A stretch of DNA of 64,000 bases from Malacoraja senta (Eukaryota), in the NCBI GenBank assembly GCA_038087875.1, contig CM075992.1:1924001-1988000 (forward strand), given 5' to 3'. The notes below the pieces were generated by a model. The model was not told the DNA's origin and did no database searches. It was given only the letters and a program-made list of their open reading frames with translations. Within the stretch, counting starts at the first letter, position 1, and each line of letters opens with the position of its first letter. This document shows, piece by piece, positions 1 through 64,000 of the stretch. The translations under genes and the position numbers were made by a program.

Positions 1-429
1 CTTTCAAACAGCTAATCAGTGGCTGCAGTGAAACACATAACAATTTAAAGAAAATTAGATTGAGATACACGAGAGATTCACAAGAAATTAAAGCGTTGCA
101 AAGACCAGCAGAAAATATATGATTTAAAAAAAATACAAGACTAAGGCACGATCACTATCATTGGTTAAAATACAGCCAGATTCTGCAGCAGCTCACTGTG
201 AGGTTCAAAAACGAAGCGTGCAGCGAGATAAAACTGAGGCTCACCTTTATAATAACTGAGAATGGTTAGGTCAGTCAGTTACAAGGAGAGAATCTATAAA
301 GGGAAGATTGTCCAAAAATAAAAATCCCCAGCTCTTGCACAGGAGAACCCCATTCACAGAACCTTCTCTTTGTTTATCAACGTGCGCAGCCTGACGATGT
401 GGCAGCTCAGTTAATCACTGTGTGCAGAG

Positions 430-595
430 CGAGAGAGAGAGAGAGAGAGAGAGTACAGAAGGGAAGCAAGGAAAGACTGCGGATCCAGCGGAGCTTGTGA
501 ATAAAGAAAGAGCTGTGATATGTGCTTGTGAGTGTGGACGTGTGTGTGTGTGTGTGTGAGTGAGTGAGTGAGTGTATGTGTGTGTGTGTGTGTGT
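430..595. repeat. (AG)n and (GT)n/(GTGA)n microsatellites
   Basis: Seen directly at about 430-452 and 540-595. Confidence 0.95.
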
Positions 596-999
596 TGGGG
601 GGGGAGCGACGGTGGAACTATACAGGGAGATTCTTGCAGTGCTTCTTATAGATTCACTTCCATGAGAGCTCACCAAGGAAGCAATGAGGAGGTATTTACA
701 TCATCCTATCTATCCCTTCAGAATACATGTATAAAAATATTTAAAGATAAATATTTAAATCAATTTAAGAAAAATATCCAGTTGGACAGTCACTTGCTCT
801 CTGGGAAATTAGTCACCGAACCACCTAAGAAGGCAAGATCTTCTTCTGACGTAACGGAACATCAATTATATAATGACAAGTTAAATTAACCTGGGGATTT
901 TTCCAGTTAAGGAAATAATTCACCCAATACTTCCCATGCAGGCAATGGTGGATTGTTTAGGCGCTGTTCTCAGGAATAAGAAAGTTAGCCTGGGATGCT

Positions 1000-1502
1000 A
1001 GTACAGAGAAGGTTCACCAGACTGATTCCTGGGATGGCAGGACTTTCACATGAAGAAAGACTGGATAGACTCGGCTTGTACTCGCTAGAATTTTGAAGAT
1101 TGAGGGGGGATCTTATAGAAACTTACAAAATTCTTAAGGGTTTGGACAGGCTAGATGCAGGAAGATTGTTCCCGATGTTGGGGAAGTCCAGAACAAGGGG
1201 TCACAGTTTAAGGATAAGGGGGAAGTCTTTTAGGACCGAGATGAGAAAAACATTTTTCACACAGAGAGTGGTGAATCTCTGGAATTCTCTGCCACAGAAG
1301 GTAGTTGAGGCCAGTTCATTGGCTATATTTAAGAGGGAGTTAGATGTGGCCCTTGTGGCTAAAGGGATCAGGGGGTATGGAGAGAAGGCAGGTACAGGAT
1401 ACTGAGTTGGATGATCAGCCATGATCATATTGAATGGCGGTGCAGGCTCGAAGGGCCGAATGGCCTACTCCTGCACCTATTTTCTATGTTTCTATGTTTC
1501 TA
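1000..1502 (+). mobile_element. CR1 LINE 3' fragment (young subfamily)
   Basis: ORF2 C-terminus RGDLIETYKIL...RTRGHSLRI...FFTQRVVNLWNSLP plus 3' UTR and (TTTCTATG)n tail. Confidence 0.93.
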
Positions 1503-1681
1503 AATTCTACCCAATGATGCCAGGGGCTAGGCTAGGCCAGTCTTGGGCAGAGTTCTAATGCTGTCCCTTGGTGAATATCCCACTAATGCCGACGATCTAA
1601 TTTCCAAAATAAATAATAGCCATTTGGAAAAAGCACCGAGAATCTTAATAGAAATTTACTGCAGTTTCATAATTATCATGT

Positions 1682-1887
1682 GAAACACAAGGTGCTGGAG
1701 GAACTCAGCCGGTCAGGCAGCATCTAGGGAGGGAGTGGACAGACGTCTTGGGTCGGGACGCTTCTTCAAGTCTGAACCTGAAACGTTGCCTGTCCATTAC
1801 CTCCACAGGTTCTGCCCGACTCACTGTGTTTCTCCAGCTATTTGTGTTTTGCTCTAGATTCCAGCACATGACGTTTCTTGTGTCTTT
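1682..1887 (+). mobile_element. Old palindromic Penelope-like (PLE) terminal fragment
   Basis: Inverted arms plus tail; flanking duplication ATAATTAYCATGT. Confidence 0.7.
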
Positions 1888-2248
1888 ATAATTACCATGT
1901 CTTCAGCTTTCGCCCAGAAAACAATGAGCATTCCAAATCTCTCCTATGGAAACAGGATTAGGGTGAACTTCCGCAGTAATTCCGCAAAGAAGCCCATCTT
2001 CCCCAACTGTCTCAGTGAAATCGATACGTGCAAATGAGGCGGATTTCTGCAAAGAGGCACAGGAAGAAATGGTCACCTGACCTTTGCCCTCATCGTAGGA
2101 GTGTTTGTAAAACAGGAACATTATATTAAAGTAGGGCTGGAGCGCTGATCCAGAAAAACGCTCTACTGAGACATGGAGTGAGGTTTGGAGGGTGAGATGG
2201 AGTTGGTAGGAATGGGTGCAGATTGCAATACCTAGGCCTTTTGAAAAG

Positions 2249-2879
2249 GAAACATAGAAACATAGAAAACAGGTGCAGGAGTAGGCCATTCGGCCCTTCG
2301 AGCCTGCACCGCCATTCAATATGATCATGGCTGATCATCCAACTCAGTATCCCGTACCTGCCTTCTCTCCATACCCCCTGATCCCTTTAGCCACAAGGGC
2401 CACATCTAACTCCCTCTTAAATATAGCCAATGAACTGGCCTCAACTACCTTCTGTGGCAGAGAATTCCACAGATTCACCACTCTCTGTGTAAAAAATGTT
2501 TTCTCATCTCAGTCCTAAAAGATTTCCCCTTTATCCTTAAACTGTGACCCCTTGTTCTGGACTTCCCCAACATCGGGAACAATCTTCCTGCATCTAGCCT
2601 GTCCAACCCCTTAAGAATTTTGTAAGTTTCTATAAGATCCCCCCTCAATCTTCTAAATTCTAGCGAGTACAAGCCGAGTCTATCCAGTCTTTCTTCATAT
2701 GAAAGTCCTGACATCCCAGGAATCAGTCTGGTGAACCTTCTCTGTACTCCCTCTATGGCTATAATGTCTTTCCTCAGATTAGGAGACCAAAACTGTACGC
2801 AATACTCCAGGTGTGGTCTCACCAAGACCCTGTACAACTGCAGTAGAACCTCCCTGCTCCTATACTCAAATCCTTTTGC
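2249..2879 (-). mobile_element. CR1 LINE 3' fragment (young)
   Basis: LYRVLVRPHLEYCVQFWSP...RVVNLWNSLP and (TTTCTATG)n tail. Confidence 0.95.
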
Positions 2880-2889
2880 AACATTTGGC

Positions 2890-4166
2890 AACCCTCAGCT
2901 CTTCCCAGAGCACTTTAGAACTAACTGTCCTTTAGAATGCCGGTTGCTATTATATTGTCAGATATGTGGCAGCCAATTTGCACACTACAGACCATAATTT
3001 GATAATGACTAATTAATCCACGTTCCTAACATTGAGTGATGGGTAAATACTACTTTAGGGTGGCTGCTTCCCTCCCCGGAGCGCCGCGGCAGCGGTGAGT
3101 GAGTTACTGGCATGATCCCCGACCCCCTCCTTCTCAATGCTCCTGCCCTCTCCGCAACTTTACCCCTGACCAGGCTCCCCACACGCTGTGAAAGGAACTC
3201 TCCCCCCAATTGGACCCTTGAACAAATGTTGTCATTCAATAAGATCACAACTGATTCAACTTCTCCCAGCGTGCTCCCGTTTTCCCCACCATCTCTCCAC
3301 TTGCCGTCACCCTCCACCCCCCCCACCCATTCAGTAATTCAGAATGAATGAGATCTGGAAGCCTTGGGCAAATTGCTTTCTTTATTTTTATTTTTTTGAG
3401 CGTGAGAAATTCTATGTCCCACCAGCCTTCTTTCAAAATTTAGCAACTCAGAATGGGGGTGCGTTTTCATTGCCGGGAAATACGATACTTTATTAAGAGA
3501 TTTGGCTTTATGAAAGTCGACTGACAGCTTACGGAGAGAACAATCTGTGCATGCGCGGTTTAAGATTTTTTCAAAGCCGACTGACTGCCTATCCTGAGTA
3601 ATTACTCACGGCACGTGCCTGGCTTGGTGTTGGTGTTAATTGTCCCTAGTAGTAGGATAGTGTTAATCTGCGGGGATCGCTGGTCGGTGCGGACTCGCCG
3701 AAGGGCCTGTTTCCCTGCTGTATCTCTAAACTAAACTAAACTAGAAAGGATGCTAGGTACAATTCACCTCTTTTTCTCTGGAATCTTTCACATCTACATG
3801 AGAGAACTTAACCTGAACCATGGCACCTCTGACAGAGCAACACACCCTCAGTTCCACACTATGGAGCATCAACCTTATGCACATCCGCCTTGAATTTCAC
3901 CCTGCTTGCTGCATTAAACAGGCTATGAAGTTACACTATATTATTCACGTTTTTAATGTTTTTCATATGGAAAGACTCCATGCCTTCTCACAAAGCATCT
4001 CATTAATCCTATCCCCCCCCACGTATTTTCATCTAAGATATTCTCCACTCTGAAATTTGGTTCCATTGACTTCATTTTGTCCTGACCAGGACAATTTTTC
4101 AGACAGTGGGACTTGAACACAAATTCTTCAGATTCAGAGGCAGGACTGTGACCAGACAAACCATGG
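2890..4166 (-). mobile_element. Fragmented ancient Deu-domain SINE (SacSINE1-like), interrupted by later insertions
   Basis: GCAGCCAATTTGCACA core near 2970, GGCACCTCTGACAG...CACCCTCAG near 3820-3850, and a tRNA-like head GGGACTTGAAC near 4108. Confidence 0.5.
3621..3743 (+). mobile_element. HE1-type SINE 3' part
   Basis: GGGGATCGCTGGTCGG...GAAGGGCCTGTTTCC...CTGTATCTC(TAAAC)n. Confidence 0.8.
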
Positions 4167-4589
4167 AAGGAGCACTACCCAGAGACGAAACATATAATTT
4201 ATGCTGTTTTACTTGTAGGGGGGCAATACTGGAATTAGATTAGATATATGTTACATCCATCTTTACACTGGATATCAGTGTGATAGCGATATCCTTTAAT
4301 ATTCCTTGAAGCTTACAGTCAATGAATGTTGGATGATATAACGGACTGACACAGTTATGAGGAAAGCTTATCATTCTGAAATGCTAATTAAGTCTAATTT
4401 TACAGAGACATACAGCAGGCCTGGAGGATGGTTCAAAATCCATTGTACTCTTTTTTTTTGAGATACTAGAAGTAATTTTCAAGGTTTCCAGAGGCTGCTA
4501 ATTTTTATTAATTCCTCACGGGGTCACTGGTAGCAGATTTAGACTTGTTCCTAACAAATGGAAGCAGCGTTTTTAATATTCCAGACCTT

Positions 4590-5310
4590 TACATTCTTCC
4601 ACCTTCATGGTTAAACATTTTCAAGAACTGGAAAAGACTGAATATGAAAACGTAACAATTATTATTTAAAAAAGTAAAATATTGTGGTTGCTATAAAATG
4701 TTCAGTAAGCCAGGCAGCATTTATGGAGAGGGAAACAGTGTGAATGTTGTGGTTTGATGAACCTTCATATGACACACCAATCTGAATTGTTCATCGTTTC
4801 GCTCTACACGGACACCTCAACCTCGTAAACATTTCTATTTACTGATTAGAAAACCAATGAACATCCTTCAATGTCTTCTCTTTCTCAAAAACAACAAGAC
4901 TACTTAGTTAAAGTTTCAGGAATTGGCTGAGATGCCATCTCCCAGCCATCCCTATTAAGATTAATCTAGTATGTGTAGTCTGAATACATAAGATAGATAT
5001 AAAGAATAAGTTAAAAGGATACTTGAAAAATATTAACAGGATTAGACAAAATCAACGGATTTCTATGAGAAATTGTACTTGACTAACCCAGTGGAGTTTT
5101 TTTGAGTATGCAACTGGAGGAATTGACAAGAGAAAACTAGTAGGGGTGGCTTACTTTGATTTTCAGAAAGCCTTTCATAAAATCACATTTTTAAATGGTT
5201 GGTTTTTAGGCATAATGAATTGAAAATTAGTAATAGAAGATGGGATTAAATTGGTCTTATTTGTGGTGGTAGGTGGTAATTTGTGGGTTACCACAGGGAA
5301 GAATGTTGAA
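4590..5310 (+). mobile_element. Ancient decayed CR1 reverse-transcriptase fragment
   Basis: Degenerate CLTN.EFFE...YFDFQKAF-type motifs around 5060-5190. Confidence 0.6.
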
Positions 5311-6661
5311 AATATTTAAATTTGTATTTATTTACTTTTTTGTCATACAAATTTCGTAAGAATGAATCCTTATTCTAGATCCCAAACATTTTGGTAGTAA
5401 TTTGCGAATTCTTTAAGGGTGAACTTCCATTATCCAAATTGCCGTAACCAAGGGGTTCCCTGGAGTCTTGCATGTCTGTATCTGTGAGCTGATTACGTCG
5501 AAAATATCTCACTGCTTTTATTTCTCCCACATGATAACAAGACTAGTGATAACATAATTATAGTTCTGAGGTTTTTGCTCTGTTACCCTATGATAAACGT
5601 TGTGGACTCTTTTTAATCCATATTGACGGATTTTTCAGAACCTTTGAAGCAGATAATTACTTAGCCCTACTCCTCCAGTCAAAAGCTGATGGAAGGAATT
5701 TTATGAAAGTGTAACCTAAGACCATCAGCAAATACATAAAAGGTCACGGAATCCATCAACAGTATTTCCTGCAGGTGATTAGTGACATTTGGCATGGATG
5801 CTCGAACACCGTGAATGTAAGCCTGCACTGAGTTTATTCATGTGCTTAACTTCACTCGTCAGTGGTGACTGGGCATAAATTGGGTGGAAATTACAAACAA
5901 ACAAACAAACATCACAAAATTGGGACATCCATACTTGAAGAGATTGCAATTGTATTTTCTCCCCTTAAAGGTGTATACCTTTAACACCCTGAGTTTTCCT
6001 AAAGGGAAGGGAGTGTGGAAATAGTGGGACAAAAATATAGATGGGGAATAGAGACGGAGGAAGGAATTAGGAGAAGGGTGTGGTGGGGTATCCCTGACAT
6101 GGAGTGCCCCAAGTGGACTCTTTGCCAAGTTGGGCTGCAGCTAAAGCAATAGTCAAACCACAGCAATCTTTAGCAGTGCTTCCCATGCCAAAGGGCAACA
6201 CTCAGTGGGAATCAATACTGATTTTATAACTTCTGCAATATTAATACACTTACCTGTTATTTTCAATAATTTGTTTTCTTAATTTGCATGCAATCCATCT
6301 TAAATATTCATCCATGTTTTAAATGTACGGGAGACCATCAGTTCTGCAAAAGGGTCCGTGATTATGTTTCCTTTCCACAAATGTGGTCTGACCTGTTGTG
6401 TGTTTCCAACAAGTACTGGTTTTTAGTTTGGAATTCCAGCAAGCCTGTTTTTTTTAATTTTTCTAAAATCAATAACTTTTGTTCAGCTGCTGGTTATAAT
6501 CAGATACAAGGTAGTCCCAAAATGCTGGAGTAACTCAGCGGGTCAGGCAGCATCCCTGGAGAGAAGGAATGGGTGGCATTTCGTGTCGAATCTGAAGAAG
6601 GGTTTCGACCCGAAACATCGCCCATTCCTTCTCTCCAGAGATGCTGCCTGACCCGCTGAGT

Positions 6662-6662
<1 letters not shown>

Positions 6663-6698
<36 letters not shown>

Positions 6699-6878
6699 TT
6701 ATTGGCCAAGTATTCACATACAAGGAATTTGCCTTGGTGCTCCGCCCACAAGTAACAACATGACATACAGTGACAGTTACGAATGACTCAGAAAACACAA
6801 AAAATTAATAATAATAACATATTAATGATAAATCACCATTGATCAAGCATGTGAACCAACAAAATACCAGATCCAGCA
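6663..6878 (-). mobile_element. Rex1/Babar-type LINE 3' UTR with (TTAC)n tail
   Basis: Same 3' UTR as 47065-47310, which still carries the ORF end FFPRVIALLN. Confidence 0.75.
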
Positions 6879-6935
6879 TGTTGCTCCAGCATTTTGTGTC
6901 TACCTTCGATTTAAACCAGCATCTGCAGTTCTTTC

Positions 6936-7115
6936 ATAGATACATAGATACATAGAAAATAGGTGCAGGAGTAGGCCATTCGGCCCTTCGAGCCTGCACC
7001 GCCATTCAATATGATCATGGCTGATCATCCAACTCAGTATCCCGTACCTGCCTTCTCTCCATACCCCCTGATCCCTTTAGCCACAAGGGCCACATCTAAC
7101 TCCCTCTTAAATATA
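6936..7115 (-). mobile_element. Short young CR1 3' end inserted in a PLE tail
   Basis: CR1 3' UTR with (TATCTATG)n tail. Confidence 0.9.
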
Positions 7116-8449
7116 TTTCCTACACATATAATCAGATACACATGCATACTGCATGGCAGGGTAGACTTGATGGGCTGAATGGACTAATTCTGTCCATATC
7201 ACTTATGAACTTGTAAGCAAAGAACAGAGGTGAACGATATGCGAGAAAACGAATCCAAAATTCAACACAACAAAGTGTTAACGAAACTTACCAATTTCAA
7301 GATTACATTGAACTAATGATTCCTTGAAGCACTAGAGTCATCATTTGCAACACCAGCAATGACATAAATGAAAATAAATATATTGACAATCCTCCGACGG
7401 GTTGGGCAAGTCTCTCACTCACAGAAACCTGCACGCAGAGCGGGGAAAGCAGAGTTGAGGCCAGGGGTTCGTGTGCAGGAGGAAAGGGATTGCAGCATGT
7501 TCTATCCCCACGTCTTTCAACTGAGAAAGAGTTGCAGGCTGCAAGTCATGTGATGCAGCAAACATCGTATTTCCATATCTCTTAATTTGCAATCTGATGA
7601 GAGATCCATAGGAAGAAATTCGTTTGGGAGTTGAGCGAGACCAAATTAGTGCTGCGTCTAGGACCTAAATATACAATTTAGGCCACTGTCGGCTTTCCAA
7701 AATAGCTTTTAAAGGTTGGTTGAATGCAGAGTCAAAGACAATTGGGATTATGAGAAGGAAGAGCCAGAGGATTATAAACAGGAAAAGGAGGAATATTCAG
7801 ACAAGATAACATCTTATCAGTAACCTTATCTGCCACTTAGTCCCACCATTGAACTTGACTGTAAGGTAACTGAGTGCCTTAATTAGTCATGACCTTATTA
7901 ACTTCGACAGCCTGGTGCTAAAAACATCATGATTTGATAATAATTTAGCCTTAACGGAGGCCCAATGTTTACCAAATCTTAACGACTTGCTGTCTGTTAA
8001 GGTCCAACTACAAAATGCAATACATAAAATTATAAATATAGCTTAGAACGACTTTGTACCTCTTCCAGTTCTTAAAAGAGCTGTAAAGTTTGTCTCCGAG
8101 ATTTCCAAATGTCCTCCATATTTGTGTCCTCTGGCTATTGCCTGACCCGCTGCTGAGTTACTCCAACACTTTGTGCTTTGTAACATTTGTCTTGATCATC
8201 TCCTGGATCACTTTAATTTTTTTCCACTTCAAGTAATTATCTAAATTCTTTCTCAAAGCTTCTATTGAATTGGCTCATACAATCTTGGAACATGACATCT
8301 CGTGGTGTAAAATAATATCTCATTATCCCTCCTCCCATTCTTCTGTCAATCCTCCGAAATTGTGTTATCTGGTTATTGGTTCTTTAATCTCTCACTGGAA
8401 TAAGTTTCTATCTTCTTATTTTCTCTCATGTATTTCAACACTTCTATGA

Positions 8450-9177
8450 AATGTGGGAAGGGACAAAATTGCTGAGGCCCTGACAAAGAATTGTATATCT
8501 TTATTAATCCTGGGTGAAGTACTGGGAGATTGGTGGTTGACTAACCAGTCTAGTTGCCATACTACTGAAGGATGTGATTAAGCTTGAGATGGTGCAGAAA
8601 AGATTCATAAGGATGCTGCCAGGTCTGGAGGGCTTGAATTTATGGAATGACTGGATAGGCTGGTATTATTTTCCCTGGAGTGAAGGAATCTGAGAGCTGG
8701 CCTTATCGAGGTTTATAAAATCACGAGGAACATAGATAGAGTGGATGATCACAGTCATAATCTCCGGGTGGGGATGTCTAAAACTAGAGAGCATGTATTT
8801 AAGGTGAGAGGACGAAGACTTAAGGAGAACAAAGGGGCAGGTTTTTCACAAAAAAGGGTAATGGCAATAAAGAACAAACTGCCATAAGGAGTGTAGAGGC
8901 AGGTAGAATTAAAAGTCACCAGGACTGTCGTACACCACTGATCACAGGCCTCTAATCTGAAAAGTAATCTTTCATTACCATTCGGATAGGCCCTGTCATT
9001 CACTGTGCATGTCCTGCTCTTGTTAAGCTTCCTAAATGTATCACTTCACACTTTTCTGAGTAAATTTGCCATTCCTTTGCCTTTGATCTCGATCTTGTTG
9101 TAACCTTAGACAACTTCTTCACTGTCCACTATACCACCAATTTAAGTGTCATCCACAACCTTACTATTCATGCCACC
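8450..9177. mobile_element. Ancient CR1 fragments (+ then -)
   Basis: Degenerate KDVIKLE.VQKRFIRMLPG...EVYKI motifs on +, followed by a minus-strand RT remnant. Confidence 0.6.
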
Positions 9178-9230
9178 TAAGGTAGACAAAAATGCTGGAG
9201 AAACTCAGCGGGTGAGGCAGCATCTATGGA
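9178..9230 (-). mobile_element. PLE family B arm truncated by the gap
   Basis: AGGTAGACAAAAATGCTGGAGAAACTCAGCGGGTG. Confidence 0.85.
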
Positions 9231-9430
9231 NNNNNNNNNNNNNNNNNNNNNNNNNNNNNNNNNNNNNNNNNNNNNNNNNNNNNNNNNNNNNNNNNNNNNN
9301 NNNNNNNNNNNNNNNNNNNNNNNNNNNNNNNNNNNNNNNNNNNNNNNNNNNNNNNNNNNNNNNNNNNNNNNNNNNNNNNNNNNNNNNNNNNNNNNNNNNN
9401 NNNNNNNNNNNNNNNNNNNNNNNNNNNNNN
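9231..9430. other. Assembly gap (200 N)
   Basis: Run of N; the left contig ends inside a PLE arm. Confidence 0.99.
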
Positions 9431-9594
9431 AGTGGCCTTAGGGAGTGTGATCCGGAGCGGATGAGGTGAGCCGACCTCCCACTCGTCTGTAGCTCCACCT
9501 CGTAACCCCCTCTCCCTCCCTCCCTCCCTCCCTCCCTCCCTCCCTCCTTCCCCTCCCCGGTACCATTGTGCCGCCCGCAGCCTCCTAGCTAGTC
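9431..9594 (+). promoter_or_regulatory. GC/CpG-rich 5' UTR or proximal promoter segment of the PDE4A4-type exon
   Basis: CpG-rich unique sequence with a (CTCC)n tract directly upstream of the ATG; the upstream part is lost in the gap. Confidence 0.4.
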
Positions 9595-9815
9595 ATGGAT
9601 CCTCCGACGTGTTCGCCCAACACCTTGAAACCCCCGCAGCACCTGTGGAGGCAACCCCGGACCCCCATCAGGATCAAACACCGCGGCTACTCGGACACCG
9701 ACAGGCATGTCCATCCACCCATCGAGCGATCCAACGCCGTGGACACCAGCGACAGACCCGGCCTCAACAAATCCCGCATGTCCTGGCCTTCATCCTTCCA
9801 AGGAACACCCAGACG
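9595..9815 (+). CDS. PDE4A: Alternative first coding exon of a long-form cAMP-specific phosphodiesterase 4 (PDE4A4/PDE4A5-type unique N-terminus); partial CDS
   Basis: Translates [73 protein letters not shown](R). This matches mammalian PDE4A4 motifs ([48 protein letters not shown]). It ends AGACG|GTAGGA, a phase-2 donor as expected for splicing onto the UCR1 exon. PDE4D4 is the main alternative assignment. Confidence 0.85.
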
Positions 9816-9891
9816 GTAGGAACCGAACTCAAATGACTCTGCGGCCAAATGCCACTGACCACCTTGAGAACTGTGAGCGTGAATGGCAGAG

Positions 9892-9996
9892 CGGGCCACT
9901 ACCCACCCACCCGGGCCACTACCCACCCACCCGGGCCACTACCCACCCACCCGGGCCACTACCCACCCACCCGGGCCACTACCCACCCACCCACCC
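9892..9996. repeat. 20-bp minisatellite x5 (CGGGCCACTACCCACCCACC)
   Basis: Units start at 9892, 9912, 9932, 9952 and 9972. Confidence 0.95.
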
Positions 9997-10151
9997 GCTC
10001 TGCCATTCACACACAGTTCTCAATGTCCCTGCTTGTATATTGTCTGGAGGTTCTTACACCCCCCCCCCCCCCCCACAACTTGGCACAAGGGTGCGAAAGT
10101 TTTCCCAGTTTTATTTTCAACCCGTTTAAAATGTGGACTGATATCAGCAGT

Positions 10152-11921
<1,770 letters not shown>

Positions 11922-11956
11922 AGTGTTACAGGTGTTGTCCGCCCCGACACTGCACT

Positions 11957-12187
11957 GTGTAGCCAGGAACTGTACATGCTGGTTTCAACCGAAGATAGAC
12001 ACGACATGCCGGAGTAACTCAGCGGGACAGGCAGCAGCATCTCTGGAGAGAAGGGATTGGGTGACGTTTCGGGTCGAGACCTTTCTTCAGACTCAAGTCG
12101 ACCCGAAAGGCCGAAACGTCCCCCGTTCCTTCTCCCCAGAGATGCTGCCTGTCCCGCTGAGTTACTCCAGCGTGTCGTGTGTGTCCA
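11957..12187 (-). mobile_element. PLE family A palindromic fragment
   Basis: Inverted arms with the tail on the left. Confidence 0.85.
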
Positions 12188-12189
12188 CA

Positions 12190-12950
12190 ATGCAGTGTCA
12201 GGGCAAGGGACAGCGTTTGTTCAACGCGTTTAGTGTCTAACCCTTGGAGACAGACTGGGTAGAATGCAAGTGCGTGAGACCGTAAGCGCAGTGTCTGTGC
12301 AGTGCGTTTAACGTCTGACCCGTCGCCACAGGCTCTGTCCGGCGAGCTAGTGTCTGTCCAGCGAGTCTAATGTCTGACCCGTGGCTTCTTGGACTGTCCA
12401 ACGAGCCAGTACATGGGCAGTGGGGACAGTGTCTATCCGGCGCAGTTAATGTCTAACCCGTGCCCACAAGCTCTGTCCAGCGAGGCACTGTCTGTCCAGT
12501 GGGTTTAATGTCCATTCTGTGGCTGTAGGGTCCATCCAGACTGGACAGAATGTGAGTACGTGGGACAGTGGCTGTGCAGTGGCTTCCATGTCTATTCCAC
12601 GACAGAGGCAGCATCTGGGTAGCAGTGACAGTGGCTGGCTGTCCAGTGCCTTTGATGTCCCAGCTTGGCCACACCGAATGCAAGTGTGTGGGACCGTAGG
12701 GGCAGTGTCCATGTTTTAATGTGTAACCCTGTGCCACAGATTCTGTCCAGTGAGGCAGTGTGTGGGCAGTATGGACTAGACAGTGTGTTTGACGTTTATT
12801 CTGTGGCCATGTGTTCTGTCCAGTGAGGCAGTGTGTGGGCAGCAGGGGCAGGGTCTATAGAGTGGGTTTAATGTTTATCCCGTTGCCAACAGGGTCCTTC
12901 CAGCCAGGCAATGTCTGGGAGTAGGGACAATATTTGCTCAGTAGGTTGTG
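12190..12950. repeat. Degenerate tandem repeat (~60-80 bp units)
   Basis: Recurring CAGTGTCTGTCCAG...TTTAATGTCTRACCCGTG...CTCTGTCCAG motifs. Confidence 0.7.
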
Positions 12951-13286
12951 AGTCTGCTGAGCTTTTGCCATCATTGCTTGCTGCTTAAGGATGATACTCA
13001 TGTGTGAAAATTGCTGTTACGTCACTTGCATGGTACCAAAATACACCGGTGACAAATAAGATTCCTTCACAATGCTGCCCGCCTGTCTCCACAACACATA
13101 CCGTACCAAATCTGCTTCTATTTATGTCCTTTTTTCCCCGGATTGTTTTGGCCTCCTCCCCAGAAAGTGTTGACGTGCTGTGGTTTAGGGGTCTTTAGGT
13201 GCCAAGTTCCAAATGTGCATGCGCCATGCGTGAAGCTGGCATGTGAGTGCTGACCCAACCTCACTTCTCCCAATACCAACACTTTA

Positions 13287-13540
13287 GTGTAGGAAGGAAC
13301 TGCAGATGCTGGTTTAAACCGAAGACAGGCACAAAAAGCTGGAGTAACTCAGCAGGACAGGCAGCGTCTCAGGAGAGAAGGAATGGGTGACGTTTCGGGT
13401 CGAGACCCTTCTTCAGACTAACCAGTCGGGATCCTTCTTCCCTAGCTAGTCTGAATAAGAGTCTCGATCCGAAACGTCACCCATTCCTTCTCTCCAGAGA
13501 TGCTGCCTGTCCCGCTGAGTTACTCCAGCTTTTTGTGTCT
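13287..13540 (-). mobile_element. PLE family A palindromic fragment
   Basis: Head-to-head arms, both retaining the CTGAANA...GAAACGTC motif. Confidence 0.88.
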
Positions 13541-15290
13541 CTCTTTAGGAAACAGGCGTTGATTCTATAAACGATCCCAATGAAAAATGGATACATCAAT
13601 TTAATAAAATGCTCTGGAAGGAATGATGTGGTAAATATTCTAGCCTCTTACTCCAGCTTTTTGTGTCTATCCATACTTTAGTACTTTCCCAGATTAATTT
13701 CCCTCCCTCGGGTGCCACAGGCCAGTGGGGGCCCAGAATAGAAAAGACCTGAGTGTCTGGTGTACACAATCCCAGCAGATCCAACAACATTCTGGATACT
13801 AGTGATTTGAAATGTCACCTACATGTATACAGGTTCAAATCTGTTGTCTGCTATTCAAAAGTCATGTTTCAGTTTATTTTCATTACTCATTATTTTATCA
13901 TGAATAGCACCTGATCTTCTAGAGATTTGGGAGCTAAATTCCACTCTGACCCCCAAGAGATGCAGCAAAATGATCACATTTTACTGGAGTATTTTTTTGT
14001 TGAATTTCTTTTATTCGCAGCTGATTCTAATTTCCAAAAACAGGTGTGATGGGGTTATGGGGAGAAGGCAGGAGAATGGGTTCGGAGGGAGAGATAGATC
14101 GGCCGTGATCGGAGGGTGGGATAGACTTGGAGCTGGTATGAGGGTTCATAGATTATGCCCTCATCCTGTGAGAATTTTACAGTCTCTTTACTTTTATCCA
14201 GAAACCAGAAATTGAATTCTGATAACTTTTTATTTCAGGCAAGATGGGTTTATATAAACATATTATACCGTGCAATACTTTGGTGGATTCCTGACAATAA
14301 TAATGAGCATGTATATGTGAACAGGAATAGCTATTATTACCATGTGTAGTAATGCTGCCAGCAGTGGTAATAAAGTCAGCTCTTAAAGCTTGTATTGTTG
14401 ATTGGAAAGGAGAAAAAGGTCTTTATTGAGAATATTTAAAACATTCAGCCATTACTTTTCATTATTCAAAATTTCTCTTGAATTGGTTTCGATATTTGAC
14501 AATTTTCAATAACAATCTGAAAATTGCATGTATGAGTTTGTTATTGAGCAATTTTCATCTTAAGTTACGTCACCTAATGCGGTTTTAAGTATTAAGAAAT
14601 TCTGCGACCTATTATGATTTTCACAACATATCACACGTAGAACTGTGGTGAATGACTAGAGTTTTCTCCGGGTTCGAGTGCTGGGTCTCAGTATTTCTCT
14701 CCAGAGGTCTTTTCCTGCTCAGCTTTGGTGACTCCTCCCTCCTAATAGTTGCAAGTCACAGAACCACATTCCTAGTGGCTTTTAATATCTGACACTGCGG
14801 TGGGAGACCTAATTAATGCACAATTCATTATAAAAATGAAAAATTCTCACATTTCTCCAGAAAGATGACTCTTTTGCAACTCACAGTTCCACGGGTTCAC
14901 TCTATGAGAGCGCACTGCTAGATTAAGTTTGCATTCTTGAAGGTGACTACAGGTCTGGTTGGTTCTTGCTCAGCTCCCCTTTGAGAGCAAGGTAAAAAGG
15001 AACATGAATGTAGTGGGGATATTTATTGCCAACAGCTCAGTGATTTTGAAGCATCAGTATTCTCATTGAAAGTGCAATATTACCATACTCATTCATCTTC
15101 ACCTGATTTGAAAGTTATTGATGCACAGGAGTTAGTTGCCCTGCAGAACTTCAATCAGCTCCCCATTCTTTACCTGAGAGTCACAGCTCAGTGTTTGACT
15201 TGATGCATGAGCTTCAGGATTGAACACCAGAATATGATCATGAATGTATGTAACATTAAGGGATGGCTATGAAACCTACTCACTTATTAG

Positions 15291-15578
15291 TCATAGTCAT
15301 AGAGTGATACAGTGTGGAAACAGGCCCTTCGGCCCAACTTGCCCACATGTCCCAGCCACACTAGTCCCACCTGCCTGCGTTTGGTCCATAGCTCTCCAAA
15401 CTTATCCTATCCATGTACCTGTCTAACTGTTTCTTAAACATTGGGATAATCTCAGCCTCAACTACCTCCTCTGGCAGCTTGTTCCATGCACCCACCACCC
15501 TTTGTATGAAAAAGTTACCCCTCAGGTTTCTATTAAATCTTTTCCCCTTCACCTTGAACCTATGTCCTCTGGTCCTCG
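15291..15578 (-). mobile_element. CR1/HER1-type LINE 3' end
   Basis: FFIQRVVGAWNKLPEEVVEA; 3' UTR shared with the HE1-type SINE tail. Confidence 0.85.
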
Positions 15579-16300
15579 GGAAATATTCTTGTTCTGAGTG
15601 AGTTGAAACTTTGGCCTTTTATTTTTGCCTCAGCATCAAAACCAATATACATGATGGTAGATAATGGATTTTAAAGTTCACAAACGGAACTCAGTGAATA
15701 GTAAACATGAAGCTTGCGTGAATTTGTAACACTTTCTATTTTGTGTGACTTATTTCCAGTTCAGCTGCTTGGAGATTATGTGTAAATGTCAGTTGTTGTT
15801 GGGTGCAAGAGAATCTGTTATAGCCCTGTACCGCGGGGAAATAAGAAATAGTTCTTATCATATCATAGCATTTGACGCACTTCACACATGACTTACTTGT
15901 GGAGTGTAATGATGGGTATGTGAGAATTAACTGTAGCTATATATAATCTGAACTTTAAAAAGAGAGAAGCAACTATGAACAAACTTTGTCCAGACTTAGA
16001 TCCCATTGACCTTGCCAAATTGCCTCTAACTCTATCAAGTCCATCAGGCCTTCTCAGACCAAGTAAGTTTGAAATGATCTGTCATTAAATGCATAAGGAA
16101 GTGGTGTGGAGTGGAGCTTGCAAACAGATGTGATGCAAAACGAAGCTTTTCATTGTACGTCGGTACACATGGCAATAATAAACCTAAACATCTTACATGC
16201 GAATGTTTACAGAGGTCAAGTCACTGTTTCATAATGTGCTTTGGTTCTGATCCTAAATTGCACCCAAAATTTGTGGCTGGAAATAAGACTTGTGAGCCTC

Positions 16301-16479
16301 TTTAGGCGACTGCCAGGGACTAATTGTAATGGAATTCACCTACAACACCTGGCAACAACCTACGGCAACCTACGACAGCAAAAGTTGTCGCCACTGTCGC
16401 CGAAAATGTTTCAACATGTTGAACATTTTGTGGCAGTCGCCTGTAGTTGCCCAAAAATCACCTAAGTGGGACAGGCCCT
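16301..16479. mobile_element. PIF/Harbinger-like MITE, left end eroded
   Basis: Right TIR GTGGGACAGGCCCT followed by TTA; central TTCAACATGTTGAA palindrome. Confidence 0.7.
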
Positions 16480-16529
16480 TTACTCTTCTTTTGGTGCACT
16501 AAACACATATGTGAATGGTTATTTAGAAC

Positions 16530-16685
16530 ATCAAACCACATACAAATCAACCACCTTCTGCTCTGTCAGCCATTGCTGTGGCTATGTTTGCAGTTCCCAT
16601 ATTGGCCTCATTAGTCATCTCAGAACCCACAAAACTACGGTGAAAGAATATCATCCTCGATCCTGAGGGACTGCCTGAGAAGAAA
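16530..16685 (+). mobile_element. RTE-clade LINE 3' end (decayed)
   Basis: C-terminal Cys/His motif CGYVCSSHIGLISHLRTH followed by a short 3' UTR ending GAGGGACTGCCT and an AAG-rich tail. Confidence 0.65.
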
Positions 16686-16996
16686 CAGAAACAAACCAAT
16701 AATACTGGAAGTCCCCAACTAGTCAAGCCGCTTCTATGGAAAGAGAAACCAGTTAGTGTTTCAGGTCAATGACCTTCCTCAGAACAGATGCTGCAGATAG
16801 CTCTAGCGTCCACTTGGGTGACCCACATACATTTGGGAAATTGGCAAAAAAATATTGTTGGAGTGATCTTCACTCTGAATCACGCATTCAAACTTACCCT
16901 GTGCTCCCGATAGAAGCTACTTGTAGGGATTGTAGCTGTTGCATTATTGCTACTCTATAGCATGGGGAGCAAGCAAGAGCTATAAACAACCTCTCT

Positions 16997-17200
16997 CCAA
17001 GCCAATTTATACCAAGCCAATTAACCTACAAACCTGTACGTCTTTGAAGTGTGGGAGGAAACCAAAGATCTCGGAGAAAACCCACACAGGTCATGGGGAG
17101 AACGTACAAACTCCATACAGACAGCACCTGTAGTCAGGATCGAACCCGGGTCTCTGGCGCTGTAAGGCAACAATTCTCCTGCTGTACCACCGTGAAGCCC
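16997..17200 (-). mobile_element. HE1-type V-SINE 5' and central part
   Basis: tRNA-like B box GGTTCGATCC and V-domain on the minus strand. Confidence 0.85.
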
Positions 17201-17875
17201 CTTTGAAGAAGCAAAGCAGTACTTCTTTTAATCTTTCCACTTTGCTGTTTGTGAGAGCTGGCTATGTTGTTTTTTTCAGTCTCAGGCCAGGGATAAAAAG
17301 TGATGTATTTAGGTCTCAGTTAACAGTCGTGAAGTGTTACTAACTTCATGTTGCTCATCACCACAGCAAGTAGTGGCTTCCCTTTTTGCATCATACGAGA
17401 AGATCTTGTCAACTCTTTCCTTTCCTTCCCTTTTATCCTCATGCAATAATTTGTTATACAGGAGGCATCCTCCTCCTCCTCCTCATCAAGTCCATCATTG
17501 AACGAAAATGTCCTCCTCCAGGGTCCTACCAGTCCCATTCAGCACCACTCACAGAGCTTCTGTTCAATAATGGATTTGATGAGGGGTGATTTGTTGTTAA
17601 GGGTTGGGTCCCTTTTAGAGGATCATAAAAGATATGCCATCTTCTTCCTAAGCACACCTCCCTTTAGCTAGCCTGAAATTAAGAACATAGACGATGGCCA
17701 AGTGTATCATGAAGCATTGCACACGTGATTGACAAACACAAAGCATCGTTGAGCTGCCTTACCTTACAGGAATATGTTTCCTATTTCTCTGCTCACTGGA
17801 ACATCAACGTCAGTCTCAGCCCTTCATTCCATGAGGCGATGCACTCACAGAGCACTTGATCTGTCTAAGGCGTAC

Positions 17876-19000
17876 CAACTTTGGAGTATTGTGAGCAATT
17901 TTGGGCACCATATCTGAGGAAGGATGTGCTGACGCTGGAGAGGGTCCAGGGAAGGTTTGCGAGAATGATCCCAGGAATGAGCGTGTTAACCTATGATGAA
18001 CGTTTGTTGGCACTGGGCCTGTACTCGCTAGAGTTTAGAAGGATGAGGGGGGACCTCATTGAAACTTACTGAATAGTGAAAGGCCTGGATAGAATACATA
18101 GATACATAGATACATAGAAAATAGGTGCAGGAGTAGGCCATTCGGCCCTTCGAGCCTGCACCGCCATTCAATATGATCATGGCTGATCATCCAACTCAGT
18201 ATCCCGTACCTGCCTTCTCTCCATACCCCCTGATCCCCTTAGCCACAAGGGCCACATCTAACTCCCGCTTAAATATAGCCAATGAACTGGCCTCAACTAC
18301 CCTCTGTGGCAGAGAGTTCCAGAGATTCACCACTCTCTGTGTGAAAACGTTTTTCCTCATCTCGGTCTTAAAGGATTTCCCCCTTATCCTTAAACTGTGA
18401 CCCCTTGTCCTGGACTTCCCCAACATCGGGAACAATCTTCCTGCATCTAGCCTGTCCAACCCCATAAGAATTTTGTACGTTTCTATAAGATCCCCTCTCA
18501 ATCTCCTAAATTCTAGCGAGTATAAGCCAAGTCTATCCAGTCTTTCTTCATATGAAAGTCCTGACATCCCAGGAATCAGTCTGGTGAACCTTCTCTGCAC
18601 TCCCTCTATGGCTATAATGTCCTTCATCCTCTCCACATGGCTAGAATGGATGTGGAGAGGATGTTTGCACTAGTGGGAGGGTCTATGACCAGAGGTCACA
18701 GCCTCAGAATAAAAGGAAGTTTCTTTAGGAAGGAGATGAAGAGGTATTTCTTTAGTCAGAGGGTGATGAATCTATGTAATTAATTGCCACAGAAGGCTGT
18801 GGAGGCCAAGTTGATGGATATTTTGGATGCAGAGATGGATAGATTCTTGATCCGTACGGGTGTCAGGGGTTATGGGGAGAAGGCAGGAGAATGGGGTTGA
18901 GGGGGAGATAGATCTGCAATGATTCCAAATATTTGAATGGCGGAGTAGACTTGATGGGCCAAATGGCCTAATTCTTCTCCTATCGCTTATGATCTTATGA
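17876..19000 (+). mobile_element. Older CR1 fragment split by a young antisense CR1
   Basis: LEYCEQFWAPYLRKDV...; (CTTATGA)n tail. Confidence 0.9.
18096..18625 (-). mobile_element. Young CR1 3' fragment nested in older CR1
   Basis: Intact ORF2 C-terminus with (TATCTATG)n tail. Confidence 0.93.
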
Positions 19001-19091
19001 ACATGATCTGCACGTGAGATCTAACCTGGCCACCTCCATCCCTGCCCAGACAGGCAGTCTTTCTTCCCCTTCCCATTATCTCAGAGTACAA

Positions 19092-19315
19092 TCAGCCCGA
19101 AGAAGGGCCCCGACCCGAAACGTCACCTATCCACATTCTCCAGAGATGCTGCCTGACCTGTTGAGTTACTCCAGCACTCTGTGAAACGTCACCTATCCAC
19201 GTTCTCCACAGATGCTGCCTGACCTGTTGGGTTACTCCAGCACTCTGTGAAACATCATCTGTCCATGTTCTCCAGAGATGCTGCCTGACCCGCTGAGTTA
19301 CTCCAGCACTTTGTA
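19092..19315 (+). repeat. PLE-derived 66-bp tandem array (x3)
   Basis: Units begin GAAAC at 19117, 19183 and 19249; flanking duplication ATCTCAGARTACAA. Confidence 0.85.
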
Positions 19316-19838
19316 GCTAGATTTAATCTCAGAATACAACTCCAGTTAAAAGTTTTTTTTTGTACAGATGGTTGCACTGAGACTGCCTTGACCGAGCTCA
19401 CCGAGATTGCCATTTCATCAGCCTGTTAGGTTTGAACCCATGAGTCACATTCAAGGTCCTCATTGGAGACTGTTTTTTGTGTTGAGTGTTTGGAGTTGTT
19501 TATTCTTTGCGCGGTGATTATCTTGCCCCTGAGATGTGTGTTTGTGCTGTTTGGGGTCCCATTACATTAGTACAGAGATGATTAGGTGTAATTTAATGGA
19601 ACAACCTGGAGAATGTGTGGGATCTATTTAAATGAGCTGAATAAACATGAAGGAATTACAGCTAATTAGCATAGTTTAATCGATTTCTGTTCTGAAAGCT
19701 GGAAGTTGAGTGTTAAATATCACCAAACAGATTTTATTTTTCAGCTTTTTTGAGGCTCAGGGAGAAAGAAATGTGTTGAGATATATCAACGTGGTAACAA
19801 TGTGAATACGCCAACTGATCCAGAGACTTAAATGTGGA

Positions 19839-19935
19839 AGGTACACAAAAATGCTGGAGAAACTCAGCGGGTGCAGCAGCATCTATGGAGCGAAGGAAAT
19901 AGGCAACGTTTCGGGCCGAAACCCTTCTTCAGACT
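19839..19935 (-). mobile_element. PLE family B single tail-less arm
   Basis: 15-bp duplication AGACTTAAATGTGGA at 19824-19838 and 19931-19945. Confidence 0.9.
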
Positions 19936-20371
19936 TAAATGTGGATCTCCCCACTGCAACGAGAGGATTTGAATTCCAGCTATTAAATAAATCTGCAATA
20001 AAAATACTGTCTCAGTAACGGTGACGATAAAATCACTGGATTGTACTAAACAACCCTACTGTCTGAAGAAGGGTGGCGTGAGGAAAAAATATTTCCACAC
20101 ACCGATTCTCAGTCTGAGTTTTATTATTGTCACCAGCTCTGACTTCCATATTTCAGCTCAAATGTTTCCATGGGAGGGCTGTGCAAAAAGGAACTAGCCG
20201 ACTGTCTAGACTGTAATCTTCAAGTCAATTCATTCTGTATAACCAGCCATCTGCTGGTCAGCTGGTCTCCATGTGCCATCCAAACTTGGAAAAGGGGTTG
20301 CTTGGGCAGCTTACATCCCAGCGGTAGGAACATTGACGTCTCTAACTTCAGATAGCCCTTGCTTTCCCTCT

Positions 20372-20558
20372 CTGAACTGCAAAATACTATATTATTATTT
20401 GTTATTTGCTCTATATTTGTTATTTATTGAACTTTTTCTTTTTTTCCCCGTTATATACAATGTTTACATATTCACATATACTGTTGTGCTGCAGCAAGTA
20501 AGAATTTCATTGTCCCGTCCAGGACATATGACAATAAAACACTCTTGACTCTCGACTC
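20372..20558 (+). mobile_element. Rex1/Babar-type 3' UTR nested in PLE
   Basis: GCAAGTAAGAATTTCATTGTC...GACAATAAA plus CTTGACT-like tail. Confidence 0.75.
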
Positions 20559-20669
20559 ACCATCCCCCTCCCCCTTCCCAGTTCTCCGACCAGTCTTACT
20601 GTCTCCGACTGCATTTTATCTCTGTGTGCTTTGTTGTTACCTTCTCCCAACTAACGATGATCTATTCTA

Positions 20670-20856
20670 AGGTACACAAAAATGCTGGAAAAACTCAGCG
20701 GGTGCAGCAGCATCTATGGAGCGAAGGAAATAGGCAACGTTTCGGCCCGAAACGTTGCCTATTTCCTTCGCTCCATAGATGCTGCTGCACCCGCTGAACC
20801 TCTCCAGCATTTTTGTGTACCTTCGATTTTCCAGCATCTGCAGTTCCTTCTTTAAC
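20670..20856 (+). mobile_element. PLE family B fold-back palindrome
   Basis: Near-perfect inverted arms centred at 20746; TSD ATGATCTATTCTA at 20657-20669 and 21277-21289. Confidence 0.9.
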
Positions 20857-21269
20857 TCGCTAGAATTTAGGAGATTGAGAGGGGATCTTATAGAAACGTA
20901 CAAAATTCTTATGGGGTTGGACAGGCTAGATGCAGGAAGATTGTTCCCGATGTTGGGGAAGTCCAGGACAAGGGGTCACAGCTTAAGGATAAGGGGGAAA
21001 TCCTTTAAGACCGAGATGAGGAAAAACTTTTTCACACAGAGAGTGGTGAATCTCTGGAACTCTCTGCCACAGAGGGTAGTTGACGCGTTCATTGGCTATA
21101 TTTAAGAGGGAGTTAGATGTGGCCCTTGTGTCTATAGGGATCAGGGGGTATGGAGAGAAGGCAGGTACGGGATACTGAGTTGGATGATCAGCCATGATCG
21201 TATTGAATGGCGGTGCAGGCTCGAAGGGCCGAATGGCCTACTCCTGCACCTATTTTCTATGTATCTATG
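20855..21269 (+). mobile_element. Young CR1 3' fragment inserted into a PLE-B tail
   Basis: SLEFRRLRGDLIETYKILMG...; tail TATCTATG. Confidence 0.92.
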
Positions 21270-22020
21270 TAACACAATGATCTATTCTACTTGTTCCTTG
21301 ATCTCTATTCCCTTTGTCCTGTTTTCACACCCTACACTTCTTTATCTATACACTTCCTTATCTATGTACCTCCCACGCCCCTGACATCAGTCTGAAGAAG
21401 GGTCACGACCCGAAACGTCACCCATTCCTTCTCTCCAGAGATGCTGCCTGTCCCGCTGAGTCGCTCCAGCGTTTTATGTCTATCTTCGATTTAAACCAGC
21501 ATCTGCAGTTCCTTCACACACATGCTGCATCTAACTGGTTCATCACTAGGAGAAGGGTGTGAGGTGAAGAGGTTGAGGTTGCAGGAGGGGTCGTGGTGTG
21601 GCAGAGATGGGATCATGATAAACCGAAACAACAAAACCACTGCAGATGCTGCAAATGTAACATGAAATAGAAACGCTTTCTGCCCTGAGCACACGGGTGG
21701 GATCTGTGGGCAGTGTGGGCCTGTCGATGTTTTAGGCCAAAGTGTTAGCACAAGGGGAGCTGATCAGAGCTGTGCAAGTTGGAGGACAAGGCTAAGCCAA
21801 GAAAGGAACAGGCCGGAATTCCTCTCTGAAATTAAAAGCATCTTATCATGGGTTACAGAGAGAGACAACTTCACTTTAAAAGCAGAAGTGCGAGGTTTCT
21901 ATACTTCCGATGCAGACATATATGTAGTTGAAATTGTTGGCTTGTTAAAATGGGTGGAGCTAATTGTATCTAGTAGTCTATATCACTATGGACACCTATG
22001 GGTCCCATATTGACATCTAT

Positions 22021-22173
22021 GTTTAGTTTAGTTTTGAGATACAGCGTAGAAACAGGCCCTTCAGCCCACCGAGTCCCCGCTGACCAGCGATCCCCGCACA
22101 CTACCCCGCACACTCTAGGGATGATTTAACAATTTTACCAAGCCAATTAGCCTACAAACCTGTACATCTTTGG
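22021..22173 (-). mobile_element. HE1-type SINE 3' part
   Basis: (GTTTA)n, GAAACAGGCCCTTC and CAGCGATCCCCGCAC. Confidence 0.8.
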
Positions 22174-22964
22174 TGTAAACCAGCATCCGCATCTTCCTTC
22201 CTACAAGGAATGAAGAGATCGCTCCTCTCCTTCGGATCATGCATGTCACGGAGATGGAGTGTTTAGCTTCCATAAGCTTGGACTTTGGAGCAGTTCACTC
22301 TGTGTTTTATTGCATGTCTGTACGAGCGTGTGCTGAGATAATGTTTTGAGGACAGATGTCCTTGTCCATTGTTGCGTAGATATGGAGTAATAGATGGGTA
22401 AGAAAGGATAACACCGATCAAATCCTCTTTGCAATACTTGGTGCATTTTTGGAACTGATATGAAGCTGAACTAATGTAAATGTGTTTTGGTGACTCAGTG
22501 CTTCCATACCACCCACAGCTATACTTCTGACTGTTGTTTCCTAATAATCAACACCGATTAGAATACCTTCCCAGTGTTCCCCTGCTCACCGCCATTTCCC
22601 ACCATAAAGGCATTGCTTTACATTGCAAATAGTCCAATGGCTCTCGGCTTCACTTCAGCTGGTCATTGTACTTCACTTTAGCCGTTGTCCATGTGAGAGT
22701 CAGGCATGGAATTGGGTGAACATAAGGGGATTCACAACTGACGCCAGTCCTGTCCGGGCCAGATGTCCACCCATTCAGGAGCAGGAGTCCTGACTCATCA
22801 TTCAGATTAACCTGGCCAAGAATCCAAATGCTAATTATTCCACTCTATTGCACTTTGGCTGGCACAAGCCAACCAACATGCCTATCCAAACTAATCCCAT
22901 TTGTCTCTTCTCTCATATCCCATAATGCTTTCCATGTGCCATTTCAAGCTAGCTCATCTTTTCT

Positions 22965-23985
22965 CTGACATTTCCGCCACCTTCAACGTGATCCCACAAC
23001 TAGTTACATCTTCCCATCCCAACCCATTTCCACCTTAGGCAGAGACCACTGCCTCCGCTACTGCTTGGTTCACCTTCCCACCCAAACCACCATCTCCCCA
23101 CGTACTTTCCCCTACAACCACAGCAGATATAACACTTGTTCCTCACATCTACCCCACCCCCACCTTCTCTCCCCCCCTTTTTTTCCACCCTCTTTACCCT
23201 GTGCCCCATCTGGATTCACACCTATTTCTCACCTCCCCCCCCCTCTTTCCACATATATTCCTTCCTCTGGCTTCTCAATTTCCATCTCTTTTTATGCACT
23301 GCAATGGCAATACGCATTTCACGACACCAATTGTTGTATGTGACTAATAAAGAACCTTTGAACCTTTGAACCTCTTCAATCCTCACCTTCAGTCTCCCAC
23401 TTTTTGTTTTTTCATCTCTGGCTTTGTCCAACCATCTGCAAATCAAACCCCCCCTCCCCCCCCTCACTTGTATCCACCTATCTATCACTTGTCAGGATTT
23501 GTCCTGTCCCCTCTTCCAGATTTCTCCTTCCCAACAGAAACAGTCTAAAGAAGGGCTCCAACCCGAAACTTCACGTATTTGTGTTCTATAGAGATATTGC
23601 GTGACCCACTGAGTTAAGGGCCTGTCCCACTGTACGAGGTAATTCAAGAGCTATCCCGAGTTTCCCCTGATTCGAACTCGGAGAATTACAGTAATAGCCG
23701 TTCGCGGGTACTCGGGGCTCTCGTGGACATTTTTCAACATGTTGAAAAATCTTCACGAGTCTTCACGAGCTTACCGCCTTTCCCGAGTACCTGCCGTTTG
23801 CGTTACGAGCCGCTAAGAGACATCCCCGAGCTCCGACGTACCCGCTACGTACGTTCTACGTGCTTACCACGAGTTTGATTTTTTTTTTAAACTAGGGAGA
23901 GCTCTTGAATTACCTCGTACAGTGGGACAGGGCTATTACTCCAGCACTTTGTGCCTTTTTTTGTCAACCATCCTCTGCAGTGTCT
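22965..23985 (+). mobile_element. Older PLE remnant (ORF linker plus 3' end) with nested Rex tail and MITE
   Basis: FRHLQRDPTTSYIFPS...RTFPYNHSRYNTC is a decayed PLE RT-to-endonuclease linker; decayed pLTR at about 23540-23985. Confidence 0.75.
23617..23935. mobile_element. PIF/Harbinger-like MITE
   Basis: TIR core CCTGTCCCACTGTACGAGGTAATTCAAGAGCT, TTA target duplication (23614-23616 and 23936-23938), central palindrome. Confidence 0.88.
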
Positions 23986-24036
23986 CCCCTTTGTAACCTC
24001 TTCTCCAAAGTCTTTGAACATATTATATAGCCTCCT

Positions 24037-24158
24037 AGGTACACAAAAATGCTGGAGAAACTCAGCAGGTGCAACAGCATCTATGGAGCGAAGGAAATAG
24101 GTAACGTTTTGGGCCGAAACCCTTCTTCAGACTGATAGGGGGTGGGGAGAAGAAAGGA
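24037..24158 (-). mobile_element. PLE family B tail-less arm
   Basis: TSD ATATAGCCTCCTA at 24025-24037 and 24159-24171. Confidence 0.88.
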
Positions 24159-24278
24159 ATATAGCCTCCTAATTGAGTGCCAGCTTGAAAGCAGGTTCCA
24201 GCTGTAGTACTGATGCTACCCAAATCAATATCAATAACAAATCAAAACTAATCAGTAAACTAACCAAGTAAAATTACC

Positions 24279-24373
24279 GATAGACACTAAATGCTGGAGT
24301 AACTCAGCGGAACAGGCAGCGTCTGTGGAGAGAAGGAATGGGTGACGTTTCGGGTCGAGACCCTTCTTCAGAC
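24279..24373 (-). mobile_element. PLE family A arm
   Basis: Consensus arm including the hammerhead-like motif on the minus strand. Confidence 0.85.
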
Positions 24374-24550
24374 CTTTCCTATACAATTAAAATCATTAAC
24401 AGATGGCTTTAAAAATAATCTTCAGACCACATAACCACCACATTTTTAAGATGCCTACACACTATGACATCGACCCCACCCTCCTCCTACCTATCCCCAA
24501 ATCAATGTGAGCTCAATTGTTGGCAGAAACCTTTACCCTTTGAATATTGT

Positions 24551-25051
24551 TTTTTTTTAATTTTTTTTTTTATTTTTATTTATTAGAAGTACATTACATT
24601 ACAACCACATACATTAATACTCGTCATTTATATCTTCTTACAATTAATGTACTCCCTTTATTTATTTTTTTACACTAGAAAAAGAAAAGATTGAAAGAGA
24701 GAAGAAAGTGAAGGAAAAAGTGCAAGTGTAGAAAAGTGTAGAAAATGAAAAGAAAAAGAGTTAAGAAATAGGCCCTAAGAAAAGAAAAGAAAAAGAGAAA
24801 GAAAGAGAAACAAATGTTTTTTTTTTGAGCATCACGTAAATAGGACATACCAACTCTTCAACTATCATCCCCCCTTACCTGACCTCAATTTTTTATTTTT
24901 TTTAAAGTACTTTTGCACCCTATGTTTGTAATAATTCTATAAATGCAGACCACGTCAGGTGGAAGTGATCTGGTTTACCTGCTAGGAGGAGTCTTATCTC
25001 TTCTAGGTGTAATGTTTCAAACATATTTGAAATCCACATATTTATAGTTGG
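24551..25051 (-). mobile_element. 5'-truncated L1-clade LINE
   Basis: ORF2 C-terminus PTINMWISNMFETLHLEEIRLLLAGKPDHFHLTWSAFIELLQT*, poly(A) tail, and 16-bp TSD ACCCTTTGAATATTGT (24535-24550 and 25052-25067). Confidence 0.85.
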
Positions 25052-25454
25052 ACCCTTTGAATATTGTAACAACCATTTGGCCACTTTGTAATTCTACTTT
25101 CCGGAAGCGAAATAATCGGTAATGCGGTTGCCCACGCTCCACAACCCATCTATCCATCATCCATGAAGCCTATGATAGACCAGGGCTCTATATATTGGAA
25201 ACAGAGATAGAGCACGGCTCTGCATGGTGGAGGTAGAGATAGAGCACGTCTTTGTTCATTAGAGATGTAGATAAAGTACAGCACTGCTGGGCACACGCAT
25301 TGAGCACAGTTGTCCACAGATGTCAGCTTTAAATCAAAGGTTTCTCGAGCTATTAACATGGAACATTAAATATAAACATTTAATGGTTTCTGGAAATGAA
25401 ATAATACTGCTTTCCACAAATCAGCGCCATAAATACTGACTTAAATATATCATA

Positions 25455-25588
25455 GTGTAGGAAGGAACTGCAGATGCTGAATTACACCAAAGGTAGACAC
25501 AAAACTTGCTGGAGTAACTCAGCGGGACAGGCAGCGTCTCTGGAGAGAAGGAATGGGTGACGTTTTGGGTCGAGACCCTGCTTCAGAC
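25455..25588 (-). mobile_element. PLE family A arm with tail
   Basis: Flanking duplication ATATATCATA. Confidence 0.85.
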
Positions 25589-26426
25589 ATATATCATATG
25601 ATATCATATCTTGTATCAGTGTTACTACCTCTCTGGGACCGTAAACAAATAGGCTACTTTAAACAAATGCATTGTTATTTTTGAACCGTTTTCTGCCTTC
25701 TCCAGGAAAGAGTGTAAGAGGGGCAGAAAGTGCAGCAGCACTCCTCAAAACGGAAATTCTTGTTGTCAGTCAGAAACACTCAATCATTTCCATAATTTTT
25801 GTTTTGCTCCCCAAAAAAATGTTTCTTTTGGGATATGGGCGATCCAGACTCTGGGCTGCAGCAAATCACAGTCAGGGTGGTAAACGTCTAAACTGTACGG
25901 GTGTCAGGTGTTATGGGGAGAAGACAGGAGAATGGGGTTGAGAGGGAACGATAGATCAGCCATGACTAAATGGTGGAGTAGACTTGATGGGCCGAATGGT
26001 CGAATTCTGCTCCTATCACTTTTGAACTTGTGAACTGTACACGTTAATGTAATTAGACCCTTGTTTTGTTGGTCTTTGTGTGCGGCTTTGTACTATTGCC
26101 AGTTCCTATGAAATGGATATTTATTTATATAGGCACCAAATGACAATAATTTGCATTTACACCATGTTTTTAACTAAAACTTCCCAGAGCGCATTGATTG
26201 GGAAGGCTACAGGTCAAGTAGTCAGGAGTTTTGTCAGAAAGACAGTTTTGACGTTCTCTAGCCCCAGAAATGTACACTTGAGAGTGGTCTGGTATTCTGG
26301 GCATCCCAATCCCTCTCTAATTCCATGCAGAACAGCCACTAAATGAGAGCAGAAGTTAGTCACAGACTGTAAAGACTGTTCTGCCATTTAACAAGACCAG
26401 GTCTGCTTCCTGTCTTCAATATTTTG

Positions 26427-26722
26427 ATGTATAGGAAGGAACTGAAGATGCTGGTTTAAACCGAAGATAGACTCAAAATGTTGGAGTAACTCAGCGGGAC
26501 AGGCAGCATCTCTGGAGAGAAGGAATGGGTGAAGTTTCATGTCGAGACCCTTCTTCAGACAAAGACGTCTGGGTTTGTAGGTTAATTGGCCTCTACAAAT
26601 TTGCCCCTAGTGTGTAGCGAGTGGATGAGAAAGTGGGATAATGTAGAACTAGTGTGAATTGATGGACGGCATGGACTCGGTGGGCTGAAGGTCCTGTTAC
26701 CATGCTGTATTTCTAACTAAAA
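26427..26722. mobile_element. PLE family A arm (-) abutting an HE1-type SINE 3' part (+)
   Basis: Consensus motifs of both elements. Confidence 0.8.
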
Positions 26723-27239
26723 TAGATATAGTGAATAGACAATAGGGGCAGGAGTAGGCGTTTCGGCCCTTCAAGCCAGCACTACCATTCAATGTGATCA
26801 TGGCTGACTCTTATATAGCAGACTCTTCCCTACCAGTTATATCACTGGCGCTCTGATACAGAGGTCTCGCATCAGCAAGGGGGATATTAAACAGGGAATG
26901 AATTGTTGACTCATCACACAAGGAGTATTATGTCGTAAAGTACTAATGTAGATTGTTCCGATAGCCTTTCGGGAAGCTTTGGGCAGGCCATATTTGGTAA
27001 ATCACATGAACTGTTTATGAGAAGATATCGTAAAGTTGTTCCACTGTTTGAGAACAGCTGGATTTTGTTAACTGGAATGGGAGAAAAACCTCAAAAAAAG
27101 TAAACAATGAAACCGCTATTTATTCAAGCAAATGTAATGAACGTTCCACACTCGTCTGTCATGATATTCAGGAGCTGGCATGAAGGGAGGGTGGGGGTGA
27201 GGCTATTGAAGGGATTTGTTGCAACTCAATCGGTTAACA

Positions 27240-28115
27240 TCCCATCGATGCTCAACACTGGTGCCCCTCAGCAGTGGGTGTATTCAGTCCCTTGTTTTAC
27301 ACTCAGTTCGCCCATGATTGTCTGGCCAAAGACAATGTCAACTTGATCTTTAAGTTCGCCAATTATACCACAATTGTCAGCAAGAACAATGAGAGGAAAA
27401 ATTGGAAAGCTATCGAGAACCTAATATCATTGTATCAAGGCACCAACCTGGCCCTAAACGTCAGCAAGACTAATACGTTGGTTGTTGACCTACGGATTCA
27501 ATGTGGTGAACACAGCCCTGTCCTCATTAGCAGTGCCCTTCAAATTTCTAATCATCCATTTCTCCAGCAACCTAAGATAGACACAAAATGCTGGAGTAAC
27601 TCAGCGGGACAGGCAGCATCTTTAGAGAGAAGGAATGGGTGACGTTTCGGGTCCAGTCCCTTCTTCAGACTTTAAACCAGCATCTGCAGTTCCTTCATAC
27701 ACATTTCTCCAGCAACTTAACCTGGTTCCTTCACACTGATGATCATCTTCACTTACTTTGTTACACATCTGAGCAGATGTGGCATGTCCACAAGAATCCT
27801 GTCAAACTTCTACAGATGCTTTATAGAAAGTATTCTGATGGGATACATCTCAGCCTGATGTGGCAAGTGATCTACTCTCGACCACCTGAACTTGCAGTGA
27901 GCGATGAACACAGCCCAGTCCATCACAGGCTCATCACTTCCTTGCATCCACTCCATCTTCATGATGTGTTGCATCAGGAAGCCTGGATGCTTGACGTCCT
28001 GGCCACTCCCTTTTCTCTTTTTAGCCTTCTGGGAAAAGTTACAGGAGCTTGAAAGCTCAAATGCCCAAACTTAAGAACAAGTTCTTTCCCACTGCTATTC
28101 AATGGCTGAACCAAT
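27240..28115 (+). mobile_element. Decayed Rex1/Babar LINE RT region with a nested PLE-A (27574-27702)
   Basis: LNTGAPQ...FSPLFYTQFAHDC...IFKFANYTTIV; PLE flanked by CATTTCTCCAGCAAC duplication. Confidence 0.8.
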
Positions 28116-28424
28116 TACCTCTGTCACGAGGTGCTGCAATATACTCTAACTCTTAACTCTGTCTCATTCTGATGTGGGAATATCATATTCTCATATATAT
28201 GAGAACAATAGGTAACGACATATATAACAATATATAATTGTTATTCAACTCTCAAGTGTACATTTCTGGGGCTTATCAACTTCAATATTCTTTTATTATC
28301 CTTTAATATTTTTAATATTTAGCACTATTTGGATTTTCCACTACAATCTTACACCATTCTGTTGTTTTGAACACTGCATTTCTGTTGTATTTATCTTTTC
28401 TATTGTAGTTTTCACACAAAGGGT

Positions 28425-28600
28425 GCAAGCTGCCAGAGGAGGTAGTTGAGGCTGGGATTATCCCAACGTTTAAGAAACAGTTAGATAGGTACATGGATAG
28501 GACAGGTTTGGAGGGATATGGACCAAACGTGGGCAGGTGGTACTAGTGTAGCTGGGACATGTTGGCCGGTGTGGGCAAGTTGGGCCGAAGGGCCAGTTTC
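28425..28600 (+). mobile_element. CR1/HER1-type 3' end
   Basis: Same subfamily as 15291-15578. Confidence 0.8.
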
Positions 28601-28611
28601 ATCTATGGAGG

Positions 28612-29038
28612 GTCTGAAGAAGGGTCTTGACCCGAAACGTCACCCATTCCTTCTCTCCAGAGATGCTGCCTGTCCTGCTGAGTTAAACCCCTGTCCCACG
28701 GTACGAGTTCATTCCAAGAGCTCTCCCGAGTTTGCCCTGATTCGAACTCGGAGATTTACGGTAATGGCCGCTCGTCGGTACTCGGGGCTCTCGTGGACAT
28801 TTTTCAACATGTTGAAAAATCTTCACGCGTCTTCCGTGCTTACCTGCCGTTAGCGAGTCTTCCCAAGTACCTGCCGTTAGTGTTACGAGCCGCTAAGAGA
28901 CGTCCCCGAGCTCCGACGTACCCGCTATGTTCATTCTCCGTGCTTACCACGAGTTTGAATTTTTTAAAACTCGGGAGAGCTCTTGAATGAACTCGTACCG
29001 TGGGACAGGGCTATTACTCCAGCATTTTGTGCCTATCT
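28612..29038 (+). mobile_element. PLE family A arm interrupted by a MITE
   Basis: CTGAAGAAGGGTCTTGACCCGAAACGTC...GAGTTA^CTCCAGC. Confidence 0.85.
28686..29013. mobile_element. PIF/Harbinger-like MITE (second subfamily)
   Basis: TIR core CCCTGTCCCACGGTACGAGTTCATTC; TTA duplication at 28683-28685 and 29014-29016. Confidence 0.88.
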
Positions 29039-29785
29039 TTGACTCTATGACTATTCTCTGTCAGCTACACGTGAATAGAGATTGCATTGCACCCGAGTGT
29101 GGATATGACAATAAACGAATCTAATCTGAATGAGCTTAGGTTCTGTGCTGATATTTGGTATGTTAGCAATATAGTGGTGAGCTAGAAATCTAAGTCATTG
29201 AGAAATGACCCCAGTTTCAACTTGAAGTGAATGGATGGAATTGAGGATTCTCTCTGAAATTGAGAATTGAGAAAGAGAGGGAAATGAGCCAATTTTATAA
29301 CAAAACAAAGATATTTTATGATGAATGGTTTGATAATGTGCAACTCAAATTGTTTGGTGGAGTAATGACTCCTTTACTTTTCTTCAGTCTGAAGAAGGAT
29401 CTCGACCTGAAACGTCACCCATTCCTTCTCTCCAGAGATGCTGCCTGGCCCGCTGAGTTACTCCAGCTTTTTGTGTCTAACTCCTTTATGTTTTCCAGGT
29501 TTGCTGAATTTGATATGTGTAAGGTTACTGTGATGTTGGGAGTTGCTGGAACAACCCTGGTGAGGGAACGTAATGATGTACTGTGCTGGATGTGCTCAAT
29601 AAACCTTGCCCTTTCTTGCACTGACTATCAACAGACAGCCCGACAACACATGCCTCAAATTCAGGCTACATGCAGTGCAGCCTAAAAGGGAGTCAGTCCA
29701 CACTTCTTCTAGCAGTGGAAAGGGAGACCTATTTTTGCTGGAGCAAATGCTGCATTCATGGGAGAATTCATGTAGAAATTAGCTT

Positions 29786-30044
29786 AAGACAGACACAAAA
29801 AGCTGGGGTAACTCAGCGGGACAGGCAGCATCTCTGGAGAGAAGGAATGGGTGACGTTTCGAGTCGAGACCCTTCTTCAGACTGAGTCAGGGAGGTTTCC
29901 CTTTCCCTTGACAGTCTGAAGAAGGGTCTCGACCCGAAATGTTACCCATTCCTTTTCTCCAGAGATGCTGTCTGTCACTGCTGAGTTACTCCAGCTTTTT
30001 GTGTCTATCTTCGGTTTAAACCAACATCTGCAGTTCCTTCCTAC
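29786..30044 (+). mobile_element. PLE family A palindromic fragment
   Basis: Inverted arms and tail; flanking TAGCTTAA. Another single arm lies at about 29386-29478. Confidence 0.85.
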
Positions 30045-30902
30045 TAAAAAATAGCTTAACTGGAATTCCTTGACTAAAGCTATTAATTGAAAAAAAAGGG
30101 GATATTGTATTATTTACCAAGGCCGCCATCTATGTTTTATTACTGTTTATTTAGGTTCATTTTCCATGTGTTCATGCAAGTGAAGACAGTCGGGTTAAAT
30201 TGATTCTGATGCCCTTTAAGCTTTCTTTGAAGCATAAATTTTTCATGCAAATGTGACATGACTGGAACAAATTGTGCTGATACTAGAATTACCCTCGGTG
30301 TCTTGTAGCTACATTTTGCTCAGAAAGCTGGGGACCATGGAAGGACCATCCTGTACTGTTTGATGGATAAGAGGTTTAAGTGGCTGAACCCAAATTGACC
30401 AGGAGGCCATGAATGATTATCTCACACGAGGCGCTCTCTGCCGAATGATGACCAAATCGTGACTGGTATTCAGTTTTCCACGGGGCCTCAGCACATGGCT
30501 GGACTGTGAAGTCCTCTGTAGTCAGATGATCACCTAATGCATGCCTTCTGGGTTAGCTGTGGTGGTCGACATCTGTGAAATGGCTCCCCACCAAGTTTAT
30601 TGAGTGTGGGCGGAATTGGTGGACGCAGAAGTTTTACTGAGATAAATAACAAGACTGTTACAGAAAGCCCACGGACAGGAATAAAAACGAGGCTGTTCTA
30701 CGCTCAGACCAGTCATGAGGATCGGGAGCACTTTTCAAAGCCCTCGGCTTTCTGTCTGTTGATAAGGAACTTCTTCATGACAAGCAGGGCAATTGCTGGA
30801 TCTTAAGAAAAGATCATCTGTGCAGTCTTTAGCTTTGCCTTTTGGAAGATAGAACAGCATATCCGAAAAATGTGCCAGGAAAACTAGCACTAGTTTGCTA
30901 GT

Positions 30903-31216
30903 AGGTAGACAAAAGTTCTGGAAAAACTCAGCGGGTGCGGCAGCATCTATGGAGCGAAGGAAATAGGCAACGTTTCGGGTCGAAATCCTGAAGGAAATAG
31001 GCAACGTTTCGGGTCGAAACCCTGAAGGAAATAGGCAACGTTTCGGGTCGAAACCCTGAAGGAAATAGGCAACGTTTCGGGCCGAAACCCGGAAGGGTTT
31101 CGGGCCGAAACGTTGCCTATTTCCTTCGCTCCATAGATGCTGCCGCACCCGCTGAGTTTCTCCAGCACTTTTGTCTACCTTCGATTTTCCAGCATCTGCA
31201 GTTCCTTCTTGAACAC
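30903..31216 (+). mobile_element. PLE family B palindrome with an internal 34-bp x4 tandem array
   Basis: Units at 30956, 30990, 31024 and 31058; TSD AGTTTGCTAGT. Confidence 0.9.
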
Positions 31217-31567
31217 GAGTTTGCTAGTCCTTGCTGTAGTAGCTGGTGAACCCTGGCAGAAGGCAAACTCTGCTGGAGTGCTGCTAGGAGTTAGCAAACC
31301 GGGATACAAACTAGATAATGAAAACACAAAATTCACATCGCAACATGACCACTTGGGTGTGCTTCCACTGCAATGCATTGAGTCCAGGGTTAGCTAGGCA
31401 AGTTATTCAATAGTGAAGGGTATTACACCTGCTCCAGCTCCTGCCCCCCTAACCATAGCTATGCAGAAATGAACTTTGCAGCATTAGCAATGGAGCCCCA
31501 GGTTGCTATGTTGGTCTGGTGAGCCTCTAGGATGACCCTGACTGAGAAGGTCAATGGGCCGTTAAAT

Positions 31568-31775
31568 GTGTAGGAAGGAACCGCAGATGCTGGTTTACAC
31601 CAAAGATAGACACAATAAGTTGGAGTAACTCAACTGGACAGGCAGCATCTCTGGAGAAAAGGAATAGGTGATGTTTCGGGTCGAGAAGGGTCTCGACCCG
31701 AAACGTCACCTATTCCTTTTCTCCAGAGATGCTGCCTGTTCCGTTGAGTTACTCCAGCTTTTTGTGTCTATCTTC
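31568..31775 (-). mobile_element. PLE family A palindromic fragment
   Basis: Inverted arms joined at GGGTCGAGAAGGGTCTCGACCC. Confidence 0.88.
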
Positions 31776-32899
31776 AGCGTAGATGGCCATCTTGTTCAGT
31801 ATGGCTGAGTTAGGCGGTAGAGTCTATTTCCATGCCTTATGACATTATGACGCTATCTCAGAGGTTTTACATGGAGAGTGTGGGCCCTTGAGGAACTCTG
31901 GATGAATTGACAAGCAACATCCATTCTTTTGAAAGGAATAATCCTCCTGGATGCTGTGGCTTCCCAGCTCAGTTGTTCTTGGTGTTGTTGGATTAGCCCA
32001 GGTTTTCTGGAAATGCGCAACTTATAGTGGCAATATGTCGGTGTCCACGAGTAACAGTGTTATCTCCCGCACTCACAAAGATCTGGCCGAACTGATCAGC
32101 ACTGAGCGGAATTGAAGGTATTGCTCTGACTGATTCTAGGTGCTGTCTTGCTGTATGAAGGCAGCTTCAGGCATTAGGTGTTTACAGTGTTGTCCAGTCT
32201 CAACATGGCTTCCAGCGGCGGACTGGTTTTGTATGAGGTTGGCGTTAGATTCCAGCAGTGCGAGTGGATCAGCATTCAGAGGCTGATCAGAGACCCAGCA
32301 GCAGGAGGTAGCTGCTTGCTCCGGTTCATACACTGTAGACTATAATTAGCTCGCTGAGCTGGACTCATTAAATCATCCTGGTTATGCATTTGCTCCAATA
32401 TTTGAGGAGTACGTTAAGGGCTAGTCTTTAATTACTTTTCTTTCGTTACCTATAAATCCACAGGGGAAAAAATACCGGCACTGATTGCGATCTGGGAACC
32501 TGTTTGGGCAGGTTGCTTTGGCAACATAAACTTTGGTAAATATACTGTTCTAATTTGACTTCAATCCTTTGACAATGTGACCATCAGCATTAATCTTAAT
32601 GGACTACTCTACAAAGAACTACTCATTGAAAGCAAACTGAAGCTGCACACATTGACTGTTCTCTATTGACTACTCATTGTTACTTCAATAAATATAGTTC
32701 TGTGGTAATTATACCCAGTCTACAGACCTCCCTGGCTGGGTTTGTACGATTGCAGTACATTTGTACCCGGTAGCTTAAGGTCTTGGCCATTTTGGTCTTT
32801 CCTACCTTCTCCTCCATATGTTTGGTGTTGCTAGAGGTAATATCTCATCCTCCACTCCTCCGCAATGGCCCATGGACACTGCACATGGACAGGCTCGGG

Positions 32900-33222
32900 G
32901 TAAAGCCTGGATAGACTGGATGTGGAGAGGATGTTTCCACTAGTGGGAGAGTCTAGGACTAGAGGTCACAGCCTCAGAATTAAAGGACGTTCCTTTAGGA
33001 AGGAGATGAGGAGGAATTTCTTTAGTCAGAGGGTGGTGAATCTGTACAATTCATTCCCACTGAAGGTTGTGAAGTCAATGGATATTTTTAAGGCAGACAG
33101 ATAATTCTTGATTAGTCGGTGTCAGGGGTTAAGGGGAGAAGGCAGGAGAATGGGGTTAAGAGGGAAAAAATAGATTTGATGGGCCGAATGTCCTAATTCT
33201 GCTCCTATCACATGAACTTATG
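32900..33222 (+). mobile_element. Older CR1 3' fragment
   Basis: MFPLVGESRTRGHSLRIKGRSFRKEMRRNFFSQRVVNL. Confidence 0.88.
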
Positions 33223-33290
33223 GGAGAGTTGAGAAATGCTTCGCTCAGAGTTGGTAGGAGAGTGGCAGTCACTGTCCGACAGAGTGGTGG

Positions 33291-33496
33291 AAGATAGACA
33301 CAAAATGCTGGAGTAACTCAGCGGGACAGGCAGCATCTCTGGAGAGAAGGAATGGGTGACATTTCGGGTCGAGACCCTTCTTCAGACTTGACCTGAAACG
33401 TCACCAATTTCTTCTCTCCAGACATGCTGCCTGAGTTACTCCAGCTTTTTGTGTCTATCTTTGGTTTAAATCAGCATCTGCAGTTCCTTCGTACAC
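33291..33496 (+). mobile_element. PLE family A palindromic fragment
   Basis: Inverted arms plus tail. Confidence 0.85.
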
Positions 33497-34108
33497 TTAG
33501 TGGCGGAGGAGGCAGTGGCTATTACTATGTACGTGGAGTACATTGAATAAGTACAGGGCTGTGAACAAGAGCTGGGGAATGGGACCCCTTGATGGAGTTT
33601 ATTCTGGCAACGTGGACTCAATGGGCCAAATAGCTTCGTTGTGGACTATAAATGTCAATGATTGTATTATATATTTCCGAGTCGGGACAGCATGATGGTG
33701 TGATTCTGTAATTCTGTTAGTTAATTGCAGCTCTGATATTGAACGGCTTGTTCTCAGGAACATATTTAGAAAATGCAGAGTGATCTTATAATCAGTGAAG
33801 CATGAAAGCATCCATTATACCAACAGTTTCGATTCCATTGCTTAATCAGATTTCGAGACCTAATTGCTTCACATCCCCGATACAGTCTCTTGTTTAAAGG
33901 TCACATTTACTTATCGCACCTGGAATATGGGCCATTTTTTTCTCCCGCAGATTGTTTTTGCAAAGAATTCAATCAGATAAATGTGTCAGATAATTCAGGT
34001 CGTTGTGTGCTCCCAGCAACCATCAAAGTGAACGTCAACAGATGGATTGTCCTGGTTGCTATTACCCCACCAGCAGGTATTGTCAGTGGAATGGAGCACT
34101 TTCTACTC

Positions 34109-35131
34109 CTGAGGAAGGATGTGCTGGCTCTGGGGAGGGTCCAGACTACCAGACTGATTCCTGGGATGTCAGGACTTTCATATGAAGAAAGACTGGATAG
34201 ACTCGGCTTATACTCGCTAGAATTTAGGAGATTGAGAGGGGATCTTATAGAAACGTACAAAATTCTTATGGGGTTGGACAGGCTAGATGCAGGAAGATTG
34301 TTCCCGATGTTGGGGAAGTCCAGGACAAGGGGTCACAGCTTAAGGATAAGGGGGAAATCCTTTAAGACCGAGATGAGGAAAAACTTTTTCACACAGAGAG
34401 TGGTGAATCTCTGGAATTCTCTGCCACAGAGGGTAGTCAAGGCCAGTTCATTGGCTATATTTAAGAGGGAGTTAGATGTGGCCCTTGTGGCTAAGGGGAT
34501 CAGGGGGTATGGAGAGAAGGCCGGTACGGGATACTGAGTTGGATGATCAGCCATGATCATATTGAATGGCGGTGCAGGCTCGAAGGGCCGAATGGCCTAC
34601 TCCTGCACCTATTTTCTATGTTTCTATGTTTCTATGTTTCCAGAGCAGGTTTACAAGAATGATCCCAGGAATGAGTAGGTTAACCTATGATGAGCGTTTG
34701 TCGGCACTGGGCCTGTACTCGCTGGAGTTTAGAAGAATGAGGTGGGGGGGACCTCATTGAAGCATACAGAATAGTGAAAGGCTTGGGTAGTGTGGATGTG
34801 GAGAGGATGTTTCCACTAGTGGGAGAGTCTAGGACTAGAGGTCATAGCCTCAGAATTAAAGGACGTTTTCTTAGGAAGGAGATGAGGAGAAATTTCTTTA
34901 GTCAGGGTGTAGTGAATCTGTGGAATTCTTTGCCACAGAAGGTTGTGGAGGCCAAGTCAGTGGATATTTTTCAGGCAGAGATAGATAGATTATTGATTAG
35001 CACAGGTGCCAGAGGTTATGGGGAGAAGGCAGGAGTTAGGGGGGAGAGATAGATCAGCCATGATTAAATGGCGGAGTAGACTTGAAGGGTCGAATGGCCT
35101 GATTCTACTCCCATCACTTATGACCTTATGA
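34109..35131 (+). mobile_element. Older CR1 fragment split by a co-oriented young CR1 (34148-34639)
   Basis: TCCAGA duplication at 34140-34145 and 34639-34644; both subfamily tails are present. Confidence 0.9.
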
Positions 35132-35562
35132 GTGCAGCTGAGGGCTCACCTAATGTGGGACAAAGGCGAAGGCTGTCCTGTGCGAAGTGTTGTACTGGTC
35201 CTCCTCCAGGTCACCAGTGCCTGACCCATCTACAGCCCGCACATAGGAGCAAGCATTTGAGAGAGTGGCCGTGTGGATTTGCTAGCTGATGTGAGACTTC
35301 AGGCTTCTGTGGTTAATAAGTGATAGGAGCAGAATTAGGCCATTCAGCCCATCTAAACTACTCCGCCATTCAATCATGGCTGATCTATCTTTCCCCTCTC
35401 AACCCCATTCTCCTGCCATCTCCCCATAACCCCTTGACCACCGTACTAATCAAGAACAAGGGAACAAGGTTCATGGCCGTATACCCGACTTGTGAACTGT
35501 TTGTGGTAACAAACAGTGCACAGTGATGAATCCTGGTCATAACCTGTACTTTGTTTATGTTG

Positions 35563-35690
35563 AAGATAGACACAAAATGCTGGAGTAACTCAGCGGGACA
35601 GGCAGTACCTCTGGAGAGAAGGAATGGGTGACGTTTCAGGTCGAGACCTTTCTTCAGACAGAGAGTCAGGGGAGAGGTAGACTTGAGATT
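35563..35690 (-). mobile_element. PLE family A arm
   Basis: Flanking duplication TTTGTTTATGTTG. Confidence 0.82.
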
Positions 35691-36875
35691 TGTTTATGTT
35701 GCTGTGCTGGGGGACGAGTGACACCAATGTCACAGTGGAATGGATTTGTGCAGCATGGGAAAAGGCCCTTCGGCCCATCACATGCATGCCAACCTCTTTT
35801 TTCCCCCCTCTACACTAATCCCATTTGCCCACAACAGGTTGTATCCATCTATGACTTATCTATTCAAGTGCCTGTCTGAACTTCTCTTAAACACCATAGT
35901 GACTGTATCTGATTCCACCAGCTCCTATTCTGCTCCAAACTTTGCCTTGCTGACATTGTCCATTATTCAGGCGGAGATTATCAGCCATGCTTGTTGAAAA
36001 CCATCACTACCCAGCTGCATAGTAACTGGGTATTTTGGCTCTGTGAAGAACAGTTCGCTTTCCCCTTGTTAAGCACAGGTGGAGATTGAAGGTTTTTTAC
36101 AGCTGTTTACTTGCAGCAGCTCGCCTTATACTGGTTCGCACAAGATGCTTGTGTTTGTTTCCAGAGCAAGATGGTCTCCCTAAACCAAGAGCTTGGTTGT
36201 TGCATCACCCCACATTAAATTGTTCTTGGTTTAGTTCTAAAACCAACAGATTGCAGTCGGATCCACTGCCTCTGTATTGCGTTTATGTCAGCCACAGATT
36301 TTGATGAATAATTGGAAAGTGTCCAGGCCTCCGATGCAACAAACTTTTTTTTAGAACAGCCAACTTGGCGAGCAAAATATGTCGAAAAGCATAAAATAGA
36401 AGAATCGAAGTGTACTGCTACTGGGTGGGGAACATGTCCTGTGTGAAACTTTACAGGAAAGGGCATTTAGCAAATGTACTGCGTGCATCATCAAAACTAT
36501 CTCCTCATCCTTGTAGTAACGCAACACAAGTAATGCTCACTACTCTTCCAACTACTGGGATGGTCCAGCAACACTTTATTATCACCTGTACCAAGGTACA
36601 GTGAACACCGTAAGAAAAACTCACCTCTGTGCTCAACAATCTACCTGTTATGCAATGATTTAATATGGCATTTCTAACCCTACCATGCGTCATTGGCCTT
36701 GCATCGCAGCAGCCTCAATTCCCACCATCTTTGTCACCACCTCCAGTTGAATAACTCTTCGAGAGTTCTTTGCTCTCAAACCTCTTGATCTCTGACTTCT
36801 ACCTGGATTTAATGAAGCTTTGGCCAGCTATGTCTTCAGCTGCTGAGGTTCAAAACTGAGGTTCAACTCGCTCCT

Positions 36876-37005
36876 AGGTAGACAAAAAAGCTGGGGAAAC
36901 TCAGCGGGTGAGGCAGCATCTATGGAGCGAAGGAAACACACGCTGAGTTTCTCCAGTATTTTTGTCTACCTTCGATTGTCCAGCATCTGCAGTTCCTTCT
37001 TAAAC
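36876..37005 (+). mobile_element. PLE family B short palindrome
   Basis: TSD TTCAAYTCGCTCCT. Confidence 0.85.
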
Positions 37006-37124
37006 TTCAATTCGCTCCTTACACCTCTGTCTTGCTGCCCCAACCTCGGTCATGACACCCCTTAAAACTAATCTATTTGCTAAAGCATTTGAGGTCACCC
37101 ACCATAATATATTAGAAGAATGTC

Positions 37125-37430
37125 GAAACAAACAGCTGCAGATGCTGGTTAACAGATGAAGTCGCAGAGTGCTGGTGTTGCTCAGCAGTTCAGGAAGCTT
37201 CTCAGGAGATCAAGGATAGGTGACATTTCGGGTCGGGACACTTCTTCAAACTAAATGTGCAGGAAAGAACTGCAGATGCTGGTTTAAATCGAAGATAGAC
37301 ACAAAATGCAGGAGTAACTCAGTGGGACTAGCAGCATGTGTGGAGAGAAGGAATGGGTGATGTTTCAGGTCGAGCCCCTACCTGTCCCACTGAGTTACTC
37401 CAGCATTTTGTGTCTCCCTTCTTCAGACTG
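37125..37430 (-). mobile_element. Two adjacent PLE terminal fragments
   Basis: CTGCAGATGCTGG tail motifs and arms. Confidence 0.75.
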
Positions 37431-37462
37431 GCAGACTTCAGCCATTTACCACAATATATATT

Positions 37463-37926
37463 ACATAGAAACATAGAAAACAGGTGCAGGAGTAGGCCAT
37501 TCGGCCCTTCGAGCCTGCACCGCCATTCAATATGATCATGGCTGATCATCCAACTCAGTATCCCGTACCTGCCTTCTCTCCATACCCCCTGATCCCCTTA
37601 GCCACAAGGGCCACATCTAACTCCCTCTTAAATATAGCCAATGAACTGGCCTCAACTACCCTCTGTGGCAGAGAGTTCCAGAGATTCACCACTCTCTGTG
37701 TGAATTTTTTTTTCCTCATCTCGGTCTTAAAGGATTTCCCCCTTATCCTTAAGCTGTGACCCCTTGTCCTGGACTTCCCCAACATCGGGAACAATCTTCC
37801 TGCATCTAGCCTGTCCAACCCCATAAGAATTTTGTACGTTTCTATAAGATCCCCTCTCAATCTCCTAAATTCTAGCGAGTATAAGCCAAGTCTATCCAGT
37901 CTTTCTTCATATGAAAGTCCTGACAT
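37463..37926 (-). mobile_element. Young CR1 3' fragment
   Basis: Intact ORF2 C-terminus and tail. Confidence 0.93.
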
Positions 37927-38462
37927 TCTGGACATCAGTTTTTGTTTCATTTCACCACTGCAAAGAATCTTGCTACAATCCCTACATTCATGTCACCGTT
38001 GTATCCCAGGCAATCAGCTGGTTGAACAAATGCAAGCTCAGTCATTGTGCAGAGACTGGATTAAGGAGATGGTAAAAGTATCTGAAGAACAGAGGAACAA
38101 GGTCCTTAATAAAGTGGATGAGGAATGTGTTGTTGGGTATTGGTTGTGGATTAGAATGCAGCCTAACATATGCCTTTTAATATAATTTTGAATAGGAAAT
38201 AAATCCTTAATCCTATTTAACACAACGCTTAATCATGAGCAGTGGCAATTAGCTGACTTCCACTTGATTCAGAAGGGAAGCTACAACCGTACGGTTAATA
38301 TCTAGAATTACATGAGGAGGAAGATAATGGACCTCTAACTAAGTCATTGAGATGCACACAAGACTCTGGTAGTTTGAAAGTGCATAGATCCGGCATTAAT
38401 AAAATGCCAGACCTACAGTATGTCTTAATGTTTCACAGAAACTAAGGGCGACTATAGAGAAT

Positions 38463-38665
38463 GTGTAGGAAGGAACTGCAGATGCTGGCTTACACCGAAG
38501 ATAGACACAAAATGCTGGAGTAACTCAGCGGGACAGGCAGCATCTCTGGAGAGAAGGAATGGGTGACGTTTCGGGTCGAGATCCTTCTTCAGATTTCAGA
38601 CTTCAGAGTCTGAAAAAGGTCTCGACCCCAAACGCCACCCATTCCTTCTCTCCTGGCCCGCTGAG
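38463..38665 (-). mobile_element. PLE family A palindromic fragment
   Basis: TSD GCGACTATAGAGAA. Confidence 0.85.
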
Positions 38666-39879
38666 CGACTATAGAGAAGGCTGGAGTAGACATTTTGAAG
38701 GTCATGGCTTCAATAGCCGTTCTCCAGAAATATAATATTCATCTCCTGGGCACAACCTGGTCCGTTCTAAAATCCTTAATGTTTTCAATTGCTACTCAAT
38801 GTCATGTTTTGTGCCCACAGGCAGTGCTGACAGATATTTGGAAATATGATCCATCAGACATTTGATCTGGTGAAAAATGTTGCCTTCTGGATTTCTTATA
38901 CTTTGTCACAGCTGTGTGACCAGGGGCCTCCTCTGGAATGGAAAGATTATAGTGCAATCTGTAGATTGCTTTGTCTTCTCTTTTGTTCAGTGAAGTGTTG
39001 GCTCCATGCACATTGAGTCTCAGTCAAGTGCCTGTTTTTATTGTGTAAATAAATGCACGGATTGATGATATTTGCAAGTGGCGAGAGAAGTTATGAATCC
39101 AAAATGGAGCCACTTTTCTGAAATGAACAACCTATCTGAGCCCACTACTCAGATCATCATCACCATCTTAAGTCTGAAGAAGTCCCGATCTGAAACGTCG
39201 CCTGTCCATTCCCTCCCCAGATGCTGCCCGACCTGCTGAGTTCCTCCAGCACCTTGTGTTTTGATCATAGTCCAAAATCTAGAAGAAACATGGAGAGATT
39301 TGAAATAAACACTGTTTTCTGCAAGTGCTTCACGGACCAGGCTGCTTTCGAGGAAGGAAAAGCAGAGTTCACAGTGACATTTCATGAGAAGTTTGGTGAG
39401 GTCTCAAAATGAGATCTGTGTGGGCAAGTTGGTTGGTGTGGGCCTGTTTCCACGCTGTATGAATCTACGACTCTGTAGCAAGGGTGGGAGATGTTTGGAT
39501 GTGAGGAAGAGGCTGCATAGAAATGGAATAAGTGAGGATCATCCTGCACAAAATCCTTATGGACACTCGGGGACAATAATGAGGTTGGGACAGCACAGGG
39601 GGGTATGCTGTAATGTTAGAAGGGGGAGTATTGAATGAATAATGTACTGTTAGAGGGCAGCACTGAGGAAGTGCTGCACCTATGGAGGTTGGTCATAAGA
39701 ACGTAAGTGATAGGAGTAAAATTAGGCCATTCGGCCCATCACGACCACTCCGCCATTCAATCATGGCTGGTCTATCGCTCTCTCCTCACCCCATTCTCCA
39801 GCCTTCTCCCCATAACGCCCGACACCCAATGTTAATACGTATTGAGGAAGTGTAGAGTTGGAGATAGTACCAGTGGAGG

Positions 39880-40200
39880 CACAGTGTTGAGTACTGCATT
39901 GAAGAGGGGCAACACCATGGGGGACTTACTTCAGCTGAGACGCCAGGCTGGTTTGCCATGCTGCTCCCTTGCTGAATGTAAAAGTTCCCGTGGTATCATT
40001 TGCAAGTCCAGCTGGCAAACTGTTCCCAGAATTCCATGGGCCAATGTCTGACTCGCTCTCAAAAGACTAAAAGTCAATTACTGGGCACATATCCCAGTGC
40101 AAATTACTGTGTTTCTTTACAATACAGCAGTGACTTCACTTGAAAAAAAATTGGCTGTTAGTCACTTCAGGATGTTCCTCTCTCGTGTCTAAAAGATGTT
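39880..40200 (+). mobile_element. Ancient Deu-domain SINE remnant
   Basis: ATGTAAAAGTTCCCGTGG...GTGCAAATT...CAGCAGTGACTTCACTTGAAAA...TTGGCTGT. Confidence 0.5.
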
Positions 40201-40614
40201 GTGACCTCTTCAATAAATCTCACTCCAATAACTCATTGCTCTCCCTGTCGAATTTATCCTGAATGTGTCACTGTTCAGGTTACCCTGGTCCTTCAGAGCC
40301 AGCCATTTGTTGTGTATCAACTGTATCTCCAACATGTATCACTCCTAACATTGATGTAACTAGAGGCTCCACTTGCTGATGGTAAAAATAAAGACTCCAT
40401 TTCCAAAGGGTGAATTGTTCACGGCTGTTTTAACAGTGACAACAAGCTGAAATTCGCTTTTTGTCTCTTTGCTTATGTTCCCTTTTTCCTTTGTAAATGC
40501 AGCTCTGCCAGGATTGAGTGGTAACTCTGCACCCCTATCCTCACCCCACACCCAGTCCCGACAGGGGTCATGATGCTTGCTGGCTTAATCTCAAAGGAAA
40601 TTGCATTTACACCT

Positions 40615-41225
40615 GTGGAGGAAGGAACTACAGATGCTGGTTTACACCAAAGATAGACACAAAATGCTGGAGTAACTCAGCGGGACAGGCAGCATCTCTG
40701 GAGAGAAGAAATGGGTGAGGTTTCGGCCAACGTAAGTCGTATTCAGTGGTATAGTGGGCTTGGAGCGTCTGGTGGACTTCCCCTGCTCTTATTTCCTTAT
40801 GTTTTTAATGGATAAATGAGAATGTGATTTCAAACAGGGTGGAAGTAACATTAGGAAGGATATAATCACAGGGCATCGCAGACATCAGCAGTCCAGACCA
40901 CTCGTTGGACCAAGTTTCTGGGCTGTAATTGTGTTGTAAATTCCATCTAAGAATCAGCACAATGCATGTGATACGTCATACTAAATCGAGATCTCTACAC
41001 CCATGTCACCTGCATGCAAACACACACGTATGTACACACTCAAACACACCCACATGCCCACCCTCCCCTTCCATATCTCTCCTGACTCTCAGTCTGAAGG
41101 AGGGTCTCGACCCGAAACGTCACCCATTCCTTCTCTCCAGAGACGCTGTCTGTCCCGCTGAGTTACTCCAGCATTTTGTGTCTGTCTTCGGTGTAAACCA
41201 ACATCTGCAGTTCCTTCCTGCACAC
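40615..41225. mobile_element. Two PLE family A arms (40615-40725 -, 41090-41225 +)
   Basis: Consensus arms with tails. Confidence 0.8.
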
Positions 41226-42065
41226 ACCACCACCAATGCCCACACCATATGCTCCCGCGTAAAAATGCACGGGATATGTTTCAGGTATTTCTCATTCACT
41301 TTTACTTATTAAAAAACAATGTTGAGTCAAGTTCCCCAAACCGAAAAGTCTTATTTTCTGCATTATTTTTATACCCGAGCACGTCCCCTGCACAACCACG
41401 CACATAATGATACAAGGAAATTACATGTCAAAATAATTGCTGCTTAGCATGCTCGATCTCAATGGTTGGCACATTCGGCTCCGAACGTCGCAAACATCTG
41501 TCATGCCTAAAAGGCTAAAATTATCTCAAATTCTGAGCGAGAGCCGACTCCCGTGTCGCCAGGATGCCAAGCATCACACACTGAGTCACTGAATACTGCA
41601 TAAATGATAGGATTTCTTCATTCATAAAACACAGCTCTGACAGGCTGCGTATCTTAAACCCTTCTTCCTAGTTGGAGCCCTGAGGAGCAATTGCCTTCGT
41701 TATTCAGTGAAGCCAAATGCAAATTACATCACTAATTTATGCCAGTCTGGTAGTTAGTTCAGTATACATATCTCTGTATTTTTTTTAAAAAGACTAAATT
41801 ATTTCCTCTGAGCAGAGCTGACATGTGCAAGGACATTCAGACCAGAAGCCAATCAAGCTCTTGCATCTGTCCAGTTTCGTTTCTTGTCACGTGCACCAAG
41901 GTACAGTGAACAGCTTTGGTTACGTGCCAAGCAGTCAGTGGAAAGATTACAATCGAGCCATTCGCAGTGTACAGATACATGATAAGGGAATAACGTTTGG
42001 TGCATGGTAAAGCCAATAAAGTCTGATCAAAGATAGTCCAATGGTCCCCGATGAGCTAGAGAGTA

Positions 42066-42610
42066 ATTACGGAGAGTCGGTTTGTCAAGGAGGACTCTCT
42101 CTAACTTCTACAGGTGCACAGTAGAGAGCATGCTGACCGGTTGCATCGTGGCTTGGTTCGGCAACTTGAGTGCCCTGGAGAGGAAAAGACTACAAAAAGT
42201 AGTAAACACTGCCCAGTCCATCATCGGCTCTGACCTCCCTTCCATCGAGGGGATCTACCACAGTCGCTGCCTCAAAAAGGCTGGCAGTATCATCAAGGAC
42301 CCACACCATCCTGGCCACACACTCATCTCCCTACTACCTTCAGGTAGAAGGTACAGGAGCCTGAAGACTGCAACGACCAGGTTCAGGAACAGCTACTTCC
42401 CCACAGCCATCAGGCTATTAAACCTGGCTCGGACATAACACTGAACTTTACTAGCCAATACTGTTATTTGCACTTTATCAGTATATTGACCATTGTGTAT
42501 ATATTTATAGAATGCCTTGTAGTAAATGCCTACTATGTTCTGTTGTGCTCAAGCAAAGCAAGAATTTCATTGTCCTACCAGGGACACGTGACAATAAACT
42601 CACTTGACTT
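42066..42610 (+). mobile_element. Young Rex1/Babar LINE 3' fragment nested in an older antisense Rex remnant (~41880-42700)
   Basis: NFYRCTVESMLTGCIVAWFG...LLPSGRRYRS...RFRNSYFPTAIRLLN; GAGTA duplication at 42061-42065 and 42611-42615. Confidence 0.9.
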
Positions 42611-42753
42611 GAGTAGTTCAACACTTCTCTCTGGTTGCTCCTGTTACAGATGCCTGATAACAGCTGGGAAGAAACTGTCCCTGAATCTGGAGGTGTGCAT
42701 CCTCCTGGTGTCCAATCTCATGCTGAATGGCCAAGTATCAGGGTCCATTGGAA

Positions 42754-42968
42754 GTGGACAAAAGTGCTGGAGAAACACAGCGGGTGAGGCAGCATCTATG
42801 GAGGGAAGGAATAGGTGACGTTTCGGGTCGAGACCCTTCTTCAGTCTGAAGAAGTCTCCTTCGTCACCTATTCCTTCCCTCCATAGAAGCTGCCTCACCC
42901 AGCTGACTTTCTCCAGCATTTTTGTCTACCTTCGATTTTTCCAGCATCTGCAGTTCATTCTTAAACAC
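42754..42968 (+). mobile_element. PLE palindromic fragment (source of the copy at 46281)
   Basis: TSD CAGGGTYCATTGGAA at 42739-42753 and 42968-42982. Confidence 0.88.
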
Positions 42969-44134
42969 AGGGTTCATTGGAAAGCTTGTTCCATTGACAG
43001 TAGAGATCCAGGAAATACGATCCTGTTATTCATTTCTTTAGTCATTCATTACATCCCATCTCAAATGTTCTGGTTTTTTCCCTGCACTTCTACACCTTTC
43101 TGCTCCTTGCTTAAACCCTGTTATATCTCCAACCTTTCACAGACCTGATCGAAGGCATTCCCCTGGATGTTGACTCTCCATCCACAGGTCCTTCCCCATT
43201 TGCTGAAGATGTCCACCATTTTCTGGTTTTATTTCAAATTTTCTGCATGAGTGTATTCTGAGTTTTTTTTTCATGCATTTTTTTTGTAGTATGATTAATA
43301 CGTAAATGATTAGTACGGGTGTTAGGGGTTGTGGGGAGAAGGCAGGAGAATGGGTTCAGGAGGGAGAGATAGATCAGCCATGATTGAACTTGATGGGCTG
43401 AATGGCCTAATTCTGCTCCTATCACTTATGAACTTATGAAATCATCCAAGATTTAAAGCAACTGCTTCTACCTATCAAAGACGAAGGTTTAGCAGGGGAC
43501 CATTGTAAAAATGCTAACTTTTCTTCCTGGAGTTTTTCACTGTATCTCGGTACACGTGACATTAATAAGCCAGTACCAATACCAGCAACTTGTTGCTGTG
43601 TTTTTAATTATATGTTTCATTGCTTGTTGGTTAAATATTGTCACATAGACTAAGGCACAGTGTAAATCCAGTCCCAGCCCAGTTTGACCCACACTAGCCT
43701 GAACCAGCACATACATACCTGCCCTGACCTGCTATCTCCCAGCTCAGCCCTGCCCCCTGTCCTGAACCATCCCTGCCCATGTACTCATCCATTCCTGCCC
43801 AAATGCAGCCTGGTTTGGCTTGGACCAGCCCAACACACAATCGCTCCATGTTTGGCTGGAACTTTGCTCTGTTTTATTTCTGTTGTAGGGTCAACAATAG
43901 TGAGGGCTAACTAACAACTAGTCAATAGAGTTGTGGATTGTGCTAATGTGGTGACAGGAAACCGCACACAAAGCCTAACTGGAATCTCCTCATCGTAACA
44001 GAAATTTACATCTACTGTTGACCAATTTAGACTTGTGGATCATCATCCAATTGCGTCCGTGACCTCATTAAGTCTTTCTGAGTCCAATTCTGTAATTAAG
44101 ATCTTGTTTTATTGTTAATCAAGTCTCTGTGCAA

Positions 44135-44410
44135 GATAGGAATAGGAATAGGAATACTTTATTGTCACGTGACTAAGCACAGAGAGATTCTTTGCTTGCA
44201 TACACAATGTATACAAATAGCAGCCACCTACGGCGCTGAAAAGGTCACAAAGCACGCCGGCTCCCCCTTTTTCCCCCCTCCTCCCCACCATAGCAGTCCC
44301 CCCCACACCGGGTCCCCATTGTCCTTTGCCCCCCCCCCCTCCCCACCCATTGTCCATTGTTCTTTCCCTCTCCCTTCATGGTGGTCCCCCCGCGCCGCGT
44401 CTCGTTCGTT
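44135..44410 (-). mobile_element. Rex1/Babar-type 3' UTR with (TATTCC)n tail
   Basis: Same family as 50186-50440. Confidence 0.65.
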
Positions 44411-44593
44411 ACATTGTTCGTGGTTTCTGTAATTAAGACCTCGATTTACTGTTAATCAAGTTTCTGAGTCCTTTACCCGTTGTACTTGTGTATGGATTGA
44501 ATGCACTCCTGCGCGGTCTAATTCGCCTGCATAGCACACAAACACTGTATCTCGGTACACGTGACATTAATAAGCCAGTACCAATGCCAGCAA

Positions 44594-44782
44594 AGGTAGA
44601 CAAAATTGCTGGAGAAACTCAGCGGGTACGGCAGCATCTATGGAGCGAAGGAAATAGGCAACGTTTCGGGCCGAAACGTTGCCTATTTCCTTCGCTCCAT
44701 AGATGCTGCCGTACCCGCTGAGTTTCTCCAGCAATTTTGTCTACCTTCGATTTTCCAGCATCTGCAGATCCTTCTTGAACAC
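44594..44782 (+). mobile_element. PLE family B fold-back palindrome
   Basis: Centre at 44670; 14-bp TSD ACCAATNNCAGCAA. Confidence 0.9.
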
Positions 44783-44827
44783 CAATAGCAGCAACTTGTT
44801 GCTGTGTTTTTAATTATATGTTTCATT

Positions 44828-45008
44828 TCCTGGGGCCAATGTTACAAAAAACATACAACTCTATTTATTGTTGTTGTCCATCTGTGCACAATATGGCTGC
44901 CGTGCTTGCAATTTGTGACAATTGTAATTCTTCACAAATATTTAATTAGCGGCAAGCTAAAACATCCTCAGAATTTAAAAGGTGTTGTAAAAATGCTAAT
45001 ATTTCTTC
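44828..45008 (+). mobile_element. Ancient Deu-domain SINE 3' remnant
   Basis: CTGTGCACAATATGGCTGCCG...CTTCACAAATATTTAATTAGC. Confidence 0.45.
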
Positions 45009-45072
45009 CTGGATATGGCACAGGGTTATGAATGAATTATAAGATATTGGTTGCATTTAAGAGGGTTAACAT

Positions 45073-45343
45073 ACTGAGATGAGGAAAAAAACTTTTCACC
45101 CAGAGAGTTGTGAATCTGTGGAATTCTCTGCCACAGAAGGCAGTGGAGGCCAATTCACTGGATGTTTTCAAGAGAGAGTTAGATTTAACTCTTAGGGCTA
45201 ACGGAATCAAGGGATATGGGGAGAAAGCAGGAATGGGGTACTGATTGTGGATGATCAGCCGTGATCATATTGAATGGCAATGCTGGCTCGAAGGGCCGAA
45301 TGGCCTACCCCTGCACCTATTTTCAATATTTCTATGTTTCTAT
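45073..45343 (+). mobile_element. CR1 3' fragment
   Basis: FFTQRVVNLWNSLPQKAVEA; TTTCTAT tail. Confidence 0.9.
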
Positions 45344-45417
45344 AGCAGTGGTAAAATATTTTAGTCGTGCATCAAGAAACACAACCAAGAATATATGGTC
45401 AGAACCAAGAACACAAC

Positions 45418-45807
45418 CAGTCTGAAGAAGGGTTTCGGCCCAAAACGTTACCTATTTCCTTCGCTCCATAGATGCTGCTGCACCCGCTGAGTTTCTCCAG
45501 CATTTTTGTGTACCTTCGATTTTCCAGCATCTGCAGTTCCTTCTTTAACACTTTGTCTACTCCACTGCGAAATCTCGTCAAGGTATGCCTACTTTGAAGA
45601 AGTTCTCCTCCTCTCTCCGGAGACTGTTCCACAACCAACTCTCTAACTGCCCCATCTCTGTGATCCCCCCTGCCCTCCAACTCCAAGACCACATCCTTAC
45701 CCAAAAAAAGCAGTCTGAAGAAGGGTTTCGGCCCGAAACGTTACCTATTTCCTTCGCTCCATAGATGCTGCTGCACCCGCTGAGTTTCTCCAGCATTTTT
45801 GTGTACC
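45418..45807 (+). mobile_element. PLE family B: two direct pLTR arms flanking the probable element 5' body
   Basis: Hammerhead-like motifs at 45422 and 45715; 16-bp TSD ACCAAGAATATATGGT. Confidence 0.85.
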
Positions 45808-46280
45808 AAGAATATATGGTACTACTTTGTCAATGAGTCAATGTGAGAGATGTCACCTGCTAGGTTGCGGACAGGCATCAAAGATCACTTTGGTTTTCAA
45901 GAATTTATGTTATTACAAGAAACGCCTGTGGAAATATGCTCTCTTGTGGAAAAATAAATTCCAGTGGTGCCTTAAATAATGAAGCAAATCAATCTATGGT
46001 GGATGCTTCAAAACCCAGGAGAGGAGTTAAAAGTGAAGAAAATGGGCTATGAAATTTTAGGAACATGGTGGAAAGGCCAAGCGAAGTTGGTGTTTGACGT
46101 AGCGTGCGATTTATTAAAACTGGTGCACCAGGAGACCAGTTAAAGCTGATCTGTCAAGTGTGTGACTTTGGTACATTCACAGATGGAAAGTGTTGCACTG
46201 ACATAAAAAATTGCAAAGGACCAAGTGTGTGGATCAGCCCACTTTCTATGGGCTGGACTAAGTGAATCAGCTGTGTGAAT

Positions 46281-46600
46281 TCAGACTGAAGGAGGGTCTC
46301 GACCCGAAACGTCACCTATTCCTTCGCTCCATAGATGCTGCCTCACCCGCTGAGTTTCTCCAGCATTTCTGTCCACTTCCAATGGACCCTGATACTTGGG
46401 CATTCAGCATGAGATCGGATACCAGGAGGATGCACATCTCCAGATTCAGGGACAGTTTCTTCCCAGCTGTTATCAGGCAACTGTACCAGGAACAACCAGA
46501 GAGAAGTCCTGAACTACTCTCTAGCTCATCGGGGACCATTGGACTATCTTTGATCAGACTTTATTGGCTTTCCCAAGCACCAAACGTTATTCCCTTATGT
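46281..46600. repeat. Inverted copy of 41981-42850 lacking the young Rex insert
   Basis: The reverse complement aligns across Rex remnant, unique DNA and PLE arm. Confidence 0.9.
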
Positions 46601-46707
46601 TCGGGCTGTGTGAGTGACATCTGGATTTAGAGACAGGTCTGCGTCACCCGTCTGAAGGTGGAGCACAAGCTGTGTGAATAAACATAGACACAAAGTGGTA
46701 TTGTATC

Positions 46708-46911
46708 TAGACAACAATGCTGGAGAAACTCAGCGGGTGAGGCAGCATCTATGGAGCGAAGGAAATATCCAACATTTCGGGCCGAAACCCTTCTTGAGGA
46801 CCGAAACGTTGCCTATTTCCTTCGCTCCATAGATGCTGCCTCACCCGCTGAGTTTCTCCAGCATTTTTGTCTACCTTCGATTTTCTAGCATCTGCAGTTC
46901 CTTCTTAAACA
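46708..46911 (+). mobile_element. PLE family B palindrome
   Basis: TSD GGTATTGTATC. Confidence 0.88.
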
Positions 46912-47064
46912 AGGTATTGTATCAAAGTGCTTTTGTACGGTGATACTTGTACTGAACTGTATACAAAAATGTATGTTACTGGGCCTCAGTACATGTAACA
47001 AATAAATGGAACCATTGAATTGCTCCTGGGTTCAGCAATCACTCTGTGACAGCCAGACATAAAC

Positions 47065-47312
47065 ACTGCTTTTTTCCACGAGTAATAGCTCTACTCAACA
47101 ACCAAACATCTGTAGCCTCCTTTTGCTCTGGTATTTTATTCAATTCACATGTTCAATCAATAATGTTTTATTATTAATGTTTCATGTTTTATATGTCGTT
47201 CCTAACTGTCACTGTATCTCGTTGTCACTTGTGGGTGGAGCACCAAGGCAAATTCCTTGTATGTGAATACTTGGCCAATAAACCTATTCATTCATTATTC
47301 ATTCATTCATCA
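47065..47312 (+). mobile_element. Rex1/Babar LINE 3' end with (ATTC)n tail
   Basis: FFPRVIALLN ORF end, 3' UTR and AATAAA. Confidence 0.8.
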
Positions 47313-47743
47313 TTCGTTCAATCACACTGTGTGGATCTTCTTTCCCTGCGTGACTCACATCTGTTTGTAGAGTTTGGACTGTGCAGATGACTTCTGGCTA
47401 TGCAGATTGGGTTCTGACAATCACCCCGGGCAGGATGCAAGGCTCATGTTGACGTGAATCGCCTCGTGGAGCTTGGTCTGCATGAAATGTCACACTACAA
47501 GGGAAGGGATTGTAACTCAGCTAGTTTGTAGCGCAGACTCTGAATGCTGGCTGCATGCAAAGCACAAAACGTGTGTGAGTCACCTCTGTGCCCATCGCAC
47601 AGAGTGTTTTTATTGATGGTGTGGAATGGCTGGCAAAATAGAACTCCGACTGTGTGAGTGGGCACTGCTGTCCATGTGAGTCACGGATGGGTGTCCAGCT
47701 CTAACTGTGTGAGCCACCTTGGGTTTGGAGATGGGATGGTCCG

Positions 47744-48220
47744 TTTTACCTTCGGAGATACAGCGCAGAAACAGACCTTTCAGCCCGCCATGTCCTTTCC
47801 GACCAGCGATCCCCGCACACTGATCCTGCACACACTGTAGGGACACTTTACTCTTACACCAAGCCAATTAACCCACAAACCCATACGCCTTTCAAGAGAG
47901 AGCTAGATAGGGCTCTTAAAAACAGCGGAGTCAGGGGATATGGGGAGAAGGCAGGAACGGGGTACTGATAGGGGATGATCAGCCATGATCGCATTGAATG
48001 GCGGTGCTGGCTCGAAGGGCCGAATGGCCTACTCCCGCACCTATTGCCTGTTGTCTATTGCCTTTGGAGTGTGGGAGGAAACCGGAGATCCCAGAGAAAA
48101 CCCACACAGGTCACGGGGAGAACGTACAAACTCTGTACAGACAGCACCCGTGGTCAGGGTCAAACCCGGGTCCCTGGCGCTGTAAGGTAGCTCCTCTATC
48201 GCTGCTCCACCGTGCCGCCC
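47744..48220 (-). mobile_element. HE1-type V-SINE split by a CR1 3' end (47890-48060, +)
   Basis: SINE tail, V-domain and tRNA head; CR1 with (TATTGTC)n-type tail. Confidence 0.85.
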
Positions 48221-48237
48221 GTGTACCTCTTGCTATA

Positions 48238-49255
48238 GGCAAAAACAGGAAAGCAGACTATTTTCTAAATGGTGGCCGACTAGGAAAAGGGGAGATGCAG
48301 CGAGACCTGGGTGTCATGGTACACCAGTCATTGAAAGTAGGCAAAGTGTTAAAGAAGGAACTGCAGATGCTGGAAAATCGAAGGTACACAAAAATGCTGG
48401 AGAAACTCAGCGGGTGCAGCAGCATCTATGGAGCGAAGGAAATAGGTAACGTTTCGGGCCGAAACCTGAAGAAGGGTTTCGGCCCGAAACGTTACCTATT
48501 TCCTTCGCTCCATAGATGCTGCTGCACCCGCTGAGTTTCTCCAGCATTTTTGTGTACCTATTGAAAGTAGGCATGCAGGTGCAGCAGGCAGTGAAGAAAG
48601 CGAATGGTATGTTGGCCTTCATAGCAAAAGGATTTGAGTATAGGAGCAGGGAGGTTCTACTGCAGTTGTACAGGGTCTTGGTGAGACCACACCTGGAGTA
48701 TTGCGTACAGTTTTGGTCTCCAAATCTGAGGAAGGACATTATAGCCATAGAGGGAGTGCAGAGAAGGTTCACCAGACTGATTCCTGGGATGTCAGGACTG
48801 TCTTATGAAGAAAGACTGGATAGACTTGGTTTATACTCTCTAGAATTTAGGAGATTGAGAGGGGATGTTATAGAAACTTACAAAATTCTTAAGGGGTTGG
48901 ACAGGCTAGATGCAGGAAGATTGCTCCCGATGTTGGGGAAGTCCAGGACAAGGGGTCACAGCTTAAGGATAAGGGGGAAATCCTTTAAAACCGAGATGAG
49001 AAGAACTTTTTTCACACAGGTGGTGAATCTCTGGAACTCTCTGCCACAGAGGGTAGTCGAGGCCAGTTCATTGGCTATATTTAAGAGGGAGCTAGATGTG
49101 GCCCTTGTGGCTAAAGGGATCAGGGGGTATGGAGAGAAGGCAGGTACGGGATACTGAGTTGGATGATCAGCCATGATCATATTGAATGGCGGTGCAGGCT
49201 CGAAGGGCCGAATGGCCTACTCCTGCACCTATTTTCTATGTTTCTATGTTTCTAT
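48238..49255 (+). mobile_element. Young CR1 fragment interrupted by PLE-B (48344-48559)
   Basis: RDLGVMVHQSLKVG^MQVQQAVKKANGML...; TSD ATTGAAAGTAGGCA at 48330-48343 and 48560-48573. Confidence 0.93.
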
Positions 49256-49740
49256 AGAGGTTGCATTGATTCAATTGTTCAGACTGTGTGCAATGCATCT
49301 GCCTGTGGAGCTCACTCTGTGCTCACTGCAGTCCCACTGTAACTCAGCTCTATGTTTGCAGCTCAGATTACATGCAGTGGCTAAGTGTACACACTGGCCG
49401 TGCCAACCTCTGGGTGGATACCTCATGCCATGTTGATCCCCACAGGGTGTAAAGTTTCGACGGTGAGAATTACCGCTCTGACTTGGAGTTGGAGTATGTG
49501 AATCAAGGTCTTGATTAGTACGGGTGTCAGAGGTTATGGGGAGAAGGCAGGAGAATGGGGTTAGGAGGGAGAGATAGATCAGGCATGATTGATCAGACTT
49601 GATGGGCCAAATGGCCTAATTCTACTCCTATTCCTTATGACCTTATGAATTGTCTCCATGGTAGTGGTCAGTCTGTGTGTCACATCTGGATGTAAGATTT
49701 GGATGGTGTCAATTCACTCTGTGCGAGGATCCTAGACTTC

Positions 49741-50167
49741 TTAGGCCCCCTTCGGTCATGGCTGACCATGGGTGTCTCCAGGGTGCTATTCCCTATATGG
49801 AGGACGCCAGTGCGTGACTTTGTTTAACGTGGGGAGACTGGTGCACAGACAGCCACCCCACGGTCCTTGACAGATCTGGGTCAGGATCCAGTGGCATGGA
49901 GTCCAAGACGACCAGAGACCCTTTTCTGCTGCAGCCTTCATCCATCCGCCTTCCCAGCCGTTGTGGCGCTCCACTAAGGTCAGCCATCGTCCTCCGTCTG
50001 TTCCACCGTTGAGGTCTTGGTTGGATTGCTCTTTATCAGAGACCTCCCCCCTGACCTTACCGCCATGGGTGGCCCTACCAGGAGCAGAGCTCCAGACGGC
50101 ATCGCTCTCAGGACCTCAGGTCCACTCAAGCTTCTCCACCACGACAAGGTGACAATCCACGGAGAAG
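49741..50167 (-). mobile_element. Bipartite non-autonomous RTE derivative (RTE 5' UTR fused to RTE 3' end)
   Basis: The minus strand begins CTTCTCCGTGGATTGTCACCTTGTCGTGGTGGAGAAGCTTG...GAGCGATGCCG...GGTAGGGCCACCCATGG, resembling BovB/Expander 5' ends. It finishes CCATGGTCAGCCATGACCGAAGGGGGCCTAAGAAG. Confidence 0.7.
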
Positions 50168-50185
50168 TCCCATACTATATGCACA

Positions 50186-50440
50186 GAATGGAATGAAATA
50201 CTTTATTGTCACATGTGACAAGGCACAGTGAAATTCTTTGCTTGCACACCCACATAAATAAAGCTTACAAAGTTACAAAGTTACCCCCGCCAGCTCCTCC
50301 TCTGTTCTCCCCATCACCTCCCCCACAGCGGTCTCCCCACACCGGCTACTCCATTGTTCTTCCCCCCTCCCCATCCCCTCACGGTGGTCCTCCCGCGCCC
50401 TCGTCGCCCGCCGACCACGGGTCGACCCGCGAGGCTCCGC
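50186..50440 (-). mobile_element. Rex1/Babar-type 3' UTR
   Basis: ATACTTTATTGTCAC...GCACAGTGAAATTCTTTGCTTGCA, as at 44150. Confidence 0.65.
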
Positions 50441-50784
50441 GCATTCACTCTGTGCATCGATCCCAGACGAGGTGAATCACCCCAGTGCAAAGCTCGGACT
50501 GTGAATGAGCAAGATGTTCATGTGTCAACTATGTGAACCTGCCGGGTATAGTGCATGTGCTGTGTGCGTTACCTCTGGGTTTTAAAGCTCGGACCGTGTG
50601 AATTGTCTCTTGACGAAGAGCTCAGTCGGTGCGAATCCACTCTGGTATTCCGATTGTGTTCATTGCTTTTATGTGTAGAACTTGGACTGTGGGAAGCACT
50701 GTTCACGGGAATACTGAACCTATTAATTGTCTCTGGGCTTAGAGCACAAACTGCATTAATCACCTCTGAGGCAGAGTTGTGAAA

Positions 50785-51077
50785 GTATAGAAACAATGAA
50801 CTGCAGATGCTGGTTGTCAAAGTGCTGGGGTAATTCAGCGGGTCAAGCAGCATCCATGGAGACCATACAAAAACATCACAAAGCGCTGGAGTAATTCAGC
50901 AGATTATGCAGCATCTCTGGGGAACGTACCAAAAAAGACACAAAGCGCTGGAGTAATTCAAGGGTCAGGCAGCATCCCTGGGGAACACACCAAAAAAGAC
51001 ACAAAGCACTGGAGTAATTCAGGGGTCAGGCAGCATCCCTGGAGAACATTTAAAAAACCCCACAATAGCTGGAGTAA
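50785..51077 (-). repeat. PLE-derived ~61-bp tandem array (x4-5)
   Basis: Repeated CAAAGYGCTGGAGTAATTCA...GCAGCATC. Confidence 0.8.
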
Positions 51078-51276
51078 AAGACTGAATCACCGCTGGGCAT
51101 AGAGCACAGTGCATGTATTGCCTCAGGATGCTGTATCACTAGTACACCATCTCCCAGTGTACATCTCAAACTGTGCATGGTCTCTGGGCATGGCCTCTGG
51201 CCTCTCTCACATACTGAGAGTCTCCTCTCAACGTAGAGCTCCAACCGTGGCGATCGACTCAATGCACAGTATGGAG

Positions 51277-51407
51277 TGTTAAAGAAGGAACTGCAGATGC
51301 TGGAAAATCGAAGGTAGACAAAAATGCTGGAGAAACTCAGCGGGTGCAGCAGCATCTATGGAGCGAAGGAAATAGGCAACGTTTCGGGCCGAAACCCTTC
51401 TTCAGAC
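51277..51407 (-). mobile_element. PLE family B arm with tail
   Basis: Duplication TATGGAGTGTT. Confidence 0.88.
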
Positions 51408-51441
51408 CCTCATATGGAGTGTTTGAATCAGCTCTGGATTT

Positions 51442-51656
51442 TTTTTTTTTTTTTGAAAATATTTTTTATTGGAGATAAGTACATAACCTATTAACATCAT
51501 TACAGTCTTACATTTTTAAATTGATAATATTATCAATTATTATTACATTGTCTCCAATACCTTTTGCCTTTTTTTTTTTTTTTAAACTAGATAGAACTAA
51601 AAAGATAGATGAAGTAAAGAAAGAAAAGAGAGAGAAGAAAAAGAGAAAAAAAAACA
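51442..51656 (-). mobile_element. Short poly(A)-tailed retroposed fragment (L1-like 3' UTR)
   Basis: Poly(T) on +, AATAAA on -, TSD AGCTCTGGATTT. Confidence 0.7.
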
Positions 51657-52668
51657 AGCTCTGGATTTATAACCTGGAGTATTGTAGGCAGTGTAAGGCT
51701 GGGACTATGTGAGTCACCACACCATGTGCAGCTCAGACCATGTGAATTGCCTGTGTGCGGAACTTTCAAATTGTGTGAATCACCTCAGTGTACACCACTG
51801 ATTGTGTGGATCTACTCTGGGTGTTGAGCTTGGACTGTGTTAACCACCTCCGTCCGTGTGGAACATAGACTGTGCCAGCCACTAATGGGGGCGGACATCA
51901 CATCTGGATGCACAGCTTGGATGACATTTTGGCCGATGAGCACAGATTACGCAAATCCGCTAAATGTTTACAGTTAAGATCCGACTGGGCATTGATGAAG
52001 GATAGAGATAGGAATGTGTAAATGATTACATGTGGAACTCTAACTGCATGATCTACTCTGGGTTTAGAGTTGAGAGCCTGTGGGCGGAAAGTTCTGATTG
52101 TATGAATCCCATCTTGTATTATGTGGACATTTTTGTGTATACACTTGGTCAGTGTTAATCTGCTTTTGGAATCAAAATTAAACCTGGGGACCGCCTCTGG
52201 ACATTGAGCTCAGACCTTGTATATCACGTGATTTTCAAATGTTCTTTGAACTAGACACTCAAGTCCTCAGTTGTAGCATCACTGCTCTGTGCAAAGGCGG
52301 GAAAAAACACCCCACCTGATACCCTATGCATTGAATTTGTACATGGCAAGGATAGACACAAAGTGTGGGATTAACTCAACGGGTCAGGCAGTATCTCTGG
52401 AGACAAAAAGATGTTTCGGGTGGGAACCTTTCTTCAGCCCGCTGAACTTCTTCAATGTTGCTCCTGGCTCAAGTGACCTTGCAAAGTCTCCATCAGGAGC
52501 ACCTGGGGAGTGGTATCTACATTGGGAGAGCGGTTCCACAGACTAGTCCTGCCGCAGCCTGATATTGTACTCACAGATTGATAACTTCCAGATAATGTGC
52601 CAGACTTCTCCATTATAATCCATGAGTGTGTAGCGTCTCACCCGCTTGACCGATCCATTGGAGGGGTC

Positions 52669-52922
52669 ATAGACAATAGACAATAGGTGCAGGAGTAGGC
52701 CATTTGGCCCTTCGACCCAGCACCGCCATTCAATGTGATCATGGCTGATCATCCCCAATCAGTACCCCGTTCCTGCCTTCTCCCCATATCCCCTGACTCC
52801 GCTATTTTTAAGAGCCCTATCTAGCTCTCTCTTGAAAGCATCCAGAGAACCGGCCTCCACCGCCCTCTGAGGCAGAGAATTCCACAGACTCACCACTCTC
52901 TGTGAGAAAAAGTGTTTCCTCG
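52669..52922 (-). mobile_element. CR1 3' fragment, (TATTGTC)n-tail subfamily
   Basis: FSQRVVSLWNSLPQRAVEA and 3' UTR. Confidence 0.9.
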
Positions 52923-53043
52923 GTTGTGTGAAGGCAGAAATGCAAGCAGAGGATCCATCTTAGCTTCCTCCTCAGTTCTCCACCATCACAAAAGCCAGGC
53001 TTCATTCAGGATGATTCTCTCCACATAACATCAATGGCTGAAT

Positions 53044-53162
53044 GTGTAGGAAAGTCCTAAATCGAAGATAGACATAAAATGCTGGAGTAACTCAGCGGGA
53101 CAGGCAGCACCTCTGGAGAGAAGGAACGAGTGACGTTTCGGGTCGAGACCCCTCATCAGACT
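53044..53162 (-). mobile_element. PLE family A arm
   Basis: Duplication TCAATGGCTGAA. Confidence 0.82.
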
Positions 53163-53465
53163 CAATGGCTGAACGCTGGATACAGCAAAGGCTATGGGAT
53201 TGGATCAAATCTCAACTGTCGGAATGAAAACTTGCAAGATCTGTGTTCCAGAAAAATATGTGCGTTTATCCAAGCTGTCCAAGTGTGGTTAGAAGACTAG
53301 TCACAATCCAGCCTGGCTAATCACCACTCAGTCATCAGCAAAACGATGGGATCCATTATCATCAATTCTTTCAAGTGGTATTTACTCATCAATAACGTGC
53401 TCGCCAAAAATGCTCAGTTTGCAGTTTGCCAAGAGCACCCCGCGATGGCACAGGCCGCACTCCAG

Positions 53466-53785
53466 GCCAGCTCGGTAGCGCAGCGGCAGAGTTGCTGTCT
53501 CACAGCGCTTGCAGTCCCAGAGACCCAGGTTCGATCCCGGCTACCGGTGCTGTCTGTATGGAGTTTGTACTGTGTGTTCTCCCATTGACCTCGTGGGTTT
53601 TCTCCGAGATCTCCGGTTTCCTCCCACACTCCAAAGACGTACAGATTTGTAGGTTAATTGGCTTCAGTGTATGTGTAAATTGTCCCTATCGTGTAGCGGA
53701 TAGGGATTAATGTGTGGGGGTCGGTGCGGACTCGGTGGGCCGAAGGGCCTGTTTCCGCGCTGTATTCTCTAAACTAAACTAAACT
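53466..53785 (+). mobile_element. Near full-length HE1-type V-SINE
   Basis: tRNA-like A box and B box (GGTTCGATCC), V-domain, LINE-derived tail and (TAAAC)n. Confidence 0.9.
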
Positions 53786-53911
53786 CCACTGTAGTCTTCA
53801 TCACAACTTTAGTTCGAACTTAATCCAAAACTGCTGAACTCCATTTGACTTAGGATGGCTTCAGGGAGCTGTGGGCATCAAACAGGAGACTCGCAAGCCT
53901 GTTGAGGTCAC

Positions 53912-54434
53912 ATTTGAGGAAGGACATCCTTGTGATTGAGGCAGTGCAGCGTAGGTTCACGAGATTGATCCCTGGGATGGCGGGACTGTCATATGAGGAA
54001 AGATTGAAAAGACTAGGCTTGTATTCACTGGAGTTTAGAAGGATGAGGGGGGATCTTATAGAAACATATAAAATTATAAAAGGACTGGACAAGCTAGATG
54101 CAGGAAAAATGTTCCCAATGTTGGGCGAGTCCAGAACCAGGGGCCACACAGTCTTAGAATAAAGACTGAGGTGAGAAAAAAACTTTTTCACCCAGAGAGT
54201 TGTGAATTTGTGGAATTCCCTGCCACAGAGGGCAGTGGAGGCCAAATCACTGGATGGATTTAAGAGAGAGTTAGATAGAGCTCTAGGGGCTAGTGCAATC
54301 AAGGGATATGGGGAGAAGGCAGGCATGGGTTACTGATTGCGGACGATCAGCCATGATCACAATGAATGGCGGTGCTGGCTCGAAGGGCCGAATGGCCTCC
54401 TCCTGCACCTATTTTCTATGTTTCTATGTTTCTA
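53912..54434 (+). mobile_element. CR1 3' fragment
   Basis: LRKDILVIEAVQRRFTRLIPGM... Confidence 0.92.
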
Positions 54435-54459
54435 AGCCATTAGAGTCATACTTTGCACA

Positions 54460-54870
54460 AAGGAACATGGTTGTGATAATTGGAGGTCATTCCTCCAGCT
54501 CTAGAGTATCATTGCAATTCCTCAGGCCGGTGTCCTAAGCCTGACCATTGCAGTTGCTTCATCAGTGTCCTTCTCCAATCTTAAGTGACAGAAATGGGAA
54601 TGTCTGCTGATATTTGCACAATGTTCAGTTCCATTCACAGCTGAGCAGCAAGCAATGTAATTCAATCGTGCAAGCAGCAAGATCTCAGCAACATCATGGG
54701 CTGATAAGTGGCAGGTAGCATTCGTGGGACAGAATTGCCGAGCAATCACACGTCCAACAAAAGAGAGTCCAACCACCTACACTTGTCATTCAATGGCATT
54801 GGCCATCGGTGAGTCCCACACCTTCAACATCCTGGATGTCACCATGGCTACAAGAGCAAGACAGAAGCAG
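54460..54870 (+). mobile_element. Ancient decayed LINE RT fragment (CR1 group)
   Basis: Degenerate PQ.GVL.P...CFI...GM.AD motifs. Confidence 0.55.
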
Positions 54871-55712
54871 CATATTCTGTGGAAGTCTACAGAAGATGTT
54901 TGGGTCAAGATCCATCTTCAGACGTGGAGATGAAACGTGGTCTGTCCATCCCCTCACCGAGAACCTCCAGCACTTTGTTTAGTGCTGAGTCTATGATGGC
55001 ATGCCAATATACCACCCTGGACATTTATTCCCTCCACATCTAATGTACAGGTCATGCCCAGCTTACGAATGCCTAACTTAACCACAGCTTCAACATACCA
55101 ACGAGCTTTTGGGAGAACAGTGTGTTGATTTGTCAGTTTCTCAGTTGCCATAGGACTGCAGAAGTCCCCTCTCCTCTGGCACTTCAACTTGTAACCTGCT
55201 CACATCTATTTGTATTGATTGATATCACACCATTGTTAACTTCATTGCAAGATGTTCACCAGTGAATGAGTCTGAATTACCAAGTAAGGGAAAATCCAAC
55301 CAGCCTGGCATATCTTACTGTCATTAAGTGACATTAGTTTGAAGATGGAAGGCATGCTAATGTGCTGATTACTGCAAGTTTCTGCCTGAATCAGGAATGT
55401 GTATTAAAGAGAGTTTCTTAAAACCGTTTTCCAGCCAATTCATCTGATAATGTCAATGAAAAATCGAATGAAATATTTTACGCTCTAAGGTACCAATTTA
55501 CTTCTTATACTCATATTTCAAGCTGAATTATTTCAGAAGCAAGATAACCAAACACATTATAATTCCATGTGTTACAGAATGAAACACCTCGGGCCAGGCA
55601 TAACATGAGCTACAGTATATAACATAATGACCTGAACACACATTGAGGTGCAGAATAAAGCTGCTTGCTACCATACCTTAATTGCAAACAAGCCATACTC
55701 CCTTGCCGCATT

Positions 55713-56716
55713 ATGGAGTAGGAGTTAGTGGTGGACTTTAGGAGGAGAGGAACATCCCTGTTCCCTGTCTCCATCAATGGTGTGGATGTGCAGTTTACCA
55801 AGGAGTACAAATACCTTGGAGTGTACCTGGACAGTAAACTGGACTGGTCCAGGAACGCTGAGGCCATGTACAAGAAGGGACAGAGCCGGCTGTACTTGTT
55901 GAGAAGACTTCGCTCCTTCAACATCTGCAGTAAGATGCTGCAGATGTTCTACCAATCGGTGGTAGCCAGTGCCATCTTCAATTCAATTCAATTCAATCTT
56001 TATTGTCGTTGTCCAGTGTACAGTACAGAGACAACGAAATGCAGTTGGCATCTCACCCAGAAGAGCGAACTTAGGAATAATGAGCAGTAAAATATATATA
56101 GGTACAGCAGTATCAGGAGTGCAATTTGTCTGGGGGAAGGAGTGTCTGGGGGGGGGGGGGTGACTGGCAATCACCGAGGTGCAGAGGTCAGTAGTGTAAC
56201 AGCCGCAGGGAAGAAGCTGTTCCTGGACCTGCTGGTTCGGCAACAGAGGGGCCTGTAGCGCCTCCCGGATGGGAGGAGGGTAAACAGTCTGTGGCTGGGG
56301 TGAGAGCAGTCCTTGACGATGCTGCGCGCCCTTCGCAGACAACGCTTGCTTTGGACAGACTCAATGGAGGGGAGTGAGGAACCGGTGATGCGTTGGGCGG
56401 TTTTCACCCCCCTCTGCGGTGCTTTCCGGTCGGAGACAGAGCAGTTGCCATACCATACTGTGATACAGTTGGTAAGGATGCTCTCGATGGTGCAGCGGTA
56501 GAAGTTCACCAGAATCTGAGGAGACAGATGGACCTTCTTTAGTGTCCTCAGGAAGAAGAGACACTGGTGAGCCTTCTTGACCAGTGTTGATGTATTGTGG
56601 GTCCAAGAGAGGTCATCAGAGATGTTGACCCCCCCAGAAACCTGAAGCTGGTTCGCTGCTGTGTGCTGCTGCGTGCTGGTGCAGCGGGGCGAAGGTCGCG
56701 GACACGGACGCCAATG
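55713..56716 (+). mobile_element. Rex1 LINE RT fragment split by an antisense Rex/Babar element
   Basis: ELVVDFRR...YKYLGVYLDSKLDW...FYQSVVASAIF, resuming FAAVC at about 56652. Confidence 0.85.
55977..56650 (-). mobile_element. Rex1/Babar LINE 3' fragment with (TTGAA)n tail
   Basis: ISDDLSWTHN...NFYRCTIESILTNCITVWYG...LLPSGRRYR...NSFFPAAVTLL. Confidence 0.92.
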
Positions 56717-57097
56717 AGCTGACTGAGGCTGGATTGCACATTTTTCGTCTCGTGTCAATAAAATGGGCTGAAGAGCCTGATTTTGTGTGATTTATCTCCA
56801 GATTCCACGAGCAGTGCGGCAAAGACTAACGGTAAACGGGACGATGACAGGTTTTACTCAGTTGGAGCGCCCTGTAATCTGTGTGGGTTTAAGAATTGTA
56901 ATTGCAAGGCCATGAGGCAGCAGAGCAGAGAGTGTGTGGAGAATCTAAAACAGGCTGTAATTAAACTCAGGCTAAATGATGTCACAGGAAGAAAATGGCA
57001 GGGTTACTCCACCCTCTGACGTCAGAATCTCAGGTTGAGATCGTGGTTCTTTCTCATGGGGTTAAGTGAAGGCCATACATGTAGGATATGTAAGACC

Positions 57098-57690
57098 CAG
57101 TTGTACAGGGTCTTGGTGAGACCACACCTGGAGTATTGCGTACAGTTTTGGTCTCCAAATCTGAGGAAGGACATTATAGCCATAGAGGGAGTGCAGAGAA
57201 GGTTCACCAGACTGATTCCTGGGATGTCAGGACTTTCATCTGAAGAAAGACTGGATAGACTTGGCTTATACTCGCTAGAATTTAGGAGATTGAGAGGGGA
57301 TCTTATAGAAACGTACAAAATTCTTATGGGGTTGGACAGGCTAGATGCAGGAAGATTGTTCCCGATGTTGGGGAAGTCCAGGACAAGGGGTCACAGCTTA
57401 AGGATAAGGGGGAAATCCTTTAGGACCGAGATGAGGAAAAACTTTTTCACACAGAGAGTGGTGAATCTGTGGAACTCTCTGCCACAGAGGGTAGTTGAGG
57501 CCAGTTCATTGGCGATATTTAAGAGGGAGTTAGATGTGGCCCTTGTGGCTAAAGGGATCAGGGGGTATGGAAAGAAGGCAGGTACAGGATACTGAGTTGG
57601 ATGATCAGCCATGATCATATTGAATGGCGGTGCAGGCTCGAAGGGCCGAATGGCCTTCTCCTGCACCTATTTTCTATGTTTCTATGTATC
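57098..57690 (+). mobile_element. Young CR1 3' fragment
   Basis: Intact ORF2 C-terminus. Confidence 0.95.
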
Positions 57691-57796
57691 ATTAGGATAA
57701 TAAGCAAGAGGAGCACAAGAAAACTATCTGGCGTGCAAGACTGCTCCACCGTTCAATAAGATCAATGGGTGAACATCTACCCCAGTGCCGTTGCCT

Positions 57797-58112
57797 GAGT
57801 CTAGGACTAGAGGTCACAGCCTCAGAATTAAAGGACGTTCTTTTAGGAAGGAGATGAGGAGAAATGTATTTAGTCAGAGGGTGGTGAATCTGTGGAATTC
57901 TTTGCCACAGAAGGCTGTAGAGGCCAAGTCAGTGGATATTTTTAAGGCAGAGATAGATAGATTATTGATTAGTACGGGTGTCAGAGGTTATGTGGAGAAG
58001 GCAGGAGAATGGGGTTAGGAGGGAGAGATAGATCAGCCATGATTGATTGGTGGATTAGACTTGATGGGCCGAATGGCCTAATTCTAGTCCTATCACGTAT
58101 GACCTTATGACC
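57797..58112 (+). mobile_element. Older CR1 3' fragment
   Basis: (CTTATGA)n-tail subfamily. Confidence 0.9.
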
Positions 58113-58400
58113 CTATTCCTTTGATTCCGTTAATATCTAGAATTCCTTGTTCTGAACGGACACAATGACTGAGCCTTCAGAGCCCAGGGTACAGAATTCA
58201 AAAAATTGAGAAGTTTCCCCTTAGCTGAGTCCTAAATTGCCTGCCTCTTGTTGTGAGACCATCAACCCTGCTCCTGGACGCTGCAGCCAGGGGAAATATC
58301 CTCCCAACTTGGTGTCTGGAAAACACTGTGAAAATATTGTGAATCTCAGCAAGATCACCTCTCGTTCTTCCAAACTGTGGGAAACACCAGGCCTAGTGGA

Positions 58401-59223
58401 TATAATGTGGATAAATGTGAGGTTATCCACTTTGGTGGCAAAAACGGGAAGGCAGACTATTATCTAAATGGTGGCCGATTAGGAAATGGGGAGATGCAGC
58501 GAGACCTGGGTGTCATGGTATACCAGTCATTGAAAGTAGGCATGCAGGTGCAGCAGGCAGTGAAGAAAGCGAATGGTATGTTGGCCTTCATAGCAAGAGG
58601 ATTTGAGTATAGGAGCAGGGAGGTTCTACTGCAGTTGTACAGGGTCTTGGTGAGACCACACCTGGAGTATTGCGTACAGTTTTGGTCTCCAAATCTGAGG
58701 AAGGACATTATAGCCATAGAGGGAGTGCAGAGAAGGTTCACCAGACTGATTCCTGTGATGTTTCATATGAACAAAGACTGGATAGACTTGGCTTATACTC
58801 GCTAGAATTTAGGAGATTGAGAGGGGATCTTATAGAAACGTACAAAATTCTTATGGGGTTGGACAGGCTAGATGCAGGAAGATTGTTCCCGATGTTGGGG
58901 AAGTCCAGGACAAGGGGTCACAGCTTAAGGATAAGGGTGAAATCCTTTAAGACCGAGATGAGGAAAAACTTTTTCACACAGAGAGTGGTGAATCTCTGGA
59001 ACTCTCTGCCACAGAGGGTAGTTGAGGCCAGTTCATCGGCTATATTTAAGAGGGAGTTAGATGTGGCCCTTGTGGCTAAAGGGATCAGGGGGTATGGAGA
59101 GAAGGCAGGTACGGGATACTGAGTTGGATGATCAGCCATGATCATATTGAATGGCGGTGCAGGCTCGAAGGGCCGAATGGCCTACTCCTGCACCTATTTT
59201 CTATGTATCTATGTATCTATGTA
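58401..59223 (+). mobile_element. Young CR1 fragment (about 820 bp, uninterrupted)
   Basis: YNVDKCEVIHFG...RDLGV...PHLEYCVQFWSP, with a small frameshifting deletion near 58760. Confidence 0.95.
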
Positions 59224-59263
59224 GTCTATTCATTCTTTCTTCCTTGAGGCACACTTACATACT

Positions 59264-59420
59264 GTACGATACGATATGATACGATAGAATTTTATTCATC
59301 CCAGGGCGGATATTGGTCTGCCAACAGTCATAAAAACGCAACAAGATACATGAAACATGAAATTAAAGTGACGAGTGGAAAGTCCAGGATTGGGGATGTG
59401 CAAAGATTGGGGAGGGGGGA
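59264..59420 (-). mobile_element. Rex-type 3' UTR with (TATCG)n tail
   Basis: Microsatellite tail, AATAAA and UTR. Confidence 0.55.
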
Positions 59421-59433
59421 TTGGATAGAGGCA

Positions 59434-59777
59434 AGTCTGAAGAAGGGTTTCGGCCCGAAACGTTGCCTATTTCCTTCGCTCCATAGATGCTGCTGCACCC
59501 GCTGAGTTTCTCCAGCATTTTTGTGTACCTTCGATTTTCCAGCATCTGCAGTTCCTTCTTTAACACAAGGTACACAAAAATGCTGGAGAAACTCAGCGGG
59601 TGCAGCAGCATCTATGGAGCGAAGGAAATAGGCAACGTTTCGACCCGAAACCCTTCCGGGTTTCGTCCCGAAACGTTGCCTATTTCCTTCAGGGTTTCGG
59701 CCCGAAACGTTGCCTATTTCCTTCGCTCCATAGATGCTGCTGCAACCCGCTGAGTTTCTCCAGCATTTTTGTGTACC
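59434..59777 (+). mobile_element. PLE family B three-arm composite with 34-bp tandem unit
   Basis: TSD TTGGATAGAGGCA at 59421-59433 and 59778-59790. Confidence 0.9.
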
Positions 59778-59861
59778 TTGGATAGAGGCAGTTGGATACA
59801 TGTTCTGAATTCAGGTCATGTTGGTGCTAATTGATCAGGAAGGCTTGATTGAAGCCCCCAA

Positions 59862-60083
59862 AGGGCCTGTCCCACTTGGCGATATTTTCGGCGACTGCTG
59901 GCATCATTGACTGATGTATCAGGTCACCGATACATGCGGCGTGATGATGTATTGACGCGCGGTGTTTTTTCAACATTTTTTTTGTCGCCGCTGGATTTTG
60001 AAATGTTCTAAATCTTTTGGCGACACTGATATGACGCCGGCAGTCGCCGAGAAAAAAAAAAGAAGCCAAATGGGACAGGCCCT
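59862..60083. mobile_element. PIF/Harbinger-like MITE
   Basis: TIRs AGGGCCTGTCCCA / TGGGACAGGCCCT; TSD not preserved. Confidence 0.78.
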
Positions 60084-60324
60084 TCGAACTCAGAGCCACT
60101 GACATCTCCACCCCCGCTGAGAGCTTGGAATACAACAGTGCATTGTAGCCCCACCTCTAGGCAGTAGACTAGCATTACAGCATCCGCTCTGCAACTCAAG
60201 TTTGCCATTGAAATTGGGGAAGAAACGTAAAGAAACGTGGACTGGGAAAATAGGAAAGATGAGCAAGAAGAGAAACATTCACAGAAAGTGAATTCACAGA
60301 AAATCCGCAAAAAGTGACAAATTA

Positions 60325-60639
60325 GGGCAGCACGGCGTTGCAGCGGTAGAGTTGCTACCTTACAGCTCCAAAGACCCGGGTTCGAACCTGACCACGGGTG
60401 CTGCCTGTACGGAGTTTGTACCTGTGATGCTCCCCGTGACCTGCGTGGGTTTTCTGCGGGTACTCAGGTTTCCTCCCACGCTCCAAAGACGTAAAGGATT
60501 GAAGGTTAATTGGCGTTGAGTAAAAAAATGTCCCTAGTGTGTGTGTGTAGAATAGTGTTAGTGTGCAGAGATCGCTGGTTGGCACGGACTCGGTGGGCCG
60601 AAGGGCCTGTTTCCGGCTGTATCTCTAAATAAAACTAAA
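60325..60639 (+). mobile_element. Near full-length HE1-type V-SINE
   Basis: GGTTCGAACC B box, V-domain and tail. Confidence 0.9.
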
Positions 60640-61067
60640 GGGTAACTAAATGGATCTTTGGCACAGTTCAGAGCAGTGACAGCAGTTTCCATTTCACTGA
60701 CCTGATGGAGAACACAGTTGTTCAGTGTTTAACATTGATACGAGGACCCTCCCATCCCAACAGTCTTCCCTCCAACGAATCCACATCACCTCATCAACAG
60801 CCTGTCCCCGCCCAACTCTTCCTCCTAGTCAGTCATCCCTTACCAGTTAGCTGCCCCTCAATACTCTGCCGCTTCCCCGTGATATCAATCTCTCCCTGTC
60901 ACCCCCCTCCATGACACCCCCAGTCTTCTCTGATAACACCACCCCGTCATCTTACTTCAAAGACATCACCTTCCCCTCTCTACCACTTGCTCTCCTTTCA
61001 TTGTCTCTCCAACCCCTACAAAAACCTGTCTGTGCCTGATAAACCCTCCTCCAACACACTTCTCCAA

Positions 61068-61243
61068 GATGTTTTCAAGAGAGAGTTAGATTTCGCTCTT
61101 AGGGCTAACGGAATCAAGGGATATGGGGAGAAAGCAGGTACGGGATACTGAGTTGGATGATCAGCCATGATCATATTGAATGGTGGTGCTGGTTCAAAGG
61201 GCCGAATGGCCTACTCCTGCAGATATTTTCTATGTTTCTATGT
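61068..61243 (+). mobile_element. Short CR1 3' end
   Basis: 3' UTR and TTTCTATG tail. Confidence 0.88.
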
Positions 61244-62092
61244 TTGACAATCCCTCCCAATCCCACATAACCTCCACCTCACCTTATGCTGACATCCAAT
61301 CTTCCTGCTCTGTTACAAGGATGTACCCCACCACACCCATCCCTGTCACAGCCCCCTACCCGCCACCGTAACCCCATTGTTATTCCTGCCTCCTTCCCAG
61401 TTAGATCATTCCCTCAAACACCAAACCCTCTATCCAAGGAATCAACCTGGTGAATCTTCACTGTGCTCATTTAGCAGAGAGGTGTAGCTGGTTGAACTGC
61501 TCCCTCACAAGGCCCAATGACCCAGGCTAATCCTCACCTCCAGTGCTGTCCAGGGGAGTTTGCACAGTTTCTCCAAAAAGGTGCAAGTTTCTTCTGAGTG
61601 GTCTGTTTTTTTTTTTTTGCTCCTACCAAAGACATGAAGGTTGATAAGTTAATTGGCAATTGTAAATTGCTAGTAGTGTAGATAAATAGGTGCTTGATAG
61701 ACAGTCTATGCTCTACGACTCTGTGCCTATGACTCTCCTTATTCCAAATATATCCTTCCTTCAGAATGGAGAACACATCTCCACACATTATTTCAGTGGC
61801 AGTGGGAGCTGGGTGATTTTATAATTTCTGTAAAATCTATATACATTTGAACTCAAGTCCTCTTACAACAGGGGCCAAATGTACTGTTTGCCTTCATAAT
61901 TGCTTGCTGTACCTTCATATTGATTTTCAGTTTTGTGTACAAGGACATCCAGTTCTTTCTGATCACCAACATCTTTCAATCTCACGCTATTTAAAGAAAT
62001 ACTGTGTGCTTCTCCTTTCCAACCATTGTGGATGACCTCATATTTCTTTTCACATAATGCTCCATTTGCCATGACGTTTCCCATTCTTTTCA

Positions 62093-62765
62093 TTTAGTTT
62101 TTTGTTTAGTTTATTGATACAGCGCGGAAACAGGCCTTTTGGCCCACCGAGTCCGCACCGGCCAGCGATCCCCGCACATTAACACTATCCTACACGCACT
62201 CGGGACAATTTACATTTATTTCAAGCCAATTACAATAGACAATAGACAACAGATGCAGGAGCAGGCCATTTGGCCCTTCGAGCCAGCACCGCCATTCAAT
62301 GTGATCATGGCTGATCATCCCCAATCAGTACCCCGTTCCTGCCTTCCCCCCATATCCCCTGACTCCGATATTTTTAAGAGCCCTATCTAGCTCTCTCTTG
62401 AAAGCATCCAGAGAACCGGCCTCCACCGCCCTCTGAGGCAGAGAATTCCACAGCCTCACCACTCTCTGTGAGAAAAAGTGTTTCCTCGTCTCCGTTCTAA
62501 ATGGCTTACTCCTTATTCTTAAACAGTGTGGCCCCTAGTTCTGGACTCCCCCAACATCCTGCCTCTAGCGTGTCCAAGTCCATAGCAATTAGCCTGCAAA
62601 CCTGCACGTCTTTGGAGTGTGGGAGGAAACCGAAGATCTCGGCGAAAACCCACGCAGGTCACGGGGAGAACGTGCAGACTCCATACAGACAGCACCCGTG
62701 GTCGGGATCGAACCCGGGTGTCTGGCGCTTCAAAGCAGTAGCTCTACTGCTGCACCACCGAGCCG
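62093..62765 (-). mobile_element. HE1-type V-SINE split by a CR1 3' fragment (62232-62577, -)
   Basis: SINE halves flank a CR1 with (TATTGTC)n tail. Confidence 0.87.
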
Positions 62766-63174
62766 ACCTATATATCCGAGAAACCTCTCCGCATTTCTTC
62801 ATAACTCATAGTGCCACGCAACTTTGTATTATCAGCAAGGACATCATTTTTTCTAAAACATACCTTATTCATAAAATATGCAAGCATGCGATCAGATCAC
62901 GCCATGTTCTAGGCAATTCAATACAATCATTTCCAATATATCAATTTCATAATTCATTATTCTTAAACATCGCCTCAGTAAAGTGATGGAGAGGCTGTTA
63001 TGCGGGGCCCAGACTCTCATTGTCCAGTGGTCATTGTCGAGATTCATCCCATGCAGCGTTGAGGCACATTTGTCAGAAACCTAGACTGAGGTCCACCCCC
63101 GTAAAACAATGGCCGAGGCTGCACTGAACCACAGTGTGACTGGCCTTCAGCATGGATACAGTTGATTTCATGGA

Positions 63175-63666
63175 GTCATAGCGTGATACAGTGTGGAAAC
63201 AGGGATCCTAGATAGGGCTCTTAAAGATAGCGGAGTCAGGGGATATGGGGAGAAGGCAGGAATGGGGCACTGATTGGGGATGATCGGCCATGATCACATT
63301 GAATGGCGGTGCTGGCTCGAAGGGCCGAATGGCCTACTCCTGCACCTATTGTCTATTGTCTATTGATACTTGCCCACACCGGCCAACATGTCCCAGCTAC
63401 ACTAGTCCCACCTGCCTGCGTTTGGCCCATATCCCTCCATGGTTGCAAAGAGAATGGTTCCACTAGTGGGAGAGTCCAGGACCAGAGGTCTTAGCTTCAG
63501 GATAAAAGGATGTTCCTTTGGGAAGGAGATGTGGAAGAATTGTTTTAGTCAGACGGTGGTGAATCTGCGGAATCTATTGCCACAGAAGGCTGTGATGGTC
63601 ATGTCAATGGATATTTTGAAGGTGGAGATAGATAGATTCCTGATTAGTACGGGTGTTATGGGGGAG
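63175..63666. mobile_element. Cluster of nested CR1 3' fragments
   Basis: 63208-63365 (+) lies within an HER1-type 3' end (-); an older CR1 lies at 63452-63666 (+). Confidence 0.8.
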
Positions 63667-63786
63667 ATCATCGCTCTTTATGCCCCATACCCTTCCTGTG
63701 GATTTGGCAGAGGGCTGAAAACAACACAAATCGACAAAGAAGATTCCTCACTCCAGATTTAACTGGGAGACGATCTGTTCCTGTTA

Positions 63787-64000
63787 GAGGTGTTGCTTTA
63801 CAGCGCCAGTGACTATGGTTCAATCCTGCCTGTGGGAGCATGCCTGTACAGCGTTTGTACCTTCTCCCCGTGACCTGCGTGGGTTTTCTCCGGGTGCTCC
63901 GCTTTCCTCCCCGACTTCAAAGATGCACAGGTTTGCAGATTAGGTAAAATTCGGTAAAATTGTAAATTGTCCCTGGTACATGTAGGATATGTGTGCGGGG
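63787..64000 (+). mobile_element. HE1-type V-SINE running off the window end
   Basis: V-domain TTCTCCCCGTGACCTGCGTGGGTTTTCTCCGGGTGCTCCG. Confidence 0.82.

What the first reader, a model, noticed from the sequence alone, without database searches (positions are those of the whole stretch)
21386..21430. Minimal hammerhead-ribozyme motif with covarying stems in the Penelope termini (dozens of copies)
Seen: family A reads CAGT-CTGAAGA-A-GGGT-CTCG-ACCC-GAAAC-GTC-ACCC (this copy has a CACG loop). Family B reads CAGT-CTGAAGA-A-GGGT-TTCG-GCCC-GAAAC-GTT-GCCT. Both keep the CUGANGA/GAAA/NUH core. The differences preserve pairing: U-A to U.G in stem II and in the first stem-I pair, CUCG to UUCG tetraloop, GUC to GUU. 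Stem III is reduced to the palindrome ACGU. Established: PLEs carry minimal hammerheads with palindromic stem III that cleave as dimers, and an extra A after A9 occurs in natural hammerheads. PLE identity is supported here by the GIY-YIG C-terminus at 20298-20355. Inference: sense-strand copies place candidate self-cleaving motifs inside the PDE4A pre-mRNA intron. Caveat: local stem I is only about 2 bp in most copies.
Basis: partly seen in the sequence, partly recalled or inferred. Interest (0 to 1): 0.7.

Follow-up and report, generated by a model that had tools for sequence, protein, structure and literature searches.

The report
Penelope minimal hammerheads in skate intron
The motif is a real minimal hammerhead-ribozyme sequence at the end of a Penelope-like jumping gene, repeated many times in a skate PDE4A intron; this kind has been known since 2014, and these lone copies are likely inactive.

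Summary
Observation confirmed. The hammerhead motif is at 21392-21419. It has 21 exact core matches in the window against 0.06 expected, and 17 copies pass a structural descriptor against 0.2 in shuffles. It matches the published metazoan Penelope minimal hammerhead (Cervera & De la Pena 2014). The Penelope link holds: the GIY-YIG C-terminus at 20299-20355 joins this copy once two nested insertions are removed. The host is a skate and the region is PDE4A intron 1.

Two parts of the reading are weaker. The 'covariation' is one-sided wobble change that also fits an inactive hairpin, which is the predicted fold. Cleavage of PDE4A pre-mRNA is unlikely: stem I is 2 bp, the nearest complete same-strand partner is 7.2 kb away, there is no strand bias, and a relative's RNA shows no end pile-up.

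One useful extra: most copies are 95 or 135 bp insertions, often with target-site duplications. Of 74 hits, 36 reach the ribozyme's 5' edge and none starts at the cleavage site, so uncleaved RNA was likely the template. This scan noted the same kind three times before in sharks. Known kind, low interest.

The parts
21389..21421 (+). Minimal type I hammerhead motif: stem I 5' strand 21390-21391, core CUGAAGA 21392-21398, extra A, stem II 21400-21411, GAAA, palindromic ACGU, predicted cleavage after C 21419, stem I 3' strand 21420-21421
   Evidence: matches the consensus in Fig. S3 of PMC4209133
21389..21523 (+). Family A terminal unit: hammerhead, about 65 nt to the short end (+95), and a roughly 35-nt optional tail to +132
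20299..20355 (+). C-terminus and stop codon of a Penelope-type GIY-YIG endonuclease (5'-truncated element)
   Evidence: high-copy in runs X1 and X14
20356..20373 (+). pLTR piece 1, directly after the stop codon
   Evidence: joint 20373 to 20565-20568 in 69 contigs of X1, 45 of X14 and 68 RNA reads
20374..20564 (+). Nested insertion 1, an unrelated LINE-like 3' end (class recalled, not tested)
   Evidence: skipped by joints; second copy at 42540-42609
20565..20668 (+). pLTR piece 2, ending in the left copy of a 13-bp target-site duplication
   Evidence: joint 20625 to 21378 in 4 and 8 contigs and 5 RNA reads
20669..21276 (.). Nested insertion 2: head-to-head inverted family B pair (20666-20856, joined inside stem II) fused to a CR1-like LINE 3' end (LINE class recalled)
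   Evidence: the 13-bp duplication flanks the whole block
21277..21388 (+). Right copy of the duplication and pLTR piece 3, leading into the hammerhead
22942..23616 (+). Second, older Penelope fragment: RT-thumb-to-linker ORF piece (22942-23157), likely pLTR, then a decayed hammerhead at 23545
   Evidence: tblastn to P0132 E 7e-8 and to P0122 E 1e-12; P0132 is RT plus GIY-YIG by look-alikes
45385..45821 (+). One insertion with two family B units head-to-tail, separated by 160 nt that run on beyond the tail and hold a 43-codon ATG frame; the first core is broken (G12 to A)
59434..59564 (+). Reference family B unit with a complete motif and tail, first part of a unit with a 13-bp duplication
9595..9816 (+). 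PDE4A coding exon 1; the rest of the window downstream is intron for this isoform

Best explanation
The motif is the minimal type I hammerhead sequence in the pseudo-LTR of a skate Penelope-like retrotransposon; in the parent element it would cleave only weakly, as a dimer or with help from the element's protein, and the dispersed copies in this intron are likely inert leftovers. Shown: the motif, its place after a GIY-YIG stop codon, and short insertions with target-site duplications, two 3' ends about 35 nt apart and head-to-head inversions. Inferred: reverse transcription starts internally at +95 or +130 on an uncleaved RNA and usually runs only to the ribozyme's 5' edge, probably a transcript start, which yields the 95 and 135 bp units. 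Inversions would arise by fold-back on the palindromes inside the hammerhead.
For: The motif fits every sequence feature of the published consensus. Penelope ORF remnants lie upstream of two hammerhead copies, and joints in other genomic copies link the post-stop sequence to the hammerhead. 3' ends: 37 of 74 at +85..+102 and 26 of 74 at +125 or beyond. There are 18 head-to-head pairs, and 13 have one short and one long end (hand count), which is the 'tail on one end' signature (Craig 2021). Direct repeats of 8 bp or more flank 13 of 46 units, against a shuffled mean of 0.5 and max 4. 36 of 74 hits reach the core start and 0 of 74 begin at the cleavage site; loose ends before 21387-21390 occur in 787-1282 contigs per position. 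Frangieh 2024 found internal priming on unprocessed RNA, cleavage only with protein, and no RNA-seq ends at the cut site. The core is better kept than downstream sequence in 8 divergent copies (6/80 vs 73/301 mismatches, p 6e-4). For inertness: the predicted fold buries the core; family A stem II has 9/112 mismatches vs 43/975 downstream; there is no strand bias; and no end pile-up appears in RNA run X22.
Against: No full-length element was seen and no RT core lies in the window, so the clade is not fixed. Native stem I is 2 bp, below the 3 bp of the published consensus. Excess core conservation is not significant within family A (3/160 vs 43/975, p 0.19) or between the A, B and C consensuses (0/11 vs 13/60, p 0.20). 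The significant result on divergent copies is biased, because copies were chosen for aligning up to the core. Rfam finds no hammerhead at gathering score or at E up to 10. The transcript-start reading of the 5' boundary has no direct RNA support. The RNA test is weak: a relative's polyA library, about 6% read, dominated by passive copies in both orientations.
Confidence: 0.85

Rival explanations
1. Sense-strand copies act as working ribozymes in the PDE4A pre-mRNA, cutting intron 1 as long-range or trans dimers and affecting PDE4A output.
For: 5 complete motifs lie on the sense strand (21392, 28614, 29916, 45715, 59437). Copy number is very high, so trans partners exist, and the repeat is abundant in polyA RNA of a relative.
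Against: The nearest complete sense partner of 21392 is 7.2 kb away. The dimer hammerhead fold scores -6.1 kcal/mol against -20.6 for two monomer hairpins. There is no depletion or enrichment by strand (37/37 for all hits; 8 + vs 14 - for core-intact copies, p 0.29) and no end pile-up in X22. Published dimers cleave poorly, and 8 of 9 Xenopus dimers did not cleave.
Confidence: 0.04
2. The short units are a self-standing non-autonomous family (SINE-like or retrozyme-like) that is transcribed and mobilised as such, rather than abortive products of full-length Penelope transcripts.
For: Sharp shared 5' boundary, own target-site duplications, young near-identical B copies, and head-to-tail joints genome-wide (21515 to 21390 in 19 and 29 contigs).
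Against: Several copies continue upstream into pLTR and ORF sequence (21392, 23545, 24130, 35657, 41094) or beyond the tail (45422). No tandem array of two intact cores occurs in the window, and head-to-tail joints are few against hundreds of thousands of laid contigs.
Confidence: 0.2
3. The hammerhead is vestigial in these families; the sequence is kept for promoter, splice or protein-binding reasons, and the conserved fold is the alternative hairpin.
For: Stem I is only 2 bp. The alternative hairpin is the minimum-energy fold and is paired in 89.2% of cells, like the hammerhead. Naiad elements proliferate without hammerheads.
Against: The hammerhead pairs exceed column shuffles (covariation score reached in 2 of 500) while the alternative does not (184 of 500), though related sequences inflate this test. 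All 11 core positions are identical in the A, B and C consensuses. Published 2-bp stem I members exist (Drosophila virilis, Culex, Oikopleura), and the D. virilis one cleaved weakly when stem III was extended.
Confidence: 0.12

Closest known systems
Minimal hammerheads (min-HHR) in pLTRs of metazoan Penelope-like elements, Cervera & De la Pena 2014, PMC4209133
   Same: CUGANGA-H core, G10.1-C11.1, GAAA, loopless palindromic stem III (C-G), NUH, position in the pLTR after the RT-EN ORF, mostly single dispersed motifs, and opposite-strand pairs close together.
   Different: Stem I is 2 bp against 3 or more in most listed members, and stem II is 4 bp, at the short end. No cartilaginous fish is among the rows of their Fig. 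S3.
Poseidon element PAc of Anolis, Frangieh et al. 2024, PMC11167929
   Same: Hammerhead followed about 100-130 nt later by two 3' ends that define the tail; unprocessed RNA used as template; no RNA-seq ends at the cut site.
   Different: The skate element is probably Neptune-type (zinc-finger-like linker in relatives; not shown by a tree). PAc activity was assayed and this one was not.
Penelope elements of Adineta vaga and the general PLE layout, Arkhipova 2013 (PMC3846280) and Craig 2021
   Same: Head-to-head inverted pLTRs with palindromes at the junction, optional 30-40 bp tail on one end, 8-10 bp duplications, Inr-like sequence in the pLTR.
   Different: Here the ORF-less 95 and 135 bp units dominate and cover about 10% of the window.
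Non-LTR retrozymes (Li et al. 2026 preprint 10.64898/2026.07.22.740005; Cervera 2020 seen in listing only)
   Same: Non-coding, hammerhead-bearing, derived from PLE pLTRs; reported in one chondrichthyan genome.
   Different: Retrozymes are defined by tandem units with complete hammerheads. Here the copies are monomers or inverted pairs.

Membership tests
Metazoan PLE minimal hammerhead | Core CUGANGA, GAAA and NUH in type I order | tested here: met
Metazoan PLE minimal hammerhead | Extra nucleotide between 9 and 10.1, and G10.1-C11.1 pair | tested here: met
   A after A9; G-C in 28 of 34 rows; features stated
Metazoan PLE minimal hammerhead | Palindromic 15.2-16.2 with no loop III | tested here: met
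   ACGU in the finding copy and most others
Metazoan PLE minimal hammerhead | Short stem I, about 3 bp in the consensus | tested here: inconclusive
   2 bp in 13 of 22 core-intact copies; below consensus but equal to the listed D. virilis, Culex and Oikopleura members
Metazoan PLE minimal hammerhead | Located in the pLTR downstream of a GIY-YIG ORF | tested here: met
Metazoan PLE minimal hammerhead | Weak self-cleavage as a dimer or with protein | not testable with these tools
   needs an in vitro assay; no end pile-up in X22, a weak test
EN+ Penelope-like element | Tail on one end, inverted head-to-head pLTRs, target-site duplications | tested here: met
EN+ Penelope-like element | Single ORF with telomerase-like RT and C-terminal GIY-YIG | tested here: inconclusive
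   only fragments in the window; the homologue P0132 has RT and GIY-YIG look-alikes; Pfam on P0132 gave nothing
Neptune clade of PLEs | Zinc-finger motif in the RT-EN linker | tested here: inconclusive
   cysteine motif present in relatives P0129, P0130 and P0132 but decayed in the window fragment
Neptune clade of PLEs | RT phylogeny | not tested
   no RT core in the window and no reference set held
Non-LTR retrozyme | Two or more consecutive tandem units with complete hammerheads | tested here: not met
   none in the window; a few head-to-tail joints exist elsewhere
Canonical hammerhead families in Rfam | Match to a curated hammerhead model | tested here: not met
   0 hits at gathering score in the window; no hammerhead family at E up to 10 on 21340-21540

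The most novel reading that the evidence does not exclude
Skate genomes record the Penelope mechanism at scale. The transcript starts at an Inr-like TCAGT three bases before the hammerhead core, which leaves stem I too short to fire, and the tail folds back and locks the core. The protein primes reverse transcription inside that RNA and pastes in complete start-to-tail mini-elements of 95 or 135 bp. These would be a very abundant hammerhead-headed short-element class and in vivo proof that the ribozyme is kept off during insertion.
Probability: 0.3. Interest if true: 0.45.

Novelty: new member of a known kind. Interest (0 to 1): 0.2.

Why it matters
The motif class, its place in Penelope termini and its mass dispersal have been described since 2014, so the catch extends the list to skates and no more. 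What hammerheads do in endonuclease-bearing Penelope elements is still open. The end-mapping here bears on that question modestly: no copy starts at the cut site, and copies pile up just before the core. This agrees with the in vitro finding that uncleaved RNA is the insertion template, and it offers a young, high-copy family (B) for testing.

Tried and rejected
No own genome is held, so there is no genome-wide alignment. Scans for related termini found nothing: viral contigs, metagenome contigs and prokaryote genomes. Cross-species covariation therefore could not be tested.

Rfam gave no hammerhead hit. Word-based homologue searches failed for the linker fragment and for the 43-aa frame at 45585, and the atlas gave no usable hit for the latter, so its identity as the Penelope N-terminus is unproven. 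Pfam named neither Penelope fragment nor P0132; NCBIfam and PDB searches on P0132 were blank. BLASTP of the 20221-20352 peptide against P0132 failed, and tblastn of seven homologues missed that site at E below 1; only the ungapped scan and P0125 support it. The upstream pLTRs of the 21392 and 23545 elements are not detectably similar (score 52 vs shuffled mean 56), so they are different families.

Run X21 was uninformative (36 reads). The joint across nested insertion 2 is not among the 15 joints shown (4,062 not shown), so that step rests on the 13-bp duplication and on the 20625 to 21378 joint.

Rejected: 5' ends set by ribozyme cleavage (0 of 74). Rejected: 5' ends from a spliced RNA with a shared first exon, since upstream bases have no majority beyond about 5 nt. 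A cap-derived extra G was looked for by eye and not seen consistently. Lunse et al. 2017 is not held and is cited through the review PMC6765202.

Full report
Setting. The window is from a skate or close relative: the frame at 9595-9816 (+) is 99% identical to little skate PDE4A and ranks next with other cartilaginous fish. It is coding exon 1. No later PDE4A exon maps in the window, so the finding lies in intron 1 on the sense strand. No whole genome is held.

The motif. The core pattern occurs 21 times against 0.06 expected, and a structure descriptor finds 17 motifs against 0.2 in shuffles. All 17 belong to one repeat, which gives 74 BLAST hits, 37 per strand, covering 6,666 bp. Of the 36 copies that reach the core start, 22 keep the core and 13 are complete (core, 4-bp stem II, paired 15.2-16.2, stem I of 2 bp or more). 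Rfam has no matching hammerhead model. Against the consensus of Cervera & De la Pena 2014 (PMC4209133; I read parts 1-2 of 4 of the text and parts 1-2 of 3 of the supplement) the motif has the CUGANGAH core, the extra base, G10.1-C11.1, GAAA, the loopless palindrome and NUH. Stem I is 2 bp in 13 of 22 core-intact copies. The longer stems (24371, 28614, 51405, 52437, 53159) take 5' bases that differ from the native pLTR and are at least partly flanking DNA.

Penelope identity. The 19 codons at 20299-20355 are the best of 127,882 positions for the C-terminus of whale-shark protein P0125 and end at a stop in the same place. They lie 1 kb from the motif, but two insertions intervene. The first (20374-20564) is skipped by 69 contigs of run X1, 45 of X14 and 68 RNA reads of X22. 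The second (20669-21276) is bounded by a 13-bp duplication. A further joint, 20625 to 21378, links the post-stop sequence to the hammerhead directly in 4 and 8 contigs and 5 reads. With the insertions removed, about 225 nt separate stop codon and core. A second element at 22942-23616 has an ORF piece matching shark and ray proteins, among them stingray P0132, whose look-alikes carry RT and GIY-YIG domains, and it ends in a decayed hammerhead at 23545. Relatives show a cysteine motif in the RT-EN linker, a mark of Neptune and Nematis (Craig 2021, passages read). No tree was built, so the clade is a lead only.

Anatomy of the copies. The 3' ends fall in two groups about 35 nt apart: 37 of 74 at +85..+102 and 26 of 74 at +125 or beyond, counted from C3, with 11 elsewhere. 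There are 18 head-to-head pairs; 13 have one short and one long end (my count; the script flagged 15, two of which end at +41 and +45). Many junctions lie in the hammerhead's own palindromes. Direct repeats of 8 bp or more flank 13 of 46 units against 0.5 by chance. These are the tail, inversion and duplication signatures described for Penelope elements (passages read). At the 5' side, 36 of 74 hits reach the core start, 23 start at +4..+25, none at +26..+32 where cleavage would put them, and 15 later. The reference began three bases before C3, so the 36 include about 5-8 copies with longer native pLTR. In the rest, shared sequence stops at AGT (T 29/36, G 30/36, A 26/36, C 14/36, no majority by about 7 nt). 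The same boundary shows genome-wide as loose ends before 21387-21390 in 787-1282 contigs per position.

How it likely works. Frangieh 2024 (PMC11167929, parts 1-2 of 4 read) showed for an anole element that reverse transcription starts at two internal sites that define the tail, that unprocessed RNA is the main template, that the hammerhead cuts only with the element's protein, and that RNA-seq has no ends at the cut site. The skate copies fit this. Priming at +95 or +130 and copying to the RNA's 5' end gives the two unit sizes with the ribozyme uncut. The native upstream TCAGTC resembles an initiator (consensus recalled), and pLTR promoters with Inr-like sites are described in Drosophila and Adineta (passages). 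So the boundary is probably a transcript start; a reverse-transcriptase stop is the alternative. These steps are inferred.

Covariation and conservation. On 34 aligned copies (two of the 36 left out, 38610 and 39174, which have deletions in the motif) the hammerhead pairs hold in 89.2% of cells and exceed shuffles (covariation score reached in 2 of 500). Only 5 of 204 cells change on both sides, and the A/B differences are one-sided wobbles. A rival hairpin, in which the 5' strand of stem II and the core pair with sequence after the cut site, also holds in 89.2% of cells but does not exceed shuffles. It is the minimum-energy fold of the finding copy (probability 0.92 in context, stem II 0.00). 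Core conservation is not significant within family A (3/160 vs 43/975, p 0.19) or among three subfamily consensuses (0/11 vs 13/60, p 0.20). It is significant in 8 divergent copies (6/80 vs 73/301, p 6e-4), with a selection bias toward copies that align up to the core. This suggests the core was kept in the parent lineages but not in inserted copies.

Cleavage in the PDE4A intron. Five complete motifs are on the sense strand; the nearest to 21392 is 7.2 kb away. The dimer hammerhead scores -6.1 kcal/mol against -20.6 for two monomer folds, though nearest-neighbour energies omit core tertiary contacts. Orientation is unbiased (p 0.29 and 0.58). In polyA RNA of a relative, 45,589 reads were laid, depth near the motif was about 4,600 and 4,400 by direction, and no start or end pile-up was found. 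That test is weak, because it is another species, about 6% of the run was read, and the copies are passive. Published dimers cleave weakly and 8 of 9 Xenopus dimers did not cleave (Li 2026 preprint, parts 1-3 of 5 read). I put intronic cleavage at about 4%.

Novelty. The kind is known. A published description of this skate family did not turn up in four searches (Penelope + hammerhead ribozyme + shark, whose one hit used 'shark' only for the ribozyme's shape; Penelope + skate + Leucoraja + transposable elements; Penelope + Chondrichthyes + genome + Neptune; Penelope + elasmobranch, listings only). The library lacks subscription papers and Repbase, Lunse 2017 is not held, and the closed supplements of the 2026 preprint, which reports retrozymes in one chondrichthyan, may list related families. 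Three earlier notes of this scan describe the same kind in shark genomes; they agree with this reading but were not used as evidence. Verdict: correct catch, new member of a known kind, interest 0.2.

Noticed in passing
window 23617-23935 and 28686-29013: Two related copies of a roughly 320-bp element with terminal inverted repeats and a central palindrome sit at exactly the same base (+72) of Penelope units from two different subfamilies, which suggests target-site preference. A third copy (6663) is broken at the same base by a TAAG repeat and other sequence.
   Followed up: partly
window 45385-45821: One insertion holds two family B units head-to-tail on the PDE4A sense strand, with a 160-nt spacer carrying a 43-codon ATG frame that may be the Penelope ORF start. 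No homologue was found. The first core is broken.
   Followed up: partly
window 53126-53164 (-): This copy has a CUGAUGA core and a 5-bp stem I, partly supplied by target DNA. It is the only one of 36 predicted to populate stem I (probability 0.36). It is antisense to PDE4A.
   Followed up: partly
window 20669-21276: A family B inverted pair and a 5'-truncated CR1-like LINE end share one 13-bp target-site duplication, possibly a chimeric insertion.
   Followed up: partly
window 30956-31096 and 59652-59724: 34-nt tandem repeats of the hammerhead's 3' half lie at inversion junctions of family B, as if reverse transcriptase stuttered there.
   Followed up: no
window 59434-59566, 45419-45551, 51276-51408: In family B the tail is predicted to pair with the catalytic core (probability 0.96-0.99); in seven family A copies the figure is 0-0.54. 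Folding only, no covariation.
   Followed up: partly
window 19117-19314 and 50818-51049: Tandem arrays of 66 and 61 nt are made from core-less parts of the Penelope terminus.
   Followed up: no
window 10154-11921: A 1.8-kb AC dinucleotide run lies just after PDE4A exon 1; a 200-base N gap lies near 9230-9430.
   Followed up: no
window 21428-21443 and 59463-59485: A pyrimidine tract ending in CAG or TAG just before an ATG, about 50 nt after the core start, looks like a splice acceptor in both families. The ATG frame is open through the tail in B and has a stop in A.
   Followed up: no
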